Source: Escherichia phage 235Ecol030PP. From it: a stretch of DNA of 64,000 bases. The translations under genes were made by a program, and so were the position numbers. Where the stretch lies: the sequence record PP355091.1; one strand, 5' to 3'. Positions within the stretch are counted from its first letter, which is position 1, and every line of letters begins with the position of its first letter. The notes under the pieces were generated by a model. That model saw only the letters and a program-made list of their open reading frames with translations. It was not told the origin of the DNA and did no database searches. Shown in pieces: positions 1 through 64,000 of this stretch.

Positions 1-626
1 AAGCAGAAGAAGAAGTAGAAAAAAATAAAGAAGAAGCCGAAGAAAAAGCTGAGAAGAAAATCGCTGAGCAAGCTTCTAAATTCCTTGACCATCTTGCAAA
101 AGAATGGCTCACTGAAAATAAATTAGCAGTAGATAAAGGCATCAAAGCCGAACTGTTTGAATCCATGCTTGGTGGATTGAAAGAGCTCTTCGTTGAACAC
201 AACGTTGTTGTTCCAGAAGAATCAGTTGATGTTGTAGCTGAAATGGAAGAAGAACTGCAAGAACACAAAGAAGAATCAGCTCGTCTGTTCGAAGAACTCA
301 ATAAGCGTGACGCATATATCAATTATGTGCAGCGTGAAGTGGCATTGAGCGAAAGTACTAAAGATCTGACTGAGTCTCAAAAAGAAAAAGTCTCTGCTCT
401 GGTCGAAGGTATGGATTATTCAGATGCATTCTCAAGTAAATTGAGTGCAATCGTAGAAATGGTGAAGAAATCTAATAAAGATGAAAGCACTATTACTGAG
501 AGTATAAATACTCCTGATACTGAAGCAGCCGGACTGAATTTCGTCACTGAAGCTGTAGAAGATAAATCTGCACAAGGTGCAGAAGATATTGTAAGTGTAT
601 ATGCGAAAGTCGCATCTCGTTTCTAA
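1..626 (+). CDS. 22: Prohead core scaffold protein gp22, 5' truncated by window edge (open frame from position 3)
   Basis: Open frame with no stops from window start; acidic, Lys/Glu-rich; sits immediately upstream of gp23 as in T4. Confidence 0.7.
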   Translation, partial: AEEEVEKNKEEAEEKAEKKIAEQASKFLDHLAKEWLTENKLAVDKGIKAELFESMLGGLKELFVEHNVVVPEESVDVVAEMEEELQEHKEESARLFEELNKRDAYINYVQREVALSESTKDLTESQKEKVSALVEGMDYSDAFSSKLSAIVEMVKKSNKDESTITESINTPDTEAAGLNFVTEAVEDKSAQGAEDIVSVYAKVASRF

Positions 627-644
627 TTTTAAAGGTTAACACAA

Positions 645-2210
645 ATGACTATCAAAACTAAAGCTGAACTTTTGAACAAATGGAAGCCATTACTGGAAGG
701 TGAAGGCCTGCCGGAAATCGCTAATAGCAAGCAGGCTATTATCGCTAAAATCTTCGAAAACCAGGAAAAAGATTTCGAAGTATCCCCTGAATATAAAGAC
801 GAGAAAATCGCTCAGGCATTTGGTTCTTTCTTGACCGAAGCTGAAATTGGTGGTGACCACGGTTATAATGCTACCAACATCGCTGCAGGTCAGACTTCTG
901 GCGCAGTAACTCAGATTGGCCCAGCTGTTATGGGTATGGTACGTCGTGCTATTCCTAACCTGATTGCTTTCGATATTTGTGGTGTTCAGCCGATGAACAG
1001 CCCGACTGGCCAGGTATTCGCGCTGCGCGCAGTATATGGTAAAGATCCAATCGCTTCCGGTGCTAAAGAAGCATTCCACCCAATGTATGGTCCAGATGCA
1101 ATGTTCTCTGGTCAGGGTGCTGCTAAGAAATTCGCTGCTTTGAAAGCAAGTGATACTCTTGAAGTCGGAACTATTTACACTCACTTCTTCCAAGAAACTG
1201 GTACAGTATATCTGCAAGCTACAGCAGCTAAACAAATTGATTCAGGCGCATCTGACGCAGACAAATTAGATGCTGAAATTAAGAAACAAATGGAAGCTGG
1301 TGTACTGGTAGAAATCGCTGAAGGCATGGCTACTTCTATCGCTGAACTTCAGGAAGGTTTCAATGGTTCTACCGATAACCCATGGAATGAAATGGGCTTC
1401 CGTATCGATAAACAAGTTATCGAAGCTAAATCTCGCCAGCTGAAAGCTGCTTACTCTATCGAATTAGCACAAGACCTCCGCGCTGTTCACGGTATGGATG
1501 CTGATGCTGAACTGTCTGGTATTCTGGCTACCGAAATCATGCTGGAAATCAACCGCGAAGTTGTTGATTGGATTAACTACTCCGCACAGGTTGGTAAATC
1601 TGGTATGACCCTGACTCCGGGTTCTAAAGCTGGTGTATTCGACTTCCAGGATCCAATTGATATTCGTGGTGCTCGCTGGGCGGGTGAATCCTTTAAAGCT
1701 CTGTTGTTCCAGATTGACAAAGAAGCAGTTGAAATTGCTCGTCAGACCGGTCGTGGTGAAGGTAACTTCATTATCGCTTCCCGTAACGTAGTTAACGTTC
1801 TGGCTTCAGTTGATACAGGCATTTCTTATGCTGCACAGGGTCTGGCTACCGGCTTCAACACTGATACTACCAAGTCAGTATTTGCTGGTGTTCTGGGTGG
1901 TAAATACCGTGTATATATCGACCAGTATGCTAAACAGGATTATTTCACTGTAGGTTATAAAGGTCCGAACGAAATGGATGCTGGTATTTACTATGCTCCA
2001 TATGTAGCTCTGACTCCGCTGCGTGGTTCCGATCCGAAGAACTTCCAACCGGTAATGGGATTCAAAACTCGTTACGGTATCGGTATCAACCCATTTGCAG
2101 AATCCGCTGCTCAGGCTCCGGCTTCTCGCATCCAAAGCGGTATGCCTTCTATTCTGAATAGCCTTGGTAAAAACGCTTACTTCCGCCGTGTATATGTTAA
2201 AGGTATCTAA
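645..2210 (+). CDS. 23: Major capsid protein gp23
   Basis: 521 aa, N-terminus MTIKTKAELLNKW; length and sequence match T4 gp23 from memory. Confidence 0.95.
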   Translation: MTIKTKAELLNKWKPLLEGEGLPEIANSKQAIIAKIFENQEKDFEVSPEYKDEKIAQAFGSFLTEAEIGGDHGYNATNIAAGQTSGAVTQIGPAVMGMVRRAIPNLIAFDICGVQPMNSPTGQVFALRAVYGKDPIASGAKEAFHPMYGPDAMFSGQGAAKKFAALKASDTLEVGTIYTHFFQETGTVYLQATAAKQIDSGASDADKLDAEIKKQMEAGVLVEIAEGMATSIAELQEGFNGSTDNPWNEMGFRIDKQVIEAKSRQLKAAYSIELAQDLRAVHGMDADAELSGILATEIMLEINREVVDWINYSAQVGKSGMTLTPGSKAGVFDFQDPIDIRGARWAGESFKALLFQIDKEAVEIARQTGRGEGNFIIASRNVVNVLASVDTGISYAAQGLATGFNTDTTKSVFAGVLGGKYRVYIDQYAKQDYFTVGYKGPNEMDAGIYYAPYVALTPLRGSDPKNFQPVMGFKTRYGIGINPFAESAAQAPASRIQSGMPSILNSLGKNAYFRRVYVKGI

Positions 2211-2225
2211 TCTTTGACGATTTAA

Positions 2226-2253
2226 GGGACCTTCGGGTCCCTTTAGTTGTTTT
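2226..2253 (+). terminator. Intrinsic terminator after gene 23 (GGGACC-UUCG-GGUCCC hairpin plus T-run)
   Basis: GC stem with UUCG tetraloop followed by tttagttgttttt. Confidence 0.7.
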
Positions 2254-2258
2254 TATGG

Positions 2259-2266
2259 TATAAATA
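2259..2266 (+). promoter_or_regulatory. T4-type late promoter TATAAATA upstream of gene 24
   Basis: Exact TATAAATA about 28 nt upstream of the gp24 ATG. Confidence 0.6.
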
Positions 2267-2293
2267 AATCATATAAACCAAAAGGAAAGCGCA

Positions 2294-3577
2294 ATGGCTA
2301 AAATCAACGAACTTCTGCGCGAATCAACCACAACGAATAGCAACTCAATCGGTCGCCCAAATCTCGTTGCTTTGACTCGCGCTACCACTAAATTAATATA
2401 TTCTGACATTGTAGCAACGCAAAGAACTAATCAACCTGTTGCTGCTTTTTATGGTATCAAATACCTTAACCCAGACAATGAATTTACATTTAAAACTGGT
2501 GCTACTTATGCTGGCGAAGCTGGATATGTAGACCGAGAACAAATCACAGAATTAACAGAAGAGTCTAAATTAACTCTCAATAAAGGCGATTTATTCAAAT
2601 ATAATAATATCGTTTATAAAGTATTAGAAGATACACCATTTACTGATATTGAAGAAAGCGATTTAGAATTAGCTCTTCAGATTGCAATTGTTCTTTTAAA
2701 GGTTCGTCTATTTTCTGACGCAGCGTCAACAAGCAAATTTGAAAGCTCTGATAGCGAAATTGCGGATGCTAGATTCCAGATTAATAAATGGCAAACCGCA
2801 GTTAAATCTCGTAAACTTAAAACTGGCATCACAGTTGAATTAGCGCAAGATTTAGAAGCAAATGGATTCGATGCTCCTAATTTCTTGGAAGATTTGCTTG
2901 CAACTGAAATGGCAGATGAAATCAATAAAGATATTCTGCAGTCTTTGATTACAGTATCAAAACGTTATAAAGTTACAGGAATTACTGATACTGGATTCAT
3001 TGATTTGAGTTATGCATCTGCACCTGAAGCTGGTCGTTCATTATATCGAATGGTATGTGAAATGGTTTCGCATATCCAAAAAGAATCAACTTATACAGCA
3101 ACGTTCTGTGTTGCTTCAGCTCGTGCTGCTGCGATTCTTGCTGCATCAGGTTGGTTAAAACATAAACCAGAAGATGATAAATATCTTTCACAAAATGCCT
3201 ACGGGTTCTTAGCTAATGGTTTACCTCTTTATTGCGATACTAACAGCCCATTAGATTATGTAATCGTCGGTGTGGTAGAAAATATTGGCGAAAAAGAAAT
3301 TGTTGGATCAATTTTCTATGCTCCGTATACAGAAGGTCTTGACTTAGATGACCCTGAACATGTAGGCGCATTTAAAGTTGTTGTTGATCCAGAAAGCTTA
3401 CAACCGTCTATCAGTTTATTAGTTAGATATGCTTTATCAGCAAATCCTTATACCGTAGCAAAAGATGAAAAAGAAGCAAGAGTAATTGATGGTGGAGACA
3501 TGGATAAAATGGCGGGTCGTTCAGATTTGTCTGTTTTATTAGGTGTTAAGCTACCAAAAATTATTGTTGATGAATAA
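2294..3577 (+). CDS. 24: Capsid vertex protein gp24
   Basis: 427 aa, same length as T4 gp24; gp23 paralog located after gene 23. Confidence 0.9.
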   Translation: MAKINELLRESTTTNSNSIGRPNLVALTRATTKLIYSDIVATQRTNQPVAAFYGIKYLNPDNEFTFKTGATYAGEAGYVDREQITELTEESKLTLNKGDLFKYNNIVYKVLEDTPFTDIEESDLELALQIAIVLLKVRLFSDAASTSKFESSDSEIADARFQINKWQTAVKSRKLKTGITVELAQDLEANGFDAPNFLEDLLATEMADEINKDILQSLITVSKRYKVTGITDTGFIDLSYASAPEAGRSLYRMVCEMVSHIQKESTYTATFCVASARAAAILAASGWLKHKPEDDKYLSQNAYGFLANGLPLYCDTNSPLDYVIVGVVENIGEKEIVGSIFYAPYTEGLDLDDPEHVGAFKVVVDPESLQPSISLLVRYALSANPYTVAKDEKEARVIDGGDMDKMAGRSDLSVLLGVKLPKIIVDE

Positions 3578-3583
3578 AACAAA

Positions 3584-3607
3584 GGGACCTTTCGGTCCCT
3601 TTTTATT
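3584..3607. terminator. Bidirectional hairpin terminator between gene 24 (+) and rnlB (-)
   Basis: gggacc-tttc-ggtccc stem flanked by A-run upstream and T-run downstream. Confidence 0.6.
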
Positions 3608-4611
3608 TAACTTACCAATTCAATCCAAGCTGGACGAAGTACATCTTGCACCATTTTAACTAATTCCTTTTTAATCAAAGAAGGATTATCCGCTTGAGTT
3701 AGAGTAATACCTTCACGAGAAGTTTCTTCCAAAATATCTTGAACAGTTAGTCCCATCACCTTTCCAAAATCTTTTGGACCAATTTCGCCAATTTTAGAAA
3801 TAACGTTATTTACCCGGTTCAGTGTAACGTAACAAGCTAAAATTCCTACCAATTTGTTATCAGCTTCTGATAGCTCAACTTTAGCTTTAATAGGCTTATC
3901 AGACTTTTTCTTTTCACTAAATTTAGAATTCTTGCATTTGATGGCTACACGATTGCGATTAGGCAGCCAAGAAGGATAACAAGGTTTCAATACATATCCT
4001 TCAGCGGTAAATACTTCGCCTTTGGCTTCAGCTTTCCAAACACATTTGTTAGCGTCAATTAAACCTGCATTATCTACGGTAAAATTATAAGACGGAACAA
4101 CAGAATCCAAATCATTTGGAAGTTTAATAAGATCTTCAAATTTACCGCGACCTAAAAGTGGAGCCATTTTAAATTTAAATGTATTACAAAACGATTCCAT
4201 CATGTAATCATCAACATAAGTTACATCACCACTTTCGGTAGTGACAATAATGTCAAATACATAAAAATCTTTATCGCCATAATCAACATTCTTCTGAATG
4301 CCAGGTCCAGCGAATTCGCCAAAGACTTGATAAGACACAATCGCTGAGGTTTCCATAATATCTTGTACTGCTTCGATAGAATCAGCGTAATTCTTTAGAA
4401 TAATTTCATACCCAAAGAAATCTTCAGCAGGAAGAATAGGACCAGTACGTTTAGCGCAAGTTACTTTATCGCGCTCAATAATCAATGAGAAATTTGTGCC
4501 GTGAATCTTTTCACGAGCTACCCACTCCCCACCAGTCAATCCCAAGCTATAAAGTTTTTCAATAAATTTAGAGTTGTAATGATTTTCAAGACTGCTATAC
4601 TTTTTAAACAT
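3607..4611 (-). CDS. rnlB: RNA ligase 2 (Rnl2)
   Basis: 334 aa, begins [13 protein letters not shown] with lysine nucleotidyltransferase motif EKIHGTN; T4 map position. Confidence 0.85.
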
Positions 4612-4620
4612 AATTAATCC

Positions 4621-4899
4621 TCAAAATGTAATTTCTAACCAATCACCATCACGCTGATCACTATTGACTTTAAAGCTGAATCCTTCTTTTCTCAGCCAAT
4701 CACCAATTTCTTCAGTAATCAATTTATCACGAGCAATACAATAATAATTAAAATGTGTTTTACCTTGTTCAGCTGCTTTATTAGCAAGTTCCGAAAAATC
4801 TTTAATAAAACACTCTAGCTTAAACTGTTTACTTTTGAATGCTTTTTCGCGTAATTGATTAGCAAAAGATTCATTTTCATAAAGATCATACTGTTCCAT
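4621..4899 (-). CDS. Hypothetical protein (position of T4 24.2)
   Basis: 92 aa ORF, tight spacing to neighbours. Confidence 0.5.
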   Translation of the reverse strand: MEQYDLYENESFANQLREKAFKSKQFKLECFIKDFSELANKAAEQGKTHFNYYCIARDKLITEEIGDWLRKEGFSFKVNSDQRDGDWLEITF

Positions 4900-5101
4900 T
4901 TTTCACCTTTTTATTGATATGTCTTTTTCTATAGACAACTTTTTCTCGAGTTTCAAATTTATTTTTAGCAGTCATAGCTCGAGCCCATAATACAGCCACT
5001 TCTTTTGCCTGTAAGTTTAATTCACGAGCAATTTCAATGAATGACTTTCCAGACTCATGAAGAGTAAACACCACAACCTCAGTTCTCATAATCAATCTCA
5101 T
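4886..5101 (-). CDS. Hypothetical small basic protein (position of T4 24.3), possible HTH
   Basis: 71 aa ORF; overlaps downstream ORF by 14 nt. Confidence 0.45.
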   Translation of the reverse strand: MRLIMRTEVVVFTLHESGKSFIEIARELNLQAKEVAVLWARAMTAKNKFETREKVVYRKRHINKKVKNGTV

Positions 5102-5149
5102 GTTATCGAGTTGGTGCCATTATATACATCATTTTCTGATTGTGTTTTG

Positions 5150-5184
5150 TGTGCTTTCAAAATGAAGAAAGGGGCCGAAGCCCC
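5150..5184 (-). terminator. Intrinsic terminator downstream of hoc (UUCG hairpin on - strand)
   Basis: - strand reads ggggc-ttcg-gcccc followed by tttcttcatttt. Confidence 0.6.
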
Positions 5185-5190
5185 TTATGA

Positions 5191-6609
5191 TTATGGATAG
5201 GTATAGATGATACCAGTTTCTAAAGCAGTTTTATGAATGATGTATCCATTACGCGATTCTTGAACATCAACTTCTGGATAGTCTTTCATCATCTTCTGAA
5301 GAGTGTAACGATGCAGGTAGTATTTACTATCTGGATCTTCAGTTTTCCAATCTTTACCTTCTTCGGTCATTTTTTGGATTTCATCCATAACCCACCAACC
5401 GCACCAGATATAAGCTGAAGTACGGTGTGGAAGAGGATGAACATAAGGCAATTCACCTTTTGGTTCCGGAGCAACTTTATCAGTTACCTGAACTTGACCT
5501 GTTGTTTTAACTGTTTTGCTATCATAGTCAGTTGCTGTAACGACAGCAGTAACTTCAATAGTTTGACTTCCAACAGATGAGGTATCGACAGTATATACGT
5601 TAGTTGACCCTTCTACAGGAGAAGAATCTTTCTTCCATGAGTAAGTAATTTGTGCTGCTTCAGGTGCGCCAGTAACATTAGCAGTAAATGTAGCCGAAGC
5701 ATCTTTCTGAACGTTAATAGAAGGAGGAGTCAATGTAACCTGTGGATTCATTGTCTTCTTATTAACCGTTAATGATACTTCATTCGAAGTAACTTCCTTT
5801 TCATTGTAATTTTCTGCAGTTACTTGGGCTACGCATTTAATTCTTTTTACTCCACTTGTAGTTGGAGTATAGCTAAATGTAGAGTTAGTTTCTCCACTAA
5901 TTTGAGAATCATCTACATACCATTTATATGTAGCAGACGCTCCATCAGGTTGAGAAACTAAAGCAGCAGTAAATTGAACCGGGGTTCCAATTACTCCTGC
6001 TGGAGGACTATCAGGAGTTACTGCCAAAGTAGTTGTCTGCTCCTTTTTATTAACAGTCAGTGATACTTCATTAGAAGTAACGCTTAGTGCATCATAATCT
6101 GTCGCGGTTACTTGAGCTACACACTTAATTTTTTTAACTCCGCTTGTGGCAGGAGTGTAATTGAATGTAGCGCTAGTTGCTTCGTCCACAGGAGAACCGT
6201 CAACGTACCATTGATACGTAGCAGATGCACCTGATGGCTGTGAAGCTAAAGCAGCAGTAAATTCAATAGCTGTTCCGATTACTCCAGCGTCAGGGCTATT
6301 AGGAGTTACAGCTAAGGTAGTCGTTTGTGTCTTATTTTGAACTGTGATAGTTGTACTAATTTCAGCTGTTTCGGGACTACTATCGGCAACTTGATTTGTT
6401 GCAACTACTTTAATAGTCTTTTGACCGGCAGGTCCTTTTAATACATAATTAAAAGTTGCTGACGTTTCTTCCTGTTGAGCACCGTCTACAGTCCAAACAT
6501 ATGTAATAGGTCCATCTCCAGTTTGACCACTGGGTGTAGCAGTAAACTGCTGAGTCTGATCTATAACTCCAGTAGGTGTTTTAGGAGTTATATCAACTGT
6601 AAAAGCCAT
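5191..6609 (-). CDS. hoc: Head outer capsid protein Hoc, 4 Ig-like domains plus C-terminal capsid-binding domain
   Basis: 472 aa; four ~95 aa Ig-like repeats then a Trp-rich C-terminal domain; T4 Hoc is 376 aa with three Ig domains. Confidence 0.85.
   Translation of the reverse strand: MAFTVDITPKTPTGVIDQTQQFTATPSGQTGDGPITYVWTVDGAQQEETSATFNYVLKGPAGQKTIKVVATNQVADSSPETAEISTTITVQNKTQTTTLAVTPNSPDAGVIGTAIEFTAALASQPSGASATYQWYVDGSPVDEATSATFNYTPATSGVKKIKCVAQVTATDYDALSVTSNEVSLTVNKKEQTTTLAVTPDSPPAGVIGTPVQFTAALVSQPDGASATYKWYVDDSQISGETNSTFSYTPTTSGVKRIKCVAQVTAENYNEKEVTSNEVSLTVNKKTMNPQVTLTPPSINVQKDASATFTANVTGAPEAAQITYSWKKDSSPVEGSTNVYTVDTSSVGSQTIEVTAVVTATDYDSKTVKTTGQVQVTDKVAPEPKGELPYVHPLPHRTSAYIWCGWWVMDEIQKMTEEGKDWKTEDPDSKYYLHRYTLQKMMKDYPEVDVQESRNGYIIHKTALETGIIYTYP
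5755..6324 (-). repeat. Tandem ~285 bp coding duplication inside hoc (Ig domains 2 and 3)
   Basis: Protein segments TTTLAVTPNSPDAGVIGTAIEFTAAL... and TTTLAVTPDSPPAGVIGTPVQFTAAL... are ~75 percent identical and adjacent. Confidence 0.8.
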
Positions 6610-6618
6610 AAGTTATCC

Positions 6619-7299
6619 TTATTTTAATGTTACGAAAGAAGAATTGCGTGTTTCACGAATTAGAACTGATCCGTCACGATTAATGTAGTAAATTAAGCTA
6701 AATAAAGTTTGGTGTGCTGACGCGTGTTCAAAACTAGTTGGATGAGATTTCCAATCAGGAGTTTCAGCGATCCATTGATAAATCCACCAAGGAACCGTAC
6801 AGAATCCTGGATTTTTCCCCAATAATTGAAGATTCGGACTAAAGTTTTCCGGAAGAGTAAATACAGACGGCTTTTCAGATTCAATAATCTCAGCTACAGC
6901 CTGTTCGAATTTTTCTTCAACAAAAGGAGTATCTTCAATCAAAACATCGGTATTTTCAGGAATTTTATCCGTTTCTACTACTTCAATTTTAATGTCAGAT
7001 TTAACAGGAGAATCAATCAGAAGTGCTGCTTCTGGATTGACTTCTTCATCGTCATATTTTAACCCCTCTGCAGCATCAGCAGCATCAATTAAGTCTTTAA
7101 TAGATAACCCATCAGTCTCTGGCATAGGTTCACTAGCGAGCTTCTGGAGGGCTTCTTCAATATCAGCAACGATATTATCAAAAGATTTATTCTTTTTGAC
7201 CTTTATACCAAACTGTTCAGCGTATTCAGCTAATTTAGCTTTAGCTTCTTTGTTATCATCAAGAGCCTTCAGCTCTGCAATATAATCTTTATCTATCAT
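6619..7299 (-). CDS. inh: Inhibitor of prohead protease Inh
   Basis: 226 aa, same length and position as T4 inh. Confidence 0.7.
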   Translation of the reverse strand: MIDKDYIAELKALDDNKEAKAKLAEYAEQFGIKVKKNKSFDNIVADIEEALQKLASEPMPETDGLSIKDLIDAADAAEGLKYDDEEVNPEAALLIDSPVKSDIKIEVVETDKIPENTDVLIEDTPFVEEKFEQAVAEIIESEKPSVFTLPENFSPNLQLLGKNPGFCTVPWWIYQWIAETPDWKSHPTSFEHASAHQTLFSLIYYINRDGSVLIRETRNSSFVTLK

Positions 7300-7312
7300 A
7301 ATATTTCCTCAG

Positions 7313-7320
7313 TATAAATA
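7313..7320 (+). promoter_or_regulatory. Late promoter TATAAATA upstream of uvsW
   Basis: Exact TATAAATA 30 nt upstream of the uvsW ATG. Confidence 0.6.
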
Positions 7321-7349
7321 TAGATATATTTATTACATGGTATTTAGAC

Positions 7350-8861
7350 ATGACTGACATTAAAGTACATTTTTATGATTTTAGTCACGTGAGAATTGAT
7401 TGTGAAGAAAGTACATTTCATGAACTCCGTGATTTCTTTAGCTTTGAAGCTGATGGGTATCGTTTTAATCCGAAGTACAGATATGGCCACTGGGATGGAC
7501 GAATCCGTCTTTTAGATTATAATCGTCTTCTTCCATTCGGCTTAGTCGGGCAAATTAAAAAGTTCTGTGATAACTTTGGCTATAAAGCCTGGATTGACCC
7601 ACAAATTAATGAAAAAGAAGAATTATCAAGAAAAGATTTTGATGAATGGCTTTCTAAATTAGAAATCTATTCAGGAAATAAAAGAATTGAACCACACTGG
7701 TATCAAAAAGATGCAGTGTTCGAAGGATTAGTTAATCGTCGTAGAATTCTTAATCTTCCAACATCTGCAGGTAAATCTTTAATTCAAGCTTTGCTTGCGC
7801 GATATTATTTGGAAAATTATGAAGGTAAAATTCTTATCATTGTTCCAACAACTGCTCTGACAACTCAGATGGCTGATGACTTCGTCGACTATCGTCTATT
7901 CAGTCATGCAATGATAAAGAAAATTGGTGGCGGAGCATCAAAAGATGATAAATATAAAAATGATGCACCAGTCGTTGTTGGTACATGGCAAACTGTAGTT
8001 AAACAACCGAAAGAATGGTTCTCACAGTTTGGAATGATGATGAATGATGAATGCCATCTTGCTACAGGAAAAAGTATTTCATCCATCATATCAGGATTAA
8101 ATAACTGCATGTTTAAATTTGGTCTATCAGGTTCATTACGTGATGGCAAAGCCAATATCATGCAGTACGTTGGAATGTTTGGTGAAATATTTAAGCCAGT
8201 AACGACTTCTAAATTAATGGAAGATGGACAAGTAACTGAGTTAAAAATTAATAGTATTTTTCTTCGCTATCCCGATGAGTTCACTACTAAATTAAAGGGA
8301 AAAACTTATCAAGAAGAAATAAAAATTATTACTGGGCTCAGTAAAAGAAATAAATGGATCGCTAAATTAGCTATTAAGCTTGCACAAAAAGATGAAAACG
8401 CTTTTGTCATGTTTAAACATGTATCGCATGGTAAAGCTATTTTCGATTTAATTAAAAATGAATACGATAAAGTTTATTACGTATCAGGGGAAGTTGATAC
8501 CGAAACCCGCAACGTAATGAAAACCTTAGCTGAAAATGGTAAAGGAATAATTATAGTAGCTAGTTATGGTGTATTTTCTACTGGTATTTCAGTTAAAAAT
8601 CTGCATCATGTTGTTTTAGCGCACGGCGTTAAATCAAAAATCATTGTATTACAAACAATCGGTCGTGTATTACGTAAGCATGGTTCTAAAACAGTCGCAA
8701 CAGTCTGGGACCTCATAGATGACGCGGGCGTCAAGCCAAAATCTGCTAATACGAAAAAGAAATATGTTCATTTGAACTATCTTTTAAAACACGGCATTGA
8801 TCGTATTCAGCGTTACGCAGATGAAAAATTTAATTACGTAATGAAAACAGTCAATTTATAA
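7350..8861 (+). CDS. uvsW: UvsW SF2 DNA/RNA helicase
   Basis: 503 aa; Walker A TSAGKS, DECH box. Confidence 0.9.
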   Translation: MTDIKVHFYDFSHVRIDCEESTFHELRDFFSFEADGYRFNPKYRYGHWDGRIRLLDYNRLLPFGLVGQIKKFCDNFGYKAWIDPQINEKEELSRKDFDEWLSKLEIYSGNKRIEPHWYQKDAVFEGLVNRRRILNLPTSAGKSLIQALLARYYLENYEGKILIIVPTTALTTQMADDFVDYRLFSHAMIKKIGGGASKDDKYKNDAPVVVGTWQTVVKQPKEWFSQFGMMMNDECHLATGKSISSIISGLNNCMFKFGLSGSLRDGKANIMQYVGMFGEIFKPVTTSKLMEDGQVTELKINSIFLRYPDEFTTKLKGKTYQEEIKIITGLSKRNKWIAKLAIKLAQKDENAFVMFKHVSHGKAIFDLIKNEYDKVYYVSGEVDTETRNVMKTLAENGKGIIIVASYGVFSTGISVKNLHHVVLAHGVKSKIIVLQTIGRVLRKHGSKTVATVWDLIDDAGVKPKSANTKKKYVHLNYLLKHGIDRIQRYADEKFNYVMKTVNL

Positions 8862-8876
8862 GGGCTTCGGCCCTTT
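8862..8876 (+). terminator. UUCG hairpin after uvsW (weak T-run)
   Basis: gggc-ttcg-gccc followed by ttt. Confidence 0.4.
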
Positions 8877-8886
8877 GGAGAAAAAG

Positions 8887-9117
8887 ATGTTACTAGGATT
8901 TAAACAATTTCTTTATGAAGCTTCTATTGATGAATTTATGGGTAAAATTGCCTCTTGTCAAACATTAGAAGGTTTAGAAGAACTTGAAGCTTATTACAAG
9001 AAAAGAGTCAAAGAAACTGAATTAAAAGATACTGATGACATCTCAGTCAGAGATGCTTTGGCAGGAAAAAGAGCTGAATTAGAAGATTCAGACGATGAAG
9101 TAGAAGAAAGCTTTTAA
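8887..9117 (+). CDS. uvsW.1: UvsW.1 small acidic protein
   Basis: 76 aa from ATG 8887 with GGAG Shine-Dalgarno; the ORF-track start at 8875 is TTG. Confidence 0.6.
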   Translation: MLLGFKQFLYEASIDEFMGKIASCQTLEGLEELEAYYKKRVKETELKDTDDISVRDALAGKRAELEDSDDEVEESF

Positions 9118-9172
9118 ATTAAAAAAGGCCCAACCAAAAAGGAAGGGCCAAAACTATAGACTAAAGGTCACA

Positions 9173-9339
9173 CTATAGCAAAAGTTGTGTTTCATTTAAT
9201 TGTTCTTCAGAACTTTCTGAAACTGGTAGTTCTTTAATGTAATTATAGCAAGGCCCAGGATGTACAGGACCTTTGTCTGTTTCAACAACCAATGCAGAAT
9301 CGATTGGAGTTTTACAGACAACACAAATCTTATCTGACA
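9173..9339 (-). CDS. Hypothetical CxxC-containing small protein (position of T4 uvsY.-2)
   Basis: 55 aa from ATG 9339 with AAGGAGA Shine-Dalgarno; ORF-track start at 9403 is GTG. Confidence 0.5.
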
Positions 9340-9365
9340 TGATTGTCTCCTTTTGAATATAGTAA

Positions 9366-9373
9366 TATTTATA
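9366..9373 (-). promoter_or_regulatory. Late promoter TATAAATA (- strand) upstream of the 9173..9339 ORF
   Basis: + strand tatttata; 27 nt upstream of the ATG. Confidence 0.45.
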
Positions 9374-9463
9374 AACCCATTTTAATCCGCATTTCTTGTA
9401 CACGGATTAAGCAAGCTTCCATCTCTGCTAATAGTCGAAATACTTCTTTACAATCTGTCATAT

Positions 9464-9691
9464 TTACCCCATATCTCTCATATGCATATCAATGCCCATA
9501 TCTTTAGAATAAAAATATTCATCAAGATATCCGGCAAATTTTCCTTTAATATAAAGTACATCTTCACCGCACGGGTGGTCGGCCAGGATACGAATATCCT
9601 GACGCTTAAGATTATGCTTTTTCATCAAGAATTGAATCTCAGTTTCAAATTCTTCTTCATAATTAAAAGCATCATCAATGCTATATCTCAT
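9464..9691 (-). CDS. Hypothetical protein (position of T4 uvsY.-1)
   Basis: 75 aa; ATG overlaps the uvsY stop (TAATG). Confidence 0.5.
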   Translation of the reverse strand: MRYSIDDAFNYEEEFETEIQFLMKKHNLKRQDIRILADHPCGEDVLYIKGKFAGYLDEYFYSKDMGIDMHMRDMG

Positions 9692-10104
9692 TATTTTCCA
9701 GCCTCAAATGCTCGCATGTCTTGAATGTGCTTAATAGCAAATCCACGTGATTTAATAGCATCAAGAGCTCCGCTACAGAAATCTAATAAAATCCCCCAAT
9801 ATTGTAATGAAGTATCAACCTTTAAAACATCCTTATCGGCTGATAGAACTGTCTTCATTTCTGATTTCTCATAACGATCCATACTAAATTCATCACCATC
9901 TCCTCGTCCCGAGTAGTAGTCTAATTTAGCTTTAAGAGCAACTTTTTTCTGCGCGTCAATTCTAAGCATTTCCTTTTTAATACTTGAATGCTTATTGAGC
10001 CATTTACTATATAACATCACATTATTAGCTGCTTCATACTGTAATTTAGTCGAATCTATAAACACATCTTTCTTCAATTCTTCTTGAAGATCTTCTAATC
10101 TCAT
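9691..10104 (-). CDS. uvsY: UvsY recombination mediator
   Basis: 137 aa, T4 length and position. Confidence 0.85.
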   Translation of the reverse strand: MRLEDLQEELKKDVFIDSTKLQYEAANNVMLYSKWLNKHSSIKKEMLRIDAQKKVALKAKLDYYSGRGDGDEFSMDRYEKSEMKTVLSADKDVLKVDTSLQYWGILLDFCSGALDAIKSRGFAIKHIQDMRAFEAGK

Positions 10105-10144
10105 ATTGTTCTCTATTCAATTGTTATTGGATGGACTTAGATTC

Positions 10145-10171
10145 ATTATACCACGTTTATACGTGAAGCAT
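10145..10171 (-). promoter_or_regulatory. MotA-dependent middle promoter for uvsY
   Basis: - strand reads aaTGCTTca (MotA box) then 13 nt then TATAAT; about 35 nt upstream of the uvsY ATG. Confidence 0.55.
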
Positions 10172-10569
10172 TATACTCTATTACTGGAAGCCAGTTGCAG
10201 TTTTATCTGCTCAATATCATCAGGGTTATCGATGACCGAAAAGCGTATTTCTACTATCAGAGTATAATCATCATAAACTGGTATCACATTAACTGATAAT
10301 TTATCAATACGTGGCTCATAGTTTCTTACTGCGCTTTCAATATTGCGCTCAACTGTGTCAGCAGTAAGAGGAGTCATATTTTCAAAAAGCTGGTCTGATA
10401 AATCACATCCAAATTCAGGGTCAAACGGTCTTGAACCTTTTCTTGTTGTAATAATTCCCAAAAGACTGTTTTTAATTGACCTTAATCCAAGTGATCTTGA
10501 AACGTCTTTGTTCCAATCCATTTTCATTTCCGGGTCAATATCAGAATAAAGCTTATTAATATTTGCCAT
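10171..10569 (-). CDS. 25: Baseplate wedge protein gp25
   Basis: 132 aa, T4 length; ATG overlaps the gp26 stop. Confidence 0.85.
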   Translation of the reverse strand: MANINKLYSDIDPEMKMDWNKDVSRSLGLRSIKNSLLGIITTRKGSRPFDPEFGCDLSDQLFENMTPLTADTVERNIESAVRNYEPRIDKLSVNVIPVYDDYTLIVEIRFSVIDNPDDIEQIKLQLASSNRV

Positions 10570-11195
10570 TATAGTAACTCAAAGAACTCTTTGAGACCTC
10601 TTATTACGTGAGCATGGGTTTTTCCACACTCTGGACATTTAATTGGAACAGCCAAATAAACGGTAGGCTTTAAAAGCATATCTTTTATAGCTACAATATC
10701 TGACTCTGTGATGATAGAATATAAATCTTCTAGTTCCTTTTCATTTAAGTCTTCAACTGGAATGCTTTCCCCGTTAGCATGAATCGTTTCTATGCATGAT
10801 ACTATCATGTGGGCTATATTTTTATCATCAAAAATTTTAGGGTATCGGAATTTAATTTTAATGTCACCCAGTGTATACCAGAGGTCTTCTGGTGCATCTA
10901 TTTGTGTATGTAATAGATTTATATGGGTTGGTATTTCAGTTCCACAGGTGCACTTCCAGGAGTTTTCGTGATTAACTTCGCCGAGAGAATGTGCCCATAA
11001 ATGAATCAGCAGTAGTTCTGATTCTTGGCGGTTTAAATCTTTTGCATTTGTGCAGTCTTTGATTAGCTTTTTAACAATTACTTCTACAGAACCATTATTT
11101 TTGGCAGTAATAAGTTCTAGATATTCTTTAAGCGTGAATGCGCGACAATTGATTATTTTAGAACCAACTCTCACATCAAATTTGTATTCATACAT
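10569..11195 (-). CDS. 26: Baseplate hub protein gp26
   Basis: 208 aa, T4 length and position. Confidence 0.8.
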
Positions 11196-11216
11196 ATTTA
11201 GCTCCTTTATTTATCA

Positions 11217-11224
11217 TATTTATA
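11217..11224 (-). promoter_or_regulatory. Late promoter TATAAATA (- strand) for gene 26
   Basis: + strand tatttata; 22 nt upstream of the gp26 ATG, AGGAG Shine-Dalgarno between. Confidence 0.55.
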
Positions 11225-11228
11225 AATA
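11221..11228 (+). promoter_or_regulatory. Late promoter TATAAATA (+ strand) for gene 51
   Basis: Exact TATAAATA 18 nt upstream of the gp51 ATG; overlaps the divergent gene 26 promoter by 4 bp. Confidence 0.55.
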
Positions 11229-11245
11229 GAATAAAAGGAGCATCT

Positions 11246-11995
11246 ATGGCAAACATTATTCGTTGTAAATTACCAGATGGTGTTCATCGTTTTAAACCAT
11301 TTACGGTAGAAGATTATCGAGATTTTTTGTTAGTTCGAAACGATATAGAACATCGGTCACCACAAGAACAAAAAGAAATAATTACTGATTTAATTGATGA
11401 TTATTTTGGAGACTATCCGAAGACTTGGCAACCATTTATATTTTTGCAGGTATTTGTAGGGTCAATAGGTAAAACTAAAGTACCGGTCACATTTATATGT
11501 CCAAAATGTAAAAAAGAAAAGACAGTTCCATTTGAAATATATCAAAAAGAATTAAAGGAACCTGTTTTTGATGTAGCTAATGTTAAAATTAAATTAAAGT
11601 TTCCTTCTGAGTTTTATGAAAATAAAGCAAAGATGATTACTGAAAATATTCATTCTGTTCAAGTAGATGAAATTTGGTATGATTGGAAGGAAATTAGCGA
11701 ATCAAGTCAAATAGAACTTGTTGATGCCATCGAGATAGAAACATTAGAAAAAATTCTCGATGCAATGAATCCTATTAATTTAACTCTACATATGTCATGC
11801 TGTAATAAGTATGTAAAAAAATACACTGATATAGTAGATGTGTTTAAGCTATTAGTTAACCCAGATGAGATATTTACTTTTTATCAAATTAATCACACAC
11901 TCGTAAAAAGTAATTATAGCTTAAATTCAATAATGAAAATGATTCCTGCTGAGCGCGGATTCGTATTAAAACTGATTGAGAAGGATAAACAATAA
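11246..11995 (+). CDS. 51: Baseplate hub assembly protein gp51
   Basis: 249 aa, T4 length and position. Confidence 0.8.
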
Positions 11996-13170
11996 TGAGT
12001 ATGTTGCAACGCCCCGGATATCCAAATCTCAGCGTTAAATTATTTGATAGCTACGACGCTTGGAGTAATAATAGATTTGTTGAATTAGCTGCTACTATTA
12101 CCACATTAACTATGCGGGATTCTCTTTATGGCCGAAATGAAGGAATGCTGCAGTTTTATGATTCTAAAAACATCCATACAAAAATGGATGGAAATGAAAT
12201 AATTCAGATTTCTGTAGCTAATGCAAATGATATTAATAATGTTAAAACACGAATTTATGGATGTAAGCATTTTTCCGTGTCAGTAGATTCAAAAGGTGAT
12301 AACATCATTGCTATTGAATTGGGAACTATTCATTCTATAGAAAATCTTAAATTTGGTAGACCATTTTTCCCTGATGCAGGTGAATCTATAAAAGAAATGC
12401 TTGGCGTCATTTATCAAGACCGCACATTATTAACTCCAGCAATAAATGCTATAAATGCTTATGTTCCTGATATTCCATGGACTAGTACATTTGAAAATTA
12501 TTTGTCCTATGTAAGAGAAGTTGCTCTAGCTGTAGGAAGTGACAAATTTGTATTTGTATGGCAAGACATCATGGGAGTTAACATGATGGACTATGATATG
12601 ATGATAAATCAAGAACCATATCCAATGATTGTCGGTGAGCCATCTTTAATAGGTCAATTTGTCCAAGAATTAAAATACCCATTAGCATATGATTTCGTTT
12701 GGTTGACTAAATCGAATCCTCACAAACGTGACCCAATGAAAAATGCTACTATCTATGCTCATTCATTTTTAGATTCTTCATTGCCAATGATTACTACGGG
12801 AAAGGGCGAAAACTCTATTGTAGTGTCAAGGTCAGGTGCTTATTCTGAAATGACTTATAGGAATGGATATGAAGAAGCTATTCGTCTTCAAACTATGGCA
12901 CAATATGACGGTTATGCTAAATGTTCTACTGTCGGTAATTTTAACTTGACTCCTGGTGTTAAAATTATTTTTAATGATAGTAAAAACCAATTTAAAACAG
13001 AATTTTACGTTGATGAAGTTATCCATGAATTATCCAATAATAATTCAGTAACTCATCTATATATGTTCACTAATGCAACGAAACTGGAAACAATAGACCC
13101 AGTTAAGGTTAAAAATGAATTTAAATCTGATACTACCACTGAAGAAAGTAGTTCTTCCAATAAGCAATAA
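11995..13170 (+). CDS. 27: Baseplate hub protein gp27
   Basis: 391 aa, T4 length. Confidence 0.85.
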
Positions 13171-13648
13171 AGAAGTTTCTATTCCTAAAATGGGTCTTAA
13201 ACATTATAACATTTTAAAGGATGTTAAAGGTCCTGATGAAAATTTAAAACTTCTTATTGATTCTATATGTCCGAATTTGTCACCAGCAGAAGTTGATTTC
13301 GTTTCTATTCATTTATTGGAATTTAATGGAAAGATTAAATCTCGTAAAGAAATAGATGGCTATACTTATGACATTAATGATGTTTATGTATGCCAAAGAT
13401 TGGAATTTCAATACCAAGGAAATACATTTTATTTTAGACCTCCTGGAAAATTTGAACAATTTTTAACGGTGAGCGATATGTTATCTAAATGCTTGCTTAA
13501 GGTCAACGATGAAGTTAAAGAAATTAATTTTCTTGAGATGCCAGCATTCGTTTTAAAATGGGCAAATGATATTTTTACAACTTTAGCAATTCCTGGCCCT
13601 AATGGTCCAATAACTGGAATTGGCAATATTATTGGATTATTTGAATGA
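13115..13648 (+). CDS. 28: Baseplate hub distal subunit gp28
   Basis: 177 aa, T4 length; overlaps the gp27 3' end. Confidence 0.75.
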
Positions 13649-15417
13649 AAAAGCCACAAGAAATGCAAACGATGCGTAGAAAAGTTATTTCAGATAATAA
13701 ACCAACACAGGAAGCGGCTAAATCCGCTTCCAATACTTTATCTGGACTTAATGATATATCTACGAAATTGGATGATGCTCAAGCTGCTTCTGAATTAATA
13801 GCTCAAACTGTCGAAGAAAAATCGAATGAAATAGTTGGAGCAATTGGTAACGTAGAAAGCGCAGTGAGTGATACTACTGCCGGTTCTGAGTTAATTGCTG
13901 AAACTGTCGAAATTGGCAATAATATTAATAAAGAAATCGGTGAATCACTCGGAAGCAAATTAGATAAATTAACGAGTTTATTAGAACAAAAAATTCAGAC
14001 AGCTGGAATTCAACAAACAGGAACCAGTTTAGCCACAGTTGAAAGCGCTATTCCTGTTAAAGTCGTTGAGGATGATACTGCTGAATCTGTGGGTCCTTTA
14101 TTACCGGCTCCCGAAGCAGTTAATAATGATCCTGACGCTGATTTTTTCCCTACCCCTCAACCAGTTGAACCCAAACAAGAATCGCCAGAAGAAAAACAGA
14201 AAAAAGAAGCATTTAACTTAAAATTATCTCAAGCTTTAGATAAATTAACAAAGACTGTTGATTTTGGATTTAAGAAATCCATTTCAATTAGTGATAAAAT
14301 ATCAAGCATGTTATTTAAGTACACCATAAGTGCTGCTATTGAAGCTGCTAAAATGACTGCAATGATATTGGCTGTTGTTGTTGGAATAGACCTTTTGATG
14401 GTTCATTTTAAATACTGGTCAGATAAATTTTCAAAAGCCTGGGATTTATTTAATACTGACTTTACTAAATTCTCTAGCGAAACCGGAACATGGGGTCCTT
14501 TATTACAGAGCATCTTTAGTTCTATTGATGAAATTAAAAAATTCTGGGAAGCGGGAGATTGGGGTGGATTGACAGTAGCTATTGTTGAAGGGCTTGGAAA
14601 GGTTCTTTATAATTTAGGAGAACTTATTCAATTAGGTATGGCTAAATTATCTGCTGCAATTCTTCGAGTCATTCCTGGCATGAAGGATACTGCTGATGAA
14701 GTAGAAGGAAGAGCACTAGAAAATTTCCAAAATTCTACTGGAGCATCTCTCAATAAAGAAGACCAGGAAAAAGTTGCAAATTATCAAGATAAACGAATGA
14801 ACGGAGACCTTGGTCCGATAGCAAAAGGATTAGATAAAATTGCTAATTGGAAAACTCGTGCATCTAATTGGATTCGTGGTGTAGATAATAAAGAAGCACT
14901 AACTACCGACGAAGAGCGTGCAGCAGAAGAAGAAAAATTAAAGCAGCTTTCACCGGAAGAAAGAAAAAATGCTTTAATGAAGGCTAATGAAGCCCGTGCC
15001 GCAATGATTCGCTTTGAAAAATATGCTGATTCAGCTGATATGAGTAAAGACTCAACGGTTAAATCAGTTGAAACTGCCTATGAAGACCTTAAAAAACGGA
15101 TGGATGACCCGGATTTAAACAATTCACCGGCAGTTAAAAAAGAACTTGCTGCTAGATTTTCTAAAATTGATGCTACTTATCAAGAGCTCAAGAAAAATCA
15201 GCCTAATGCCAAACCTGAAACTTCTGCTAAATCGCCAGAAGCGAAACAGGTCCAGGTTATTGAAAAGAACAAAGCACAGCAAGCTCCTGTTCAGCAAGCA
15301 TCTCCTTCAATCAATAATACTAATAATGTTATTAAGAAAAATACTGTCGTTCATAATATGACACCCGTAACGAGCACAACTGCTCCTGGTGTATTTGGCG
15401 CGACTGGAGTTAATTAA
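13645..15417 (+). CDS. 29: Tail tape-measure / baseplate hub protein gp29
   Basis: 590 aa, T4 length; coiled-coil rich. Confidence 0.85.
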   Translation: MKKPQEMQTMRRKVISDNKPTQEAAKSASNTLSGLNDISTKLDDAQAASELIAQTVEEKSNEIVGAIGNVESAVSDTTAGSELIAETVEIGNNINKEIGESLGSKLDKLTSLLEQKIQTAGIQQTGTSLATVESAIPVKVVEDDTAESVGPLLPAPEAVNNDPDADFFPTPQPVEPKQESPEEKQKKEAFNLKLSQALDKLTKTVDFGFKKSISISDKISSMLFKYTISAAIEAAKMTAMILAVVVGIDLLMVHFKYWSDKFSKAWDLFNTDFTKFSSETGTWGPLLQSIFSSIDEIKKFWEAGDWGGLTVAIVEGLGKVLYNLGELIQLGMAKLSAAILRVIPGMKDTADEVEGRALENFQNSTGASLNKEDQEKVANYQDKRMNGDLGPIAKGLDKIANWKTRASNWIRGVDNKEALTTDEERAAEEEKLKQLSPEERKNALMKANEARAAMIRFEKYADSADMSKDSTVKSVETAYEDLKKRMDDPDLNNSPAVKKELAARFSKIDATYQELKKNQPNAKPETSAKSPEAKQVQVIEKNKAQQAPVQQASPSINNTNNVIKKNTVVHNMTPVTSTTAPGVFGATGVN

Positions 15418-15425
15418 GGAATAAT

Positions 15426-16520
15426 ATGGCAATTGTTAAAGAAATAACTGCTGATTTAATTAAAAAGTCCGGTGAGAAAATTTCAGCTGGACAGAGTACT
15501 AAATCAGAAGTAGGAACTAAAACATACACAGCCCAGTTTCCAACTGGGCGTGCTAGTGGTAATGACACTACAGGGGACTTCCAGGTAACAGATCTATATA
15601 AGAATGGATTATTATTTACTGCATACAATATGTCATCTAGGGATTCTGGAAGTCTTAGATCGATGAGATCTAACTACTCTTCTTCATCTTCGAGTATTTT
15701 ACGTACAGCCAAAAACACTATTAGTAGTACAGTATCAAAACTATCAAATGGATTAATATCAAATAATAATTCAGGAACAATAAGTAAAGCTCCTATCGCA
15801 AACATTCTTTTACCGAGATCTAAATCTGATGTTGATACATCAACACATAGATTTAATGATGTTCAAGAAAGCCTTATCAGTAGAGGCGGAGGTACTGCTA
15901 CTGGTGTGCTAAGTAATATTGCTTCAACCGCAGTATTTGGGGCACTGGAAAGTATAACACAAGGTATAATGGCTGATAATAATGAACAGATTTATACGAC
16001 AGCCAGAAGTATGTATGGTGGTGCTGAAAATAGAACTAAAGTGTTTACATGGGATTTAACTCCACGTTCAACAGAAGATTTAATGGCTATTATTAATATC
16101 TATCAATATTTTAACTATTTTTCTTACGGTGAAACGGGTAAATCTCAATATGCTGCTGAAATAAAGGGGTATTTAGATGATTGGTATCGTTCTACGTTAA
16201 TTGAACCTTTATCTCCGGAAGACGCAGCTAAAAATAAAACACTATTTGAGAAAATGACATCGAGTTTAACTAACGTTCTAGTAGTTTCAAACCCGACAGT
16301 TTGGATGGTGAAAAACTTTGGCGCAACATCTAAGTTTGATGGAAAAACGGAAATATTTGGTCCATGCCAAATACAGAGCATCAGATTTGATAAAACACCT
16401 AATGGTAACTTTAACGGATTAGCTATTGCTCCAAACCTCCCTAGTACATTTACTCTCGAGATTACTATGAGAGAAATTATCACGTTAAACCGTGCTTCTT
16501 TATATGCGGGGACTTTTTAA
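15426..16520 (+). CDS. 48: Baseplate-tail tube junction protein gp48
   Basis: 364 aa, T4 length. Confidence 0.85.
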   Translation: MAIVKEITADLIKKSGEKISAGQSTKSEVGTKTYTAQFPTGRASGNDTTGDFQVTDLYKNGLLFTAYNMSSRDSGSLRSMRSNYSSSSSSILRTAKNTISSTVSKLSNGLISNNNSGTISKAPIANILLPRSKSDVDTSTHRFNDVQESLISRGGGTATGVLSNIASTAVFGALESITQGIMADNNEQIYTTARSMYGGAENRTKVFTWDLTPRSTEDLMAIINIYQYFNYFSYGETGKSQYAAEIKGYLDDWYRSTLIEPLSPEDAAKNKTLFEKMTSSLTNVLVVSNPTVWMVKNFGATSKFDGKTEIFGPCQIQSIRFDKTPNGNFNGLAIAPNLPSTFTLEITMREIITLNRASLYAGTF

Positions 16521-17485
16521 TGTATTCTTTAGAGGAATTTAATAATCAAGCAATAAACGCAGATTTCCAACGTAATAATATGTTTAGCTGCGTTTTTGCA
16601 ACAACTCCATCAACTAAAAGCTCTTCGTTGATAAGTTCAATTAGCAACTTTTCTTATAATAACTTGGGCCTAAATTCAAATTGGTTAGGATTAACTCAAG
16701 GTGATATTAATCAGGGAATTACCACGCTAATTACAGCTGGCACACAAAAACTGATAAGAAAATCAAGGGTTAGTAAATATCTTATTGGTGCCATGAGTCA
16801 ACGCACAGTTCAAAGTTTATTAGGCTCATTTACAGTTGGTACATATTTAATTGACTTCTTTAACATGGCATATAACTCATCTGGATTGATGATATACTCT
16901 GTAAAAATGCCAGAGAATAGATTATCCTATGAAACTGACTGGAACTATAATTCTCCTAATATTCGTATAACTGGGAGAGAATTAGACCCTTTGGTTATTT
17001 CATTTAGAATGGATTCAGAAGCTTGTAACTATCGTGCAATGCAAGACTGGGTTAACGCTGTTCAAGACCCAGTAACTGGACTGCGTGCTTTGCCACAAGA
17101 TGTCGAGGCAGATATTCAGGTTAATCTTCATTCTCGTAATGGATTGCCTCATACTGCGGTGATGTTCACCGGATGCATTCCAATATCAGTGAGCGCTCCT
17201 GAGCTATCATATGATGGAGATAACCAAATAACTACATTTGATGTTACTTTTGCGTACAGAGTGATGCAGGCTGGAGCAGTTGATAGGCAAGCTGCGCTTG
17301 AATGGCTTGAATCTGCTGCTATAAATGGTATTCAAAGCGTTCTCGGAAATAGTGGAGGTGTTACTGGACTATCTAATTCGCTTTCACGACTCAGTAGATT
17401 AGGTGGAACTGCAGGAAGCATTTCAAACATTAATACTATGACAGGAATTGTCAATTCGCAAAGTAAAATATTAGGAGCAATATAA
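16520..17485 (+). CDS. 54: Baseplate-tail tube initiator gp54
   Basis: 321 aa, T4 position. Confidence 0.85.
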   Translation: MYSLEEFNNQAINADFQRNNMFSCVFATTPSTKSSSLISSISNFSYNNLGLNSNWLGLTQGDINQGITTLITAGTQKLIRKSRVSKYLIGAMSQRTVQSLLGSFTVGTYLIDFFNMAYNSSGLMIYSVKMPENRLSYETDWNYNSPNIRITGRELDPLVISFRMDSEACNYRAMQDWVNAVQDPVTGLRALPQDVEADIQVNLHSRNGLPHTAVMFTGCIPISVSAPELSYDGDNQITTFDVTFAYRVMQAGAVDRQAALEWLESAAINGIQSVLGNSGGVTGLSNSLSRLSRLGGTAGSISNINTMTGIVNSQSKILGAI

Positions 17486-17489
17486 CAAT

Positions 17490-17520
17490 GGGGACCTTTC
17501 GGTCCCCATATTTTTATTTA
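17490..17520 (+). terminator. Intrinsic terminator after gene 54
   Basis: ggggacc-tttc-ggtcccc then atatttttattta. Confidence 0.7.
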
Positions 17521-17804
17521 CGGAATGAAATGAAAGCAGCAACTGAAGCAACTAAACTGTCTTCAATATAAACTTCAATTTTTACCGGAGCTTCTGACTC
17601 AAATTTACCTGTTACTACACCCTGAAAAATACTTTCAGTCTGTTCTGGCTTTGAAAAATTTTCAGAAGGAAAAATTCCAAACTTTTTATCTGTTCCGAAA
17701 ATTTTGATAAATTCATCATAAACCGCTTCGTTAAAAGCATTATCAGCAGGAATAACGCCTTCAACTACAAGTTCTTGACCTAAAAAGCGTAAAGAAGATT
17801 TCAT
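17514..17804 (-). CDS. Hypothetical protein (position of a T4 alt-upstream ORF)
   Basis: 96 aa ORF preceded by early promoter cassette and GAGGA Shine-Dalgarno. Confidence 0.5.
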   Translation of the reverse strand: MKSSLRFLGQELVVEGVIPADNAFNEAVYDEFIKIFGTDKKFGIFPSENFSKPEQTESIFQGVVTGKFESEAPVKIEVYIEDSLVASVAAFISFRK

Positions 17805-17835
17805 TTTGTGTTCCTCATGTTATGTCAGTAAGACT

Positions 17836-17865
17836 ACTATAACACAACACGAGGGACTTGTAAAC
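17836..17865 (-). promoter_or_regulatory. Early (sigma70-type) promoter for the 17514..17804 ORF
   Basis: - strand GTTTACA, 17-18 nt spacer, TATAGT; promoter plus leader nearly identical to the alc upstream region. Confidence 0.5.
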
Positions 17866-17879
17866 TACATTTTGAACTT

Positions 17880-18222
17880 TTTAGTACGCGTAATAGGCAT
17901 GCGTCGATTTTATACTGTTTCATTGTTTGAAGAGCAGTATCAAAACAGCATTAATGACACCAATTGGATTTCCACCCAAGTTTTTAAGCTTAACTAATGA
18001 TAGTTTCTCATTAACACCTATCATTACGATATGCATCATTTTGTCGCCTGGTTTAACGTTTTATCTGTATCACCGCCAGAGGTGTATGTACAAAATCTAA
18101 ATCCAGGAAGCACGCTTTCTTCGCCGGCTTGAATAGCAAAAATTTGAGGTATTTTATGCTTAGGATTTAAGTTAACAACCGGCGCCGAAGCGCCGTCAAA
18201 TAATTATGTAATAAGTTCCATG
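17880..18222 (-). pseudogene. Decayed duplicate of the alt 5' end (about first 100 codons)
   Basis: - strand translates MELIT*LFDGASAPVVNLNPKHKIPQIFAIQAGEESVLPGFRFCTYTSGGDTDK..., homologous to the Alt N-terminus but with stop at codon 6 and a later frameshift. Confidence 0.55.
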
Positions 18223-18224
18223 AT

Positions 18225-20276
18225 TTATCCTTGAACGAACTTGTAAGGCATGTTTGCAATATCTATGCAAGACGCAATAATTCCAAGAGATGATTCTACT
18301 TTCTGTTTAACATTTGATGAAACAAATGATGCAAAGTCAACTCTATCTTCTATATCACCTGTCATTGTAACCAATTCACCAGTTTCCATTAAATGGTCTC
18401 CGTCATAGATTACCGATTCGGTGAGTTCTTCTGTGGTCATAACTTCAGCTTGAATAAGCTTGTTGTTAGTTCTAACTGTTCCATCGTTGTAAGATGCATC
18501 GGTTATTTTATTAACTTTGACCATTAATCCACGTGGCAAAATGACTTCCATTTCATTTGAAGGCGCTAAACTTCCACCGGGTAAAACAACATTGACCTTA
18601 TCAGCCCCAGTAATAACCCATCCAATTCCAACTAAATTATCGCTAGAATTTACTAGTCCTTCATCAGTTTTATCAATAGAAACACTTAGACGCTTTTCGT
18701 CTGGTAAAACACCTATAGATGAATCAGTCATCCAAGTACCAAAAATATTTGGATATAATGATGTTGACACAAAGTTTCTAAAATAAAAAACTCGATTTTT
18801 TACCATTGCTTCATATATTGAAGGTAACATTCGTTGTGAACGATACAAAGTAATACCTTTTGGTAATCGTTCACCATTTTTAAAGGCTGAATCTAAATTA
18901 TCAATGGCTTGTTCTATTTCAGGTGCTGTTAAAATACTTGTACGCTCATCTGGATTATATAATCCCAAAAGAGCATTATTTATGTCTACATATCCTGAAC
19001 CTACATATTCACGAATTCCGCGTTTTTGCGCTGGCGTGTATTTAGATGAATCTTTATTTTCGACTATAGGATGTAATGACCATCCAGCGGTAAGAGCATA
19101 TCCACGTAATTCTCTTCGAATAATCTTTGTTTTTATTGCATTCCAAGAATTTTGTACTAACTCATTTGCAGCATCTTGGTTTAAATGCGAATGTCTGTTA
19201 ATATTTCTTTCAAACCAGGCACCTTTATATTTTTCTAAAGTATCATCGACGATAGAAGCAATAGTTTCTAAAGTTTTTATTGAAGTAATAGATTCTTTTC
19301 GTAATTTTTCTAAAGCTTTATTTTTTATTTCTGCATTAATAATGGATTCTTTATCTTCAGGAATTATAGAAGCTTCTCTGAATGCCATCCCAGCTGTAAC
19401 ACTGCTAAGAGCATTCTCTAGTGCAAATCCTGAAGTAGAAATTACCGTTAATTCATTAGAATCAGAAATTAAAGGCGCGTCCGCTGGTTTATTTAATTCT
19501 GCCGCTGAAGCCTCAAATTTTTGAAACATCGGTGTTTCAAATCTAGAAGATTCCAATGACTGACTTTGTGCAATTGCTCTACGGGAAATTTTAACTTTAA
19601 CGATTACAGCTTGGTCAGAACGTTTATCATTTTCTTGCGCAATAGATGCTGCAATTGCCTCATTTTTAGTTACTTGGGCTCCAGTATCTTTATTGATATA
19701 AACATCACCGACCTTCGATTCAACTTTAGTAAAGAGCTCGGTACTAATTTCCGGAACTCCTGGAATGTCTTCTAGTGATACATTTTTGCGATGTATAAGA
19801 ATATATGCATACTTTTTATCATAATCCCAGAGTTCCTTAAGAAGGACGTATCTGCCACCTGAACGACTACGGATAAGTCTATCAGCAATAACTTGAATTT
19901 GTCGAGCTTGACCAGCGGTTTTAGACTTAAGAATACGAAGCATACAGGCATCAATTTTATACTGACGCATCGTTTGCATTGCAACAGTAAAAACTGAATT
20001 GATATAATTAATTGGGCTTGGACCAAGACCTTTCAATTTAGCAATTGAACCTTTAGCGGTTAATGTAAAAGGAACAATATGCATCATTTTATCGCCCATC
20101 TTTAAATCACGATTAGTATCACCTCCAGATGTATAGGTACATAAACGAAAGCCTGGTTGTTCAATTGCGTCATCAACATGAACTGAAAAAATTTGCGGTA
20201 TTTTCTTCTTTGGATTTAAGTTTGTAATCGGAAGAGTAGTATCTTCGTCAAATAATTCTGTAATTAGTTCCATCAT
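18225..20276 (-). CDS. alt: Alt ADP-ribosyltransferase (packaged internal head protein)
   Basis: 683 aa (T4 Alt 682 aa); position after gene 54. Confidence 0.9.
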   Translation of the reverse strand: MMELITELFDEDTTLPITNLNPKKKIPQIFSVHVDDAIEQPGFRLCTYTSGGDTNRDLKMGDKMMHIVPFTLTAKGSIAKLKGLGPSPINYINSVFTVAMQTMRQYKIDACMLRILKSKTAGQARQIQVIADRLIRSRSGGRYVLLKELWDYDKKYAYILIHRKNVSLEDIPGVPEISTELFTKVESKVGDVYINKDTGAQVTKNEAIAASIAQENDKRSDQAVIVKVKISRRAIAQSQSLESSRFETPMFQKFEASAAELNKPADAPLISDSNELTVISTSGFALENALSSVTAGMAFREASIIPEDKESIINAEIKNKALEKLRKESITSIKTLETIASIVDDTLEKYKGAWFERNINRHSHLNQDAANELVQNSWNAIKTKIIRRELRGYALTAGWSLHPIVENKDSSKYTPAQKRGIREYVGSGYVDINNALLGLYNPDERTSILTAPEIEQAIDNLDSAFKNGERLPKGITLYRSQRMLPSIYEAMVKNRVFYFRNFVSTSLYPNIFGTWMTDSSIGVLPDEKRLSVSIDKTDEGLVNSSDNLVGIGWVITGADKVNVVLPGGSLAPSNEMEVILPRGLMVKVNKITDASYNDGTVRTNNKLIQAEVMTTEELTESVIYDGDHLMETGELVTMTGDIEDRVDFASFVSSNVKQKVESSLGIIASCIDIANMPYKFVQG

Positions 20277-20298
20277 ATCCTCTCTAGTGTGTTTATTC

Positions 20299-20306
20299 TA
20301 TTTATA
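20299..20306 (-). promoter_or_regulatory. Late promoter TATAAATA (- strand) for alt
   Basis: + strand tatttata 23 nt upstream of the alt ATG, just downstream of a hairpin. Confidence 0.5.
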
Positions 20307-20313
20307 AAATTAA

Positions 20314-20327
20314 AGGCCCGAAGGCCT
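20314..20327 (-). terminator. UUCG hairpin between the upstream ORF and alt
   Basis: - strand aggcc-ttcg-ggcct followed by AT-rich tract. Confidence 0.45.
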
Positions 20328-20516
20328 TTAGTAATCTAGCGGTAAGAGAGTACGATATATTTCAAACTTTGGTCCTTTTTCATAGGCATCAAATGTTTCT
20401 GTGAATTTATTATAAGCGTATGCATCTACAAATTCGAGAATGACTTGTGATACAGAAGTAGAAACATCTCCACCTTCTTTTTGAGCAATGACAATTGTTT
20501 CTAAGTAAGCTTTCAT
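20328..20516 (-). CDS. Hypothetical protein (position of T4 alt.-1)
   Basis: 62 aa; start overlaps gene 30 stop. Confidence 0.5.
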   Translation of the reverse strand: MKAYLETIVIAQKEGGDVSTSVSQVILEFVDAYAYNKFTETFDAYEKGPKFEIYRTLLPLDY

Positions 20517-21976
20517 AGACCAGTTACCTCATGAAAATCACCAAATACATCTTCGAATGTATTAGCTTTAGTTTTATCTTCGCGTAAACGAATCGCAATC
20601 GGAAGAAATAATTTAACGTAATCAGTGCGGCCATCAGATTTTAACCAACCGTTGCATTCGCACTCTAGAATTTTTCCAATATAATAATTTTGGTTTTCCA
20701 TAATGCGAGTACGGTCAAGTTCATGCGATTTTACACCGGCTTTATCTTTTAAGCCTGAACCAGCATTTACCTTAATTTTTCCACACTCTGACTCAAGAAT
20801 AAATCCACCTGCTTTAGTAGGGTCTTTACGGTGAGGATAAATTCCTACAATTTTTAAATCAACATCAATTACTTCTTTAAATTTATAGAGATTTTTTGAA
20901 CGAGCATTTTCCCATAATCCATCGATATTTTTGAGAATAATACCTTCAAGACCTTGGTCAATATACTTTTTATAAATTACCTTAGCTTCATCTAGGTTAT
21001 TTACTACCTGGTTTTCAATTAAAATTACTTTATCATAGCCTGATGTCATTTGTTCTAGTTTAGAAAAACGTACATCATACTTTAAACGAAATGCAGGAAG
21101 ACCATATATTTCTACTAATGGAACATAATCCCAGACCTGAAACTTCATGCATTGTGCTTCTTTTTCAGAAATGGTTCCCTTTAAAGATTTATTAGCGATT
21201 CCATTAGAAGTAGTACGTGATTCAGCTACTTCGGCGAATTCTTTGGCTTTACTAATTTCAGGATAAGCATCAAAAAGAAAATCTAGGCCTTCTGGCTCCT
21301 TTTTAACTTGCTCATGGTATACCAATTCGCCATCAATTAACACGCCTTCTGGATGAATCTGGCGGGCTTCAGTGGTCATTTTGATTAATTCTTCCTTAAG
21401 AAGATCTAATCCTAGATATTCATTACCGGCTCGTGATAAAAGACGAACATCATCTAATTCATCACCTCTGACTTCGGCAAAGCACCGAGCCCCATCAGCT
21501 TTTAACTGAGCAAAGGCTGGAAATTTGATATTCTTATTAATGCCTTTTTCATCATAAGAACTTGCAAGCATTTGAGGTTGTTCAGGAATTAAACCTGGCC
21601 AAACTTTGTTTGCAATAGATACTGAAGCACCACATTCAAGGTCTCGCATCATCACTCGACGCAAAACTTCAACATCATCTTTTTTACCGTCAGTAATATA
21701 TCCAGTTAATTCCTCAATTGCCACATTTCCAGTCAATTTCCGAGTAGCTAATGTGAATTCAATGAAGTCAAGCATATCGGTAAGAGTCAACATTCCAAAA
21801 CTCTGGGTAGCAATACCAGGTTTAGGCCATTTCTTGATATAATACTGCAACCCACGAGAATAAGTCAGACGATATACTCGTTTAAGCAATTCATTATCTT
21901 TATTCTTTTCAAGAATTGCTTGCTTCTGCTTAGTTGAACCAATAGATGCTATTTCGTTCAGAATTTTAAGAATCAT
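20513..21976 (-). CDS. 30: ATP-dependent DNA ligase gp30
   Basis: 487 aa equals T4 DNA ligase; adenylation motif KADGAR. Confidence 0.92.
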   Translation of the reverse strand: MILKILNEIASIGSTKQKQAILEKNKDNELLKRVYRLTYSRGLQYYIKKWPKPGIATQSFGMLTLTDMLDFIEFTLATRKLTGNVAIEELTGYITDGKKDDVEVLRRVMMRDLECGASVSIANKVWPGLIPEQPQMLASSYDEKGINKNIKFPAFAQLKADGARCFAEVRGDELDDVRLLSRAGNEYLGLDLLKEELIKMTTEARQIHPEGVLIDGELVYHEQVKKEPEGLDFLFDAYPEISKAKEFAEVAESRTTSNGIANKSLKGTISEKEAQCMKFQVWDYVPLVEIYGLPAFRLKYDVRFSKLEQMTSGYDKVILIENQVVNNLDEAKVIYKKYIDQGLEGIILKNIDGLWENARSKNLYKFKEVIDVDLKIVGIYPHRKDPTKAGGFILESECGKIKVNAGSGLKDKAGVKSHELDRTRIMENQNYYIGKILECECNGWLKSDGRTDYVKLFLPIAIRLREDKTKANTFEDVFGDFHEVTGL

Positions 21977-22242
21977 TATTCATCCTTCAGAGTTTGGTTT
22001 ACAGCTCTATTATAAATCAATTCATCATTAAGCTCAGTCAAAGACTTATGATATGTGGTTCTAACTTTATTTCCTTGCATCCAGTGCTTGATATAAATGA
22101 AACCTTGCTCTACGCATTTTTTAAAAATTCGTTCGTCTTTTTGAGATCGGAATTCTGGATTGCATCTAAAAAATTGATTTACGTGACCGTAATCACGTGT
22201 AGTATTACCTTCATTTTCATAAATAGTGTGAACAACAAACAT
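21976..22242 (-). CDS. Hypothetical protein (position of T4 30.1)
   Basis: 88 aa. Confidence 0.5.
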   Translation of the reverse strand: MFVVHTIYENEGNTTRDYGHVNQFFRCNPEFRSQKDERIFKKCVEQGFIYIKHWMQGNKVRTTYHKSLTELNDELIYNRAVNQTLKDE

Positions 22243-23081
22243 TAGAATGCTCCTTGGAAAATATTATCACCACAAGTAGGTCTATTATACAAATACTCTA
22301 TACCGCCGGGTTTAATATAGTTCCATGTCTGAAACGGATGTGTCTGATATGGATGATATAGATGATTATAAGGATTAAATCCAGGAGTTCTCCAGGTAGT
22401 GTTCCAAGGAAAAGAATCGTTTTTAATCATCTTTTCAATTACATCTTTTATAGCTTTTTCACTATCAAAACTTTCTTTATTTTCCTTTGGTGAAAAAAGC
22501 TTATTCTCTACATCGTTCCATGTATAAACTCGCTGAGCAGTTTTTGGAATACTGTCACGTTCCCCTCGAGCCATCCAATAAACAGGAACACTTAATATTT
22601 CACTCGCGTGATCGCAGTGGTGAGCGAGATCGTCAATATAACAAATTACGTTATATTTCTCTTTTGCCTTTTTGAACAACTCTTCTTTTGAAGAATCATG
22701 ACCACACATCAGTACTTCTGAGAAGGCACCAGGAAAAAGAGCATTCAAATTAAATTGACGATTCAGCAGAGCGTCAATAGAATCACCCAATGCTGTAACA
22801 GCTACAAAATTATAATCTTCTTTTAATTTGTTAATTACACACAGGGCATCTTTATATGGCGACAAGTAACGAATAAAATCTGAACGATTGTATTTTTCAA
22901 TTAACTTGACGCCAAGTTCTTCATCACAATTAAAAAGTTTACCAGGAGAAATAAATTTTTCATCTTGGATCATTTTTAAAATATGTTCCAACGGAAGATT
23001 ATATTTCTGAGCAAAATAAGGAAGGCCTGATTGCCAGCTTAAACATACTCCATCAATATCAGTTAAAATAGTAGGCTTCAT
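22242..23081 (-). CDS. HAD-like phosphatase/nucleotidase candidate (position of T4 30.2)
   Basis: 279 aa; N-terminal DIDGV motif typical of HAD motif I. Confidence 0.5.
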   Translation of the reverse strand: MKPTILTDIDGVCLSWQSGLPYFAQKYNLPLEHILKMIQDEKFISPGKLFNCDEELGVKLIEKYNRSDFIRYLSPYKDALCVINKLKEDYNFVAVTALGDSIDALLNRQFNLNALFPGAFSEVLMCGHDSSKEELFKKAKEKYNVICYIDDLAHHCDHASEILSVPVYWMARGERDSIPKTAQRVYTWNDVENKLFSPKENKESFDSEKAIKDVIEKMIKNDSFPWNTTWRTPGFNPYNHLYHPYQTHPFQTWNYIKPGGIEYLYNRPTCGDNIFQGAF

Positions 23082-23542
23082 AGAGAGTCTCTTAATAGGT
23101 TTAACACATCAATAAATTCAGCTTCGGTTAGTATTGTATCATCTTTTGTTAGACCACTAGCCATGCTGTGCTTCAAAACTTTTCCTTTCGAGGCTTGTAA
23201 TGCATCACGAAAGCCCTTGTTTTGGATCGCTGCTTCAAAATATGCATTTGTGTATAATTCTTTCCACGCCGGGGAGTATCTTGAAAACGGAACTCCAAGC
23301 CAGAAGAGGGTCCCACGGTCCTGAGCTCTAGCATAAGACCTTCCAGCTTGTTGGGCGGCAAGCCCGGATAACCCAAATATACGACGTTGTTGTTCAACAT
23401 TTTTCACCTTGCACCCTTGGAGGAATCCTTCAAGACCTCCAAATTGAATACCATCCATAACGAAAGGCCATTGGGCGAAATTACTTAATGCACATGATGG
23501 CCACCTAAAATTGCTTCTAATCTCTAACTCAGACATTTTCAA
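23078..23542 (-). CDS. NADAR/YbiA-like domain protein (position of T4 30.3)
   Basis: 154 aa; LSNFAQWPFVMDGIQFGGLEGFLQGCK resembles the YbiA motif FSNFAAWP...DG...SEHYFQAQK. Confidence 0.5.
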   Translation of the reverse strand: MKMSELEIRSNFRWPSCALSNFAQWPFVMDGIQFGGLEGFLQGCKVKNVEQQRRIFGLSGLAAQQAGRSYARAQDRGTLFWLGVPFSRYSPAWKELYTNAYFEAAIQNKGFRDALQASKGKVLKHSMASGLTKDDTILTEAEFIDVLNLLRDSL

Positions 23543-23735
23543 TGCTTATAATTTCAACATCAGCCCAATGACCATAGCAAGGAAGACAAAATTCAACTGG
23601 CCAGTTAGGGTCCTTTTCTAATATAATAGACTCAACTCGTGGTTCTTCATGTTCATCAGTATATGGATTTTTATCTGTTACTTTATATGTGACCTTAATG
23701 TACTGAATTCCAAAAATCTTATTAATTATATTCAT
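23529..23735 (-). CDS. Hypothetical protein
   Basis: 68 aa ORF. Confidence 0.4.
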   Translation of the reverse strand: MNIINKIFGIQYIKVTYKVTDKNPYTDEHEEPRVESIILEKDPNWPVEFCLPCYGHWADVEIISIENV

Positions 23736-23929
23736 ACTAATTCCTTTAATCCGTAAATAGGAGATAATTCATCACCCATACGAAGGTCTTCATTTCCATC
23801 TACCCAGGAAACAATATAAGCCTCTTTTATTTGAATACCACTCCATTTAAATGGAGGTAGAACCTTAGAAATTAATCCAGGTATACCAACTCCCTTTAAT
23901 TCAACAGTTTGACCTAAAAAGAATTTCAT
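23732..23929 (-). CDS. Hypothetical protein
   Basis: 65 aa ORF. Confidence 0.4.
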   Translation of the reverse strand: MKFFLGQTVELKGVGIPGLISKVLPPFKWSGIQIKEAYIVSWVDGNEDLRMGDELSPIYGLKELV

Positions 23930-24216
23930 TAGAACCTCATCTGAAAACCGTGCGATTTAACATTACCGCCATTAATATCAGAACTATTAATTTCACGTGC
24001 AATTGAAGGGTCAATGTCAATTTCACGATTGAGTTTAGTGATAGCTAAAGTATCGCGCCCATTTACAGTACGAAACTCTAAAGGACAAACCACATCAACG
24101 TAGTTTTTAATCGATTCGCTAGTAGGTTGCAAATGTGCAGGAAGGTCTTTAGGTGCCTTTGAGAAAACAACTTCACAGAAATTTTTGCGGGTATCAAAAT
24201 AAGTAGTCATAAACAT
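23929..24216 (-). CDS. Hypothetical protein
   Basis: 95 aa ORF. Confidence 0.45.
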   Translation of the reverse strand: MFMTTYFDTRKNFCEVVFSKAPKDLPAHLQPTSESIKNYVDVVCPLEFRTVNGRDTLAITKLNREIDIDPSIAREINSSDINGGNVKSHGFQMRF

Positions 24217-24233
24217 AATATTTTCCTCAATAG

Positions 24234-24248
24234 GGGGCCGAAGCCCCT
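24234..24248 (-). other. Intercistronic UUCG stem-loop (no U-run; likely RNA stability or processing element)
   Basis: - strand gaggggc-ttcg-gccccc between two ORFs. Confidence 0.4.
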
Positions 24249-24257
24249 CATTTTATT

Positions 24258-24635
24258 TTAAATATCAAATTCGTTAAGAACTACATCAAAGATTGCTTCA
24301 AGATGCTCAGGTTTAGCTCTGTTACTCAGAATATGACGAATCCAAGTTTTAACCAAAAGCTTGCGATTAACGCCATTCCAGCAAGGATGAGTCCCTAAAT
24401 CGCGTTGACGAAAATCATCATCCAGAGCGATTTTGAAGTTTGAACCTTCCATTGTGATTGAAACCGTGATTCCATTTTCAAATCGCATATAAACGTAATT
24501 AGGAGTCATATACTGCTCAATTTCGCATACTGATCCATTTTGATGTTTCCAAAGGCAAATAGTATCAATAGAACCTGCAATACCATTAGAAACATATTTA
24601 CGTTCAAAGTTGATGTAGTTCATTTTATTCTCCAA
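24258..24635 (-). CDS. Hypothetical protein
   Basis: 125 aa; GGAG Shine-Dalgarno and early promoter upstream. Confidence 0.5.
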   Translation of the reverse strand: MENKMNYINFERKYVSNGIAGSIDTICLWKHQNGSVCEIEQYMTPNYVYMRFENGITVSITMEGSNFKIALDDDFRQRDLGTHPCWNGVNRKLLVKTWIRHILSNRAKPEHLEAIFDVVLNEFDI

Positions 24636-24659
24636 GATGTTTAATTGCGGTACAGGTAT

Positions 24660-24688
24660 ATAATATCATATCCTGTACCAAAGTAAAC
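24660..24688 (-). promoter_or_regulatory. Early promoter candidate
   Basis: - strand TTTACT, spacer, TATTAT; upstream TTGCATAAA. Confidence 0.4.
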
Positions 24689-24692
24689 TATT

Positions 24693-25061
24693 TTATGCAA
24701 CTTTAATCCAATTATCTAAATTTAATTCACCTTTGGCTTTCATTTTTTCAATCAAGAGGTCAGCGGTAATACGACCATTTTGATACCACGTAACATCTTC
24801 AGAGTAACCAGTTTCTTTATCTTCATAAGTCTCGCAGCGAATTTTACCAAGAATCAAAGTTTTTAATTCGTATGTATCTCCAGTAAAAAAGTTAGTTAAC
24901 ATTATTTTCCAAGAGAAATCATCAGAAGGACCTTCAGGAGTCATACAATCTACGAATTCAAATTGTTCTTTGTATAAGTGCCACTGAAGTTCTTTAGTTT
25001 CGATAGCTTTATAGCCGTCGTGATCTTTACCTTTGATGTATGAGTTAAGATTGATTTTCAT
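24693..25061 (-). CDS. Hypothetical protein
   Basis: 122 aa. Confidence 0.5.
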   Translation of the reverse strand: MKINLNSYIKGKDHDGYKAIETKELQWHLYKEQFEFVDCMTPEGPSDDFSWKIMLTNFFTGDTYELKTLILGKIRCETYEDKETGYSEDVTWYQNGRITADLLIEKMKAKGELNLDNWIKVA

Positions 25062-25088
25062 TTTATTCTCCTTTGTTTGTGTAAGATA

Positions 25089-25118
25089 ATACTATCACAA
25101 AGGAACCATACTGTAAAC
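25089..25118 (-). promoter_or_regulatory. Early promoter candidate
   Basis: - strand GTTTACA, 17 nt, TAGTAT; upstream TTGCATAAA. Confidence 0.45.
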
Positions 25119-25139
25119 AACTTTATGCAATCTTTGGAA

Positions 25140-25166
25140 AATAAAAAAGGACTCCCGAAGGAGTCC
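25140..25166 (-). terminator. Intrinsic terminator (UUCG hairpin plus U-run)
   Basis: - strand ggactcc-ttcg-ggagtcc then ttttttat. Confidence 0.65.
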
Positions 25167-25171
25167 TTAAC

Positions 25172-25348
25172 TTATGCTTTCTGCTTACCAAAACGAGAAG
25201 CATCATCTCGAAGAACCGCACGTGCTCGGCGCATGATCTTCTCAACAGTTTGATTGATACGAGAGTTCGACCCACGCTTGTAGCCAGCGCGTTTAGAATC
25301 ACCAACTTTCTTTTCAACTGCTTTCTTTGCTTTAGCTTGTTTTGCCAT
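25172..25348 (-). CDS. Small highly basic protein (position of T4 30.9)
   Basis: 58 aa from ATG 25348 (MAKQAKAKKAVEKK...); ORF-track start lies further upstream. Confidence 0.45.
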   Translation of the reverse strand: MAKQAKAKKAVEKKVGDSKRAGYKRGSNSRINQTVEKIMRRARAVLRDDASRFGKQKA

Positions 25349-25635
25349 TATAAATTCTCTTTTAAATGAAAATGCAGGACTTATTGGCATTGCCTGCGCA
25401 AGCCCTCAAGGGGAACATAGGTTTTGAATATTTACCGACAGGATAACCATAAACCTCGTCATCATACCACCAAGACTTACACAGATAACACTTTTCTGAC
25501 GCATGATAGTAACATTCAAGAGGTACACCGTAAAACTGCCGGGGTCTTAAAACTATAATGATTCGCAAATCATTAATCAGACAGTTCGACGGCTCCTCGA
25601 TTTAGCTCACACTAAGGCAGTGAATCTCCAATAAA

Positions 25636-25884
25636 TTACTTCAGTGTTACCACAAAGTGACGAACTGCTTTTCGTGCAGCAGAAGCCAAAGGCTTAGCAT
25701 ATTTAAGTTCATCTTTTTCCTGAAGCTCAGCAGCTAATGCAGTTTGAGCAGGATTCAGATGTTTGAAATAACGCAGGATTTCAAGAGCTTCGGCTTCAAC
25801 ATCAATAGATGCGCCATAGTTTTCGTGACCATTATTCCATGCGTTTCGTTGCAGTTCAAGAGCGTGTTGTAATTGTTTAATCAT
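25636..25884 (-). CDS. rIII: RIII lysis inhibition accessory protein (antiholin co-factor)
   Basis: 82 aa, MIKQLQHALELQRNAWNN...; T4 length and position. Confidence 0.8.
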   Translation of the reverse strand: MIKQLQHALELQRNAWNNGHENYGASIDVEAEALEILRYFKHLNPAQTALAAELQEKDELKYAKPLASAARKAVRHFVVTLK

Positions 25885-26023
25885 TTAAAAATTCTCGTTA
25901 GAGATTAAAACTCGGTAGTCACGTTCTTCTGAATTTCATCTTCTTTCGACAGATCTCTCAGTTGTAGACTACCACATAGAATTGTTCGGTTAACTTATTA
26001 TTCCGACACCCAATTCATATTAT

Positions 26024-26031
26024 TATTTATA
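26024..26031 (-). promoter_or_regulatory. Late promoter TATAAATA (- strand) upstream of rIII
   Basis: + strand tatttata at the gene 31 stop. Confidence 0.35.
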
Positions 26032-26367
26032 TCACTTATAAAGACACGGAATAGCTTTATAGTGACAAGTAACGAATTTTTGTTTAATTTCTTTTGGCTG
26101 CTTAAGACCCAGAGCTACAAAAGGATGCGGAACGTTTCGAATTTGACCAACTGGAAGAGAAGTCAAATCACCAACTTCACAAAAACCTTCAGGAACATCA
26201 GGACCGACAGAGTGAATTACACACAGTTCAGGAACTTCACCTTGAACACGTTTACCGATAATAAGTCCTGATTCTGTAACTTCTTCATCACCGGCTTGTG
26301 CAGGTTCAGAAACTAAAATAACATATTCACCGACAGCACGAATTGGTAGCTGTTGTACTTCAGACAT
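26032..26367 (-). CDS. 31: Co-chaperonin gp31 (GroES analogue needed for gp23 folding)
   Basis: 111 aa, [19 protein letters not shown]...; T4 length. Confidence 0.88.
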
Positions 26368-26423
26368 CGTTTTTCCTTTTTGTTAACAGATGAATTAATA
26401 ATAACAAATAATTCTTAAAGCAT

Positions 26424-26732
26424 TTATTTACCAATAAATTGGAGCAAATGCTCAACTTTCATACCATTAACGGAAATCAATTTGTCAATAGAAAAACCTC
26501 GCCACGCACCAAGTTCAACATCAAATACTGGAACCATATCAGTAGATTCTTTCCTAGTAGATTCCGTCAATTTACCAGTTTGCATGGTTGGCATAAAGTC
26601 TGCATCACGAGTACCTTTCATAACACGAATAGTACCATCAGACTTTTCAAAAACTACGCTTGAAACACCCATGGACAATTTAGTTTTCAAAATTTCACGA
26701 ATTGCTACTTTTTGTTCAGTCGTCAGTTTCAT
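26424..26732 (-). CDS. Hypothetical protein (position of T4 31.1)
   Basis: 102 aa. Confidence 0.5.
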   Translation of the reverse strand: MKLTTEQKVAIREILKTKLSMGVSSVVFEKSDGTIRVMKGTRDADFMPTMQTGKLTESTRKESTDMVPVFDVELGAWRGFSIDKLISVNGMKVEHLLQFIGK

Positions 26733-26969
26733 TTATTTACCTATTACAGTTTTAATATGAGTTGTTCCACGTTCTTTAAGAGTGGAAAGTAATTTTTGGC
26801 ATTTTTCTAAATCAGATTTCCAACTATATGGTCTATCAATACTAGTCCAATCAGTTTTATAATACTGTTTCCATTTAGAGAAAAAATATTTCTTATACTC
26901 TACAGCAAACGAGATGTTCTCATTAGAATAAGAACTAATTGCTGTGAGCTTTACCAAACGAAATTTCAT
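26733..26969 (-). CDS. Hypothetical protein (position of T4 31.2)
   Basis: 78 aa. Confidence 0.45.
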   Translation of the reverse strand: MKFRLVKLTAISSYSNENISFAVEYKKYFFSKWKQYYKTDWTSIDRPYSWKSDLEKCQKLLSTLKERGTTHIKTVIGK

Positions 26970-27550
26970 TATTCACCACAGAATTCGTTGATATTTTCCC
27001 AGTTTAACTTATTCAAGTTTTTCTTAGGAACATTAAACACTTCAATACCTGCATTTCGCAGAATATCATCCCAGCCAGGTTTATTTTTATCGTATGTTTC
27101 GCAATAAACCAGTTTTTTAATTCCAGACTGAGCTATCGCTTTTGCGCAATCCGGACAAGGAGAAAGTGTTACATACATAGTAGCACCTTCAATAGAAGAA
27201 CCATTTCGTGCAGCAAACAAAATTGCATTTAGTTCAGCATGAATTTCATTTTTAGATGACCATTCCGAGTGAGCACTACGGTGTTCTTTCGCCAAGACAA
27301 AACGATCAGTTGAACCAAATGATACGCATTCAGGCTTATGACCTTGAATGATAGTATGTTTAGGCTTATTCAACAACCAACCTTGCTCAGCAGCATAATC
27401 ACAACAGTTCACACCCCCTGCGGGTGAACCATTATACCCAGTAGAAATAATACGTCCATTCTTTTCAATTACTGCTCCTACCTTCCAGGAGCAACATTTT
27501 GATTCCTGCGATACTAAATATGCAATTTGAAGTACTGTACTCGCTTTCAT
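26969..27550 (-). CDS. cd: dCMP deaminase
   Basis: 193 aa; zinc motifs HAELNA and PCPDCA. Confidence 0.9.
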   Translation of the reverse strand: MKASTVLQIAYLVSQESKCCSWKVGAVIEKNGRIISTGYNGSPAGGVNCCDYAAEQGWLLNKPKHTIIQGHKPECVSFGSTDRFVLAKEHRSAHSEWSSKNEIHAELNAILFAARNGSSIEGATMYVTLSPCPDCAKAIAQSGIKKLVYCETYDKNKPGWDDILRNAGIEVFNVPKKNLNKLNWENINEFCGE

Positions 27551-27885
27551 TTCATAATCACCAGATAAGCAGATTTAGCAGTTTCAACACGATAAATTTC
27601 GTGACGAAGTTTAGTTATACTTTTAATAACAGAACTAATTATATTCTGCCCATCTTTAAAGCGGTTTTTCTTATCAATAAAAACTGCGCCAGTCATCTTT
27701 TTGTGAAGCTCAACTGGATACTTCGTCACAATAATAGCATCATACGCAGAAGGATGAATACTATTCACTAGAGTATCATTCATTAAAGTTATTCTAATGA
27801 ACTTTGCTGTTTCAGAGTCAAGCGCTCTATGATCACCAGTATCGTTTTCAAGACAATTATCAATTATATCAGTTAAATTCATCAT
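27547..27885 (-). CDS. Hypothetical protein
   Basis: 112 aa. Confidence 0.5.
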   Translation of the reverse strand: MMNLTDIIDNCLENDTGDHRALDSETAKFIRITLMNDTLVNSIHPSAYDAIIVTKYPVELHKKMTGAVFIDKKNRFKDGQNIISSVIKSITKLRHEIYRVETAKSAYLVIMK

Positions 27886-28118
27886 AGTACGCCATACACC
27901 CTTTGTGCTTCAACTAATCCATCAAAATCCAATTTGAGATGTGTTATTTGATCGCCATCGCCTGGATTCACAATTACTAATACTGAGCGAGGAGTTTCGG
28001 TAATAACACGAACCGATGTTTCAGGAAATCGTTCAGAAACCTTATTTACTAATTCCTGTGCAAATAGTTTAACTTTTTCTTGGAATTCTTTAACAGTAAT
28101 TGGTTTTTCGCTTAGCAT
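27882..28118 (-). CDS. Hypothetical protein
   Basis: 78 aa. Confidence 0.45.
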   Translation of the reverse strand: MLSEKPITVKEFQEKVKLFAQELVNKVSERFPETSVRVITETPRSVLVIVNPGDGDQITHLKLDFDGLVEAQRVYGVL

Positions 28119-28639
28119 GTTGATCCTAGCTCCTTACTTTCAACATTTTTAACTAATTTGACAGAAACTAATTCAGCATCTTGAGTAATCATTACCGGAC
28201 CTTCTTCATACTCTTCAAGATATTCTAGAGCTTTCTTTTTAGCTTCTTCCTTCGTATCAGTTTGAGCATAGATATAAAACATACAACCAGTAATACCTAC
28301 TACTTTCCACTTAATTTCTTTATCAGCTTTAATTTCAAATTTACTGACAGAATCATCTTTTTGAACTTCTTCGAAAAAAGAATATTCTAACATATAAGCA
28401 ATTGAAAATAACGGGCTATCTTTATAGGATTCGCCCATTACATCAATAGCTTTATACCAGCAGTCATCAATTTCGCGTTTAATGCTAATAACATTTTTCG
28501 CAGGATCTATTTTTACTTTAAATGAATTTTCCCCAATAAACTGGGCAATTCGTTTATTAGCCCCGCAAGTTTCATTAAAAATATCTTTATACCCAGTTTT
28601 AAAGCGATAAACCTTATCTTCTTCAAACCATTCGCTCAT
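28112..28639 (-). CDS. Hypothetical protein
   Basis: 175 aa. Confidence 0.5.
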   Translation of the reverse strand: MSEWFEEDKVYRFKTGYKDIFNETCGANKRIAQFIGENSFKVKIDPAKNVISIKREIDDCWYKAIDVMGESYKDSPLFSIAYMLEYSFFEEVQKDDSVSKFEIKADKEIKWKVVGITGCMFYIYAQTDTKEEAKKKALEYLEEYEEGPVMITQDAELVSVKLVKNVESKELGSTC

Positions 28640-28701
28640 TTCAATTTCCTCATTTGTTTTGGTAGAGCCATAATATCACAACTCTACCGTAAAGTAAACC
28701 A

Positions 28702-28977
28702 TTAAATCGCTTTAAATTCTGCAGTTTGAGATTCAAAACGAATGTCGCCTTTGATAACTAGCTCAGCATCAAGACCGAATACGACAATGATATGCGCTGA
28801 CCCAGGATACAGTTGAATAACAACAGAATCCACCTGGTCTGGAAGCAAAGTATTCAATACATGAGTCACTTGAGCGTGGATTCGAAGCTCAGCTGCGTTA
28901 TCAAGTTTTTCAAACATATTATTAGCGATAATTTGGCTAAACACTACTTCTACGATTTTAGAGTAAGTCGGAAACAT
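28702..28977 (-). CDS. Hypothetical protein
   Basis: 91 aa. Confidence 0.45.
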   Translation of the reverse strand: MFPTYSKIVEVVFSQIIANNMFEKLDNAAELRIHAQVTHVLNTLLPDQVDSVVIQLYPGSAHIIVVFGLDAELVIKGDIRFESQTAEFKAI

Positions 28978-28979
28978 AT

Positions 28980-29180
28980 TTACCTCACATAATTTTCTTC
29001 AAGCCAATTAATAACATCCAACGCATTATCAAAAGTTGAACCATCTACTTTATCTTCTGTTTCATAATCAAGAACATCTAAGCCTACTCTTCCATCAACA
29101 ATAGGCCATAAACAAAATAGATATTTCTTTTCTTTTTCAATTTTATCACAAAGACGATAAATCTTTTCTATATTATTCAT
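28980..29180 (-). CDS. Hypothetical protein
   Basis: 66 aa. Confidence 0.45.
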   Translation of the reverse strand: MNNIEKIYRLCDKIEKEKKYLFCLWPIVDGRVGLDVLDYETEDKVDGSTFDNALDVINWLEENYVR

Positions 29181-29369
29181 AAGTTTTCCATGGTAAAGGC
29201 AGTTTAGTTTTCTTTACTGTTAGTTCAATATCAGGATTCTTTTCTCTTAATTTAAGACATTCCTCCCAAGCTCTGATTTCACTAGTGAATACACAAAATT
29301 GCCCATTACTAGTACCAACTAAACCACTATTTACAATAATAATAGCCCAAGTTTCATGGTGCCAAGCCA

Positions 29370-29370
<1 letters not shown>
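29173..29370 (-). CDS. Hypothetical protein, translationally coupled to pseT
   Basis: 65 aa from ATG 29370, which overlaps the pseT stop as TAATG. Confidence 0.4.
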
Positions 29371-30275
<905 letters not shown>

Positions 30276-30503
30276 CTATTTTTTCTCAACCAGTGATTGA
30301 ATATAATTATGCAAGTCTTTAGATGCTTTACCCCACTTATTTTGGTATTCATTTTTAAGATTAGCACGTGATTGAGCTAATAAAACATCATTAGTTGGAG
30401 GTAAAGATTCTAACCGCTGAATCTGGCGTCCATAAATCATTGCAGCCATCTCGGATTCATAAATCAATCCTTTGAGATGTTCAAATTGATGCCATGAAAT
30501 CAT
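30276..30503 (-). CDS. Hypothetical protein (position of T4 pseT.1)
   Basis: 75 aa. Confidence 0.45.
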   Translation of the reverse strand: MISWHQFEHLKGLIYESEMAAMIYGRQIQRLESLPPTNDVLLAQSRANLKNEYQNKWGKASKDLHNYIQSLVEKK

Positions 30504-30799
30504 TTACATTTATCCTCTTTTAACTCTTGACGATAATAACATATCATAGTTTTCTGGTCATGTACATATCGTTTTACATCATTAAGCCAAATACGAAATT
30601 CCTGGGAATCTTCAAATGGCATACCGACCCAAGCTTTACCATCGATAACTTTAACTTGCCAAGATAGTTTAGCTTCATCATATGACTTTATTTGCACAGG
30701 CCAATTAGGATGAACTGTTTCTTTCTTTACTTCTAGAGGCTTTGTCGAACAACCAACTAGAAGACCAATAGATAATATTACTGCTGATAGTTTAATCAT
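30500..30799 (-). CDS. Outer-membrane spanin candidate (lipoprotein)
   Basis: 99 aa; lipobox LLVGC after signal peptide; adjacent to membrane-anchored partner. Confidence 0.6.
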   Translation of the reverse strand: MIKLSAVILSIGLLVGCSTKPLEVKKETVHPNWPVQIKSYDEAKLSWQVKVIDGKAWVGMPFEDSQEFRIWLNDVKRYVHDQKTMICYYRQELKEDKCK

Positions 30800-31149
30800 T
30801 TAGAAAGGTCCTGGATGTCTTCTGCGAACTTGTTGAAGGAGTTGTTGATTTGTTTTTCAACCAATCCTGGCTTATGAGCCACCACATCCGCCTTCTTTGC
30901 GTCTTTGCGCAGTTTTTCATTTTCACGCTCAATAGCAGCAATTGCCTCACGATTTTTATTATTCATCGCATCAATATAATTATACTGAATTCGCAAATTA
31001 TTTAATGCTAAGGCGTTTTCATTGGCCGTTTTTGTAATTTCAGTAACTGATGTTTCTAATCTTTCTACCTTATTTTTTAAAATAATAGATGTTCCGCCAA
31101 ATGCTATTACAAGTAATAGCAATCCAGCTGTAAAATTACTTACATGCAT
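30796..31149 (-). CDS. Inner-membrane spanin candidate
   Basis: 117 aa; N-terminal TM helix then coiled-coil. Confidence 0.55.
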   Translation of the reverse strand: MHVSNFTAGLLLLVIAFGGTSIILKNKVERLETSVTEITKTANENALALNNLRIQYNYIDAMNNKNREAIAAIERENEKLRKDAKKADVVAHKPGLVEKQINNSFNKFAEDIQDLSK

Positions 31150-31646
31150 AAAGTTTTAATAACCTCTACAATATCGTCTTGAGAAAGACCGTTAATTAAA
31201 ATATGATGTTCAGCTGGAGATTTAGAAATTTTAAAGCATGCCTCAACATCTTCTGCCATATCCGATGCGCTACGATTTGGATTACTAATTCCAAGACGAT
31301 GTTTTCCCGTCAAAGGATTAACGATGATATAGCATTTACAATTATTGATATGAACATTAGGTTGAGTCTGATTAATGAACACATCACAATCATATTTCGC
31401 AAGCTGATTTTCTAAAAAGACTTTCATCTCCTCAACTGCATCAGGAAGCATATCACGGGCTTGCTCAAGACGACGATTTCGATATTCTTTAATGGTCGTT
31501 TTCCGCTTGACTTGCTTAGCTAAATCTTTCTTAAGATCGGTGATATATCCAACTCGACGATTTCCTTTAAATACAGAAATCCCATCTGTAGTATCACCGT
31601 ATGCTTCAACGACCATTTCAGTAGTAATAAGCTGTAAATCCATCAT
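31140..31646 (-). CDS. alc: Alc, inhibitor of host transcription on cytosine DNA
   Basis: 168 aa (T4 Alc about 167 aa); position between pseT cluster and rnlA. Confidence 0.7.
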   Translation of the reverse strand: MMDLQLITTEMVVEAYGDTTDGISVFKGNRRVGYITDLKKDLAKQVKRKTTIKEYRNRRLEQARDMLPDAVEEMKVFLENQLAKYDCDVFINQTQPNVHINNCKCYIIVNPLTGKHRLGISNPNRSASDMAEDVEACFKISKSPAEHHILINGLSQDDIVEVIKTLCM

Positions 31647-31674
31647 AAAGTCCTCATGTTATGTCAGTAAGTCT

Positions 31675-31704
31675 ACTGTAACACAACACGAGGGACTTGT
31701 AAAC
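31675..31704 (-). promoter_or_regulatory. Early promoter for alc
   Basis: - strand GTTTACA, spacer, TACAGT; promoter plus leader about 95 percent identical to 17806..17865. Confidence 0.5.
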
Positions 31705-31707
31705 AGC

Positions 31708-33295
<1,588 letters not shown>

Positions 33296-33303
33296 AATAA
33301 AAT

Positions 33304-33317
33304 GGGCCTTGCGGCCC
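33304..33317 (-). terminator. Hairpin after nrdB
   Basis: - strand gggcc-gcaa-ggccc then attttattat. Confidence 0.45.
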
Positions 33318-33322
33318 ACTCC

Positions 33323-33825
33323 TTAAAAGTATTTTTTAAAACTCATCATAACTTTATCATCAACATCATTATCAATCTGTGCAACAAGATAAGATGACAG
33401 TTCTACTTCTTGCGGCGCGGATTGAACATTATCAGAATTAAGATATTCACGAATCCAAGGATATGGATGTTTAACCGGAGCATCAGTAATTGGGCATGGA
33501 AGACCGCACTGTTTCATACGAGATACAGTTAAGTAATCAATAAAGCTCCACATGCTATTTGTATTTAATCCAGGAACATCGCCATCTTTAAATAAATGAA
33601 CTGCCCAATCTTTTTCTTGGCGGTTAACTTCCATGAAAATATCAACTGCTTCTTGTTCACACTCTTGAGCAATTTTAACCCATTCATCGCCATCAGTGCC
33701 AAGTTGAAGTTGACGAATAATATATTGAGTGCCTTTAAGGTGAAGCTGCTCATCACGTGCAATGAACTTCATAATTTTGGCATTACCTTCCATGATTTCC
33801 ATGTTCTTATGGAAGTTAAAGGTAC
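33323..33825 (-). CDS. nrdB: Ribonucleotide reductase small subunit NrdB, exon 2
   Basis: Continues the exon 1 frame: ...SFA-C-TFNFHKNMEIMEGNAK...; Cys codon split t|gt across the intron. Confidence 0.85.
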
Positions 33826-34914
33826 CGTATGTTCGATTGAGCTCGCTAATTCTCAACCCGTTCTCTTATGAACTGCTACATATTACTATGCAGACCAGAC
33901 TATATCACAATCCCAGAGGGATTCTCCCCATTTCGAGTCGCTTGACCCTACGTCCGAAGACTAGTCGTTGAACCTTGCTTTGCAATTGTCGCCGTGCCAT
34001 CGTTTATATGTTGATGGTGATAAATCTTTCTTATCACAATATGGACAATTCAATTGAATTCTATTTGGATTTAATTTACATCTGTCATTATGTTTTAGAT
34101 AAAATCCAGGACCTTTACCAATGTGACCGCAGAAATCACATGTGATTTCTTTTTGTGCAGGATGGGTCCCGTTCTTAACCATTTCTAATGTTTTTGCTGA
34201 TGTTCTTTTCTTATGGTCTTCTGACAAGAAATGATGCGAACCGTCATTTACCCGTTTTGATTGAGTTTCTGACTGCATTTTACCACCGCAAAATACATGA
34301 GTACCTTCTTTTATAGCTGCAATATTGCGTTCTTTAACTTTTGCAATATGCTCAGCTTGTTGAAAATTATGTATACCTAATGCAACTCTATTTAAATTAG
34401 ATTTACGCTGTATTTCACCGTCTAAAAGATGAAATGTACCATTTTCTATCTTAGATTTAATAGAGGCAATATTTTTAGCTCGTACTTCAGGAATATTAAA
34501 AATCTGGATTTCTCTAGATTTTGCGGCTTTAGAAGCTAATTCAGAAATTTCTTCAGGAGAATATTTCATTCTAAGCTTTATAGCATGACAAGCCTGGTAA
34601 TCTTTTTGAGCTAAATGTATATCATAATGTTCCTGTATAGAAAGGCACATCAAATTATCTAAATCATTATTTTCACGGTTACCGTCTTTATGATGGATTT
34701 CGTATGTTCTTCCATCAGAATCTTTAGGTATAGGTCCGTTAGCATCTATCCAAATTTTTCTATAGTTCAATTGTGCATCCTCTTAAAAGTATAATCATAT
34801 TCATATTATACTAATTAAAGGTGCAAGCAAAACCTTGGCTGCTAGTTTTCCATAAAGGACTTTCCAGCAATTAAAGGAGTTTTCGATAAACGTTACCGTT
34901 TAAAGGCGCATTTT
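33826..34914 (-). mobile_element. Group I intron in nrdB (1089 nt) with homing endonuclease ORF
   Basis: Interrupts conserved NrdB frame; 5' exon ends in U, intron ends in G; size fits a full-length version of the T4 nrdB intron. Confidence 0.8.
33961..34770 (-). CDS. Intron-encoded HNH homing endonuclease (I-TevIII-like), TTG start
   Basis: 269 aa; HNH motif EIHHKDGNRENNDLDNLMCLSIQEH; C-terminal Cys-rich zinc finger; AAGAGGA Shine-Dalgarno 8 nt before TTG. Confidence 0.85.
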   Translation of the reverse strand: MNYRKIWIDANGPIPKDSDGRTYEIHHKDGNRENNDLDNLMCLSIQEHYDIHLAQKDYQACHAIKLRMKYSPEEISELASKAAKSREIQIFNIPEVRAKNIASIKSKIENGTFHLLDGEIQRKSNLNRVALGIHNFQQAEHIAKVKERNIAAIKEGTHVFCGGKMQSETQSKRVNDGSHHFLSEDHKKRTSAKTLEMVKNGTHPAQKEITCDFCGHIGKGPGFYLKHNDRCKLNPNRIQLNCPYCDKKDLSPSTYKRWHGDNCKARFND

Positions 34915-35590
34915 ACGCAAAAGATACATAAAAACGAATAGCTTCCAATGCGTTGATTACATGAAGGCAAAGATAAAGAGATTTCATTAGTGCTCGTTTA
35001 GCTTCGGCTTCTTGTTTAATAGCTCGGTTTAAACGAAAGACGGCATCAGGAGATTCTTTAGCTAATTCTACAAATTCTTTAGCATTTTCCCATTCACGGG
35101 TCTTCTTAAGAACATCATCATAATAGCGACCGATAGATTCAGCACGTTTCATGATAGCTTCATCTAATACAATCTCATCAAATACCTTAGCAGGGTCATT
35201 GAACAAGTTACGCATGATATGGGTATATGAACGACTGTGAATAGTTTCGCTAAAAGTCCATGTTGCTACCCATGTATCAAGGCTTGGATCTGAAATCAAT
35301 GGCATAAGCACAGCAGACGGTGCACGCCCCTGGATGGAGTCTAACAATGACTGGTATTTTAAGTTATTGATAAATATAGATTTTTGATGTTCTGGGAGCT
35401 TATTAAACTGTGCAGCATCCATCATCAAGTTTACTTCTTCCGGACGCCAGAAAAATGAGAGCGAACGTTCAATAAGTTCTTCAAATACCTTATGTCGTTG
35501 AATATCATAACGTGCAATTCCAAGACCTGAACCGAAGAACATAGGTTCTGTTAAAACATCAACTGGATTTGTATTAAAAACTGTGCTCAT
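34915..35590 (-). CDS. nrdB: Ribonucleotide reductase small subunit NrdB, exon 1
   Basis: MSTVFNTNPVDVL...LEAIRFYVSFA; ferritin-like diiron motifs. Confidence 0.85.
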
Positions 35591-35641
35591 AATTTTTCCT
35601 CTTAGTTAATAGATAGTGACTCGTCCATGAGTCAAATTATA

Positions 35642-37906
35642 TCATAATTTACAGGATGAACAATCTTCAGCTTTTGGAGTTTCTATTTCATAATCATCAG
35701 TACCAGAACCATCACGGGTATTATGATAATAGAAATTTTTAATGCCATAATACCATCCGTATAGCATGTCATCAATCATTATTGACATTGGAACCTTGCC
35801 TTTAGGGAAGATTTGGGGGTCATAGTATGTATTCGCTGAAGCTGATTGACATACCCATTTCAGCATAATAGCTACCTGCGTAAGATAAGGTTTATTACCT
35901 TTCTTAGCTAATTTCCACGTATAATCATATAGGTCTATGTTATGCTCAATATTGGGCACGACTTGATTAAAGGAGCCCTCTTTTGATTCTTTAACAGAGA
36001 CTGGTCCACGTGGAGGCTCGATACCGTTTGTACTGTTAGAAACTTGGGAAGATGACTCACATGGCATAAGTGCTGATAATGTGCTATTACGGATGCCAAA
36101 GAGCTTAAGGTCTTCCCGCAGCGCCGACCAGTCACAAACGTATTTTGGAGCTGCGATTTGGTCAATCTTTTTATTGTACCAGTCGATAGGTAATTCGCCT
36201 CGAGACCAACGAGTGTCTGAATAATATTCGCAAGGTCCTTTTTCTTTGGCGAGCTTAATGGATGCTTTAATGAGTCCATACTGTAATCTCTCAAATAGTT
36301 CATGTGTTAAATCGTTAGCATCTTCATAAGAAGCAAAGTTACTTGCCAGCCAAGCCGCATAGTTGGTAACACCTACACCGAGGTTACGACGCTTTTTAGC
36401 TTTTTCTGCTTCAGGAACTGGATATCCTTGGTAATCCAAAAGATTATCAAGAGCACGAACTTGAACTTCTGCCAATTCATTAATTTTATCTTGGTCTTGC
36501 CAGTCAAAATTGTCTAATACGAAGGCAGAGAGAGTACAGAGCCCAATTTCAGCATCAGGGCTATTCACATCATTTGTTGGAATAGCAATTTCACAACACA
36601 AGTTACTCTGGCGAATAGGCGCCTTTTCACGAATAAACGGAGTATAGTTATTCGTATTATCAATGAACTGCACATAAATCCTTGCTGTTCCTGAGCGTTC
36701 AGTCATGAGCAATTCAAATAGTTCACGGGCTTTAATACGCTTTTTACGAATATTAGGGTCTTTTTCTGCTGCTTCGTATAATTCACGGAAACGGTCTTGG
36801 TCTTTAAAATAAGAATAATAAAGCTCGCCACTCATTTCATGCGGACTGAACAAAGTAATGTAATCGTTCTTTCCGAATCGTTCCATCATCAAATCATTCA
36901 GCTGAACACCATAATCCATATGACGAATGCGGTTTTCTTCTACGCCTTTGTTATTTTTCAAAACGAGAAGATTTTCAACTTCCAAATGCCAAATAGGATA
37001 ATAAGCAGTAGCAGCGCCGCCACGAATTCCACCCTGTGAGCATGATTTAACTGCAGTCTGAAAATGTTTCCAAAAAGGAATAACACCGGTATGACGCACT
37101 TCACCCATGCCAATCTTAGAACCTTCGGCACGAATCATACCTACGTTAATTCCAATTCCAGCGCGTTTAGAGATATATTCAACAATTGAAGCGGAAGCCT
37201 TATTGATAGACTTCAATGAATCTCCTGCCTCAATAACAACACATGAACTAAACTGTCGAGTCGGAGTACGGCAACCAGCCATAATAGGAGTTGGCAATGA
37301 AATCTGTCGAGTAGATACTGCTTCATAAAAACGAATAACATGTTTTAATCTATCAACAGGTTCATCTTGATGCAATGCCATTCCAATAGTCATAAATGCA
37401 AACTGTGGAGTTTCATAAATTTGACCAGTGGTTTTATCTTTAACTAAATATTTTTCTTTTAATTGCATCGCCCCGGAATAAGTAAATTCCATATCCCGTT
37501 CGTGCTTAATTTTTGATTCTAAAAATGTAATTTCTTCTGCTGAATATTTTGACAATAATTCAGGGTCATATTTACCTTCATTTACACAGTAAGAAATATG
37601 GTCAATAAATGAACGTGGTTCATACTGCCCATAAACATGCTTACGAAGAGCGAACATTAAACAGCGTGCAGCTACATATTGATAATCAGGCTCTTCAACC
37701 GAAATAGAATTCGCAGCGGCCTTAATGACAATAGTCTGAATATCATCAGTTGTCATTCCATCACGGAGATAAGATTTAATATTTTCATATAATTCATAAG
37801 GATCTACTGATGTTCCTTCAGCTGCCCAAGATAAAACTTTAATAATTTTTTGTGGGTCAAAGCTCTGAGAAACACCACTACTTTTGATAACATTAATTAA
37901 TTGCAT
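35642..37906 (-). CDS. nrdA: Ribonucleotide reductase large subunit NrdA
   Basis: 754 aa, T4 length. Confidence 0.92.
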   Translation of the reverse strand: MQLINVIKSSGVSQSFDPQKIIKVLSWAAEGTSVDPYELYENIKSYLRDGMTTDDIQTIVIKAAANSISVEEPDYQYVAARCLMFALRKHVYGQYEPRSFIDHISYCVNEGKYDPELLSKYSAEEITFLESKIKHERDMEFTYSGAMQLKEKYLVKDKTTGQIYETPQFAFMTIGMALHQDEPVDRLKHVIRFYEAVSTRQISLPTPIMAGCRTPTRQFSSCVVIEAGDSLKSINKASASIVEYISKRAGIGINVGMIRAEGSKIGMGEVRHTGVIPFWKHFQTAVKSCSQGGIRGGAATAYYPIWHLEVENLLVLKNNKGVEENRIRHMDYGVQLNDLMMERFGKNDYITLFSPHEMSGELYYSYFKDQDRFRELYEAAEKDPNIRKKRIKARELFELLMTERSGTARIYVQFIDNTNNYTPFIREKAPIRQSNLCCEIAIPTNDVNSPDAEIGLCTLSAFVLDNFDWQDQDKINELAEVQVRALDNLLDYQGYPVPEAEKAKKRRNLGVGVTNYAAWLASNFASYEDANDLTHELFERLQYGLIKASIKLAKEKGPCEYYSDTRWSRGELPIDWYNKKIDQIAAPKYVCDWSALREDLKLFGIRNSTLSALMPCESSSQVSNSTNGIEPPRGPVSVKESKEGSFNQVVPNIEHNIDLYDYTWKLAKKGNKPYLTQVAIMLKWVCQSASANTYYDPQIFPKGKVPMSIMIDDMLYGWYYGIKNFYYHNTRDGSGTDDYEIETPKAEDCSSCKL

Positions 37907-38223
37907 AAGTCCTCAACTTGAAAATCGTCTTTAAACAATCGGTTAACTATATGAGCTATTATATCACCATGACACGGCTTTGGTTTACATGTGCATCCTA
38001 GCCTCATTCCACGTAAAGGCTCTAAATGTGCTTTAGTTATTTCTCCGGATTTAATTCGACGTATAAAATCTTTTTTGAATAATTCAATGGCAGCCTCCCG
38101 GCTGCCAGCATCTTTACCGACGTAATTCCCCCAAAATGTACCACGGTGAATATTAACATCAAAGTCGGATTTGTATTTATTCACTACCCGGCATAGACGG
38201 CCCGCGCGGTGATAATTCGGCAT
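37897..38223 (-). CDS. Hypothetical protein (position of T4 nrdA.1)
   Basis: 108 aa. Confidence 0.5.
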
Positions 38224-38440
38224 ATTGTTTTTCCGTTAAAACAGTAATATCGTAGTAACAGTCAGAAGAAGTTTTAACTGTGGAAATTTTATTATCAAAA
38301 TACTCACGAGTCATTTTATGAGTATAATATTTTTTGCCATAAATGATAATAGGCTGATTTGGTCCTGGAACTTCTAACTCGCTTGGGTTAGGAAGTGTAA
38401 AAAGAACGGCACCAGAAGTATCTTTAAATCGTAAAATCAT
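38177..38440 (-). CDS. Hypothetical protein (position of T4 nrdA.2)
   Basis: 87 aa. Confidence 0.45.
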
Positions 38441-38748
38441 ATTGCCATTTTCCCTTTAATTGCTGGATGCGATTCATAATTTTCAAGGATAAAATCTTTC
38501 GGTTTCATGTATTCAGTTAACCAGTAAAGCTGTGTTTCGGTGTCACAATTTCCAAACTCTATAGGCCAATCAATTTTAAGTTCACACAGTTCTTTAGGCT
38601 CACGACGTAAAATTTCTTTACATTGTTCTACGTGATTCATATAGATATGAGTATTACCACCGGAAAATATCAAATCTCCCGGAATAAGATTACACATCTT
38701 AGCTACAATATGAACTAACGTAGCATATGATGCAATATTAAATGGAAG
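38437..38748 (-). CDS. td: Thymidylate synthase, exon 2
   Basis: Begins [19 protein letters not shown]..., continuing the exon 1 frame after ...DVFLG. Confidence 0.88.
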
Positions 38749-39067
38749 CATTATGTTCAGATAAGGTCGTTAATCTTACCCCGGAATTATATCCAGCTGC
38801 ATGTCACCATGCAGATCAGACTATATCTTCAACTTGTTAAAGCAAGTTGTCTATCGTTTCGAGTCACTTGACCCTACTCCCCAAAGGGATAGTCGTTAGG
38901 CATTTATGTAGAACCAATTCCATTATCAGATTTTACACGGTAAGTAACTAATCCTGATGAAATTATTAAAGGGTAGTCCTACAATTTAGCACGGGATTGT
39001 CTACTAGAGAGGTTCCCCGTTTAGATAGATTACAAGTATAAGTCACCTTATACTCAGGCCTCAATTA
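38749..39067 (-). ncRNA. Group I self-splicing intron in td, ORF-less (319 nt)
   Basis: - strand begins UAAUUGAGGCCUGAGUAUAAGGUGACUUAUACUUGUAAUCUAUCUAAACGGGGAACC, matching the T4 td intron 5' end from memory; ends AUAAUG; no ORF. Confidence 0.85.
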
Positions 39068-39615
39068 ACCCAAGAAAACATCTACTGATCGTTGATACCA
39101 CTGCAAATCCAAATAACCATTACGCACATTAAACTGATAGAACATATGACAAGGTGGTAATGCCATATATTTAAGTTCAGCTGGATTCCACGCAGAAACA
39201 ATTTGACGCCTATCATTTGGCAGTTTTTTAATACGATCAATAACTTCTATAATTTGATCTACACCACCAAAATCACGCCACTGTTTTCCATAAATTGGAC
39301 CAAGTTCACCGCTATGGTATCCTAAATCTTTTGCTTGATTTTCGTAATTTTCATCCCAAACTGTTTTGCCTTGGATTAACGAATCATGTTGAATTAATCG
39401 CAAATCATTGACATTTGTGCTTCCCGATAAAAACCAAAGCAGCTCAGCAATGCAAGCTTTCCAGGCGAGCTTCTTAGTTGTTACTGCAGGAAAACCTTTA
39501 GTTAAATCCCAGCGTAATTTAGTACCGAACAAAGCAATTGTTCCTGTGCCTGTTCGGTCATCGGTTTCGTAGCCATTTTCCAGGATATCTTTAATTAAAA
39601 ATTGGTATTGTTTCA

Positions 39616-39616
<1 letters not shown>
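39068..39616 (-). CDS. td: Thymidylate synthase, exon 1
   Basis: From ATG 39616 (MKQYQ...); exons total 286 aa as in T4 TS. Confidence 0.88.
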
Positions 39617-40645
<1,029 letters not shown>

Positions 40646-40655
40646 ATTATTTTCC

Positions 40656-40898
40656 TTAAACAGACTTTTTCACAATTTTCCAATCAGCTTTAAACTGTTC
40701 AACGTCAGAATGGTAAATCCAAAATCCTGCGCTTTCTCCGTCTTCATAAAGAGGACATCCATCGCATTCATCTTCCCATCCCATATCACGTAAAAGATGT
40801 TCAGCTTTTTCAACAAGTTCAGAATCTTTACCGATGATATTAAAATACCATTTACCTCTAACTTCTGAATCTTTGATGCTCTGGCGTTGTAATCTCAT
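40656..40898 (-). CDS. Hypothetical protein (position of T4 frd.2)
   Basis: 80 aa; GAGGAG Shine-Dalgarno; early promoter upstream. Confidence 0.5.
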   Translation of the reverse strand: MRLQRQSIKDSEVRGKWYFNIIGKDSELVEKAEHLLRDMGWEDECDGCPLYEDGESAGFWIYHSDVEQFKADWKIVKKSV

Positions 40899-40926
40899 TT
40901 TATTCTCCTCAGTAGTTGATAGGGTA

Positions 40927-40956
40927 ATAGTATCACACTACTACCCTGTTGTAAAC
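40927..40956 (-). promoter_or_regulatory. Early promoter candidate
   Basis: - strand GTTTACA, 17 nt, TACTAT, then leader TACCCTATCAACTAC. Confidence 0.5.
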
Positions 40957-40958
40957 AA

Positions 40959-41219
40959 TTATTTTTGAATTTTATCGAGCCACTTACCAAGCTTAATCAT
41001 TTCTTTAGTAGCCTTTTCCATACTTCTGAACTTAACCAATAGAGGATAGGTATCGACACCCATAACTAAACTGGTTACAAGACTGTGTTCACCCACAAGC
41101 CATAACGAATACGTTTGAATATCGAGTCCGTAATTTCTGTCTTTATGGACCCGTACACCCATCACTTCAAATTTCTCACTAGCTTTTTCTACCGCATCCA
41201 GGAAATCATCTTTAGTCAT
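40959..41219 (-). CDS. Hypothetical protein
   Basis: 86 aa from ATG 41219 (TAAtATG coupling to upstream ORF); ORF-track start at 41261 gives 100 aa. Confidence 0.4.
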   Translation of the reverse strand: MTKDDFLDAVEKASEKFEVMGVRVHKDRNYGLDIQTYSLWLVGEHSLVTSLVMGVDTYPLLVKFRSMEKATKEMIKLGKWLDKIQK

Positions 41220-41220
41220 A

Positions 41221-41607
41221 TTAGGCCTTAAAAGTTTTTCGCAAAAGTTCAATGATTTCATCTACATTGTTTTCGTCAACAATGCAGTGAATTTTTGTTA
41301 CGCCAGAAACCTTGTCTTTGACTTCATCCTCTTCAGAAGTTGGTTCTTTATATTCGCGGAAACAATAAAACTCTTCTTCACTAAGTTCAAAATAATCATC
41401 ACCCATACCATCATCATTATAGATTTCACCGTTAGCACAAATGATTTCGGTTACATAATCAAAGCCATCTAAACTTGATATTGATTTAACTTCAAACCAA
41501 CCACCATTTTCTTGAATGATGCCGACCATATTAGCATTTGATGAACTAATATCAATGAAAGATTTAATACGGTGTGGATTTAACTCGTATTTTTTGCCGA
41601 TTTCCAT
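41221..41607 (-). CDS. Hypothetical protein
   Basis: 128 aa from ATG 41607 with GAGGA Shine-Dalgarno. Confidence 0.45.
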   Translation of the reverse strand: MEIGKKYELNPHRIKSFIDISSSNANMVGIIQENGGWFEVKSISSLDGFDYVTEIICANGEIYNDDGMGDDYFELSEEEFYCFREYKEPTSEEDEVKDKVSGVTKIHCIVDENNVDEIIELLRKTFKA

Positions 41608-41652
41608 TTTGATTTTCCTCATTTTAATAGGGGCTTAATAGCCCCTTGATAA

Positions 41653-41880
41653 TTATTGTTCAATCAATCCCATGTAAAATTCTGCGTCTTCAGAATCCAT
41701 ACCATCACAATATTCATTAGCCATAAAGCGGGTGAGGTCTTCAAGAGGACCTTCAATAACGATTTGAATACTCCAAAACTTAGAATCTTGTACACTTGTG
41801 ATACTAAGTTCAGGATAACGATTACGAATAATTTCTTCAATATATTCAAAATCAACGATGTCAATATCAACTTTAGCCAT
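41653..41880 (-). CDS. Hypothetical acidic protein
   Basis: 75 aa; AAGAGGA Shine-Dalgarno; early promoter upstream. Confidence 0.5.
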
Positions 41881-41923
41881 ATTGTTTTCCTCTTTAATCG
41901 TCAGCAGTATTGCCGATAGTTGT

Positions 41924-41953
41924 ATAGTACCATAGAAGAACAGGGATGTAAAC
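41924..41953 (-). promoter_or_regulatory. Early promoter candidate
   Basis: - strand TTCACAAAACGGTTTACA, 17 nt, TACTAT, ACAACTATC. Confidence 0.5.
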
Positions 41954-41978
41954 CGTTTTGTGAAAAAAATTTTGAAAT

Positions 41979-42002
41979 AAAAAAAGGGACCTCTAGGGTC
42001 CC
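41979..42002 (-). terminator. Intrinsic terminator after gene 32
   Basis: - strand ggggaccc-taga-ggtccc then ttttttt. Confidence 0.7.
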
Positions 42003-42025
42003 CAATTAATTAGTAATATAATCTA

Positions 42026-42931
42026 TTAAAGGTCATTCAAAAGGTCATCCAGGTCCGTGTCATCAGCACTAGATGAACTGCCAGAGCTTGAGCTCATAAA
42101 ATCATCTTCAGTTTTTGTATTGAAGTCATCAACATTGAATGCATCCAAATCATCAGCAACTTTATCAGCTTTCTTAGCAGCAGTTGCAGCGGCACCGCCC
42201 ATCACAGCAGTTCCCATAACTTGACCGAATTTAGTGCTCAGTTCTTCAAATGATTTGAATTTATCTTTAGAAGTCATTTCAGAAAGGTCAACCATTTGTT
42301 CGAACAGTTCTTTCTGGAAAGATTCATCATCAATGTTTGGAATCGCAGATTGATTCAGGAATTTAGATTCATCGTAGTTACTAAATCCAGAAACTTGTTT
42401 AACTTTCAGTACAAAGTTAGCACCTTCCCACGGACAAGTTACATCAACTGGAGTTTCACCCATTTCAACATCAACCGCAATCATCGCGTTGATTTTATCC
42501 CAGATTTTCTTACCGAAACGATATTTAAATACTTTACCTTCATTTTCTGGAGCAGCTGGGTCTTTTACTACAAGAATGTTAGCCCAGTAAGAAGTTTTAC
42601 GTTTAACAAGACTGTACTCTTTATTGTCAGTGTTGTACAGATCATTTTTACTGATGTATTGACATACTGGACAAGAATCGTAATCACCGTGGGTAGATGA
42701 ACACGTTTCAATATACCATTTGCCATTTTTCTTGAAACCATGATTTACAAGAATTGCAAATGGTGCTTGTTCATCATTTTTAGACGGAAGAAAACGAATT
42801 ACTGCTTGACCGTTACCCGCATTATCGAGTTTCAGTTTCCACTCGCCTTTATCTTCAGAAGAAAAACCTTTATTGCCATTCAGTTTAGCCATTTGTGCAG
42901 CGAGTTCAGCAGTAGATTTACGTTTAAACAT
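42026..42931 (-). CDS. 32: Single-stranded DNA-binding protein gp32
   Basis: 301 aa, T4 length; acidic Ser/Asp-rich C-terminus. Confidence 0.92.
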
Positions 42932-42998
42932 TTTTATTTCCTTTTTAATTTAATTAACAGTTGGTGCTATGACGATGTATGACCTCATAGCTGGTCAG
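42932..42998 (-). promoter_or_regulatory. Gene 32 autoregulatory translational operator (5' pseudoknot plus AU-rich tract)
   Basis: - strand UGACCAGCUAUGAGGUCAUACAUCGUCAUAGCACC then AAUUAAAUUAAAAAGGAAAUAAAAAUG, matching the T4 gene 32 leader as I remember it. Confidence 0.7.
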
Positions 42999-43013
42999 TG
43001 AGATAATTATAAT

Positions 43014-43021
43014 CTATTTAT
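43014..43021 (-). promoter_or_regulatory. Late promoter TATAAATA (- strand) upstream of gene 32
   Basis: + strand tatttata just upstream of the operator. Confidence 0.45.
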
Positions 43022-43030
43022 AATAAGCAA

Positions 43031-43684
43031 TTAATACTTGCAAGATTTCACAGTTTCAATGAAAACATTTTTAGCTTTCTGTGAATCAATATTTAAAATT
43101 TTTCTATAAGCCTTTAACTTTATAGAATAATTATTCCAGACTAAATTATCAGTCTGTTCATCATGTTTATCAATTATATTTAAAAACGAATCAAGCAAGA
43201 TAAACGTCTCAAACGAAATTATATTCGATTGTAGAAGTTTAAAAATATAACTTGACTGAACTTTTGGATTATATTCAAAAATTTCTTTAAAAGCAGAAAC
43301 TTCAACTTTTTTACTAAAATAGTAAATATTGCGAATATCTTCTTCAAACTTAAATTTAATTTGCTTTAAGCGTCCGATATATTCACGATAAAACACAAGT
43401 GCATCAGCGTCAGAGATGTCACCAATCCAAGCATCTTGGTTAGCAACAAGATTGCTTATAAAGATTAAAGCAAGTTCCTTTAATTTATATTTTTCTGATA
43501 ACTTCTGGAAAAAATACTTATCCCTTCGCTTTTGATAAGCGGCATCAGACACCCGCATGCACCAATTATACTTAATAACATCATACTTTCCATTCATATG
43601 CTGTTTTATCATTAAGTATAATTTATAAACTGATTTACCATCAATGTATCTTTCACCACCAGCAGGCATGCGGAGTTTAATCAT
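43031..43684 (-). CDS. 59: Helicase loader gp59
   Basis: 217 aa, T4 length; directly follows gene 33. Confidence 0.85.
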   Translation of the reverse strand: MIKLRMPAGGERYIDGKSVYKLYLMIKQHMNGKYDVIKYNWCMRVSDAAYQKRRDKYFFQKLSEKYKLKELALIFISNLVANQDAWIGDISDADALVFYREYIGRLKQIKFKFEEDIRNIYYFSKKVEVSAFKEIFEYNPKVQSSYIFKLLQSNIISFETFILLDSFLNIIDKHDEQTDNLVWNNYSIKLKAYRKILNIDSQKAKNVFIETVKSCKY

Positions 43685-44019
43685 AGTAGAAAATCTAATG
43701 TATTAGTTTTTTCACAACGAACAACAGAAGGACGTAAAAGATTTTCGTCAATAGCTTCTGACTGAATTTTTTCAATTATACCCGAAGGAATAAATTTAGC
43801 AAATTGAGTTTCAGGAATAGAGTTTTCTTCCAAGAATGCTGTCGTAGCTTCAAGATAACTCATTCCAAACTCTTCTACCATTTTTTCAATAATAAATCCG
43901 TTTTCTTGACGGTCAAGAAGCTTTGCTATTTCATCCTTTTCTTTCTTGATTGAAAGTTCTTTTTCTGAAAGACCGGTCTCATCGACCGGACGAATATCAT
44001 TTAGAGAAAACTGTGTCAT
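43681..44019 (-). CDS. 33: Late transcription co-activator gp33
   Basis: 112 aa from ATG 44019; ORF-track start is TTG. Confidence 0.8.
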   Translation of the reverse strand: MTQFSLNDIRPVDETGLSEKELSIKKEKDEIAKLLDRQENGFIIEKMVEEFGMSYLEATTAFLEENSIPETQFAKFIPSGIIEKIQSEAIDENLLRPSVVRCEKTNTLDFLL

Positions 44020-44266
44020 AAAGTTCAACTACCTCTTCAGTTTCAGCTTCAAACACATCACGGTTATCTTTATGATACAAAGCTAATAGACGATTAAACA
44101 TCTTACCATCAACGCCAAGTTCATCTTTGGCACGAATTCGAATATCTTTAATCAGTTCATTATAACCGGAAATTTTCAGTTTATGATCAGATGCTTCTTT
44201 AATAAATTTAGCCAAGTCTTCGCCATGGATAGCTTCATCAAATTCAACCATTTCTTTTTTAGCCAT
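43997..44266 (-). CDS. dsbA: dsDNA-binding protein DsbA (late transcription enhancer)
   Basis: 89 aa, T4 length and position. Confidence 0.7.
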   Translation of the reverse strand: MAKKEMVEFDEAIHGEDLAKFIKEASDHKLKISGYNELIKDIRIRAKDELGVDGKMFNRLLALYHKDNRDVFEAETEEVVELYDTVFSK

Positions 44267-44274
44267 TATTCACC

Positions 44275-45192
44275 TCAAAATTCATTAATGCTATTAGTTA
44301 ATTTAGAAAGACCCGCTTTTACAAAATATGAATAAATTTTGCCACGCGGTGGTAATTTATATGAATTATAGTAATTCACAATGTTTGAAGCAATATTATC
44401 AGGAATATAATCAAAATCAATTAGAACTAAATTTTCTTTATAACGATTATATTCAGATTCAGTGAGAAGCACCTTAGCTTGCTCACGATCATTAGCAATA
44501 GCTTCAACGATTGAAGTTTTCATTGAAGGAGTTCGTTCACCTTCAACTCTGGTAAACCAAAAGTCAGATCGTACTTTAACTGAAGCAACGTTATCCTTTT
44601 TGTCGCCTTTAAGGATTTTAGTCATACAGTCAATTTCAGCAGAACCGCTTTTAATTTTAACCCATTTCTTATGCATCGGTGACCATTGCTTAACATTTGG
44701 ATATTTGTGAAGCTGTGTAAAGTCACCATCCGATGAAATGATTAAAATCTTGTGTCCTTCTAAAGAGAACTTTTTAACAAGAACAGCAATGTGGTCATCT
44801 GCTTCATACTTATCAATATCCATAACAATGTATGGCATATAAGCTTTCAATTCATCTATAACTTTATGGCTGGATTCAAAATAACCTTCCCAGTCCCAAG
44901 TAGATTCTTCTCGTGCTTTTCCACGGTTTTTCTTGTAATAGTAAGCAAAATCACGACGCCAATATCCAGATTTCGCGTTATCAATACACAGCACAATTTT
45001 AGTGTATCCAAGCGTTTTTGCTTTTTTGACATTAAACTTAATTGAGTTCAATATCAAATGACGAACCATTGATAAATTAATTTTTTCTTTATCCGGGAAG
45101 TTTACTAGAGCAGTTGAAAGCGCAATTTGACTAAAGTCAATTAAGCAGATTCCTTCTTTGTAATCTTCATCCAACATCATTTCTAAATCCAT
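44275..45192 (-). CDS. rnh: RNase H (5'-3' exonuclease / flap endonuclease)
   Basis: 305 aa from ATG 45192 with GAGG Shine-Dalgarno. Confidence 0.85.
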   Translation of the reverse strand: MDLEMMLDEDYKEGICLIDFSQIALSTALVNFPDKEKINLSMVRHLILNSIKFNVKKAKTLGYTKIVLCIDNAKSGYWRRDFAYYYKKNRGKAREESTWDWEGYFESSHKVIDELKAYMPYIVMDIDKYEADDHIAVLVKKFSLEGHKILIISSDGDFTQLHKYPNVKQWSPMHKKWVKIKSGSAEIDCMTKILKGDKKDNVASVKVRSDFWFTRVEGERTPSMKTSIVEAIANDREQAKVLLTESEYNRYKENLVLIDFDYIPDNIASNIVNYYNSYKLPPRGKIYSYFVKAGLSKLTNSINEF

Positions 45193-45254
45193 ATGAACCT
45201 CGTTCAATTAGTGAGATTTCTATTATATACTATCTAAATCTTAAAGTAAACAGG

Positions 45255-45262
45255 TATAAATA
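45255..45262 (+). promoter_or_regulatory. Late promoter TATAAATA for gene 34
   Basis: Exact TATAAATA 35 nt upstream of the gp34 ATG. Confidence 0.6.
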
Positions 45263-45296
45263 CTTATTATTGAAAACACAATAGGAGCCCGGGAGA

Positions 45297-48200
45297 ATGG
45301 CCGAGATTAAAAGAAAGTTCAGAGCAGAAGATGGTCTGGACGCAGGTGGCGATAAAATAATCAACGTAGCTTTAGCTGATCGTACCGTAGGAACTGACGG
45401 TGTTAACGTTGATTACTTAATTCAAGAAAACACAGTTCAACAATATGATCCAACTCGTGGATATTTAAAAGATTTTGTAATCATTTATAATAATCGTTTT
45501 TGGGCAGCAACGGATGATATTCCAAAACCTGCTGGAAATTTTAATAGAATTCGTTGGAAAGCATTACGTACTGATGCTGTATATACAACCGTATCATCTG
45601 GACCATATCAATTAAAATCCGGAGAAGCAATTTCAGTAGATACATCAGTTGGCAATGACATTGAGTTTACTTTACCACCTTCTCCGCTTGATGGAGAAAC
45701 CGTAATAATTCAAGATATCGGTGGAAAACCTGGCATAAATCAGGTTAAAATAAATTCTTCAAATCAGAGTATTGTCAATTTTAGAGGTGAACAGGTACGT
45801 TCAGTTTTAATGACTCATCCAAAGTCACAGATGGTATTCATTTTTAATAATCGTTTGTGGCAAATGTATGTTGCTGATTATAGCAGAGAAGCTGCGATTG
45901 TTACTCCATCGACTGCATATCAAGCACAATCTAATGATTTTATCGTGCGTAGATTTACTTCCGCTGCGCCGATTAATGTTAAGCTTCCAAGATTTGCTAA
46001 TCATGGCGATATTATTAATTTCGTCGATTTAGATAAATTAAATCCACTTTATCATACAATTGTCACGACATATGATGAAACGACGTCAGTGCAAGAAGTT
46101 GGAACTCATTCCATTGAAGGCCGTACAACGATTGACGGTTTCTTGATGTTTGATGATAATGAGAAATTGTGGAGATTGTTTGACGGGGATAGTAAAGCAC
46201 GTTTACGTATTATAACAACTAATTCTAATATTCGTCCAAATGAAGAAGTCATGGTGTTTGGTGCGAATAATGGAACACCCCAAACAATTGAACTTCAGCT
46301 TCCGACTGATATTTCTGTTGGTGATACTGTCAAAATTTCCATGAATTACATGAGAAAAGGACAAACAGTTAAAATCAAAGCTGCAGGTGAAGATAAAATT
46401 GCTTCTTCAGTTCAATTGCTGCAATTCCCAAAACGTTCAGAATATCCGCCTGAAGCTGAATGGGTAAAAGTTCAAGAATTAGTTTTTAATGGTGAAACTA
46501 ATTATGTTCCAGTTTTGGAGCTTGCTTATATTGAAGATTCTGATGGAAAATATTGGGTTGTACAGCAAAACGTTCCAACTGTAGAAAGAGTAGATTCTTT
46601 AAATGATTCTACTAGAGCAAGATTAGGCGTAATTGCTTTAGCTACACAAGCTCAAGCTAATGTCGATTTAGAAAATTCTCCACAAAAAGAATTAGCAATT
46701 ACTCCAGAAACGTTAGCTAATCGTACTGCTACTGAAACTCGTAGAGGTATTGCAAGAATAGCAACTACTGCTCAAGTGAATCAGAACACCACATTCTCTT
46801 TTGCTGATGATATTATCATTACTCCTAAAAAGCTGAATGAAAGAACTGCTACAGAAACTCGTAGAGGTGTTGCTGAAATTGCTACGCAGCAAGAAACTAA
46901 TGCAGGTACTGATGATACTACAATCATTACTCCTAAAAAGCTTCAAGCTCGTCAAGGTTCTGAATCATTATCTGGTATTGTAACTTTTGTATCTACTGCA
47001 GGTGCTACTCCAGCTTCTAGTCGTGAATTAAATGGTACAAATGTTTATAATAAAAACACTAATAATTTAGTTGTTTCGCCTAAAGCTTTGGATCAGTATA
47101 AAGCTACGCCTACTCAACAGGGTGCAGTAATTTTAGCAGTTGAAAGTGAAGTAATTGCTGGACAAAGTCAGCAAGGATGGGCAAATGCTGTTGTAACGCC
47201 AGAAACGTTACATAAAAAGACATCAACTGATGCAAGAATTGGTTTAATTGAAATTGCTACACAAAGTGAAGTTAATACAGGAACTGACTATACTCGTGCA
47301 GTCACTCCTAAAACTTTAAATGACCGTAGAGCAACTGAAAGTTTAAGTGGTATAGCTGAAATTGCTACACAAGTTGAATTCGACGCAGGCGTCGACGATA
47401 CTCGTATCTCTACACCATTAAAAATTAAAACTAGATTTAATAGTACTGATCGTACTTCTGTTGTTGCTCTATCTGGATTAGTTGAATCAGGAACTCTCTG
47501 GGACCATTATACCCTTAATATTCTTGAAGCAAATGAGACACAGCGTGGTACACTTCGTGTAGCTACACAAGTTGAAGCTGCTGCAGGAAAATTAGATAAT
47601 GTTTTAATAACTCCTAAAAAGCTTTTAGGTACTAAATCTACTGAAGCACAAGAAGGTGTTATTAAAGTTGCAACTCGGTCTGAAACTGTAACTGGAACGT
47701 CAGCAAATACTGCTGTATCTCCAAAAAATTTAAAATGGATTGTGCAGAGTGAACCTACTTGGGCAGCTACTACTGCGATAAGAGGTTTTGTTAAAACCTC
47801 ATCTGGTTCAATTACGTTCGTTGGTAATGATACGGTAGGTTCAACACAGCCATTAGAATCATATGAGAAAAATGGTTATGCAGTATCACCATATGAATTA
47901 AATCGCGTATTAGCAAATTATTTGCCATTAAAAGCAAAAGCTGTAGATAGTAATTTATTAGATGGTCTAGATTCGCTCCAGTTCATTCGTAGGGACATTG
48001 CACAAACAGTTAATGGTTCACTAACCTTAACCCAACAAACGAATCTGAGTGCCCCTCTTGTATCATCTAGTACTGCTGCATTCGGTGGATCAGTTTCAGC
48101 AAATAGTACATTAACTATTTCTAATACTGGAACGGCAACTCGTCTGATTTTTGAGAAAGGACCTCAAACTGGAACAAACCCAGCTCAAACGATGACAGTC

Positions 48201-49166
48201 AGAGTGTGGGGAAATCAATTTAGTGGGGAATCAGACACAACACGTTCTACCGTATTTGAAGTTAGTGATGAAACGTCTAGTCATTTTTATTCTCAGCGTA
48301 ATAAAGCTGGAAATATAACATTTAATATTAACGGTACAGTAACACCGATAAATGTTAATGCTTCAGGAACATTGAATGCAAATGGTGTAGCAACATTTGG
48401 TAATTCAGTCACTGCAACTGGTGAAATTATTTCTCGAAGCGCAAATGCTTTCCGTGCTATTAACGGAAATTATGGATTCTTTATTCGTAACGCTGGTAAT
48501 GACACCTATTTTATGCTCACTGCAGCCGGTGATCAGAGCGGTGGATTTAATGGATTACGCCCTTTAGCTATTAATAATCAGTCCGGTCAAGTAACGATTG
48601 GTGAAAGCTTAATCATTGCAAAAGGTGCTACTATAAGTTCGGGTGGTTTGACTGTTAACTCGAGAATTCGTTCTCAGGGTACTAAAACCTCTGATTTATA
48701 TACCCGTGCGCCAACATCTGATACTGTAGGATTCTGGTCAATTGATATTAACGATTCAGCCACTTATAATCAATTCCCTGGTTATTTTAAAATGGTTGAA
48801 AAAACTAATGAAGTGACTGGACTTCCATATTTAGAACGTGGTGAAGAAGTTAAATCTCCTGGTACATTGACTCAGTTTGGTAACACACTTGATTCTCTTT
48901 ACCAAGATTGGATTACTTATCCAACAACTCCAGAAGCGCGTACAACTCGTTGGACGCGTACATGGCAGAAAACTAAAAATTCTTGGTCAAGTTTTGTTCA
49001 GGTATTTGATGGAGGTAACCCTCCTCAACCTTCGGATATAGGAGCAATCCCATCTGATAATGGAATAATAGGTAATCTTACTATTCGTGATTTCTTACGA
49101 ATTGGTAATGTTCGCATTATTCCTGACCCAGTGAATAAAACTGTTAAATTTGAATGGGTTGAATAA
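45297..49166 (+). CDS. 34: Long tail fibre proximal subunit gp34
   Basis: 1289 aa, T4 length. Confidence 0.9.
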   Translation: MAEIKRKFRAEDGLDAGGDKIINVALADRTVGTDGVNVDYLIQENTVQQYDPTRGYLKDFVIIYNNRFWAATDDIPKPAGNFNRIRWKALRTDAVYTTVSSGPYQLKSGEAISVDTSVGNDIEFTLPPSPLDGETVIIQDIGGKPGINQVKINSSNQSIVNFRGEQVRSVLMTHPKSQMVFIFNNRLWQMYVADYSREAAIVTPSTAYQAQSNDFIVRRFTSAAPINVKLPRFANHGDIINFVDLDKLNPLYHTIVTTYDETTSVQEVGTHSIEGRTTIDGFLMFDDNEKLWRLFDGDSKARLRIITTNSNIRPNEEVMVFGANNGTPQTIELQLPTDISVGDTVKISMNYMRKGQTVKIKAAGEDKIASSVQLLQFPKRSEYPPEAEWVKVQELVFNGETNYVPVLELAYIEDSDGKYWVVQQNVPTVERVDSLNDSTRARLGVIALATQAQANVDLENSPQKELAITPETLANRTATETRRGIARIATTAQVNQNTTFSFADDIIITPKKLNERTATETRRGVAEIATQQETNAGTDDTTIITPKKLQARQGSESLSGIVTFVSTAGATPASSRELNGTNVYNKNTNNLVVSPKALDQYKATPTQQGAVILAVESEVIAGQSQQGWANAVVTPETLHKKTSTDARIGLIEIATQSEVNTGTDYTRAVTPKTLNDRRATESLSGIAEIATQVEFDAGVDDTRISTPLKIKTRFNSTDRTSVVALSGLVESGTLWDHYTLNILEANETQRGTLRVATQVEAAAGKLDNVLITPKKLLGTKSTEAQEGVIKVATRSETVTGTSANTAVSPKNLKWIVQSEPTWAATTAIRGFVKTSSGSITFVGNDTVGSTQPLESYEKNGYAVSPYELNRVLANYLPLKAKAVDSNLLDGLDSLQFIRRDIAQTVNGSLTLTQQTNLSAPLVSSSTAAFGGSVSANSTLTISNTGTATRLIFEKGPQTGTNPAQTMTVRVWGNQFSGESDTTRSTVFEVSDETSSHFYSQRNKAGNITFNINGTVTPINVNASGTLNANGVATFGNSVTATGEIISRSANAFRAINGNYGFFIRNAGNDTYFMLTAAGDQSGGFNGLRPLAINNQSGQVTIGESLIIAKGATISSGGLTVNSRIRSQGTKTSDLYTRAPTSDTVGFWSIDINDSATYNQFPGYFKMVEKTNEVTGLPYLERGEEVKSPGTLTQFGNTLDSLYQDWITYPTTPEARTTRWTRTWQKTKNSWSSFVQVFDGGNPPQPSDIGAIPSDNGIIGNLTIRDFLRIGNVRIIPDPVNKTVKFEWVE
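46690..47750 (+). repeat. Internal ~40 aa coding repeats in gp34
   Basis: Recurring ITPKKL...ATE(T/S)..G..(E)IAT(Q)...G units, about 8 copies. Confidence 0.7.
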
Positions 49167-49174
49167 GAGGTATT

Positions 49175-50290
49175 ATGGAAAAATTTATGGCAGAGTTTGG
49201 ACAAGGATATGTCCAAACGCCATTTTTATCGGAAAGCAATTCAGTAAGATATAAAATAAGCATAGCGGGTTCTTGCCCGCTTTCTACAGCAGGTCCATAT
49301 GTTAAATTTCAGGATAATCCTGTCGGAAGTCAAACATTTAGTGCAGGTCTTCATTTAAGAGTTTTTGATCCTTCTACGGGAGCATTAGTTGATAGTAAGT
49401 CATATGCTTTTTCTACTTCAAACAATACAACATCTGCCGCTTTTGTCAGTTTCATGAATTCTTTGTCAAACAATAGACTTGTTGCTATATTAACTAGCGG
49501 AAAGGTTAATTTTCCTCCTGAAGTGGTATCTTGGTTAAGGGGAGCAGGAACTTCAGTTTTTCCATCAGATTCAGTATTGTCAAGATTTGACGTGTCATAT
49601 GCTGCTTTTTATACTTCTTCTAAAAGAGCTATTGCATTAGAGCATGTTAAACTAAGTAATAGAAAAAGCACAGATGATTATCAAACTATTTTAGATGTTG
49701 TATTTGATAGTTTAGAAGACGTCGGAGCTACGGGATTTCCTAAAAGAACATATGAAAGTGTCGAGCAATTTATGTCTGCGGTTGGAGGAACTAATAATGA
49801 AATTGCGCGATTGCCAACTTCAGCTGCGATAAGTAAATTATCTGATTATAATTTAATTCCTGGAGATGTTCTTTATCTTAAAACACAGCTATACGCCGAT
49901 GCCGATTTACTTGCTCTTGGAACTACAAATATATCTATCCGTTTTTATAATGAATCGAATGGATATATTTCCTCGACACAAGCTGAATTTACCGGGCAAG
50001 CTGGGTCATGGGAATTAAAGGAAGATTATGTAGTTGTTCCTGAAAATGCAGTAGGATTTACGATATATGCACAAAGAACTGTCCAAGCAGGTCAAGGCGG
50101 CATGAGAAATTTAAGCTTTTCTGAAGTATCAAGAAATGGCGGCATTTCAAAACCTGCAGAATTTGGCGTCAACGGTATTCGCGTTAATTATGTCTGCGAA
50201 TCGGCTTCACCTCCAGATATAATGGTACTTCCTACACAAGCCTCTTCTAAAACTGGCAAAGTGTTTGGGCAAGAATTTAGAGAAGTTTAA
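49175..50290 (+). CDS. 35: Long tail fibre hinge protein gp35
   Basis: 371 aa (T4 372 aa). Confidence 0.85.
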   Translation: MEKFMAEFGQGYVQTPFLSESNSVRYKISIAGSCPLSTAGPYVKFQDNPVGSQTFSAGLHLRVFDPSTGALVDSKSYAFSTSNNTTSAAFVSFMNSLSNNRLVAILTSGKVNFPPEVVSWLRGAGTSVFPSDSVLSRFDVSYAAFYTSSKRAIALEHVKLSNRKSTDDYQTILDVVFDSLEDVGATGFPKRTYESVEQFMSAVGGTNNEIARLPTSAAISKLSDYNLIPGDVLYLKTQLYADADLLALGTTNISIRFYNESNGYISSTQAEFTGQAGSWELKEDYVVVPENAVGFTIYAQRTVQAGQGGMRNLSFSEVSRNGGISKPAEFGVNGIRVNYVCESASPPDIMVLPTQASSKTGKVFGQEFREV

Positions 50291-50295
50291 ACTGA

Positions 50296-50321
50296 GGGAG
50301 CCTTCGGGTTCCCTTTTTCTT
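50296..50321 (+). terminator. Intrinsic terminator after gene 35
   Basis: gggagcc-ttcg-ggttccc then tttttcttt. Confidence 0.65.
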
Positions 50322-50322
50322 T

Positions 50323-50330
50323 ATAAATAA
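50323..50330 (+). promoter_or_regulatory. Late promoter TATAAATA for gene 36
   Basis: Exact TATAAATA 23 nt upstream of the gp36 ATG. Confidence 0.6.
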
Positions 50331-50352
50331 TATTAAAATAAAGGGGCATACA

Positions 50353-51003
50353 ATGGCTGATTTAAAAGTAGGTTCAACTGTAGGTGGATCTGTCATTTGG
50401 CATCAAGGAAATTTTCCATTGAATTCAGCCGGTGACGATGTACTCTACAAATCATTTAAAATATATTCAGAATATAATAAACCACAGGCAGCTGATAACG
50501 ATTTCGTTTCTAAAGCTAATGGTGGTACTTACGCCGGTCCAATTACTATTAATTACGGGGTAAATAGTTATCTTCAATTAAGTAATAATGAAACCCCTAT
50601 TCGAATTCGTTCTGGTGGCGGTACCGGTAATACTCTTGTAGTTGGCGGCTCTTCCGGCGGTATTAGTTTTAGACCTGCAGGTAGTGAAATCACTACTGGA
50701 CAAATTACGATTACGCCAGAAGGTTTGACAACATTTACCAAAGCTGTAACGGCTCCATCTGTAACTGTTACATCTACTCCTTCCGCAGCATCTGATGTTA
50801 CTCGTAAAGATTATGTTGATGGAGCAATAAATACTGTTACGGCAAATGCGAATTCTAGAGTTTTGCGTAAAGGTGACACCATGACAGGTAATTTAACAGC
50901 GCCAAACTTTTTCTCGCAGAATCCTGCATCTCAACCTTCACACGTTCCACGATTTGACCAAATCGTAATTAAGGATTCTGTTCAAGATTTCGGCTATTAT
51001 TAA
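50353..51003 (+). CDS. 36: Long tail fibre distal connector gp36
   Basis: 216 aa; position. Confidence 0.85.
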
Positions 51004-51011
51004 GAGGACTT

Positions 51012-53981
51012 ATGGCTACTTTAAAACAAATACAATTTAAAAGAAGCAAAACTGCAGGTCAACGTCCTGCTGCTTCAGTATTAGCCGAAGGTGAATTGGC
51101 TATAAACTTAAAAGATAAAACAATTTTCACAAAAGATGACTCAGGTAGTGTTATAGAATTAGGTTTAAAATATGGAGGAACAATTGATGGTTCTTTAACT
51201 GTTAATGGAAACATAATTGGAAATTTAACAGGTAACGCTGCAACCGCAACGAAATTAAAAACAGCACGAAAGATTAATGGTATATCTTTTGATGGGTCAA
51301 AGGACATTACCCTAACTCCATCTGACATAAATGTCAATAGCACAACATTTATAAAAAATAATGGCGAATTACCTACTGATGCTAATTTAGATACGTATGG
51401 GCCCATTGAAGAATATCTTGGTGTTTGGTCGAAATCTACTTCAACAAATGCGCAACCAGCAAATAAATTCCCAGAAGAAAATGCCGTAGGTGTACTAGAA
51501 GTATTTGTGGCCGGCCAATTTGCTGGCACTCAGCGTTATACTGTTCGGTCTGGTAACGTTTATATCCGTTCTTTATCTGCGAAATGGAATGGCGTAGATG
51601 GTCCATGGGGTCCGTGGCGCAATATTCAAACTGGCACACGTCCACTATCAACTACACTAGACTTGAATACTTTAGGTGATGCTTCTCATTTTGGGTTATG
51701 GCGAAATAGTTCAAGTTCCATTGCATCATTTTCTCGAAATTACCCAGAAGAAGGTGGTCTCGCGCAAGGTCTTTTAGAAGTTTATGAAGGTGGTAACTAT
51801 TCTCGCACGCAACGTTATACTACCCGAATGGGTGTTGTATATGTTCGTTGTCTTGCTAGTGCATGGGATCCAGAAGCTCCGAATTGGGGACCGTGGCAAC
51901 AAGTAGGTATGGTTACTCCAAACACATTCTATGACGGGGATCTTAATAATTTTCGTTCTCCTGGCTTGTATAACATTTTAGGGACTGATGCCGTTATTAA
52001 CCGTCCAGTTGCAGAAGGTGTTCCGGTTGAGATGACCGGATTGCTTGAGGTTAAACAGCGTGCTTCCGGTGGCGCTATTTTCCAACGTTTCACTACCGCA
52101 GGAACGGGTGCAACTACGCGATCTCGCGTGTTTGAACGTGCAATGACAAATAATATCTGGGGAAATTGGTACGAAGTATATACGTCCTATTCTATGCCAA
52201 TTACTTTGGGTATGGGTGGTATTAAAACTCAATTAGCGGAGCTAGATTGGCAAACATTTGATTTTGTTCCTGGTAGTATGTTTAGCGTTCCTTTGAACAA
52301 AATAAAGAACATGCCAGCAAATATGAATTGGGGCACGATTGACGGAAACTTGATTATGTTTTCTGTCGGTCCTAGCGAACACACCAGCACAGGACGTACT
52401 GTTCAGGTTTGGCGTGGTACTGTATCCCAGACAAACTACCGTTATTTTGTCGTTCGTGTGTTCGGTAATTCTGGAAATAGAACTTGCACAGTTCGTCGTG
52501 TTGTTCTTGAAGATGGTCGCCACACATGGACAGCTCAACAAGATTTTAATGGTGCTGTTAACTTTGGTAGTTCAACAACGTTTAAATCAACTACAACATT
52601 TAATACAGAAGTTAAATTCCGCTCATCTAATGCTTTCCGTATGACCGCTGGTAATTATGATGTTATTTGGCGTAATGATGGTGGCAGTTTTTATCTACTT
52701 TCTACTGACGAGAATGATAAAGATGGGCAGTGGAACACCAATCGACCTATCACTTATGGATTGAGTTCTGGTACTCTTAACTTAGGTGGTAAAAGTAGCG
52801 GAAATGCTCTTGCATTAGAACGAGATTCGCTTGCCGCGCATTTTAGTGGTGATGTTAATATTAAAGTTGGTTATTTAACCTTTAATTCTGGGCGATTAAA
52901 TTCTCGCGATTACTTCCGGTTTAACCATTGGGGTGATAGCAATAACGCTCGTGATAACATTATTCAGTTAGAAGATAGCAAAGGCGCTCATTTTTCCACT
53001 GAACGTACTTTAGCGACTGGTGCAATTAAAACTAAATTCTTTGGTGAAGTTGAATCAACTGGTCGATTGACTATTAAACGTCCGGGTGATGCTATTGTAT
53101 TATCGACTACAGCCAGCAACGCTTTGCATATTCGTGGTGACGTAGACGGGACTGGTAACTGGTATATTGGCAAGGGTGGTGCTGATAATGGATTAGCGTT
53201 CTATAGTTATGCTACTAATGCTGGTGTATACATTACAAACGGAGGGGATATCGCGCTAAGTCCAAAAGGCGTCGAAATGGCTCATGTCAATAACGTTCGA
53301 TTCTATGTTCATGGTGAACGTTGGACCGCTAGTCAGCCAGGTGATTGGGGTAGTCAGTGGCAAGTGGAAGCGCCAATATTCGTCGATCATGGTTATGTTT
53401 CACCTGATTGTTATTATCCAATTATTAAAGGAAGAAGTTTAATCACCAATCAAGGGTATAGCACCGCTGTTGACTTTGGTCTTCGTCGTGTCCCTAACAA
53501 TTGGGGACAAGCAATCATTCGCGTTGGATCTGCGGAGAACTCGCCAGCGGCTGGTCATCCTCAAGCTGTATTCGAGTTCCATCATGATGGTACTTTCTAT
53601 TCTCCTGGTAATGGTAACTTTAACGATGTGTATATTCGTTCCGATGGTCGTCTTAAGATTAATAAAAAAGAGCTAGAAAACGGAGCACTTGAAAAAGTAT
53701 GCCGACTGAAAGTTTATACATACGATAAGGTTAAGTCTATTAAAGACCGTAGTGTTATTAAACGTGAAGCTGGTATTATTGCTCAGGATCTTGAAAAAGA
53801 GCTACCAGAAGCTGTATCTAAAGTTGAAGTTGATGGATCTGATGTTCTGACAATTTCTAACTCGGCAGTGAATGCTCTTTTAATTAAGGCTATTCAGGAA
53901 ATGAGTGAAGAAATTAAAGAATTGAAAACTCCTTTCTTTACTAAAATTGCTCGCAAAATTAGTAAATATTTTAAATTCTAA
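51012..53981 (+). CDS. 37: Long tail fibre distal subunit gp37 with C-terminal intramolecular-chaperone (S74-like) domain
   Basis: 989 aa; C-terminal about 112 aa begin at ...[21 protein letters not shown]..., an SD.RLK-type autoproteolytic motif. Confidence 0.85.
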
Positions 53982-53987
53982 CAACAA

Positions 53988-54005
53988 GGGGGAAATGCCC
54001 CCTTT
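53988..54005 (+). other. Stem-loop between genes 37 and 38
   Basis: ggggg-aaat-gccccc then ttt. Confidence 0.4.
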
Positions 54006-54017
54006 GGAGTATAAATT

Positions 54018-54815
54018 ATGGCAGTAGTTGGAGTTCCTGGCTGGATTGGAAGTTCAGCCGTAAATGAAACAGGACAGCGCTGGATGAGTCAAGCGGCTGG
54101 TCAATTAAGATTGGGTGTTCCTTGCTGGATGAGTCAATTTGCAGGTCGTTCACGAGAAATTATTCATACTGTAGGAGCAAACCACAATTTTAATGGTCAG
54201 TGGTTCCGAGATAGATGTTTTGAGGCAGGTAGTACACCTATTGTATTCAATATTGTTGGTGATATTGTTTCTTATTCTAAAGATGTTCCTTTATTCTTCA
54301 TGTACGGGGATACACCAAATGAATATGTTCAGTTAAATATTATTGGCGCTCATATGTGGGGTAGAGGTGGACAAGGTGGATGGACTCATTCCGGTGGAGA
54401 TGGTAATGGACAACAAGGCGGGCATTGTATTCAAAACGACATTGGTGGACGATTAAGAATTAACAATGGTGGAGTAATCTGTGGTGGCGGAGGCGGTGGT
54501 GGCGGCATTGCTTACCGTGTTCACTCAGGGGCAAACTGGCAAGATATTGGTGGTGGCGGCGGAAGACCATTTGGCCCAGGTGGTGGCGGTGGTTACTCAG
54601 GTGGCGCAGCTTCATACGTCGCCCCAGGAGGTGGTTACCAATACGGAAATGCTCACTCTGGCCAGGGCGGCGATGCCGGAGGAAATGGACAAAATGCCTG
54701 GTCTGATGGTGGTAAAGTTCTAAAGGTTGGTGCAGGAGGAGCAGCAGGTTATGCTGTCATAGGATCTGCTCCAACTTGGCAAAATGTTGGAGTAATATAT
54801 GGTCCAAGAGTATAA
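54018..54815 (+). CDS. 38: Receptor-recognising adhesin gp38 (T2 type, glycine-rich)
   Basis: 265 aa; conserved N-terminus, then poly-Gly tracts (GGGGGGGG, GGGGG, GGGGG) separated by variable segments. Confidence 0.8.
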
Positions 54816-54846
54816 TTTTGAATAAATACCCCTAAAAGGAGGGTCT

Positions 54847-55503
54847 ATGGCAGCACCTAGAATATCATTTTCGCCCTCTGATATTCTATTTGGTGTTCTA
54901 GATCGCTTGTTCAAAGATAACGCTACCGGGAAAGTTCTTGCTTCCCGGGTAGCTGTCGTAATTCTTTTGTTTATGATGGCGATTGTTTGGTATAGGGGAG
55001 ATAGTTTCTTTGAGTACTATAAGCAATCAAAGTATGAAACATACAGTGAAATTATTGAAAAGGAAAGAAATGCACGCTTTGAATCTGTCGCCCTGGAACA
55101 ACTCCAGATAGTTCACATATCATCTGAGGCAGACTTTAGTGCGGTGTATTCTTTCCGCCCTAAAAACTTAAACTATTTTGTTGATATTATAGCATATGAA
55201 GGAAAATTACCTTCAACAATAAGTGAAAAATCACTTGGAGGATATCCTGTTGATAAAACTATGGATGAATATACAGTTCATTTAAATGGACGTCATTATT
55301 ATTCCGACTCAAAATTTGCTTTTTTACCAACTAAAAAGCCTACTCCCGAAATAAACTACATGTACAGTTGTCCATATTTTAATTTGGATAATATCTATGC
55401 TGGAACGATAACCATGTACTGGTATAGAAATGATCATATAAGTAATGACCGCCTTGAATCAATATGTGCTCAGGCGGCCAGAATATTAGGAAGGGCTAAA
55501 TAA
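54847..55503 (+). CDS. t: Holin T
   Basis: 218 aa; single N-terminal TM (VAVVILLFMMAIVWY) and large periplasmic domain. Confidence 0.85.
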   Translation: MAAPRISFSPSDILFGVLDRLFKDNATGKVLASRVAVVILLFMMAIVWYRGDSFFEYYKQSKYETYSEIIEKERNARFESVALEQLQIVHISSEADFSAVYSFRPKNLNYFVDIIAYEGKLPSTISEKSLGGYPVDKTMDEYTVHLNGRHYYSDSKFAFLPTKKPTPEINYMYSCPYFNLDNIYAGTITMYWYRNDHISNDRLESICAQAARILGRAK

Positions 55504-55776
55504 TTATTTGTTCGTATACATCTCTAGATATCGATATACACCCTCAAAACCCTCGTTGAATTCGTCGATGAGGGTTTTCTTATCTTCTTGAGTTAATTCA
55601 GAAACAATTTTACGGAATGAATTCTGATTTAATTTTCTACCTTCATGCGTTACTCCAATCTCATTCAGAAATGCAATAAAATTAGAACGATTTTCAACAA
55701 TATCTTCTCTGGAAAATTTAATCAAAATAGACGCAACAGTAATAATTTCACGAACTGTATCAATGTTTTTATTCAT
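55504..55776 (-). CDS. asiA: Anti-sigma70 factor AsiA
   Basis: 90 aa, MNKNIDTVREIITVASILIKF... Confidence 0.85.
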   Translation of the reverse strand: MNKNIDTVREIITVASILIKFSREDIVENRSNFIAFLNEIGVTHEGRKLNQNSFRKIVSELTQEDKKTLIDEFNEGFEGVYRYLEMYTNK

Positions 55777-55788
55777 TAACTATACCAC

Positions 55789-55941
55789 TCAATTAGTTGA
55801 CTTTGTTATAATATCATCAGACGCTTGATTTGTAAACTGGTCTGTGTTATTTTCTTCAAAAATTTTTTCTACGAATTCCTTGAACGACTTACGTTCCTGA
55901 GCTACATTATGCTCGATTACCTTTTCAAGATTATGACTCAT
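55789..55941 (-). CDS. Hypothetical 50 aa protein coupled to arn
   Basis: ATG overlaps the arn stop (ATGA); not in ORF track (under 60 aa). Confidence 0.35.
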   Translation of the reverse strand: MSHNLEKVIEHNVAQERKSFKEFVEKIFEENNTDQFTNQASDDIITKSTN

Positions 55942-56216
55942 TCGAAATAATCTTCAATTTCATAATCATGGACATAAATCATTATAGTTTTTAATACATC
56001 ATCAATACTTTTTCCTGGAGCTGGAATTACGTAAAAATACCCTGCTTTTGAGAGGTCTTTATAAGTTCCAATCAAGAAATCATTATTCTCAAGATGTAGT
56101 TCTTCAACTAATTCATTAACAATTGAGTGGTATAAATTTGGTAGAAACTTATATAGCTTTTCTAGAATATCAATTTTGATTGTGTATTGAACCACAGACT
56201 GAGAATCAATAATCAT
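55938..56216 (-). CDS. arn: Arn, anti-restriction (McrBC inhibitor) protein
   Basis: 92 aa, acidic; MIIDSQSVVQYTIKIDILEKLYKF... Confidence 0.75.
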   Translation of the reverse strand: MIIDSQSVVQYTIKIDILEKLYKFLPNLYHSIVNELVEELHLENNDFLIGTYKDLSKAGYFYVIPAPGKSIDDVLKTIMIYVHDYEIEDYFE

Positions 56217-56299
56217 AGACCTTCCCCTTATGTTTCTGTTTGCGATTAGATTCTTTAAACGCTTTCTTCTTATCCTTATGAACAGAAGCTTTATTGAAA

Positions 56300-56518
56300 T
56301 TATGTTTTGCGACTAAATTGTTCATAGTGCTGAATTACCTCTCTCAAACATTTGCATGTGAATGAAAACTTTTTAGCTACACCACACTCAAATATATGTT
56401 CTCTTAAATCACGTGTGTCAGTATATCCCATCTCAACGATAAAGTGCCGTATTAGATTTTTATCTTTATCGTTGAGAGAATTAAAATAATCTGATTTTGA
56501 ATTAATTTCCCTGGCCAA
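56300..56518 (-). CDS. Hypothetical protein
   Basis: 72 aa. Confidence 0.4.
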   Translation of the reverse strand: MAREINSKSDYFNSLNDKDKNLIRHFIVEMGYTDTRDLREHIFECGVAKKFSFTCKCLREVIQHYEQFSRKT

Positions 56519-56798
56519 ATTGAATCACCTTCAGTTGACGTTTTAATTCTTTTATCATTTCTTCGTTCATCGCAATATAAAGATCGCGTAAAGCAGGTTT
56601 TAGCATTCCATTTACTGGAGAACTAAATGGGCATACATAATCTTTTCCTACAAGCTTTTTGGTAAATTCCATATCACAAAATTTAAATGCCGGCTCATTC
56701 GCATAAATTCCCCAATTAGTTGACATCATTTTATTGGCATATTCCAGTGCCTGAATTTGATTCATAATTCCATCAATTTGAAACTTTTTAATATTCAT
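56502..56798 (-). CDS. Hypothetical protein
   Basis: 98 aa. Confidence 0.45.
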   Translation of the reverse strand: MNIKKFQIDGIMNQIQALEYANKMMSTNWGIYANEPAFKFCDMEFTKKLVGKDYVCPFSSPVNGMLKPALRDLYIAMNEEMIKELKRQLKVIQFGQGN

Positions 56799-57259
56799 TA
56801 GTAAAGGTCCTCAGAGTAAAGTTCTTTTTCACTACCACCACGTTCAATACGTACTTGTCCAGCGTAAGTTGCAATAATCATTGCTTCTTCACGTGTCCAA
56901 TAATTACTGTATTGGTCAATAAACCCTTGGTCATCATCACAAACTTGTTGAGTAACTAATTGAGGTTTAACTACATCTAAAACTTCTGCCATATCTTTAG
57001 AATAATGACGAGCACCTGGAATAACGAGAGTTCGTCCATCTTTTAATTTAAAACGGTTGGCTGCACAGACAATTCGTCGTTGATACTTTTGGTTTTCATC
57101 CCAATACGCAGTCTGCCAACATATTTCAGGAACTTCATCTAAAACATTTTGTTCTGTATATTCACCACTGTAAGAAGCTAATTTAGCAGCCAGACTTTCC
57201 GGAGTCTCACGTAACAAAGCTTTATCTAACAGAGCTAAACGTTCTTTAAAAGTTTTCAT
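56798..57259 (-). CDS. Hypothetical protein
   Basis: 153 aa. Confidence 0.45.
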
Positions 57260-57585
57260 TTAAACCATCCTTTAATACGTTGCCACAAAGTTTTCTGTTG
57301 AGCTTTGTTAACACCAATTGAGCGAATAACCGGTTGAGATTCCTGGAATTCTTTATAATCAGCAAGATAAATTTCGTAAGCTGCATCTGTAAAGGAACTT
57401 ATCGCTGCCATAAAATTATTACGAATACCTACTGGAGCATCTTTACTTTCACGAATAATCATGTATTTACCAGTCTTAATCTTTACGATAGTTCCAAGAT
57501 AAGCTCCATGATACCAGATGTCCCAACCCTCTTGAGTAGGTTCTGCACAACGACGAAGTTCATTGACAATTTCTAACTTGTTCAT
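57256..57585 (-). CDS. Hypothetical protein (position of T4 motA.1)
   Basis: 109 aa. Confidence 0.45.
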
Positions 57586-57595
57586 TATTTATTCC

Positions 57596-58231
57596 TCACA
57601 GTTCAGATGCTACAGTGATTACAGCTTCAATGTTTTCTACCGAGCGTTTAATGTCAAGATACACATTACCGTTTTTAGCGATTTTACATGACATTCCGAT
57701 GTCAGTAAATTTCTGAATATGATGTTCCATCATTTTGTATCCAAAAATTCGCATGTTTCCATTATTGTTAATTTCAAAATTGCGAATTCCGTGAGTGCGT
57801 TTTTCTAAAATAGCAAGATAGTTACTGCGGTAAGTTTCAACCTTTTTAAGAACAAATCCATTTTCATCTAGCAGTTTTAACATGAGGTCTTTATCTTCTT
57901 CCATATCAGAAGTAATCTCACGAGCTTTACGAGTTGCTCGTTTTTTCAGAAGTTCTGGAGCATTTTCCTGTGCATATAAAGTTGCTGCGTTTGAAATAAT
58001 ATCTTGCGCTTCGCCTGTGATGATTAATCCATCACCTGATTTCTCTACCAGGCCTTTTTTAATCAATACCCCAATATTACTATTAACTACTGCGTTACCT
58101 AAATCTGGATGCACCTCACGAACTTCTGCAGCTGTAATGAAATCTTTCTTAGCAATAGTAATTAAAATCGCAGCAGTTTTTTCATTCAAAACATCGTTAG
58201 AAGCTTTGATGATGTAAGTTACTTTAGACAT
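57596..58231 (-). CDS. motA: Middle transcription activator MotA
   Basis: 211 aa, T4 length; MSKVTYIIKASNDVLNEKTAAIL... Confidence 0.85.
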   Translation of the reverse strand: MSKVTYIIKASNDVLNEKTAAILITIAKKDFITAAEVREVHPDLGNAVVNSNIGVLIKKGLVEKSGDGLIITGEAQDIISNAATLYAQENAPELLKKRATRKAREITSDMEEDKDLMLKLLDENGFVLKKVETYRSNYLAILEKRTHGIRNFEINNNGNMRIFGYKMMEHHIQKFTDIGMSCKIAKNGNVYLDIKRSVENIEAVITVASEL

Positions 58232-58274
58232 TTTCTCTAATCTCCGTAATTCTGTATCAGTAGTTGATAGTTGT

Positions 58275-58304
58275 ATAGTACCACAGTATGCTTTGGTTGT
58301 AAAC
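58275..58304 (-). promoter_or_regulatory. Early promoter for motA
   Basis: - strand TTCACAAAACGGTTTACA, 17 nt, TACTAT, ACAACTATCAACTAC, then GGAG and ATG. Confidence 0.55.
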
Positions 58305-58329
58305 CGTTTTGTGAAAAAATTTTTGAAAT

Positions 58330-58357
58330 AAAAAAGGGGAGAGCCTCGGCTCTCCCC
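58330..58357 (-). terminator. Intrinsic terminator upstream of the motA promoter
   Basis: - strand ggggagagcc-ga-ggctctcccc then tttttt. Confidence 0.7.
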
Positions 58358-58362
58358 AAAAA

Positions 58363-58512
58363 TTACTGCATGACTGTGATAACTGTCATGATAACACGTT
58401 GAATGCCGAACGCAAGAAGACCTCCTGCTACGGCTGGAACAACACCTACCCCCGCTAGTAAAATGCCGCCAGATACTAATGCTGCGCTTGTAATACCTAT
58501 AAATGGACTCAT
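58363..58512 (-). CDS. Hypothetical 49 aa hydrophobic membrane peptide
   Basis: MSPFIGITSAALVSGGILLAGVGVVPAVAGG...; ATG overlaps gp52 stop (ATGA). Confidence 0.35.
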   Translation of the reverse strand: MSPFIGITSAALVSGGILLAGVGVVPAVAGGLLAFGIQRVIMTVITVMQ

Positions 58513-59837
58513 TTGATTTCCTCTAAATCTTTGGTGTATTCTGTAACTACATCAGTAGTTTTCCAGTATTCGTTTTCTTCTTTTTTAGCTTTAGCTTCTT
58601 CAGCAAGTTTCTTTGCTTCATCAGAAGTCATATGAAAAATATTCATTCCAACCAGTTTATCAACATAAGAAGAATACATATCAATTTTAGAAAGTTCTTC
58701 AGTCAGTTCTTTACGAGTTTTACCCTGTACAACAATTTCACCTGAAATTACTTTCTTAATGAAATGTGCCTTGGCAAAGGCTAAACGAAATGCTGATTCA
58801 GTTTCTTTAATTTTGTTATCAATTCGTTTTTGGACATAAGTTTTACGAACTTCAACGAAGTCTTTGATTAAATCAACTACGTTATCGTAAACTTGCAGCT
58901 TTCCTTTCTCATTAATGACTGTAATATTCTGAGAACGACGCTCAATCAGTCCGAAGTCTTTCATAATTTTTGCATGGCGTTCTTCTTCATTATCGCTCAA
59001 AGAGTATTCTTTTCGGAATTTAACTTTGAATCCAAAACCATGCTCACCACAAGCATCATCCCATGTAATGAAGCCTTTATCTTCAAGTGGGTCTAAGATT
59101 TTACTCACATAAGTTTCACGGTCATACTTATACGGAATCTCAGTGATATGCATTTGAGTTCGTGAAGTAAACTTATATGTTCCACGAATTTCATACTGCC
59201 CATCAATTTCAACGACTTCACCACGAAATTCTGGGAATTCTACCTTCGGTTTAGTTACTTTCTTTCCTTGAAGAGCTTGCAGTACAGCTTTCTTAACAGA
59301 AGAAACACTATGAGGAAGAATGTAAGTTGCATAACCAGTTGCAATACCGGAAACGCCATTAAGAAGAACAGTAGGAATAATAGGCAAATAGAAAGCAGGC
59401 GGAATGTGTTCTTTATCTTGATGTACTGGAGCATATTCAGTATCTTTATATACGTTATAGAAATTTTTACTTACACGAGCAAAAATATAACGACTTGCTG
59501 CTGCTTTTTGAACGGTACGAGAACCAAAGTTTCCTTGACCATCTAACAGAGGAAAGTTATTATTCCAAGTGTTAGCCATCAAAGCACCTGCGTCTTGCGC
59601 AGAGTTTTCACCATGATGATATCCAAGGTCCGCTACACCGCCTGCGATAGAAGCGAGTTTGTGAAACTTATCTTTATTTCCTCGTGCCAAATCAAGAGCT
59701 CGAGCAATAACAAATCGTTGAACTGGCTTAAATCCATCAATCATATTTGGAATGGCACGATTTTCAACCGTGTACATAGCATAAGCCAATGCTTCATTAT
59801 CAATGATACTTTTTAAATCACGATTATTCAGTTGCAT
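58509..59837 (-). CDS. 52: DNA topoisomerase II medium subunit gp52
   Basis: 442 aa, T4 length. Confidence 0.9.
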   Translation of the reverse strand: MQLNNRDLKSIIDNEALAYAMYTVENRAIPNMIDGFKPVQRFVIARALDLARGNKDKFHKLASIAGGVADLGYHHGENSAQDAGALMANTWNNNFPLLDGQGNFGSRTVQKAAASRYIFARVSKNFYNVYKDTEYAPVHQDKEHIPPAFYLPIIPTVLLNGVSGIATGYATYILPHSVSSVKKAVLQALQGKKVTKPKVEFPEFRGEVVEIDGQYEIRGTYKFTSRTQMHITEIPYKYDRETYVSKILDPLEDKGFITWDDACGEHGFGFKVKFRKEYSLSDNEEERHAKIMKDFGLIERRSQNITVINEKGKLQVYDNVVDLIKDFVEVRKTYVQKRIDNKIKETESAFRLAFAKAHFIKKVISGEIVVQGKTRKELTEELSKIDMYSSYVDKLVGMNIFHMTSDEAKKLAEEAKAKKEENEYWKTTDVVTEYTKDLEEIK

Positions 59838-59841
59838 AAAT

Positions 59842-59982
59842 TTACCATACTAGTGAATGTAGTGCCATAATAACATCAGAAATGAAAAGCACGACTTGAA
59901 TTAATCCGAACATTATTCCGTAATATAATGCTATCAATAAAATAGCAAGGGCTAATGAATAGCCCAAGATTTTCTTAATCAT
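59842..59982 (-). CDS. Hypothetical 46 aa membrane peptide
   Basis: MIKKILGYSLALAILLIALYYG...; hand-translated. Confidence 0.3.
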   Translation of the reverse strand: MIKKILGYSLALAILLIALYYGIMFGLIQVVLFISDVIMALHSLVW

Positions 59983-60133
59983 TAGTAGATAACAACACAA
60001 ATGTTAAATATGCACACATACCCTGAGCTAAAGCTTGCGAAAACACACTGCTGGCATCAATACAGATAGTTAAAACACATGCTACTATCCAACAAATAAA
60101 TGAAATAACTCCTAATAATTTTGCGATATTCAT
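59975..60133 (-). CDS. ac: Small membrane protein, possible ac (acridine sensitivity) homologue
   Basis: 52 aa, MNIAKLLGVISFICWIVACVL...; GAGG Shine-Dalgarno; position between 52 and stp. Confidence 0.4.
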   Translation of the reverse strand: MNIAKLLGVISFICWIVACVLTICIDASSVFSQALAQGMCAYLTFVLLSTND

Positions 60134-60140
60134 ATTTTCC

Positions 60141-60221
60141 TCACTGGCGTCCGAAGACGCCTTTAGTTTTAAGATTATTACGATAGAACTGCATCACGTG
60201 TTCGTTGTGGAAATTACTCAT
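60141..60221 (-). CDS. stp: Stp peptide (activator of host PrrC anticodon nuclease)
   Basis: 26 aa, [26 protein letters not shown]; hand-translated, matches T4 Stp as I remember it. Confidence 0.7.
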
Positions 60222-60679
60222 TAATATGCCTGCAAAACGAATTTAAAATTATCAGCCAACATACGGTTCATTTCTTCAAGCGTTTGATACTCAGAATGAT
60301 GGTTACGAGTAAACGCCAAAGCTAACTGACCTTTTCCAAATCCTGTCGTCAGAGGTTTCATCTTAGAAGCAGGAAGATAAAATACTGCGTATGGAACATT
60401 GTTATTTGCAATAGTACGTGCAAGCTGAGACCGACGTTGACGAATATGACTTAAAACCGCACTGAATCCTTGCTTAGAACGCTGATTACCTACATAAAAT
60501 CGTGCAGACACACATGGATTACTAAATGGACGACCATCTAATTTACTCACTAAAAAGTAAAATCCAGGTTTAGATAAAATATCTTTATGCGGAGTTCCTA
60601 AAAACCATTCACCACCCTTGATTGTACCAATAACAGTTGCGCCTGCATTGTTCAGATCAGTAACAGTCATATATTTCAT
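60221..60679 (-). CDS. ndd: Ndd nucleoid disruption protein
   Basis: 152 aa from ATG 60679 with GAGGA Shine-Dalgarno (T4 Ndd about 151 aa). Confidence 0.7.
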
Positions 60680-60739
60680 ATTAATTTCCTCTAAATTATT
60701 TTCTACTCCAAGGCCGCATGAATACACACGGCCATTAAA

Positions 60740-60955
60740 TTAATCGTCGCAGTCGACGCTCAATTCCCAAAACTCTTCTACGGTATAAGTTTCAGTATCA
60801 TTTTCAATACAGAAACGTTCATTACTATTATTTGCTAAAGTAGCGTTAACTGTCGGTTTCTCGCTAGTGCTCTTAAGAGGTGAAATACGAATTAACTGAT
60901 CACCATTATCTAAACAAAAAATTTCACCAACTTTTACATCTTTAAAGATTTTCAT
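60740..60955 (-). CDS. Hypothetical protein
   Basis: 71 aa. Confidence 0.4.
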   Translation of the reverse strand: MKIFKDVKVGEIFCLDNGDQLIRISPLKSTSEKPTVNATLANNSNERFCIENDTETYTVEEFWELSVDCDD

Positions 60956-61070
60956 AATTCACCTCAAGGAGTATAAAATCCAAACGCAGTTGTTGACCAT
61001 CCCATCCAATACGGGAAATTTGCACCGATGTAAAACATAAGAATATAAAACCAACCGCTCAGCAAATTCA

Positions 61071-61289
61071 TCATTTTACACCATTCCAAATTGTTTCAAC
61101 CACGGATTTTAAACCATTTTGATGAATATCCATTCCGACTACTGCCATCAAATAGATTCCAACTACAACTGAACCTAAGGCAAAAATCAACATGAAAATG
61201 AATAAAGCCGGAAAAATATTATCGAAAAACCATTCAATAAATGTAAAAGCACTGCGTTTACGCTTCATATTTTCCTCACATAAATCCAA
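61071..61289 (-). CDS. Hypothetical membrane protein
   Basis: 72 aa, two hydrophobic helices. Confidence 0.4.
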   Translation of the reverse strand: MDLCEENMKRKRSAFTFIEWFFDNIFPALFIFMLIFALGSVVVGIYLMAVVGMDIHQNGLKSVVETIWNGVK

Positions 61290-61389
61290 AGTAAGCGTTT
61301 AATACATCAATCATTAAAACGATTGGGAATATACTCAAAACTATTAGTATTATAACTACATTCCATATAGCTTTAACAATCTTTTTCAT
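61276..61389 (-). CDS. Hypothetical 37 aa membrane peptide
   Basis: MKKIVKAIWNVVIILIVLSIFPIVLMI...; GGAGG Shine-Dalgarno just downstream of a promoter. Confidence 0.35.
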   Translation of the reverse strand: MKKIVKAIWNVVIILIVLSIFPIVLMIDVLNAYFGFM

Positions 61390-61417
61390 TTTCTGTTCCT
61401 CCGTAGTTGATAGGGTA

Positions 61418-61447
61418 ATAGTACCACGGAAGAACAGTCTTGTAAAC
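61418..61447 (-). promoter_or_regulatory. Early promoter candidate
   Basis: - strand GTTTACA, 17 nt, TACTAT, TACCCTATCAACTAC. Confidence 0.5.
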
Positions 61448-61632
61448 AACTTTTTTAAAAATATTCGTAATAAATGTGAATACCAATCACTACTGCCGAA
61501 ACTTGTGCAACCCACCACGCACAAGCAATAAGTACAGAATTAAAAATTTTCATAATAACCTCATCACAAAAGTAAATGTTAAACAAATTACTGGAATACT
61601 AATTAACCAAACAAAACACCACCATAGTGAAC

Positions 61633-61896
61633 TCATAGTTCAATCTCAGCGATTTTCATTTCATTACTATTAATAGCCGCTTTAAGACTATCTGAAAGAA
61701 TTACATTCCAGTGGTCATTCATATGACCATTAACTAAGCGTGTAATTTCTTCAGGAGTTGAAAAATAAGGCTGATCGGACTCCCAATGCGATAATCCTAA
61801 GCGAGTATAAATCATGCCTTCATCATCGCTAGAATATTCAACTGACACAAACTCATCAGTTATTTTATGCTTAGCATAATAAAATTTAAATTTCAT
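61633..61896 (-). CDS. Hypothetical protein
   Basis: About 87 aa from ATG 61896 (MKFKFYY...); the ORF-track start reads through the promoter. Confidence 0.4.
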   Translation of the reverse strand: MKFKFYYAKHKITDEFVSVEYSSDDEGMIYTRLGLSHWESDQPYFSTPEEITRLVNGHMNDHWNVILSDSLKAAINSNEMKIAEIEL

Positions 61897-61930
61897 TTTA
61901 CTCTCCAAATCCGTATTAGTTGATAGTTGT

Positions 61931-61960
61931 ATAGTACCACGGTCCTTGTGGTATGTAAAC
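61931..61960 (-). promoter_or_regulatory. Early promoter candidate
   Basis: - strand TTCACAAAACGGTTTACA, 17 nt, TACTAT, ACAACTATCAACTA. Confidence 0.5.
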
Positions 61961-61976
61961 CGTTTTGTGAAAATTT

Positions 61977-62534
61977 TTAAATGGAAAGATACCATCCGTT
62001 GTAGTTGCTTTTTCTTACAACCTTACGAAGGTCTTCTCTATCACCGATGAACTTCGGAGTGTACTGGATGACACCTGGATGAATTTCTTTAGTGTTGAAT
62101 ATAATTATACAGTCAGCGACCTGATGATTTAGAATGGGCCCTAGATTTATTCCAGAACCATATGGATACTCTCCGCTGCATCCTGTTGTTACAGAAATCC
62201 AACGTGAGCCAGTTTGATGTGTCTTAACTTCTACACGAAGCCCACAGTATTTTGGATGTGCTAAAACATCCCACGCGTATGTATATGGATCATCGACATC
62301 TTCTTGACCTTTATTAACATACCCGCTTAGCCAATCTGCTACAAAAAACTCTGCGTACACAGCGATACGACATCTTTCAATAACTTCTGCTTTATCCTGG
62401 TTCGGGTTTTGTTTTAAAGAGTATCTTGCAGTATCAGCAATTTTGACCTTCATTTCACTAGTCAAGTCACTGTTCGATAGGGTAAATGTCGGAATCTGAA
62501 ATAGTCTCTGTAAACCCGGATTCGTTTTCTGCAT
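61977..62534 (-). CDS. denB: Endonuclease IV (dC-specific ssDNA endonuclease)
   Basis: 185 aa, T4 length; position next to rIIB. Confidence 0.8.
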   Translation of the reverse strand: MQKTNPGLQRLFQIPTFTLSNSDLTSEMKVKIADTARYSLKQNPNQDKAEVIERCRIAVYAEFFVADWLSGYVNKGQEDVDDPYTYAWDVLAHPKYCGLRVEVKTHQTGSRWISVTTGCSGEYPYGSGINLGPILNHQVADCIIIFNTKEIHPGVIQYTPKFIGDREDLRKVVRKSNYNGWYLSI

Positions 62535-62796
62535 TTAGACTTTCCTTTTTACCGCTGAGATAAGCGTTATATACTTTAAGAGTGCCGTAATAAATTCGGT
62601 CATTTTCATCTAAAGACTCACGGTCAAGTTCATCGAGTTCCTTTTTATCCATGACTATAATATCATTGCAGTAAAGAAACCCAAGTTTTTCGTGACCAAA
62701 CTCAAATTTATTGCAGTACACAATATTAGCGTGATGATTTCCGTGCAGTTTAATCTCTTTTATGTCGGAATCACCGATATTCATACAATAAATCAT
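62467..62796 (-). CDS. Hypothetical protein (position of T4 denB.1)
   Basis: 109 aa; overlaps the denB 5' end. Confidence 0.4.
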   Translation of the reverse strand: MIYCMNIGDSDIKEIKLHGNHHANIVYCNKFEFGHEKLGFLYCNDIIVMDKKELDELDRESLDENDRIYYGTLKVYNAYLSGKKESLNAENESGFTETISDSDIYPIEQ

Positions 62797-62807
62797 AATT
62801 TTTCCTT

Positions 62808-62828
62808 AAAACAAAAGGGCCGAAGCCC
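62808..62828 (-). terminator. UUCG hairpin plus U-run
   Basis: - strand gggc-ttcg-gccc then ttttgtttt. Confidence 0.55.
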
Positions 62829-62834
62829 TTTATT

Positions 62835-63029
62835 TTATTTGAATTGCGCAATTCTTTTTTCTAAACAATCTGCATAAGATTTCATTGAGATGAACTGTGA
62901 AAGCAGTAATTCTTGCTCAACTTCATTAATCGTTAGAAACTTTGCGCTTTCTAAAAATTTGCTCAGTGCATTAATTTTGAGCATTAATTGATCGTATTCT
63001 TCTTTTACTCGTGCTTGATAACCTAACAT
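62835..63029 (-). CDS. Hypothetical protein
   Basis: 64 aa. Confidence 0.45.
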   Translation of the reverse strand: MLGYQARVKEEYDQLMLKINALSKFLESAKFLTINEVEQELLLSQFISMKSYADCLEKRIAQFK

Positions 63030-63049
63030 AATTTTCCTTAATGTGATAA

Positions 63050-63061
63050 GGGCCGAAGCCC
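63050..63061 (-). other. Intercistronic UUCG stem-loop after rIIB
   Basis: - strand gggc-ttcg-gccc, no U-run. Confidence 0.4.
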
Positions 63062-64000
63062 TTATTTAAATTGTTCAGTAACGTCTTCAACTACTTCGTA
63101 TTGGCAGGTACGCATTTTAGCATCGTTGTAATCAATCGGAATTGATACTACATCACGCGGATGTACTTTAACTTTTACAACTCGGCTGGTTGAACTGCCA
63201 AAGTGACGAATATAAGATTTAGAACACACATGCAGACCACGAGAACAAGTTTGTGTATCATCGTCATTCACACGAGTACGTGGCATTTTAACTACTTTAC
63301 CAGGACTGTTATCAAAGGTGTTTGAGTGACAGTCAAAGTAGTTGTCACGAACTACTTTCCAAGCATAGAAGTAACCATCTTCTGTAATTTCAATATCGTT
63401 TGCTACCAAGAAATCAAAGAGTCGAGATACCGCTTTTTGGCTTGGGTTTTCCAGCAGATTTTCCAAGAACGGAAAATAAAATTCAAAGTTTTCGCCTTTT
63501 TCCATCGAGTCAAGAATACGATCAACCAAACCAGACCGCAATTCAATATTTTGATAGAACAAGCTTCCACCTTCAATTCGAACATCACCGGAAATATATT
63601 TTTCAACAGCGCGACGAACATTAATTTTTTGTGCAGCTTCTTCCAGCTTATCCTCTACAAGCAGATTAAGAATTTCCTGGAAGTTTGAATGAGTATTAGG
63701 AGTTGCGTTATAAGTTACACCGTCAACAGTAATTGAAATGAATTTTTTAGATGCATTCCAAATAATGTCAGATTTAGCAACTGGAGCAATAACTGCATCG
63801 CTATTAACTTTAACTGTAATATCACCGCTAATAGTAACTTTAGGGCGTTTAGCTTCTTCAGCGTTTTTCAAAACACGACGGATTGTGTCAACCGATACAC
63901 CTTGCCAATCAGCCAATTCCTGTTGGGTGTAATTACCACTTGAATACAGTTTAACAATTTCAGCTTGTTCGTTTTTGGTCAGGCATTTAATATTGTACAT
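63062..64000 (-). CDS. rIIB: RIIB membrane-associated protein
   Basis: 312 aa, T4 length; ATG is the last three bases of the window. Confidence 0.9.
   Translation of the reverse strand: MYNIKCLTKNEQAEIVKLYSSGNYTQQELADWQGVSVDTIRRVLKNAEEAKRPKVTISGDITVKVNSDAVIAPVAKSDIIWNASKKFISITVDGVTYNATPNTHSNFQEILNLLVEDKLEEAAQKINVRRAVEKYISGDVRIEGGSLFYQNIELRSGLVDRILDSMEKGENFEFYFPFLENLLENPSQKAVSRLFDFLVANDIEITEDGYFYAWKVVRDNYFDCHSNTFDNSPGKVVKMPRTRVNDDDTQTCSRGLHVCSKSYIRHFGSSTSRVVKVKVHPRDVVSIPIDYNDAKMRTCQYEVVEDVTEQFK

Follow-up and report, generated by a model that had tools for sequence, protein, structure and literature searches.

Remains of a second, divergent Alt-like gene downstream of alt in the T4-like Escherichia phage 235Ecol030PP, a probable pseudogene corresponding to T4 alt.-1 and alt.-2

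Phage T4 carries two small open reading frames, alt.-1 (T4p199) and alt.-2 (T4p198; NC_000866, positions 123065..123450), between the ADP-ribosyltransferase gene alt and alt.-3. In the T4 RefSeq record a note states, in part, that the pair 'reflect an old duplication of the first part of gene alt, into which a stop codon and new …', and the paralogous alt duplications tabulated by Nolan et al. (2006) include 'T4 ORFs alt.-1 alt.-2' (PMC1524935). Tandem duplication of alt, either full-length or partial, is recurrent in T4-like phages, as in 44RRORF187c/188c and RB49ORF183c (PMC1524935); these examples come from distant genera, and we liken them to the locus described here by description rather than by sequence. 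Annotations in closer relatives are similar. In Yersinia phage fPS-2, g192c is described as 'similar to N-terminal of RNA polymerase-ADP-ribosyltransferase Alt; putative pseudogene', and the annotation of a full-length gene in phage Sf21 states that its 'N-terminus is similar to phage T4 Alt.-1'. The element that we describe is thus a real, ordinary and already recognised pseudogene; what we add is the exact deletion junction with its repeats, the direction of the truncation (which is not a partial duplication), a census of the disabling lesions, and a test of neutrality.

We analysed a 64,000-nt stretch of the genome of Escherichia phage 235Ecol030PP (PP355091.1), referred to here as the window. 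Its gene order is that of T4, gene for gene, and the source phage is T4-like (Tequatrovirus). Genes for DNA ligase, alt.1, alt, the relic and alt.-3 follow one another on the - strand, and gp54 and gp48 then lie on the + strand. The relic occupies the alt strand between the alt stop codon and alt.-3, which is the location of alt.-1 and alt.-2 in T4. The features of the locus are:

20513..21976, - strand: DNA ligase gene (gp30).
20328..20516, - strand: alt.1.
18225..20276, - strand: alt, which encodes the resident packaged ADP-ribosyltransferase (683 aa when counted from the first ATG in the list of open reading frames); it lies outside the relic and is the reference for comparison.
17876..18221, - strand: putative pseudogene covering the opening ~116 codons of a second Alt-like paralog, equivalent to T4 alt.-1 plus alt.-2, with one nonsense codon and two frameshifts.
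17514..17804, - strand: alt.-3, 96 aa, a DUF5498 protein (Pfam E = 1e-64); the intact downstream neighbour, which anchors the position of the relic.

The resident Alt matches the Pfam ADPrib_exo_Tox family (E = 8e-35), and its amino acid identity to T4 Alt is 94-100% in each 60-column block of the alignment. Its reading frame opens with two ATG codons in tandem (20271-20276, - strand; MMELITE…); the T4 annotation begins at the second (MELITE…), and IME537 and e11/2 annotate a gene of 2052 nt (683 codons), like that in the window. We note that Alt is mosaic among Tequatroviruses: the type shared by the window and T4 is 98-100% identical to the RB68 type (L004:2904-4997) over residues 1-240 and near the C-terminus, with only 24-45% identity at alignment columns ~240-420 and ~540-600, which suggests that the middle of the protein and part of its catalytic region may undergo cassette-like exchange or diversifying evolution. 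Two further observations concern alt.-3. A hairpin between the convergent alt.-3 and gp54 genes (GGGGACC-GAAA-GGTCCCC, 17488-17509) has a terminator-like score on both strands, and in T4 and SNUABM01 the stem is kept with the loop apparently flipped (CTTTCG vs CGAAAG). Mutations that extend the C-terminus of alt.-3 have been reported as T4 escape mutations from the CmdTAC defence system (PMC11618068).

Directly past the alt stop, positions 18221..18204 of the - strand read ATG GAA CTT ATT ACA TAA, and frame 0 encodes MELIT, a stop, then LFDGASAPVVNLNPKHKIPQIFAIQAGEESVLPGFRFCTYTSGGDTDKTLNQATK and a further stop. Homology to alt extends from the ATG at 18221 to 17876 and is distributed over three frames, the other two of which contain …GDKMMHIVMIGVNEKLSLVKLKNLGGNPIGVINAV and FDTALQTMKQYKIDACLLRVLKSS. 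A local DNA alignment of 17805..18224 with alt scores 107, compared to 23.9 +/- 2.7 (maximum 35) for 200 shuffles, and the translated segment aligns with the Alt N-terminal region. Compared with positions 123033..123453 of T4, nucleotide identity is 97.4% over 420 nt, and the two phages share the locus, the deletion junction and the split of the reading frame at a run of A residues. They differ in that both small frames are open in T4 (61 and 67 codons), whereas in the window alt.-1 is interrupted by the TAA and alt.-2 is cut to 39 codons by a -1 change in a T-run. The lesions and the codons that they affect are listed below, with counts that refer to 23 remnants (the window, 20 GenBank phages and two IMG/VR contigs).

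18204..18206, - strand: TAA nonsense codon at codon 6, replacing the Glu codon of the MELITE propeptide; GAA in T4 and in all intact paralogs; 14/23 remnants.
18059..18062, - strand: A-run reduced from five to four bases, a -1 frameshift near codon 54 that creates the alt.-1/alt.-2 split of T4; 19/23 remnants.
18034..18039, - strand: ATGATG, a Met pair in the ancestral frame (…GDKMMHIV…); after the A-run shift its internal TGA closes alt.-1 and an ATG is the annotated start of alt.-2.
17942..17945, - strand: T-run reduced from five to four bases, a second -1 frameshift, near codon 93, shortening the 67-aa alt.-2 frame of the T4 type to 39 aa; 4/23 remnants.

A reading made from the sequence alone had placed a decayed duplicate of the alt 5' end at 17880..18222, with a - strand product beginning MELIT and a stop, evident homology to the Alt N-terminus, a stop at codon 6, and a frameshift about 60 codons in. 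These elements stand. The limits are essentially right, the translation matches, the stop is the TAA at 18206..18204, and the frameshift is the 1-nt loss in the A-run at 18062..18059; the second, T-run loss had escaped notice. The similarity also survives alignment to the alt 5' end, far above shuffled sequences.

The same reading had called the Alt N-terminus the capsid-targeting region, which is plausible. Alt has an N-terminal propeptide of about seven residues that is removed by the gp21 protease, with cleavage after Glu (PMC9026906, a review of L. Black's work), and MELITE is identical in Alt, the intact paralog and T4 Alt.-1. A capsid-targeting sequence proper has been demonstrated for IPIII and not for Alt (PMC9958956; PMC9026906), and one review states that this sequence is not conserved in other core proteins (PMC9958956). 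In the window the gp21 cleavage motif (L/I-x-E) is incomplete: MELIT is present, and the Glu codon is TAA.

An intact second Alt-like gene is present in related phages. RB68 has a complete 2058-nt gene between alt and alt.-3, labelled 'alt.-2' (RB68_196), whose 685-aa product contains an ADPrib_exo_Tox domain at residues 416-620 and is homologous to Alt along its full length (41% amino acid identity), with the first ~240 residues far better conserved. A 2058-nt gene lies at exactly the position of the relic in RB14 (RB14ORF194), Sf21 (gp189), P8, G29 and phiD1 (g200), and two IMG/VR contigs match the paralog over its full length, giving eight intact paralogs verified singly. These genes bear out the proposal that the segment is a decaying remnant of a second gene for an Alt paralog. 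They resemble the relic in position, in the junction with the alt stop upstream, in the promoter-like site and alt.-3 downstream, and in the first 116 codons (~96% nucleotide identity), and differ from it in encoding a 685-aa product with the ADPrib_exo_Tox domain, under purifying selection, whereas the window lacks 1,699 bp that include the catalytic domain. The relic retains codons 1-~116 only, and the catalytic domain (PF03496) is not present in it.

The intact form appears to be the more common one. A tblastn search with the repaired 118-aa relic peptide found Alt-like genes in 1,176 phage records; a single unbroken match at 90-95% identity was obtained in ~414 records, where the annotated features are Alt-like ADP-ribosyltransferases. 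Judged from patterns of coverage, with eight long forms verified individually, ~90 of 502 matching records have the remnant form and ~400 the longer form. The panel of remnants and paralogs consists mainly of GenBank phage records; in IMG/VR the junction pattern was found in two contigs only, and the paralog protein at three intact or partial loci only.

Alignment of the RB68 paralog with the window, T4, fPS-2 and SNUABM01 reveals one gap, bounded by a short direct repeat:

17876..17884, - strand: deletion junction, the lone remaining copy of a 9-bp direct repeat, CTAAAAAGT; 1,699 bp of the paralog are gone.
17836..17864, - strand: promoter-like site TTTACA-17-TATAGT with an upstream TG, of sigma-70/T4-early type, placed to drive alt.-3 (10/12 matches in the scan).

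In the RB68 paralog CTAAAAAGT occurs twice, at codons ~113-116 (L004 5340) and 19 nt before the stop codon (L004 7039), and the junction is identical in 23/23 remnants. It is out of frame, so that the stump reads through 15 arbitrary codons to a TAG (17839..17837) inside the -10 hexamer. The main lesion is this 1,699-bp deletion, which removed the catalytic domain, and the stop codon and frameshifts are secondary. The promoter-like site lies 3' of the deletion, is conserved downstream of the intact RB68 paralog, and is annotated as 'promoter' in phage Lutter. As the sole promoter-like site of alt.-3, directly 3' of the junction, it may have limited where the deletion could end.

The secondary lesions vary among the remnants. 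SYGD1 and AV121 have an unbroken 128-aa open reading frame, annotated in both, which is the state expected right after the deletion. The A-run loss is absent from these two, from fPS-2 and SG1, and from the intact paralogs, and the T-run loss occurs outside the window only in PD112, CE1 and IME537, all of which annotate the same 120-nt (39-aa) open reading frame. Other indels are private: a 7-bp tandem duplication in HY03, a 9-bp deletion in F1, and a -1 change in the A-run at the junction in F25. The six independent lesions occur in mosaic combinations: T4 has the A-run loss without the TAA, fPS-2 and SG1 have the TAA without the A-run loss, and the window has all three of its lesions, a set (TAA, A-run -1, T-run -1) found in only three other copies of the panel. 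These combinations require either recombination or recurrent mutation. Phage fPS-2 thus has the same remnant as the window, with the same junction and codon-6 stop, but with neither homopolymer frameshift, and a 93-aa internal open reading frame is annotated there.

Patterns of substitution separate the remnants from the intact genes. Over the same 116 codons, the eight intact paralogs differ by 40 synonymous and two nonsynonymous changes, and are under strong purifying selection. Polymorphisms among the remnants fall 7/6/23 across the three codon positions, a third-position bias; 20 of them also segregate in the intact genes, 19 being synonymous, as expected if they were imported by recombination. 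The variants specific to remnants, which were called against only eight intact genes and form a small sample (n=16), comprise 12 nonsynonymous and 4 synonymous changes that fall 5/5/6 across the codon positions. This agrees with the 21.6% synonymous changes expected at random (p = 0.47) and departs strongly from the pattern in the intact genes (Fisher p = 1.6e-7). We considered purifying selection acting on the remnant and rejected it, because the third-position bias vanished once variants common to the intact genes were set apart, an explanation of the bias that assumes recombination. No fixed differences between remnants and intact genes were found, as would be consistent with either of two processes that this sample does not separate, continuing exchange and repeated occurrence of the deletion.

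These patterns bear on whether the small reading frames are genes in their own right. Alt.-1 (61 aa), Alt.-2 (67 aa) or the 128-aa form could be functional proteins that are packaged, that rival Alt for packaging, or that act in host takeover, and that have been lost in the window. The frames are open in T4, T4_ev151, e11/2 and Pu-Krd-SF5, and the 128-aa frame in SYGD1 and AV121; the MELITE propeptide is that of Alt (PMC9026906), and an AAGGA Shine-Dalgarno sequence for the remnant ATG is kept within the 3' end of alt. Nonetheless, we regard functional small genes as very improbable: the codon-6 stop and the A-run frameshift are widespread (14/23 and 19/23) and other lesions are private, the remnant-specific substitutions are neutral, and the out-of-frame tail is arbitrary and runs into a -10 hexamer.

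The wording of the T4 note ('duplication of the first part of gene alt') describes a different origin, in which a tandem copy was made of no more than the initial ~350 bp of the resident alt and then diverged, with no full second gene at any time in this lineage; alignment of the remnant to the alt 5' end is in line with this. However, the relic is 96.2% identical in nucleotide sequence to the 5' end of the full-length RB68 paralog, with two gaps that correspond to the two frameshifts, and only 72.1% identical to the window's own alt. Moreover, the 80 nt past the junction are 98.8% identical to the 3' end of the paralog and its downstream spacer, and the same 9-bp repeat is present at both breakpoints in the intact gene. 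Because the stump is far nearer to the RB68 paralog than to its own alt, it is not a copy of the resident alt 5' end. Homology to Alt extends over the whole paralog, its C-terminal 570 aa included, so that the full-length form is likely ancestral; a later insertion of the ~2-kb paralog into an existing stump would require those 570 aa to be unrelated to Alt. Partial duplication is thus highly improbable, and the description of the segment as a duplicate of the alt 5' end, which the sequence-only reading shared with the T4 annotation, does not hold; rather, the segment appears from these comparisons to be the remains of a second, old and divergent paralog, whose intact representative is 41% identical to Alt as a protein. 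Finally, although homopolymer runs are prone to error on some platforms and hold two of the three lesions, it is exceedingly improbable that the stop and the frameshifts are sequencing or assembly errors concealing intact, T4-like alt.-1 and alt.-2 frames, because the same alleles recur in independent isolates (the TAA, a substitution, in 14 independent records; the T-run allele also in PD112, CE1 and IME537, from different laboratories and countries; and the A-run allele in the T4 reference itself), and with all three repaired the reading frame would still be without the 1,699 bp that include the catalytic domain.

The segment also contains a conspicuous secondary structure:

18180..18195, - strand: hairpin CGGCGC-TTCG-GCGCCG, a perfect 6-bp GC stem with a UUCG tetraloop, in former codons 9-14 and 26 nt past the remnant ATG.

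It is present in both the minimum free energy and centroid folds, is invariant in 23/23 remnants, and is found also in the RB68 paralog, where it encodes G-A-S-A-P. It has no T-tract and was not called as a terminator by the terminator scan; its 81-nt context folds no better than shuffled sequences (z = -1.1), and a search of the segment against Rfam yielded no family near threshold. A cis-acting RNA role for the segment was rejected on these grounds, and because the hairpin, being coding sequence in the paralog, predates the deletion. The hairpin might stabilise the 3' end of the alt mRNA. Moreover, ~350 bp are retained in ~90 genomes, with the hairpin and the downstream promoter invariant or nearly so, and parts of the segment may have some cis role.

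Taken together, we consider, with a probability of about 0.9, that the segment is a pseudogene without function and represents the 5' stump of a divergent second gene for an Alt-type ADP-ribosyltransferase. The source gene is intact and constrained elsewhere, the copy in the window carries disabling lesions, and substitutions since inactivation (16 variants) are neutral. The homology, the deletion junction, the lesions with their distribution and the neutral pattern of substitution were observed directly, and a lack of expression or function is what they would predict. Today the relic is probably transcribed passively between alt and alt.-3, and nothing more.

A plausible history, in which we infer the order of events, begins with an ancestral state still found in most Tequatroviruses, with two tandem Alt-like genes between DNA ligase/alt.1 and alt.-3. 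A deletion between the two copies of CTAAAAAGT, through slippage or microhomology-mediated recombination, would then have taken codons ~117-679 and fused the stump out of frame to the final 19 nt of the gene, sparing the promoter region of alt.-3. Released from selection, the stump would have gained disabling mutations, chiefly at homopolymer runs, and recombination among co-infecting phages could have reshuffled these lesions and brought in silent polymorphism from intact genes. Two things may account for retention of the stump, the tolerance of T4-type genomes for some junk and the adjacency of its 3' edge to the putative promoter of alt.-3.

The tandem pair has also collapsed in another way at the same locus. 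Phage ECML-134 (NC_025449; L007:5001-7061) has a single alt gene (ECML134_194), an in-frame chimera in which residues 1-~150 match RB68-type Alt at 100% identity and those from ~180 to the C-terminus match the RB68 paralog at 98-100%, with the crossover in a region where the paralogs are 75-85% identical. Judged from this structure, it is a second, independent route of collapse: homologous unequal crossover would have given a chimera in ECML-134, whereas a microhomology deletion would have left a dead stump in the window.

Two modest points follow. The T4 entry would be better worded to describe what a 3' truncation has left of a divergent, full-length paralog, and for reading frames of the alt.-1/alt.-2 type in Tequatrovirus genomes 'pseudogene fragment' is a more fitting label than 'ADP-ribosyltransferase' or 'hypothetical protein'. 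T4, the reference phage, is without a second Alt-like enzyme that purifying selection maintains in most of its relatives, and this enzyme is a reasonable target for studies of injected proteins that act in host takeover. In the literature searched we found no study of the targets of the second paralog, and Alt goes unmentioned in a 2025 paper on injected phage proteins.

At least two events have collapsed the tandem pair, one being the 1,699-bp deletion that the window shares with T4 and the other the fusion that produced the ECML-134 chimera, and loss of the second enzyme might therefore be selected and not just tolerated, for example if a host defence senses the enzyme or if it competes with Alt for space in the head. 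We think this unlikely, and offer it as a speculation; in a weaker variant, the 128-aa or 61-aa N-terminal peptide may still enter heads where its reading frame is open. If loss is indeed selected, T4 would be a natural knockout of an Alt-like ADP-ribosyltransferase, putatively packaged and injected, that is kept by ~80% of its sequenced close relatives.

What the first reader, a model, noticed from the sequence alone, without database searches (positions are those of the whole stretch)
23078..23542. NADAR/YbiA-like protein in the early gene cluster downstream of DNA ligase: candidate ADP-ribosylation reversal or anti-defence factor
The 154 aa product contains LSNFAQWPFVMDGIQFGGLEGFLQGCK, resembling the signature region of NADAR/YbiA (DUF1768) proteins (FSNFAAWP...DG...SEHYFQAQK). 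NADAR proteins have been reported to hydrolyse ADP-ribose from guanine in DNA, the modification made by DarT toxins. The same phage packages Alt, an ADP-ribosyltransferase, so the gene could either counter host DarTG-type defence or tune phage-made ADP-ribosylation. The adjacent 279 aa ORF (22242..23081) has a HAD-type DIDGV motif, suggesting a nucleotide-processing pair.
Basis: inference. Interest (0 to 1): 0.5.

Follow-up and report, generated by a model that had tools for sequence, protein, structure and literature searches.

The report
T4 adfN: known anti-DarTG1 NADAR enzyme

Summary
The ORF is real. It is the ortholog of phage T4 gene 30.3: 151 of 152 residues are identical (only I125M), in the T4 gene order alt, alt.1, 30, 30.1, 30.2, 30.3, 30.4.

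The likely start is the ATG at 23536 (152 aa), not the TTG at 23542.

Pfam files it under PF08010 (Phage_30_3, E 2e-70), not PF08719, so a direct NADAR profile hit is missing. The NADAR relationship still holds:
- 23 of 57 family members hit PF08719.
- The family profile aligns to E. coli YbiA (hhalign 94%, E 1e-7).
- E36, K43 and the phage-type H123 are present, and so is the C-terminal helix that RB69 lacks.

T4 gp30.3 was named AdfN in 2025. It removes guanine-linked ADP-ribose from DNA and is necessary and sufficient against DarTG1.

The neighbour 30.2 is a HAD phosphatase resembling 5'(3')-deoxyribonucleotidases. Published T4 transposon data show it is dispensable on DarTG1 hosts, so the proposed "pair" is not supported for that defence.

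The parts
23078..23536 (-). adfN (gene 30.3) coding sequence, 152 aa plus stop; phage-type NADAR DNA ADP-ribosylglycohydrolase
23537..23542 (-). Two extra codons (TTG AAA) included by the mechanical ORF call; probably not translated as part of AdfN
   Evidence: T4 annotation starts at the ATG. Published catalytic numbering E36/K43 fits only the ATG start. Most homologs start even further downstream.
23477..23485 (-). Codons S18-N19-F20, N-terminal NADAR motif (xSNFA)
   Evidence: Invariant in 57 family members. Aligns to YbiA SNF. Codons checked.
23408..23431 (-). E36-G-F-L-Q-G-C-K43: catalytic glutamate and lysine
   Evidence: E36 is invariant and K43 is conserved in at least 90% of the family. 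They align to YbiA E49 and K55 in SEHYFQAQK. E36A and K43A impair AdfN(T4) (PMC11825919).
23168..23170 (-). H123, the histidine that replaces the last-strand catalytic Glu (YbiA type) or Asp (DarG1 type); hallmark of phage NADARs
   Evidence: It is the only invariant His in the family. It lies at the end of predicted strand 120-123. Ungapped continuation of the hhalign alignment places it opposite YbiA E125. Literature.
23084..23125 (-). C-terminal helix (residues 138-151), intact here; most of it is lost in the frameshifted, DarTG1-sensitive RB69 allele
   Evidence: Predicted helix 138-151. Full-length identity to T4. RB69 frameshift at nucleotide 411 removes the last 15 residues and lowers activity (PMC11825919).
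23162..23164 (-). M125, the only amino-acid difference from T4 (I125)
   Evidence: I, M and V all occur at this column in the family. The same allele occurs at 100% identity in phages teqskov and Lutter.
22242..23081 (-). Gene 30.2, overlapping the adfN stop (ATGA): HAD-superfamily phosphatase domain (about residues 1-195) plus a low-confidence C-terminal tail. Neighbour, not shown to be part of the anti-DarT function
   Evidence: 98% identical to T4 30.2. D8, D10, G11, K132, D150 and D151 are invariant and T96 is conserved in at least 90%. Foldseek top hits are 5'(3')-deoxyribonucleotidases, E 2e-8. T4 insertions are neutral on DarTG1.
23529..23735 (-). Gene 30.4 (68 aa), whose last codons contain the adfN start codon
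   Evidence: T4 30.4 insertions show a moderate DarTG1 defect (log2FC -1.79, adjusted p 0.014), most simply a polar effect on adfN (inference).
23173..23400 (-). 30.3', a 75-codon ORF in the +1 frame inside adfN, annotated in T4
   Evidence: Still open in Dhakavirus CLB_P2, absent from distant homologs.

Best explanation
The gene is adfN (T4 gene 30.3). It encodes a minimal, core-only NADAR-fold enzyme, made from the gene block upstream of the ligase gene (an early block by my knowledge of T4; timing was not tested here).

Proposed mechanism: when the phage infects a cell carrying the DarTG1 toxin-antitoxin system, the DarT1 toxin attaches ADP-ribose to guanines in phage DNA and blocks replication. 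AdfN hydrolyses the guanine-ADP-ribose bond using E36, K43 and the phage-specific H123. This restores unmodified DNA so replication continues. It acts as an orphan antitoxin: it repairs the toxin's product and does not bind the toxin.

Shown here: orthology, fold, catalytic residues, intact C-terminus. Taken from the literature on the 99.3%-identical T4 protein: the enzymatic activity and the DarTG1 phenotype. Inferred: that the I125M allele behaves the same way.
For: Orthology: 151/152 aa identity to T4 gp30.3, with the same gene order from alt to cd.

Family and fold:
- PF08010 at 235 bits.
- 23 of 57 family members also hit PF08719 NADAR, best E 1.5e-7.
- The family profile hits E. coli YbiA first in the PDB, E 0.005.
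- hhalign against YbiA gives 94% probability, E 1.2e-7.
- AlphaFold2 model pLDDT 92.6, pTM 0.88.

Residues: S18, N19, F20, E36, G37, F38, Q40 and H123 are invariant in the family, and K43 is nearly so.

Literature:
- AdfN(T4) is necessary and sufficient for DarTG1 resistance. E36A and K43A impair it, and purified protein removes ADP-ribose from DarT1-modified DNA (PMC11825919).
- T4 NADAR hydrolyses guanosine-ADPr but not thymidine-ADPr in vitro (PMC11125620; PMC12945103).
- In T4 transposon sequencing, 30.3 insertions drop by log2FC -7.25 (adjusted p 0) on a darTG1 host and are neutral otherwise.
Against: - No assay was done on this allele. M125 lies two residues from the catalytic H123, although I, M and V all occur at this column in the family.
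- hmmscan gives no direct PF08719 hit for this protein.
- AdfN(T4) does not rescue DarT1 toxicity in uninfected E. coli and only weakly rescues non-T-even phages. The simple 'free enzyme cleans DNA' picture is therefore incomplete, and an unknown T-even factor may be needed.
- It is unknown whether this phage's natural hosts carry DarTG1.
Confidence: 0.93

Rival explanations
1. Besides DarT1 damage, the enzyme has a second natural substrate, for example guanine ADP-ribosylation of RNA or DNA made by other guanine-specific transferases (pierisin/ScARP-like toxins or undiscovered defence systems). DarTG1 would then be only one of its targets. This adds to the best explanation and does not exclude it.
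For: NADAR hydrolysis acts on the product and does not depend on which toxin made it (discussion in PMC11825919). [quoted passage not shown] The family is found in about 1,500 phage records infecting many host genera, which may be broader than DarTG1 alone would explain (inference).
Against: The only in vivo phenotype on record is against DarTG1. T4 30.3 insertions are neutral on plain K-12. By the summary table in PMC12945103, cytidine-ADPr removal is listed for the NADAR and YbiA types only, not the phage type.
Confidence: 0.15
2. The enzyme reverses or tunes ADP-ribosylation made by the phage's own transferases (Alt, ModA, ModB).
For: Alt is encoded about 3 kb away in the same window. Both activities concern ADP-ribose.
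Against: Every NADAR substrate reported in the papers read here is a nucleobase-ADP-ribose linkage in DNA or RNA. Alt is annotated as a protein (RNA polymerase) ADP-ribosyltransferase. 30.3 is non-essential without DarTG1 and alt insertions have no DarTG1 phenotype (log2FC -0.01). In Acj61 alt lies on the opposite strand from the 30-30.3 block, and in KVP40 30.3 is not near alt at all.
Confidence: 0.03
3. 30.3 and the overlapping downstream gene 30.2 (HAD phosphatase) form a functional two-enzyme module. 30.2 would either be the T-even-specific factor AdfN needs, or would process the released ADP-ribose or nucleotide.
For: The 30.3 stop and 30.2 start overlap (ATGA). The adjacency is kept in T4, Dhakavirus CLB_P2 and Acinetobacter phage Acj61. 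30.2 is a genuine HAD phosphatase closest to 5'(3')-deoxyribonucleotidases. AdfN(T4) works fully only in T-even infections.
Against: T4 30.2 insertions (71 sites) show no fitness loss on a darTG1 host: log2FC -0.12, p 0.61. The adjacency is absent in KVP40, RSP15 and a metagenomic 308-kb phage-like contig, where the downstream gene is unrelated to 30.2. In Enterobacter phage MY742 the two genes lie about 120 kb apart in the record. Overlapping start and stop codons also occur at the 30.4/30.3 and 30.2/30.1 junctions and at other junctions of this block in T4 (coordinates). Both genes are near-core Straboviridae genes with almost the same host distribution, so co-occurrence tells us little.
Confidence: 0.04
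4. It is a YbiA-type housekeeping N-glycosidase that removes reactive riboflavin-pathway intermediates.
For: E. coli YbiA is among the best structural and profile matches.
Against: The YbiA-type last-strand Glu is replaced by His in every family member. Only 20% identity to YbiA. Published phylogenies place phage NADARs closest to DarG1-type antitoxins, not YbiA. The DarTG1 phenotype is strong and specific.
Confidence: 0.02

Closest known systems
AdfN(T4) = T4 gp30.3 (NP_049816.1), anti-DarT factor NADAR (Johannesman et al., Nat Commun 2025, PMC11825919)
   Same: Same gene: 151/152 residues, same length, same genomic slot between 30.4 and 30.2, same catalytic E36, K43 and H123, intact C-terminal helix.
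   Different: One conservative substitution (I125M) and three synonymous changes. No experiment on this allele.
DarG1, the NADAR antitoxin of DarTG1 (E. coli C7; Geobacter lovleyi structure 8bat)
   Different: No adjacent DarT1 gene, so it is an orphan. It lacks the N-terminal extension: 152 aa against 219, with 133 aligned. His replaces the catalytic Asp. AdfN(T4) cannot replace DarG1 in uninfected cells.
E. coli YbiA (2b3w), Pfam PF08719 NADAR
   Different: 20% identity. Glu125 of YbiA corresponds to His123 here. YbiA is a housekeeping riboflavin-intermediate N-glycosidase and gives no DarT1 protection in vivo.
Phytophthora nicotianae NADAR (8bau, with ADP-ribose bound)
   Different: 19% identity. 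Eukaryotic (oomycete) protein with Glu at the last-strand position. No phage context.
AdfN(Bas32) and AdfN(Bas60), NADARs of T5-like and Vequintavirinae phages; AdfM (T4 tk.4), AdfA (T4 61.2)
   Same: All are phage counter-defences against DarTG systems. The Bas NADARs carry out the same reaction.
   Different: The Bas NADARs belong to other NADAR clades and were acquired independently. AdfM is a macrodomain protein acting against DarTG2 (thymidine-ADPr). AdfA, at least in its R164H escape form, associates with DarT1. None of these was identified in this window.

Membership tests
NADAR superfamily | NADAR fold (compact, mostly alpha-helical core with short strands) | tested here: met
NADAR superfamily | Significant sequence-profile relationship to canonical NADAR (PF08719/YbiA) | tested here: met
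   hhalign of the family alignment against YbiA: 94% probability, E 1.2e-7. Family HMM against the PDB: YbiA is the top hit, E 0.005. 23 of 57 family members hit PF08719, best E 1.5e-7. Caveat: the window protein alone gives no PF08719 hit at E<=1, because Pfam keeps it in the separate family PF08010.
NADAR superfamily | Catalytic glutamate and lysine of the E-x-x-x-Q-x-x-K block, plus the upstream SNF motif | tested here: met
   S18, N19, F20 and E36 are invariant and K43 is conserved in at least 90%. They align to the YbiA SNF, E49 and K55.
NADAR superfamily | [quoted passage not shown] | tested here: met
   H123 is invariant, sits at the end of strand 120-123 and falls opposite YbiA E125. 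The papers describe His as the phage-type state.
NADAR superfamily | Hydrolysis of guanine-linked ADP-ribose on nucleic acid | not testable with these tools
   Shown in vitro for the 99.3%-identical T4 protein (PMC11125620, PMC11825919, PMC12945103).
Phage NADAR / gp30.3 / AdfN (Pfam PF08010) | Match to PF08010 above the gathering score | tested here: met
   235 bits against a cutoff of 36, covering the full model 1-138.
Phage NADAR / gp30.3 / AdfN (Pfam PF08010) | Orthology to T4 30.3 (sequence and synteny) | tested here: met
   151/152 identity. Flanked by 30.4 and 30.2 as in T4. 97.4% nucleotide identity across 16769..24704.
Phage NADAR / gp30.3 / AdfN (Pfam PF08010) | Full length with the C-terminal helix (no RB69-type frameshift) | tested here: met
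   152 aa ending ...LNLLRDSL as in T4. Predicted helix 138-151.
Phage NADAR / gp30.3 / AdfN (Pfam PF08010) | Confers resistance to DarTG1 during infection | not testable with these tools
   Shown for T4 by deletion, complementation and transposon sequencing (log2FC -7.25).
DarG1 antitoxin (DarT1-associated, BC4488-type NADAR) | Encoded next to a DarT1 ADP-ribosyltransferase gene | tested here: not met
   The neighbours are 30.4 (68 aa, phrog_2042) and the 30.2 HAD phosphatase. Neither 30.3 nor 30.2 hits PADLOC.
DarG1 antitoxin (DarT1-associated, BC4488-type NADAR) | N-terminal extension and Asp at the last-strand catalytic position | tested here: not met
   Core-only 152 aa, whereas 8bat has 219 residues of which 133 align. 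His123 stands in place of Asp.
HAD-superfamily phosphatase (for neighbour 30.2) | Four HAD motifs: DxD, S/T, K, DD | tested here: met
   D8, D10, G11, K132, D150 and D151 are invariant and T96 is conserved in at least 90% across 45 homologs.
HAD-superfamily phosphatase (for neighbour 30.2) | HAD Rossmannoid fold with a helical cap | tested here: met
   AlphaFold2 N-terminal domain pLDDT mostly 93-98. 112 PDB hits at E<=0.001, and all 50 listed are HAD-superfamily entries. Top hits are 5'(3')-deoxyribonucleotidases 2jao and 3bwv, E 2e-8. No Pfam or NCBIfam HAD model reaches significance.

The most novel reading that the evidence does not exclude
AdfN works fully only inside T-even infections (published), so it may depend on a phage partner that has not been identified, or it may have a second natural substrate such as guanine-ADP-ribosylated RNA or damage from other guanine-specific transferases. 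The overlapping HAD phosphatase 30.2 could be linked to it in a role that is independent of DarTG1. Nothing in this window points to that partner, and the T4 transposon data argue against 30.2 for DarTG1.
Probability: 0.08. Interest if true: 0.45.

Novelty: already known. Interest (0 to 1): 0.1.

Why it matters
For this window it matters little scientifically. The gene's identity, fold, chemistry and biological role were published between 2023 and 2025 for a protein that differs by one residue.

The practical value is in annotation. The public phage records examined here mostly label this gene 'hypothetical protein'. Some call it from an internal Met27, which removes the SNF motif (Lutter gp215; 126-aa clusters P0004-P0006). 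It can be annotated as adfN, and the intact gene suggests this phage resists DarTG1.

The open question from the literature is why AdfN(T4) needs a T-even infection context. This analysis does not answer it, and only disfavours 30.2 as the missing factor.

Tried and rejected
- Direct hmmscan against Pfam, NCBIfam and PADLOC gave only PF08010, with no PF08719, NCBIfam or PADLOC hit. A single-sequence phmmer search of the PDB gave one chance-level hit. Neither could decide NADAR membership, so I moved to a family alignment, profile searches and structure prediction.
- I tested 30.2 as AdfN's functional partner. The HAD identity was confirmed, but the link was rejected on published T4 transposon data and on loss of adjacency in KVP40, RSP15, MY742 and a metagenomic contig.
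- I checked whether the gene downstream of a distant 30.3 homolog (L006, 254 aa) is a cryptic 30.2. It is not (hhalign probability 0.05%).
- A literature search for 'gp30.2' returned no papers.
- I considered whether the internal ORF 30.3' is a conserved overlapping gene. It is kept in close relatives only, and by eye it diverges much faster than the adfN frame, so there is no evidence it is under selection.
- The sigma-70 promoter scan of 20000..27000 was no better than shuffled sequence (22 sites against 24.5 expected), so it says nothing about expression.

Full report
**What is there**

The window is a Tequatrovirus (T4-like) genome segment. Around the finding, every minus-strand gene follows the T4 order alt, alt.1, 30 (ligase), 30.1, 30.2, 30.3, 30.4 and on to rIII, 31 and cd. 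Nucleotide identity to T4 is 97.4% across 16769..24704.

The reported ORF is real. Translated from the ATG at 23536, it is 152 aa and 151/152 identical to T4 gp30.3, with I125M the only amino-acid change. There are four nucleotide differences, three of them synonymous. Phages teqskov and Lutter carry a 100% identical protein.

The mechanical ORF call begins two codons earlier at a TTG (23542). The T4 annotation, the published residue numbers and the N-termini of homologs all favour the ATG, which lies inside the last codons of 30.4 (ATGTCTGA).

The genes are on the minus strand, so 30.3 is upstream of the ligase in the direction of transcription.

**Is it a NADAR?**

Direct hmmscan puts the protein in Pfam PF08010 'Phage_30_3' (E 2e-70, 235 bits against a cutoff of 36). 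It lists no PF08719 hit at E<=1. NCBIfam and PADLOC give nothing, and single-sequence phmmer against the PDB gives only noise.

The family-level evidence shows why that would be the wrong conclusion. I collected 104 homologs and aligned 57 full-length ones down to about 35% identity.
- 23 of the 57 hit PF08719 themselves, best E 1.5e-7.
- The family HMM finds E. coli YbiA as its top PDB hit, E 0.005.
- hhalign of the family against YbiA gives 94% probability, E 1.2e-7 over 91 columns.
- An AlphaFold2 model built from the alignment is confident (pLDDT 92.6, pTM 0.88).

**Catalytic residues**

S18, N19, F20, E36, G37, F38, Q40 and H123 are invariant in the family, and K43 is conserved in at least 90%. 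E36 and K43 align with the Glu and Lys of YbiA's SEHYFQAQK. These are the residues mutated in the AdfN paper (E36A, K43A).

H123 ends the last predicted strand, 120-123. By ungapped continuation of the hhalign alignment it falls opposite YbiA E125. This matches the published rule: Glu in YbiA-type NADARs, Asp in DarG1-type, His in phage NADARs.

The C-terminal helix (138-151) is intact. The RB69 frameshift removes the last 15 residues, and that phage is DarTG1-sensitive.

**What it does**

This part rests on the literature, applied to a protein that differs by one conservative residue.
- Phage NADARs with the catalytic His were already recognised as a distinct group by Schuller et al. 2023 (PMC11543638), and gp30.3 is named as the phage NADAR in PMC11125620.
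- PMC11125620 showed that the purified T4 protein hydrolyses guanosine-ADPr but not thymidine-ADPr on DNA. It also showed that it does not protect uninfected cells from DarT1.
- Johannesman et al. 2025 (PMC11825919) renamed it AdfN. They showed it is necessary and sufficient for DarTG1 resistance in T-even phages, that it does not bind DarT1, that it needs E36 and K43 for full function, and that it removes ADP-ribose from DarT1-modified DNA. It works fully only during T-even infection, independent of cytosine modification.
- T4 transposon sequencing (HIDEN-SEQ, bioRxiv 10.1101/2025.11.20.689424) gives 30.3 insertions a log2FC of -7.25 (adjusted p 0) on a darTG1 host. They are neutral on plain K-12.

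The best explanation is therefore an orphan antitoxin-like DNA ADP-ribosylglycohydrolase that reverses DarT1 damage to phage guanines.

Alt is present (18225..20276, 99% identical to T4 Alt). There is no support for AdfN tuning Alt's products. Every NADAR substrate reported in the papers read here is a nucleobase-ADP-ribose linkage, and T4 alt insertions are neutral on DarTG1 (log2FC -0.01).

The 279-aa neighbour is T4 30.2 (98% identity), and the DIDGV is a genuine HAD motif I.
- Across 45 homologs D8, D10, G11, K132, D150 and D151 are invariant and T96 is conserved in at least 90%, giving all four HAD motifs.
- The AlphaFold2 N-terminal domain (about residues 1-195) is confident, and the C-terminal tail is variable and low-confidence.
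- Foldseek finds 112 PDB hits at E<=0.001. All 50 listed are HAD-superfamily entries, led by 5'(3')-deoxyribonucleotidases (2jao, 3bwv; E 2e-8).
- No Pfam or NCBIfam HAD model reaches significance, and I found no literature on gp30.2.

Its start codon overlaps the adfN stop (ATGA), and the adjacency persists in Dhakavirus CLB_P2 and Acinetobacter phage Acj61. A functional pairing against DarTG1 is nevertheless disfavoured.
- T4 30.2 insertions (71 sites) are neutral on DarTG1: log2FC -0.12, p 0.61.
- The adjacency is lost in KVP40, RSP15, MY742 and a 308-kb metagenomic phage-like contig, where the downstream gene is unrelated.
- Both genes are near-core Straboviridae genes with almost the same host distribution (1,510 and 1,452 records), so co-occurrence carries no signal.

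**Comparison with known systems and novelty**

The gene is a member of the phage NADAR (gp30.3/AdfN) family and specifically an allele of T4 adfN.

It works like DarG1 (same fold, same reaction, acts on the toxin's product) but is not a DarG1. There is no adjacent DarT1, no N-terminal extension, and His stands in place of Asp. It shares fold and motifs with YbiA but not the Glu or the housekeeping role.

Nothing found here departs from the published picture. The only difference is I125M, at a column where I, M and V all occur.

Novelty: already known. Interest is low. The value is for annotation, since the public records examined mostly call this gene 'hypothetical protein' and some start it at Met27, which removes the SNF motif.

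**Residual uncertainty**

No experiment exists on this allele. The basis of AdfN's dependence on T-even infection is unknown. Additional substrates, such as RNA guanine-ADPr or the products of other guanine transferases, remain possible.

Noticed in passing
window 22242..23081 (-): Gene 30.2, uncharacterised in T4, is a HAD-superfamily phosphatase. All four motifs are conserved (D8/D10, T96, K132, D150/D151). Its predicted fold is closest to 5'(3')-deoxyribonucleotidases, and it carries a variable, low-confidence C-terminal tail (about residues 200-279). No Pfam or NCBIfam model detects it and no paper mentions gp30.2. It is dispensable in T4 on K-12 and on DarTG1 hosts.
   Followed up: yes
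window 23173..23400 (-): A 75-codon ORF (T4 '30.3'') lies in the +1 frame inside adfN. It is still open, with the same length, in Dhakavirus CLB_P2 (about 86% AdfN identity). By eye its sequence diverges much faster than the AdfN frame, and no comparable ATG ORF exists in Acj61, KVP40, RSP15 or a metagenomic homolog. It is probably fortuitous, but this was not tested statistically.
   Followed up: partly
window 23529..23735 (-) (gene 30.4): In the published T4 HIDEN-SEQ table, insertions in 30.4 also lose fitness on DarTG1 (log2FC -1.79, adjusted p 0.014). The adfN ATG lies inside the last codons of 30.4 (ATGTCTGA), so a polar or translational-coupling effect is the simplest reading. A real contribution of the 68-aa protein is not excluded.
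   Followed up: partly
L011 2579..2959 (phage Lutter gp215); protein clusters P0004-P0006: Some public records call adfN from the internal Met27 (126 aa), which deletes the invariant SNF motif. Most of the records seen label it 'hypothetical protein'. Features annotated under a few distant matches carry unrelated names ('DprA-like', 'p10VF-like homing endonuclease'). Annotation lags behind the 2023-2025 literature.
   Followed up: partly
window 24693..25061 (-): The gene at the 30.8 position (122 aa, PF06019 Phage_30_8, E 4e-42) does not align to T4 30.8 at the DNA level, although the flanks are 96-97% identical. This looks like a divergent allele swapped into a conserved backbone.
   Followed up: partly
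window 28112..28639 (-): A 175-aa ORF occupies about 530 bp that T4 lacks between cd.2 and cd.3. It has no Pfam hit. It matches phrog_3710 (unknown function, E 5e-54) and weakly matches a 'goF mRNA metabolism modulator' PHROG (E 0.0065). It is an accessory gene of unknown role.
   Followed up: partly
L006 6001..6468 (metagenomic contig, 308 kb): A 38%-identical gp30.3-family NADAR sits in a jumbo-phage-like contig among many small unannotated ORFs, near genes with NUDIX and Thg1 Pfam hits and without a 30.2 neighbour. The family reaches well beyond the classic T4-like gene order.
   Followed up: partly
window 20311..20330 (-), 24233..24248 (+), 25147..25168 (-): GC-rich hairpins followed by T runs (terminator-like) lie between alt.1 and alt, between 30.7 and 30.6, and in the 30.9 region. 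Together they may divide the long minus-strand gene block into transcription units. The sigma-70 promoter scan was no better than shuffled sequence.
   Followed up: no

Follow-up and report, generated by a model that had tools for sequence, protein, structure and literature searches.

A duplicated early promoter–leader module in front of alc and alt.-3 in a T-even phage, with a predicted hairpin over the Shine–Dalgarno sequence

The genes alc and alt.-3 of Escherichia phage 235Ecol030PP (PP355091.1) lie about 14 kb apart and are preceded by nearly the same 54-bp promoter–leader cassette. On balance, we consider it probable that this cassette is an early expression module whose hairpin masks the Shine–Dalgarno (SD) sequence, and that the two copies go back to an ancestral conversion from alc to alt.-3, with no current exchange between them. 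The cassette is a genuine and tidy case of an already known kind of element and not a new system. The window, i.e., the whole stretch of 64,000 nucleotides that was analysed, belongs to Tequatrovirus. The two copies are as follows:

31651..31704, minus strand: cassette copy A, promoter, leader and SD 5' of alc (T4 orthologue, L003 17284-17337)
17812..17865, minus strand: cassette copy B, 54 bp 5' of alt.-3 (T4 orthologue, L003 4041-4094)

Read along the minus strand, the repeat runs from 31704 to 31651 and from 17865 to 17812. A pattern search of the window returned exactly these two sites, both on the minus strand, and none was found in dinucleotide-preserving shuffles (n = 100). The copies agree at 52/54 positions, the exceptions being cassette positions 27 (C vs T) and 33 (A vs T). 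The near-identical pair with two mismatches reported in the preliminary description is thus borne out over 54 bp; the 5' edges given there (31650..31704 and 17810..17865) are right, while the 3' edges are wrong by one or two bases. The shared block is bounded by GTTTAC on the 5' side and by GAGGA on the 3' side, and the flanking DNA is unrelated on either side. In the pairwise alignment, identity runs through the whole leader. The 54-mer slid along both strands gives 14.3 matches on average (sd 3.2), and the next-best matches in the window (27–29/54) are other GTTTAC early promoters. A likeness at the level of the promoter consensus does not describe the pair, because its similarity is far above that of generic promoters (52/54 vs 29/54 for the best other site). 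A duplication reaching into the coding regions was considered and rejected, since BLASTP of Alc against Alt.-3 returned nothing at E <= 100. The first codons of the two genes bear a faint likeness (DLQLITTEMVVE vs SLRFLGQELVVE), which was treated as chance.

The presence of a sigma-70-type −35/−10 pair together with an SD inside the cassette, also suggested earlier, was confirmed by a consensus scan:

31675..31703, minus strand: promoter of copy A, TTTACA, 17-bp spacer, TACAGT, TG-extended (consensus scan 9/12)
17836..17864, minus strand: promoter of copy B, TTTACA, 17-bp spacer, TATAGT, TG-extended (consensus scan 10/12)

Phage Lutter carries a promoter annotation at the copy B site. Both promoters share with canonical T4 early promoters the GTTTAC/TTTACA −35 element, the 17-bp spacer, the TG-extended −10 element and early downstream genes, whereas their −10 hexamers are TATAGT or TACAGT and the canonical ones are more often TATTAT or TACTAT. 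The other early promoters of the window have the hexamers, the upstream A/T tract and the +1 region in common with the cassette but differ in spacer and leader (at most 29/54), while the alc/alt.-3 pair has everything from −36 to the SD in common. Transcription would start near 31668 in copy A and near 17829 in copy B, at about cassette position 37, the predicted +1 being set from the usual 7-nt gap after the −10 hexamer alone. In T4, to whose orthologues and not to 235Ecol030PP the expression data belong, alc and alt.-3 are early at the RNA and protein level and alt is late (PMC9697503, supplementary tables); the T4 Alt.-3 protein rises early and then reaches a plateau.

The genes around the two copies are all encoded on the minus strand:

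31140..31646, minus strand: alc, inhibitor of host transcription (Pfam PF17527, E 4.5e-92; synteny with T4)
31708..32835, minus strand: rnlA (gene 63), with Pfam RNA ligase domains; its stop codon is 3 nt 5' of the cassette
17514..17804, minus strand: alt.-3, 96 aa, DUF5498 (Pfam PF17602, E 1.4e-64)
17866..18224, minus strand: remnant, now degenerate, of a second alt paralogue, the counterpart of T4 alt.-1/alt.-2; it abuts the 5' edge of the cassette
18225..20276, minus strand: alt, packaged ADP-ribosyltransferase (Pfam ADPrib_exo_Tox), late in T4

In T4, alc is annotated from the second ATG, the equivalent of 31643 in the present sequence. Matches to alt.-3 were found by tblastn in 836 phage records across Tevenvirinae, the T-even phage subfamily. 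Compared with the 5' part of alt, the remnant at 17866..18224 is about 70% identical at the nucleotide level and carries in-frame stop codons, and its final codons, KKFKM*, are those at the end of Dhakavirus altb. The idea that the cassette edge is the deletion junction of this second alt gene was rejected: the remnant keeps its last codons, and therefore the junction lies further upstream than the cassette edge. A terminator scan found no terminator-like site between rnlA and the cassette. Read-through transcripts would enter alc from rnlA and alt.-3 from the late gene alt.

Aside from being repeated, the cassette is an inverted repeat in itself, in which the promoter spacer and −10 element face the leader and the ribosome-binding site. 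This hairpin across the −10 region had been overlooked in the preliminary description. Its arms, taken from minimum-free-energy structures, are the following:

31674..31698, minus strand: 5' arm of copy A, spacer and −10 element with the anti-SD CCCUC
31648..31669, minus strand: 3' arm of copy A, initial transcribed region and SD (GAGG 31655..31652)
17835..17857, minus strand: 5' arm of copy B (fold −23.0 kcal/mol, z −4.42)
17810..17830, minus strand: 3' arm of copy B, including the SD (GAGG 17816..17813)

The 5' arm contains CCCTCGTG. The predicted stem comprises about 20 bp with one bulge and pairs GAGG with CCUC. Folded in context, it reaches −30.5 kcal/mol at alc (z −4.08) and −23.3 kcal/mol at alt.-3 (z −3.66); for the 70 nt counted from GTTTAC, the values are −25.7 (z −4.55) and −23.0 (z −4.42), respectively. 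Leaders beginning at the predicted +1 are unstructured (0 to −1.4 kcal/mol). The hairpin has the predicted +1 at its top, and RNA made from the cassette's own promoter would lack the 5' arm.

The alc hairpin is kept by compensatory changes across at least 12 T4-like lineages. The same fold is present in 20/26 alc cassettes from other genera (z −2.4 to −5.7), and the long hairpin is absent from RB69-type alc cassettes. RNAalifold found no pairs in a plain MAFFT alignment of alc cassettes, since the 3' halves do not line up there; it was replaced by arm-swap duplex energies and a covariance-model alignment. When arms were swapped, cognate duplexes averaged −20.1 kcal/mol vs −10.1 kcal/mol for non-cognate ones, and the cognate arm was the best partner in 11/12 rows and 11/12 columns. 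In the covariance-model alignment, which is fitted to the structure and whose counts are thus biased towards it, 85.9% of cells are paired vs 64.5% in shuffled controls (0/500) and 34–46% with the partners slid, and all 15 pairs have changed on both sides. The sense strand holds 39 G.U vs 13 A.C pairs. Within Tequatrovirus, all the stem variants (C15T, C11T, C42T, G16A, and G40A) retain Watson–Crick or wobble pairing. In at least 10 lineages, the SD is exactly where the 3' arm of the alc hairpin stops, and within the 5' arm conservation is highest at the anti-SD CCUC; the stem sequence otherwise varies freely between genera, with a length of 9 to 20 bp.

The hairpin could also be a transcriptional terminator or attenuator insulating alc and alt.-3 from transcription that arrives from upstream, the masking of the SD being incidental. 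In PMC2839356, the authors who described promoter-early stem-loops (PeSLs) in T4-like phages interpret them as terminators or attenuators, and promoter-overlapping PeSL stem-loops placed between promoter and reporter lowered lacZ expression, a result that leaves termination and translation block unseparated. Of the early promoters in the window, roughly half (5–7/12) have a hairpin across the −10 element, and several of these structures exclude the SD, as seen at the window promoters 24688, 28699, and 40956; the same is true of the promoter-spanning hairpins in the alc cassettes of L036 and L054. Because several promoter-spanning hairpins leave the SD out, such hairpins may generally serve something other than SD masking. 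At the two cassettes, however, the terminator scan made no call, there is no U-tract after either hairpin, and the sequences 3' of them, CUUUAUGAUG and ACACAAAAUG, are not those of intrinsic terminators. Together with the exact placement of the alc 3' arm on the SD in at least 10 lineages and the particular conservation of the anti-SD, this makes an insulating terminator unlikely here.

It is still less likely, and in our judgement improbable, that the duplex is a processing or stability element, serving as an RNase III site or protecting the rnlA and alt messages at their 3' ends, with the identity of the copies reflecting selection for one optimal substrate. A stem of about 20 bp with one bulge falls in the size class of RNase III substrates, and the covariation does indicate a selected RNA structure. 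On the other hand, the stem varies freely apart from the SD and anti-SD, down to 9 bp in length, and Rfam contains no matching family, giving only hairpin-like miRNA matches at E about 0.4. A conserved upstream mini-ORF (AUG AGG ... UGA) was also considered and rejected: in both copies it is a start-codon overlap, and it is not conserved in other genera.

We thus return to the masking of the SD, for which the following scheme can be proposed. Each copy is a self-contained module, in which a strong early promoter of the sigma-70 type is followed by some 20 nt of leader and by the SD. RNA that reads through from rnlA into alc or from alt into alt.-3 would fold into the hairpin of about 20 bp and hide the SD, while RNA from the module's own promoter would lack the 5' arm and expose the SD. 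In this way, the module may tie translation to its own promoter. Early transcripts would then be the source of Alc and Alt.-3, to the exclusion of the longer read-through RNA of the middle and late periods. Such a scheme would account for alt.-3 acting early though it lies directly behind the late gene alt, and would give a testable reason why the synthesis of Alc and Alt.-3 stops once early promoters are shut off.

The 54-bp module predates the genus. T4 carries the pair too (53/54), and 997 cassette copies were found in 499 related genomes, essentially two per genome; the search that gave these 499 records found none beyond such close relatives. Variants were sampled further by an IMG/VR scan and a metagenome collection scan, which gave only 7 and 9 stretches, respectively.

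As for the origin of the pair, outgroups are informative. In RB69, Dhakavirus, Gaprivervirus, and Marfavirus, alt.-3 has a different promoter and only a short hairpin within the spacer, with no SD sequestration in 3/4 of them, while alc in at least 12 lineages is of the type with an anti-SD directly after the −35 element. The direction of copying could not be read from identity alone, since the T4 cassette is 0.66–0.77 identical to outgroup alc cassettes and 0.62–0.74 to outgroup alt.-3 cassettes; the polarity rests on architecture and parsimony. By these, the most likely event is that, in the ancestor of Tequatrovirus, the native alt.-3 promoter–leader was replaced by that of alc through patch conversion. 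The alternative offered in the preliminary description, that one gene captured the regulatory region of the other, is therefore the reading best supported by outgroup comparison. The route was likely a short-patch conversion or a template switch, with the ends common to both cassettes, GTTTACAA and ACATGAGGA, as anchors. VR5, alone of six Dhakavirus contigs, has an alc leader identical to its alt.-3 leader over 31 nt, in which a comparable patch conversion in the opposite direction (alt.-3 to alc) is apparently seen; this indicates that patch conversions between the two loci do happen.

Since the copying, each cassette would have drifted on its own at the pace usual for the genus, and their near-identity would reflect history, not ongoing exchange. 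The cassette variants within Tequatrovirus are confined to one locus or the other, with no continuing homogenisation. The identity might instead be held by selection, either for strict co-regulation of alc and alt.-3, with equal promoter strength, timing and leader, or for a shared trans-acting factor that binds the DNA or RNA. Both are early genes that accompany functions directed at RNA polymerase (Alc, Alt), and in RB69 and VR5 the two leaders resemble each other as well. However, the cassette is conserved within the genus no better than its flanks (97–99% identical), a single ancestral copying followed by neutral drift predicts the one or two differences seen, and the two loci have different variants in the loop and the −10 element. 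We know of no candidate trans-acting factor and regard selection for identity as the least probable of the explanations weighed here.

The two direct repeats might also be chiefly a substrate for homologous recombination, leading to deletion, duplication or excised circles of the interval of about 14 kb. They are 54 bp long, about 96% identical and in direct orientation; T4 recombination is said in PMC2839356 to need only homology patches of <50 bp, and the same source describes PeSL–PeSL recombination yielding circles as demonstrated in RB49 and phi1. Against this, the related records carry essentially two copies each, and the locus-specific variants give no sign of exchange between the copies. 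Within the interval lie DNA ligase (gene 30), the gp31 co-chaperonin, cd, pseT, and alt. T4 cannot do without genes 30 and 31, and the loss of the interval would not be viable for that reason. T4 packages DNA by the headful, so a 14-kb duplication would consume terminal redundancy. BYEP02, the one shorter record checked (154.7 kb, i.e., 14.5 kb shorter than BYEP01 with its 169.2 kb), was examined as a possible natural deletion and rejected, since gene 31, ligase, alt and alt.-3 are all still present in it. The comparative data contain no trace of deletion or circle formation between cassettes, and they support two patch conversions. Of the earlier suggestions, inversion of the interval fails since direct repeats only delete or duplicate, and deletion of about 14 kb is not supported, given the essential genes inside, the copy number of about two per genome and the intact interval of BYEP02. 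Recombination between the copies is physically possible today but would remove essential genes, and a chiefly recombinational role seems to us distinctly improbable. For T4 genome engineering, there is a small practical point here: the pair of 54-bp repeats is stable, and the phage cannot lose the interval that they enclose.

An ancestral conversion of a hairpin-bearing module would mean that regulatory modules can be copied between unrelated genes of a lytic phage while the genes themselves stay in place. Related hairpin promoters are present elsewhere in the window. One may ask, tentatively and with more doubt than confidence, whether promoter-in-hairpin modules, transplantable by patch conversion, make up a general level of T-even early control that has not been described before. 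If so, a large share of early promoters (5–7/12 in the window, and the alc promoter in at least 12 genera) would sit in selected RNA hairpins that silence the downstream cistron on read-through, each early gene would be translated solely from its own promoter, and transfer of a whole module between genes would rewire translational timing in one step.

Among known systems, the PeSL cassettes (Arbiol et al. 2010, PMC2839356; Comeau et al. 2014, PMC4122927) are one of the two closest. According to these papers, they share with the present cassette an early promoter with a stem-loop between the −35 and −10 elements or over the −10 element, a 3' end that carries the SD and the start codon of the gene downstream, as found here, and similar copies within a genome that are credited with exchanges between loci. 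The cassette fits the published PST/T4 consensus TTTACW-N17-TAYWAT except for one −10 base. PeSLs occur in many copies in hyperplastic regions beside ORFans, whereas here there are essentially two per genome beside the conserved genes alc and alt.-3. Unlike PeSLs, the cassette has no G/C-tract stem and no terminator signature; its stem-loop pairs the spacer with the SD, a pairing on which the text of the PeSL papers is silent, and the exchange concerns the cassette itself by patch conversion, whereas for PeSLs it is described there as gain or loss of gene cassettes. The main text of Comeau et al. 2014 (PMC4122927) does not mention alc or alt. If the present reading holds, PeSL-type stem-loops of T-even phages would be selected as RNA structures, in alc with the ribosome-binding site included, and their interpretation would shift to translational gates, terminators or both.

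The other comparison is with the T4 genes e, soc, 49, and I-TevI, which have ribosome-binding-site hairpins with an internal promoter (PMC3014915, section 29; alc is not mentioned in this review). As predicted for the cassette, the SD is buried in a helix in RNA started upstream, and the promoter lies in the DNA encoding the 5' strand; the genes' own transcripts lack this strand and are therefore translatable. The internal promoter of e, soc, 49, and I-TevI is late (TATAAATA), and their translation is thus delayed until late infection. The promoter of the cassette is of the early sigma-70 type, and therefore the opposite effect is predicted, i.e., that translation of alc and alt.-3 is confined to the early period. 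By analogy, then, the cassette appears to act like the e/soc/49/I-TevI class, without being a strict member because its internal promoter is early and not late.

A 54-bp early promoter–leader cassette, with the minus-strand sequence GTTTACAAGTCCCTCGTGTTGTGTTA(C/T)AGTAG(A/T)CTTACTGACATAACATGAGGA, was located by pattern search at two sites in the window:

31704..31651, minus strand: cassette copy at alc, followed by CTTT-ATG-ATG, the alc start
17865..17812, minus strand: cassette copy at alt.-3, followed by ACACAAA-ATG, where a 96-aa ORF begins

The near-identical duplication reported in the preliminary description is borne out. The two copies agree at 52 of 54 positions, the identical tract runs exactly from GTTTAC to GAGGA, the flanks are unrelated to each other in pairwise comparison, and 100 shuffles yielded no match to the pattern. 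When the 54-mer was slid over both strands of the window, the background was 14.3 ± 3.2 matches and the best other sites, all of them other GTTTAC early promoters, reached only 27–29/54; thus, the likeness extends far beyond the common promoter consensus. The sigma70-like −35/−10 pair and Shine–Dalgarno (SD) sequence described earlier are also present. A consensus scan gives TTTACA, a 17-bp spacer, and TATAGT (TACAGT in the window's alc copy) preceded by TG; a leader of about 20 nt follows, and then GAGG 5–8 nt ahead of ATG.

Several hundred Tequatrovirus (T4-like) genomes share 97–99% identity with the window, and genes in the region were named by synteny with T4 and by Pfam. Their minus-strand order is rnlA, alc (PF17527), pseT.3 to pseT, cd, gene 31 (Cpn10), rIII, 30.x, gene 30 (ligase), alt.1, alt (ADP-ribosyltransferase), an alt remnant, and the 96-aa ORF. 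The latter is alt.-3 of T4 (DUF5498) and converges on gene 54; it is an old gene, for which tblastn gave 836 records spread over the T-even phage subfamily (Tevenvirinae), with its position unchanged. Two neighboring features are:

17488-17509, both strands: likely bidirectional terminator at the alt.-3/gene 54 junction, a perfect 9-bp G+C-rich hairpin with T-runs on each strand
17866-18224, minus strand: pseudogenised second alt paralogue, with about 70% nucleotide identity to alt and in-frame stops

In the remnant, the degenerate first ~115 alt codons are joined to KKFKM*, the final codons of a second alt paralogue, and two intact alt genes, alta and altb, exist in Dhakaviruses. Since KKFKM* is retained, the cassette edge was ruled out as the deletion junction of the second alt. 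The locus is polymorphic, as a full-length match occurs in only 90 of 499 relatives.

The pair is not peculiar to this phage. T4 carries it with 53/54 identity. In a BLAST search of 50,697 phage records, the 54-mer matched at 997 places in 499 records, or essentially two per genome, and these were all close relatives. The type of element has been described both as a T4 early promoter and among the promoter-early stem-loop (PeSL) cassettes of T4-like phages.

The inverted-repeat nature of the cassette was overlooked in the preliminary description: AAGUCC-C-UCGUGUUGUGUUA, from the spacer and −10, pairs with UGACAUAACAUGAGGACUU, from the leader and SD. Fold prediction gave the following values.

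Predicted folding of RNA at the two cassette copies
91-nt RNA spanning the cassette: alc −30.5 kcal/mol, z −4.08; alt.-3 −23.3 kcal/mol, z −3.66
70-nt RNA from GTTTAC: alc −25.7 kcal/mol, z −4.55; alt.-3 −23.0 kcal/mol, z −4.42
RNA from the predicted +1 (cassette position 37): alc −1.4 kcal/mol; alt.-3 0 kcal/mol

None of the shuffles of the 70-nt segments matched the real fold energy. The hairpin might act in attenuation, but no U run lies 3′ of the stem in either copy, and a terminator scan made no call at either cassette. No Rfam family matches the hairpin; the only match above gathering score in the window is a group I intron (RF00028, 73.8 bits, E 7.7e-17) at 38797-39077 on the minus strand, in the td region by offset from T4, and no second intron was called at the T4 nrdB intron position.

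The modeled hairpin was then compared across alc upstream regions from 41 T4-like contigs and alt.-3 upstream regions from 18. In most genera, the alc cassette keeps its layout with a different sequence, the leader and SD having their reverse complement in the bases directly behind the −35 (ATCCTCATTTTGTTG/CAACAAAATGAGGAT, TCTCCATTTGGTT/AACCAAATGGAGA, and CCTCGTTTGTT/AACAAACGAGG; also CCTCTCATTTTT/AAAAATGAGAGG versus CCTCTCGTTTTT/AAAAACGAGAGG in a relative). Such a fold is predicted for 20 of 26 alc cassettes (z −2.4 to −5.7). Exceptions are RB69-like cassettes and three other lineages, which have a short intra-spacer hairpin only, and two related contigs, L036 and L054, whose stems end 3 nt before the SD. 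The complementarity is specific, since in arm swaps among 12 lineages the mean was −20.1 kcal/mol for cognate duplexes and −10.1 (sd 3.4) for non-cognate ones, with the cognate arm the best partner in 11/12 rows and 11/12 columns. Seven cassettes were used to build a covariance model, which picks up every alc cassette, the two Tequatrovirus copies, and some further early promoters. In its alignment, which is itself fitted to the model, 85.9% of cells are paired versus 64.5% in shuffles (0/500) and 34–46% with slid partners, and all 15 stem pairs vary on both sides. The excess of G·U over A·C pairs on the sense strand (39 versus 13), together with the Tequatrovirus stem substitutions C11T, C15T, G16A, G40A, and C42T, which all keep Watson–Crick or wobble pairing, argues for a sense-strand RNA structure rather than a DNA feature. 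As modeled, the hairpin containing the SD shows itself to be a selected RNA structure.

Related hairpins occur elsewhere. On the minus strand of the window, GTTTAC early promoters lie inside −10-spanning hairpins at 24619-24688 (z −4.55), 28630-28699 (−2.63), 61378-61447 (−5.54), 25049-25118 (−1.98), and 40887-40956 (−1.90), and the SD is also paired in those ending at 61447 and 25118. Across 12 window promoters, the cognate spacer/leader duplex averages −11.9 kcal/mol versus −7.25 for non-cognate ones (0/20,000 permutations as good); five of the 12 lack such structure. Translational gating by a promoter within a hairpin is a possibility for T-even early genes in general. Several of the promoter-spanning hairpins leave out the SD, so masking may be neither their sole nor their general role, and an RNase III processing element is another possible function of the cassette hairpin. 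The minus-strand promoters at 41953, 58304, and 61960 have in common a long upstream A/T tract with cacaaaacgGTTTAC, and gtggtactatacaactatc around −10/+1, while their spacers differ, a sharing pattern opposite to that of the alc/alt.-3 pair.

How the two copies came to match is suggested by the outgroups. The alt.-3 genes of RB69, two Dhakaviruses, Gaprivervirus VR25, and Marfavirus are preceded by an early promoter and leader of their own, which belong to another type (GTTTACAACACCACAAGGATGTGGTACTAT...) and show no anti-SD arm after the −35. The outgroup promoters in contigs L065, L064, L081, and L077 form a small intra-spacer hairpin with a stem compensated between genera (CCACA/TGTGG, CACAT/ATGTG, GCAC/GTGC), and three of four outgroup contexts lack a significant fold. 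In VR25, UUCCUC in the alt 3′ end can base-pair with the SD of alt.-3 (z −1.98). In at least 12 lineages, the layout that puts an anti-SD immediately behind the −35 is that of alc, and TAGACTTAC after the −10 is common to alc copies of Tequatrovirus, Dhakavirus, and contigs L057–59. Parsimony therefore favors the earlier suggestion that one gene captured the other's regulatory region: in a Tequatrovirus ancestor, the alc cassette would have overwritten the native alt.-3 promoter–leader, with tract edges probably within GTTTACAA and ACATGAGGA, common to both cassette types. As percent identity by itself is indecisive on the direction of copying, we infer the latter. In Dhakavirus VR5 (L013/L024), CCTTACACAAACATGAGGAGAACATTATGAA, a 31-mer, precedes both alt.-3 and alc, and in five other Dhakavirus contigs (L025–L029) it precedes alt.-3 only. 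This looks like a recent alt.-3-to-alc patch conversion, leaving the alc hairpin intact (−20.2 kcal/mol, z −3.75), and indicates that such conversions do happen between the two loci. Tequatrovirus variants are locus-specific (T27C, T33A, and C15T at alc only; G40A, C12A, G29A, G32A, C42T, and C11T/C15T/G16A at alt.-3 only), which speaks against ongoing homogenization; the one or two differences between copies are what one ancestral event plus 1–3% genus-level drift predicts.

The repeats had also been proposed as a recombination substrate. Their length, 54 bp, would suffice for T4 recombination according to literature quoted in PMC2839356, but loss of the interval would remove ligase and gp31, and none of the 499 genomes was seen to be rearranged. 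Recombination is thus possible as a rare side reaction and not as the purpose of the element. The proposed inversion of the ~14 kb interval fails, direct repeats being incapable of inverting it. BYEP02, a shorter related record, was rejected on inspection as a naturally rearranged genome.

In the literature searched (the T4 genome review and Repoila 1994 lay outside its scope), we found no explicit description of spacer–SD pairing, of hairpin covariation at alc across genera, or of the two putative alc/alt.-3 patch conversions.

In T4, alc and alt.-3 are expressed early and the gene upstream of alt.-3 late (PMC9697503). In a published proteome time course, T4 Alt.-3 climbs early and then reaches a plateau; the protein (P39493, DUF5498) is among the more abundant early ones, at 1–2e9 intensity by the fourth time point and flat thereafter. 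A terminator scan made no call in the stretches that separate the cassettes from the genes upstream. Transcripts reading through from rnlA or alt would include alc or alt.-3, whose ribosome-binding site would be masked; efficient translation would come only from RNA begun at the cassette's own promoter, and the early class of that promoter would restrict synthesis to the early phase.

In its layout, the cassette matches PeSLs as published: these combine an early promoter with a stem-loop that lies between the promoter boxes or over them, and they carry the SD at their 3′ end. In PMC2839356 and PMC4122927, the authors read that stem-loop both as a recombination site and as a terminator or attenuator. 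The gating proposed here would follow the logic established for T4 e, soc, 49, and I-TevI, where, according to section 29 of PMC3014915, a late promoter lies within DNA encoding the 5′ strand of an inhibitory helix. The internal promoter of the alc/alt.-3 cassette is early, unlike the late one in those genes, so early-only synthesis is expected.

Follow-up and report, generated by a model that had tools for sequence, protein, structure and literature searches.

An RB3-type nrdB group I intron carrying a full-length I-TevIII gene in Escherichia phage 235Ecol030PP

Organization of the interrupted nrdB gene

The DNA analysed here, referred to as the window, is a stretch of 64,000 nucleotides from Escherichia phage 235Ecol030PP (sequence record PP355091.1). 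The nrdB gene is located on its minus strand and is divided into exon 1 (34915..35590) and exon 2 (33323..33825, stop codon included) by a group I intron of 1089 nt (33826..34914), all three on the same strand. The I-TevIII homing endonuclease gene (33961..34770, minus strand), consisting of 269 codons plus a stop codon and starting at TTG, is located in the P6a loop of the intron. The intron was classified as the RB3-type long form of the T4 nrdB intron by alignment with T4 and 11 relatives. Both exons were assigned from the list of open reading frames (ORFs) and the spliced translation, supplemented by the junction, equal to that of T4, for exon 1 and by comparison with an intronless allele for exon 2.

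In the ORF list, exon 1 corresponds to a frame of 225 aa (34913..35590) and exon 2 to a frame that includes GTFNFHKNMEIMEG and stops at 33323. Exon 1 ends with ...RFYVSFA followed by a single T, which gives U at position -1 of the 5' splice site, and the first bases of exon 2 are GT, completing a Cys codon split as T|GT. Upon joining of 34915..35590 to 33323..33825, an open frame of 1179 nt was obtained, encoding a 392-aa NrdB with ...SFACTFNFHKNMEIMEG... across the junction. Read from 34914 to 33826, the intron begins with AAAATGCGCC and ends with ...ACATACG. The T4 nrdB intron is 598 nt long; in T4 nrdB the same two boundary strings delimit 598 nt, and the splice sites are base-for-base equal to those of the window. 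At the 3' intron boundary, the RB3-type alleles carry ACATAACG whereas T4 and the window carry ACATACG.

When the exons were joined virtually, 300 nt spanning the splice junction found an unbroken match in 138 phage records. In the intronless phage vB_Eco-B1.1, only the final Ala codon of exon 1 differed near the junction, being GCA in place of GCG. Since the boundaries equal those of T4 and the intronless alleles run contiguously over the junction, the exons are correctly delimited and what separates them is a discrete insertion. An earlier note on this DNA, made from the sequence alone, had placed an interruption of 1089 nt within the SFACTFNF segment, with the Cys codon split t|gt, and its coordinates proved to be exact; the doubt it had raised itself, that the nrdB frame might be continuous and its boundaries wrong, was settled by the intronless alleles and by the open 392-aa frame.

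The sequences flanking the insertion were compared among 13 aligned intron-bearing sequences. On the exon 1 side (34915..34975), the last 24 bases before the intron were invariant in all 13, and the last 30 bases in all except SHFML-26, while at positions -31 to -55 two haplotypes largely prevailed. Within the intron body, T4-type and RB3-type variants form a mosaic. Such a pattern in the aligned sequences agrees with co-conversion and recombination in the course of homing.

The ribozyme core is predicted to lie in two halves on either side of the endonuclease gene (all positions on the minus strand). The 5' half (34823..34914), assigned from helix positions and from the fold of a mini-intron, and found likewise in phage vB_EcoM_CE1, includes the internal guide GCGC (34906..34909), P2 (34888..34901), the 5' strand of P3 (34874..34879), P4/P5 (34840..34869) and the 5' strand of P6/P6a (34823..34838). 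The 3' half (33826..33983), assigned from a partial Rfam match, the mini-intron fold and a compensatory change in P9, includes the 3' strand of P6a/P6 (33973..33983), the 5' strand of P7, GACUA (33962..33966), P7.1 (33952..33961), P7.2 (33935..33948), the 3' strand of P3 (33924..33929), P8 (33909..33923), the 3' strand of P7, UAGUC (33898..33902), P9 (33876..33893), P9.1 (33860..33873), P9.2 (33836..33857) and the terminal G of the intron (33826). For folding, the ORF was deleted and P6a was closed with a tetraloop, leaving a mini-intron of 254 nt. Its fold yielded P2, P3 (CUCCUU/GGGGAG), P4, P5, P6/P6a, P7.1, P7.2, P8, P9, P9.1 and P9.2, with P7 (GACUA/UAGUC) present as the expected pseudoknot. 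In P1, the exon sequence ...GCGU pairs with the guide of AAAAU GCGC to form a U.G pair at the 5' splice site, and the last base of the intron is G. Between the T4-type alleles and the RB3/window-type alleles, the alignment revealed a compensatory change from G-C to A-U in P9. The last eight codons and the stop codon of the endonuclease ORF overlap P6a', P6', J6/7 and the 5' strand of P7.

At the gathering threshold of Rfam, the td intron was the only report in the window. Under relaxed thresholds, RF00028 (gathering score, 50 bits) matched the nrdB intron at 33876..34116, over its 3' half only, with 33.9 bits (E = 1.4e-6). The T4 nrdB intron, established in the literature as self-splicing, scored 35.7 bits, while the ORF-less nrdB intron of CE1, the core of which differs from that of the window by two single-base indels, scored 68.6 bits over the full model. 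Because the score of T4 is equally low and that of the ORF-less CE1 copy is high, the sub-threshold score of the window intron likely comes from the large P6a insertion (840 nt) and not from a missing core. The group I assignment made by the earlier note was upheld by the T4 insertion site, the complete core in the mini-intron fold and the score of the CE1 copy.

The endonuclease reading frame and its start codon

The 269-aa protein is identical to RB3 I-TevIII at 268 of 269 residues. The single difference is Y23 in the window for D23 in RB3; since Y23 was found in 10 of the 11 full-length relatives sampled, RB3 is the outlier. Complete identity was found with the product in several deposited Tequatrovirus genomes, namely WilhelmHis, ECO07P1, phiD1, ELT1 and ESh24. 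It matched Pfam HNH_3 over residues 4-48 (E = 6e-13), and PHROG 12324, 'intron-like DNA endonuclease', over residues 1-269 of 269 (E = 1.9e-193). A PDB sequence search with the 269-aa protein returned no meaningful relative. The HNH catalytic motif (residues 26-48, with H26, H27, N39 and H48; 34627..34695, minus strand) was located from the Pfam match and from published mutagenesis, in which each of H26A, H27A, N39A and H48A abolished cleavage by I-TevIII (PMC1865063). The same work identified C211/C214 and C242/C245 as forming two zinc fingers required for DNA binding (PMC1865063). With TTG taken as codon 1, all eight residues (H26, H27, N39, H48, C211, C214, C242 and C245) are found at these numbers in the window protein. 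Judged by its sequence, the ORF of the window is I-TevIII, and the 269-aa HNH endonuclease that the earlier note had described is full-length. For the C-terminal region, that note had reported one zinc finger: the finger is there, but a pattern search of the translation gave two CX2CX12-13HX3C motifs, at residues 211-231 and 242-263 (33982..34140, minus strand).

The pN/pS ratio among 12 alleles was 0.12, a value that is consistent with purifying selection and indicates that the gene is functional. Separately, a marginal match to Pfam FlgM (anti-sigma-28) was obtained at residues 74-114 (34429..34551, minus strand) with 26.2 bits against a cut-off of 25. This match is probably spurious, since the NCBIfam FlgM model gave 18 bits against a threshold of 40.75 and the segment sits in repeated DNA-binding modules of the 'K..NIA.IK...GTH' kind.

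The TTG codon is preceded by AAGAGGA and a 7-nt spacer; an in-frame TAA is located five codons upstream, with neither ATG nor GTG in between. The first in-frame ATG of the ORF is codon 41. The claim that the ORF has no in-frame ATG was therefore too wide, ATG codons being present from codon 41 onward, but it holds for the part of the frame before the HNH histidines. The same start is found in the RB3 entry of 1991 (X59078.1), in which the CDS is given as 191..1000 and base 191 opens a TTG, and a CDS of 810 nt is annotated in the records of 8 of the 11 full-length relatives (RB3 and seven others). The numbering of residues used by Robbins et al. 2007 (PMC1865063) likewise implies a TTG start. 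A literature search for I-TevIII together with UUG found no paper. The TTG start, as called from the letters alone, agrees with these sources and is not new, being known from the GenBank entry of 1991 and the published numbering.

The upstream control region and the reading of the element

A predicted RNA hairpin (34774..34825, minus strand) covers the Shine-Dalgarno sequence AAGAGGA (34778..34784). The folding energy is -14.9 kcal/mol (z = -4.2), with the Shine-Dalgarno sequence paired to upstream intron sequence, and the structure predicted for RB3 is the same. For all three intron endonucleases of T4, the ribosome-binding site is accessible in late transcripts but sequestered in the long transcripts of the early and middle periods (PMC2988022, PMC3014915). 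In the hairpin loop, alignment located a late-promoter box (34798..34805, minus strand), which reads TATGAATA in the window. Immediately upstream of the box lies a sequence resembling the homing site (34806..34831, minus strand; 18 of 24 bases identical to the exon junction), which is the putative operator proposed for autorepression of I-TevIII (PMC2988022).

An A-to-G change at 34802 (minus strand) converts the box from TATAAATA to TATGAATA and is private to the window. Of the 11 full-length relatives aligned, 10 have TATAAATA, as does T4, and in ESh24 the box is deleted. When the 61 nt around 34802 were compared with GenBank phages by BLAST, none of 126 intron-bearing records was identical, and a pattern scan of IMG/VR for the promoter region TTAGTATAATATRAATATGATTATAC gave no match. 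The change is the only private feature of the element; it could be a sequencing error, and it might lower the expression of I-TevIII.

Two alternative readings of the element follow from existing annotations, and both were rejected. If the endonuclease began at the first in-frame ATG (codon 41), giving 229 aa, it would agree with the CDS in the records of WilhelmHis (L002, 1902..2591) and TadeuszReichstein (L005, 701..1390). Such a protein would, however, lack H26, H27 and N39, three of the four catalytic residues essential for cleavage; codon 41 is not preceded by a Shine-Dalgarno sequence, in contrast to the AAGAGGA 7 nt before TTG; the original RB3 entry and the records of eight of the eleven full-length relatives (RB3 included) give the 810-nt CDS; and the PHROG 12324 alignment begins at residue 1. 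We consider this start highly improbable, and the codon-41 CDS in those two records is an annotation artefact. The other reading takes nrdB for a split gene in which a free-standing HNH gene separates two independently translated halves and no intron exists, as is suggested by several automated annotations that list two 'beta subunit' CDSs and an endonuclease. This has next to no probability, in view of the complete group I core on both sides of the ORF, boundaries equal to those of the T4 nrdB intron, which is self-splicing according to the literature, the absence of a separate start codon for exon 2 at the junction, and the position of the division within the Cys codon.

The remaining alternative concerns the activity of the element rather than its anatomy. 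The ORF may be intact while the element is functionally silent or declining, with the A-to-G change stopping or lowering late transcription of I-TevIII; splicing of the intron would then continue whereas its homing would have ceased, an early stage of the cycle of loss that the td intron has completed. Such a reading would account for TATGAATA in place of TATAAATA at 34798..34805, unmatched over 61 nt in the 126 intron-bearing records, and it fits the tight adherence of T4 late promoters to the consensus, which is perfect at 32 of 50 sites (PMC2988020), and the frequent loss of the ORF in this system, as seen in the 491-nt deletion of T4, the complete deletion of CE1 and the td intron of the window. 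On the other hand, some of the listed T4 late promoters depart from the consensus at a single position and late promoters of variant sequence support transcription in vitro (PMC2988020), the ORF, Shine-Dalgarno sequence, hairpin and operator-like site are all unchanged, and a one-base difference may reflect an error in sequencing or a neutral mutation of very recent date. We regard silencing by this change as rather unlikely. If true, it would represent the first, regulatory step of homing-endonuclease decay, in a genome where the td intron is already without I-TevI and the nrdB-targeting mobE is absent.

The element is, with high confidence, an RB3-type T-even nrdB group I intron with a complete I-TevIII gene in its P6a loop. 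The present analysis established its anatomy, its near-identity to the characterised element, its predicted fold and the continuity of the exons. Splicing, the timing of expression, cleavage and mobility are expected by analogy with T4 and RB3, and the terms 'ancestral' and 'mobile', used for the window intron in the earlier note, likewise derive from the literature. By this analogy, the intron RNA would fold as a ribozyme of the subgroup IA type and would excise itself from the nrdB transcript after U34915 and G33826, restoring the frame of the reductase small subunit. In the long early and middle transcripts, the hairpin would hide the ribosome-binding site of the endonuclease; late transcripts would begin at the gp55-type promoter in the hairpin loop and thus be without the 5' arm of the hairpin, making translation from UUG possible. 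A dimer of I-TevIII would then bind intronless nrdB across the insertion site via the two zinc fingers, the HNH domain would cut 14 and 16 bp upstream, and repair off an intron-bearing genome would copy the intron into the cut allele.

Relatives, neighbouring loci and known systems

The nrdB intron and I-TevIII are textbook T-even biology. The element was described in 1991 and characterised biochemically in 2007, and its full-length form is in 84 deposited records; it is thus already known. These 84 phage records, found by megablast of the region, contain most of that region at 97-99% identity, the intron itself being 98-99% identical, and include RB3, RB5-7, RB9 and RB10, in which the ORF is annotated as I-TevIII and nrdB as a two-piece join. 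Over the intron with exon flanks (33700..35050), the window is 98.1% identical in DNA to RB3; the intron is 99.0% identical to that of WilhelmHis. In the correct annotation, nrdB is one spliced gene and the endonuclease is I-TevIII, with 269 aa counted from the TTG; two nrdB fragments, or an endonuclease truncated to 229 aa, are given in several deposited genomes, and the listing of nrdB as two genes is found in many records. Beyond correct annotation, the importance of the element is small.

The td intron of the window (38749..39067, minus strand) is 319 nt long, scores 73.8 bits with RF00028 and has no ORF. The equivalent splice sites in the T4 locus (L003) are separated by 1017 nt. Direct comparison of the deletion edges with T4 placed the deletion junction near 38962, with no more of I-TevI retained than about its final 60 bases. 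A further 24 phage records, HP3, Shinka, U115 and Pinarejo among them, contain this junction without interruption. The loss of the endonuclease from this intron, which the earlier note had claimed, is therefore confirmed, and the ORF-less td intron is a known natural variant.

Two further features of the neighbourhood were observed. Between nrdA (35642..37906) and the start of nrdB (35590), the gap at 35591..35641 contains neither mobE nor nrdB.1; mobE, a free-standing HNH endonuclease gene, is located between nrdA and nrdB in RB3 and T4, and WilhelmHis is without it. Between frd and td, the window has an ORF of 68 aa (39616..39822, minus strand) matching PHROG 9550 (E = 1.3e-45), whereas frd and td of T4 overlap directly. 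An nrdB intron with intact endonuclease, a td intron without one and the lack of mobE make up one more natural combination, which fits the accepted cycle of gain, decay and loss of the T-even homing endonucleases.

The closest characterised system is that of RB3 (X59078.1; KM606994.1; Eddy and Gold 1991; PMC1865063), in which the gene, the insertion site and the ORF in the P6a loop are the same. The TTG start, the Shine-Dalgarno sequence and the hairpin are also shared. RB3 differs from the window in the length of the intron, 1090-1091 nt against 1089 nt owing to two 1-nt indels, in D23 for Y23, in the box TATAAATA for TATGAATA, and in carrying mobE between nrdA and nrdB, which is absent from the window.

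T4 (NC_000866) has the splice sites, the ribozyme core, the promoter/hairpin region, its box reading TATAAATA, and the 3' end of the ORF in common with the window. In contrast, 491 nt are missing (codons 23 to about 186, with a frameshift), leaving the endonuclease dead. The deletion edges are the imperfect repeats GAAGAaCATA and GAAGAcCATA, and the frame from TTG stops after 22 codons. P9 of the T4 type differs from that of the window by one compensated pair. The statement in the earlier note that T4 carries a deleted, inactive version is thus borne out, the T4 copy being the window intron minus 491 nt with the ORF frameshifted. In the published view, the T4 intron arose from the RB3 form by deletion (PMC1865063, PMC2790892), and it is moved in trans by MobE (PMC2790892).

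The nrdB intron of vB_EcoM_CE1 (ON229909.1) shares its ribozyme core and the regulatory hairpin upstream with the window, but the whole ORF has been deleted between 7-nt direct repeats, ACAATTG, which in the window flank the ORF at 34774 and 33989. The promoter, hairpin and Shine-Dalgarno sequence of CE1 (L013, 901..1201) are retained. In the record of this phage, exon 2 bears the erroneous annotation 'major capsid protein'.

Among other intron endonucleases, I-TevI of the T4 td intron resembles I-TevIII in that the ORF is looped out from P6a, a late promoter lies within a hairpin sequestering the ribosome-binding site, and the operator resembles the homing site; I-TevI, however, belongs to another nuclease family (GIY-YIG) and functions as a monomer. 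I-HmuI of SPO1 shares with I-TevIII the HNH module, the extended modular DNA-binding region and the location in a phage group I intron. In contrast to I-HmuI, I-TevIII carries two zinc fingers and, acting as a dimer, breaks both DNA strands (PMC1865063).

Follow-up and report, generated by a model that had tools for sequence, protein, structure and literature searches.

The group I intron in the thymidylate synthase gene (td) of phage T4 is a textbook group I intron of a bacterial virus. It is 1016 nt long and carries the gene for the homing endonuclease I-TevI at intron nt 132-869, in agreement with the length of about 1 kb and the I-TevI gene ascribed to it in a preliminary description of the locus studied here. 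A non-essential loop accommodates most of the I-TevI open reading frame (ORF) (PMC2988022). The overlap with the ribozyme is confined to the final 20 nt of the ORF (PMC3073962), which contribute to P6a, P6, and P7 (PMC3073962; PMC2988022). I-TevI recognises the junction of the intron-less td gene and cuts approximately 23-25 nt upstream, starting gene conversion, and its mistimed translation has been reported to impair splicing (PMC2988022). According to a summary of the homing-endonuclease cycle, the endonuclease gene degenerates after the intron becomes common (PMC5009752). Truncated endonuclease genes have already been described in introns of T4-type phages, in T4 nrdB and in gene 43 of phage JSE (PMC2993671), and defunct T-even introns can be carried by a nearby or co-infecting endonuclease (PMC2790892).

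The td locus and its neighborhood

We analyzed a window of 64,000 nt (the whole stretch of DNA under study) from Escherichia phage 235Ecol030PP, a T4-like phage (Tequatrovirus) whose best 24-kb database matches are about 96% identical, with no identical record. On the minus strand, the td frame reads ...GATGTTTTCTTGGGT up to an intervening sequence that runs from TAATTGAGGCCTGAGTATAAGGTGACTTATACTTGTAATCTATCTAAACGGGGAACC to CTGAACATAATG, and it resumes with CTTCCATTTAATATTGCA. The end of exon 1 (GAT GTT TTC TTG GGT) is followed by TAA, and exon 2 starts with CTT CCA TTT AAT ATT GCA (LPFNIA...). The preliminary description had the frame split after ...DVFLG and resuming at LPFNIASYA 319 nt later, which is exact, and it also gave the first bases of the intervening sequence and its terminal G correctly. 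The parts of the gene are as follows.

39068..39616, minus strand: td exon 1, 549 nt, codons 1-183, ending ...DVFLG; the 5' strand of P1 is UUGGGU, the final six bases of the exon (39068..39073)
39065..39628, minus strand: ORF in the frame of exon 1, whose stop UAA is formed by intron bases 1-3
38749..39067, minus strand: td intron of the T4 group I type with the I-TevI gene deleted, 319 nt, last base G, assigned by Rfam RF00028, alignment to T4, and 72/72 canonical pairs
38437..38748, minus strand: td exon 2, 312 nt with the stop codon counted; a 3-bp P10 can form between CUU at its start and GAG at intron nt 8-6

When joined, exons 1 and 2 encode an uninterrupted thymidylate synthase of 286 aa, with no frameshift or stop in either exon. 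At residues 61-240 the joined protein does not differ from the T4 thymidylate synthase, and divergence is found mainly in the last ~46 residues. The flanks of the insertion site, GTTTTCTTGGGT upstream and CTNCC downstream, are identical in the window and in T4 td.

The genes around td follow the T4 order: frd (39819..40400), a 68-aa ORF, td, nrdA.2 (DUF5496), nrdA.1 (DUF4326), nrdA (35642..37906), and nrdB. The 68-aa ORF (39616..39822, minus strand), which overlaps both frd and td at its start and stop, belongs to phrog_9550 and has no Pfam match; it is also present in phage C2-3, whereas frd and td are directly adjacent in T4. No nuclease gene adjoins td in the window, the small ORFs at this place being DUF5496, DUF4326, phrog_9550, and dihydrofolate reductase (frd), and the nearest endonuclease gene lies in the nrdB intron, approximately 4 kb away.

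The nrdB gene is also split, by a second group I intron at about 33826..34914 (minus strand, ~1089 nt), which starts with AAAATGCGCC after ...TTTGCGT and ends with ...GAACATACG before GTACC.

34913..35590, minus strand: ORF of nrdB exon 1
33961..34770, minus strand: intact I-TevIII-like HNH endonuclease of 269 aa (phrog_12324, E = 1.9e-193; Pfam HNH_3)
33323..33856, minus strand: ORF of nrdB exon 2

A full-length form of I-TevIII is reported for phage RB3 (PMC1865063), and the nrdB intron of the window carries this full-length, RB3-type I-TevIII, in contrast to the truncated copy of T4. Thus one window holds a td intron without its endonuclease gene and an nrdB intron with it. The free-standing endonuclease gene mobE, located between nrdA and nrdB in T4, is absent, and nrdB exon 1 directly follows nrdA (35590..35642).

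The ribozyme and its predicted structure

The whole 64 kb was scanned with Rfam at gathering thresholds, which for Intron_gpI is a score of 50. The td intron matched RF00028 (Intron_gpI) at 38797..39077 on the minus strand with 73.8 bits (E = 7.7e-17), covering positions 1-253 of the 253 in the model without truncation. This match is far beyond chance, because the score is well above the gathering score, the model is matched in full and untruncated, and no other gathering-level match occurs in the 64 kb. The nrdB intron was missed at the gathering threshold and gave 33.9 bits at 33876..34116 in a permissive scan. The preliminary description had proposed this covariance-model check of P1-P9 and had named the absence of a group I structure as the outcome that would speak against an intron; the search found the structure, and the pairs of P1-P9 can all be formed.

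To describe the structure explicitly, the T4 td model was written onto the window, with helices P1, P2, P3, P4, P5, P6, P7, P7.1, P7.2, P8, P9, P9.1, P9.2, and P10. All 72 of the 72 pairs in P1-P10 are G-C, A-U, or G-U. The two retained parts of the intron and its internal guide sequence are distributed as follows.

38965..39067, minus strand: 5' retained block, intron nt 1-103, corresponding to T4 nt 1-103, with the 3' strand of P1, P2, the 5' strand of P3, P4, P5, and the 5' strands of P6 and P6a
39054..39059, minus strand: internal guide sequence GCCUGA, intron nt 9-14, which pairs with UUGGGU of exon 1 as P1
38749..38911, minus strand: 3' ribozyme half, intron nt 157-319, with the 3' strands of P6a and P6, P7, P7.1, P7.2, the 3' strand of P3, P8, the 3' strand of P7, P9, P9.1, P9.2, and the terminal G

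The helices of the core consist entirely of standard pairs (P3, 6 bp; P4, 6; P5, 3; P6, 2; P7, 5; P8, 7), including the P3/P7 pseudoknot with the guanosine-binding site. P1 places a U.G wobble, U(-1) with G9, at the 5' splice site, and its 6 pairs form in 100% of cells across 10 homologues; at the 3' splice site the intron ends ...AUAAUG, with the terminal G at window position 38749. Two mismatches to T4 are found in the 3' ribozyme half, both in joining regions: the change GAAGAUAUAGUC (also written GUUGAAGAUAUAG) goes towards the Rfam consensus, and the change GUCUGAUCUG keeps a consensus-matching residue at a variable position.

The same pairing was assessed in an alignment of ten distinct td introns from Tequatrovirus, Karamvirus, Gelderlandvirus, and a Klebsiella phage, with the P6a loop left out. 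In this alignment 99.6% of the cells pair, and sliding the 3' partners by 1-3 columns lowers this to 30-46%. Both partners have changed in a compensatory way in P7.2 (U-A to C-G), at two pairs of P9.2, and at the third pair of P10. The minimum-energy fold of the whole intron recovers P2, P3, P4, P5, P6/P6a, P7.1, P7.2, P8, P9, and P9.1; since the P7 pseudoknot is beyond the reach of such a fold, and its z-score reached only -2.6, we relied on the covariance model and the explicit pair counts. On this model the td ribozyme is predicted to be intact, with every helix formable.

The third pair of P10, between window position 38746 (base +3 of exon 2) and 39062 (intron nt 6), covaries among td introns. 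It is G.U in the window, U-A in four phages, and A-U in CF-SP2, and a G.A mismatch in T4 and F1. Therefore, some natural td alleles would have a P10 of 3 bp, compared to 2 bp in T4, for which a third pair is expected to bring a gain (PMC8554844).

The I-TevI deletion and its distribution among phages

Alignment to the 1016-nt T4 intron, which had been suggested for placing the missing I-TevI ORF, showed that T4 intron nt 104-799 (696 nt) are absent from the window and that the gap lies within the P6a loop. Intron nt 1-103 correspond to T4 nt 1-103 with 1 mismatch, G94A (102/103), in accordance with the T4-like 5' end noted earlier. For intron nt 104-319 the counterpart is T4 nt 800-1016, with 210/215 matches, 5 mismatches, and a single 1-nt gap, which falls at T4 position 840. 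Over the 318 aligned nt, this amounts to 6 substitutions and 1 gap. The preliminary claim of a group I intron homologous to that of T4 td, at the same site and without I-TevI, is borne out by this alignment, by the Rfam match, and by the absence of any coding-strand ORF of at least 35 aa within the intron.

38964..38965, minus strand: deletion junction, T4 nt 104-799 missing between these bases
38896..38964, minus strand: 3' remnant of I-TevI, with the last base of codon 223, codons I224-A245 (22 codons), and the stop

The junction reads CCCTTTAATAA followed by TTTCATCAGG, and the corresponding T4 flanks are TTTAATAA before ATAC and TTTTAAAA before TTTC. It has an exact microhomology of 2 nt (AA) inside an imperfect 8-nt repeat (TTTAATAA / TTTTAAAA), an arrangement that reads as the signature of an illegitimate deletion. 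Because I-TevI occupies T4 nt 132-869, the deletion took 28 nt upstream of its ATG, including the AAGAGG ribosome-binding site, together with codons 1-223. Accordingly, the GIY-YIG and zinc-finger parts of I-TevI are absent, as are residues 1-223. The remnant reads ISSGLVTYRVKSD, then NGIGST*, has neither a start codon nor a ribosome-binding site, and is out of frame because of a 1-nt deletion in an A run that is private to the window. The Pfam DNA-binding domain of I-TevI (I-TevI_DNA-bd, PF20987) corresponds to residues 192-242 of the T4 protein, and the retained codons cover its C-terminal 20 residues, or two-fifths. Since the ribozyme uses only the last 20 nt of the I-TevI ORF, ~49 nt of the coding remnant lie outside the core. 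The 5' retained block also keeps 10-14 nt of the loop upstream of the former I-TevI gene (CCCUUUAAUAA). The td intron is still active when opened or circularly permuted in the ORF region of P6a, so the P6a loop from which the segment was deleted is dispensable (PMC8554844).

Several statements of the preliminary description need to be modified on this evidence. It had left only the ribozyme core in place, and approximately 60 nt of sequence derived from I-TevI and the upstream loop are kept. As an origin it had offered a precise excision of the endonuclease gene; in fact the deletion is imprecise, starting 28 nt before the I-TevI ATG and reaching codon 223. Given the ~49-nt remnant outside the core, neither statement holds.

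BLAST of the 319 nt against 50,697 phage records identified 16 GenBank records (13 isolates) that align in one piece of 320 nt each, with 98.1-99.4% identity. The carriers include C2-3 (vB_EcoM_C2-3), Shinka, 101112UKE3-1, PYps55T, MLP2, UPWr_E2, SYGD1, U115, ESh30, HP3 and its derivatives, L14, Pinarejo, and Elenatom. All 16 records share the junction of the window, because each aligned piece spans the 320 nt whole-length, and the identity of the junction was directly checked for phage C2-3. These phages share with the window the deletion junction and three junction-proximal substitutions, whereas the window differs from all of the 320-nt records in the extra 1-nt deletion and in one T-to-C change in the I-TevI remnant, both outside all helices of the model. 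In GenBank the loci of the 320-nt allele are annotated as just two 'thymidylate synthase' CDSs. The exact deletion junction had no match in IMG/VR viral contigs and JGI metagenome contigs, nor did a relaxed version in IMG/VR; the 320-nt allele is so far observed only in isolate genomes.

The three substitutions, G94A, G806A, and T809A in T4 numbering (intron nt 94, 110, and 113; window 38955..38974), lie within 10 nt of the junction and are common to all inspected carriers of the 320-nt allele. Each turns a G.U or a mismatch into a Watson-Crick pair in a predicted extension of P6a. The predicted energy of the P6a arm is -17.3 kcal/mol when T4 carries the deletion alone, and it falls to -18.2 in the 320-nt allele and to -18.9 in the window; single reversions of the three substitutions change it by at most 0.4 kcal/mol. 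We considered an adaptation of the RNA after the deletion, for which the predicted gain of only ~1 kcal/mol is too small a support, and an origin in a diverged parental I-TevI allele, for which none of the 168 records covering the region has the substitutions (best, 97.0%, 2 mismatches in 66 nt). Error-prone repair at the deletion and relaxed constraint afterwards are equally possible origins.

The last 147 nt of td (38437..38583, minus strand), encoding the C-terminal ~46 aa, match Paracelsus, which has a full-length intron, at 147/147 positions, and F1, which has a 446-nt allele, at 146/147. Compared to C2-3 position by position without gaps, they match at only 68/147, and this variant also differs from T4. 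One td 3' end is thus found with introns of 1016, 446, and 319 nt. Because the short allele occurs on at least two td backgrounds, recombination has shuffled intron and exon variants into a mosaic td.

At least five other independent I-TevI deletion alleles with different junctions were found, and at least 168 records retain the I-TevI 3' region upstream of the junction.

446 nt (F1, FN, G28, 112, FL18): in-frame deletion between two RHFK-coding repeats, leaving a mini-ORF of 55 aa
315 nt (Klebsiella phage EI): deletion between GGAAT repeats
262 nt (215Ecol030PP, PD112, CE1): T4 nt 1-93 and 848-1016 kept
254 nt (CJY920, N2, HMD-9, GRNsp7): 4-bp hairpin in place of P6a, no trace of I-TevI
250 nt (Salmonella phage SEA1): 4-bp hairpin in place of P6a, no trace of I-TevI

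Given these several independent junctions, loss of I-TevI from the td intron is recurrent, and the natural alleles of 250-262 nt mean that the window intron is not 'minimal', as it had been called. The 55-aa ORF of vB_EcoM_F1 (positions 1332-1499 of its locus, L003) joins the first 30 residues of GIY-YIG to the last 25 residues of the DNA-binding domain and is a 'homing endonuclease' in RefSeq. In the compact introns of SEA1 and CJY920, the whole P6a arm is a hairpin, GUUC-GAAA-GAAC or GUUC-UUUU-GAAC; such introns may represent either the original form without an ORF or clean secondary deletions. The td intron of EI, outside Tequatrovirus, keeps the I-TevI start region and the first codons. 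It is labelled 'intron of plasmid pMTL007C-E2' in a GenBank note, after a cloning vector in which the td intron is presumably part of the selection marker.

Origin, mobility, and relation to known systems

Taken together, it is highly probable that the locus carries a td group I intron of the T4 lineage in which a 696-nt deletion in the dispensable P6a loop removed I-TevI, leaving the last 22 codons as a dead scar. A different history would be that the ancestral td intron never had an ORF and that the I-TevI frame was later extended into original intron RNA ('core creep'). In its favor, the original group I introns are believed to have had no ORF, a 20-nt overlap of the I-TevI 3' end with the core is documented (PMC3073962), and compact alleles with a clean 4-bp hairpin for P6a and no I-TevI trace do exist, in SEA1 and CJY920. 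However, the retained block goes ~49 nt past this overlap and codes for residues 224-239 of PF20987, and on the left side the stretch preceding the I-TevI start region of T4 is still there. The junction lies in a short imperfect repeat, as a deletion predicts; other alleles have nested, different junctions, one of them in frame between RHFK-coding repeats; and the 97-99% identity to full-length introns points to nesting within their clade. We therefore give this history very little credence. The endonuclease trace beyond the need of the ribozyme likewise sets the intron apart from a never-invaded one, and with it falls the empty state that the preliminary description had offered as the other possible origin.

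The deletion of I-TevI from a working intron also has to be weighed against a dead intron that no longer splices, in a decaying td gene whose role has passed to the host thyA. The td gene is not essential for growth of T4 on thyA+ hosts, which counts in favor of such decay. Every ribozyme helix can be formed, though, the exons are without frameshift or stop, the protein equals that of T4 over 180 central residues, and the allele was observed in 13 independently isolated viable phages with intact exons, all of which makes a dead intron most improbable. A collapsed full-length intron of 1016 nt, produced by assembly or sequencing, is a still fainter prospect. The 1-nt deletion in the A run, private to the window and seen in no database record, could be a sequencing error, but the junction of the 696-nt deletion is identical in 16 independent records, and no flanking repeat of a length suited to collapse is present, with only 2 nt of exact homology.

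The intron left by the I-TevI deletion most likely self-splices yet would be unable to home alone, judging from its sequence. We infer splicing from the observed identity to T4, the compatible structure, and the intact exons. The td pre-mRNA would fold into a T4-like ribozyme, in which free guanosine would attack after the U of the P1 U.G pair; the second attack, by the freed exon 1, would fall after the terminal G (38749), exon 2 being held in line by P10, and the ligated mRNA would encode the full enzyme of 286 aa. Unspliced RNA would give only the 183-aa fragment, because its stop UAA is intron nt 1-3.

We also infer both the immobility of the intron and its protection from I-TevI. A mobile intron encodes a functional homing endonuclease, and this one encodes none; without I-TevI an intron-less td gene would stay uncut, so no autonomous homing, and instead passive inheritance, is expected. 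Since the intron occupies the insertion site and splits the recognition sequence, the allele should be uncleavable by I-TevI. The shortened intron may still spread or persist by ordinary recombination, or with I-TevI supplied by a co-infecting phage.

A more speculative reading, which we hold to be rather unlikely, is that the loss of I-TevI is not only recurrent but favored, rather than mere neutral decay, and that the endonuclease-free intron is a selected 'vaccinated' state. If so, the lack of translation inside the ribozyme might improve td splicing, given the impairment reported for mistimed I-TevI translation (PMC2988022), and the retained intron would keep the phage immune to I-TevI in co-infection. 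Behind this reading stand at least six deletion junctions in T4-like phages, at least two td backgrounds, and the absence of the three substitutions from 168 I-TevI-bearing alleles.

The td intron of the window is at the stage of the cycle in which the endonuclease gene degenerates after the intron has become common. Such decay inside fixed introns is an expected stage of the life cycle, and since at least a dozen other sequenced phages share the shortened form, it is an ordinary stage in mobile-intron decay. A survey of T-even introns by Sandegren and Sjoberg in 2004 reportedly found inactivating deletions in several intron endonuclease genes. A td intron without its endonuclease is already known in kind, and the same allele is present in public genomes without intron annotation; no published description of the 320-nt allele was found in the literature covered. 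Automatic annotation splits such td genes into two 'thymidylate synthase' CDSs and leaves the intron unmarked, and the Rfam gathering threshold catches the short td intron while missing ORF-bearing ones, such as the nrdB intron. The natural series of 446, 320, 315, 262, 254, and 250 nt is a ready map of the loss tolerated in the P6a loop and could serve to measure the frequency of endonuclease-gene loss in phage introns.

Compared to the td intron of T4, that of the window has the same host gene, insertion site, and splice-site sequences, a ribozyme 97-99% identical, and all of P1-P10. In contrast to T4, which encodes I-TevI, it is without nt 104-799, the segment that holds the I-TevI translation signals and codons 1-223, and its exon 2 starts with CUU instead of CUA, making a third P10 pair possible. 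The nrdB intron of T4, likewise a T-even group I intron, has an internal deletion that disabled I-TevIII while the ribozyme works, and it is immobile alone but can be carried in trans (PMC2790892; PMC2993671); it differs in its gene, in the HNH family of its endonuclease, and in the 97-aa ORF that remains, whereas no translatable ORF remains in the td intron of the window. Engineered td introns with the ORF deleted or P6a permuted serve in vitro, as parts of circular-RNA constructs, and in selection markers; they share this ribozyme, have the contents of the P6a loop removed or the loop opened, and are active in splicing (PMC8554844). Their end points are designed, whereas the intron of the window is a natural deletion with a microhomology junction.
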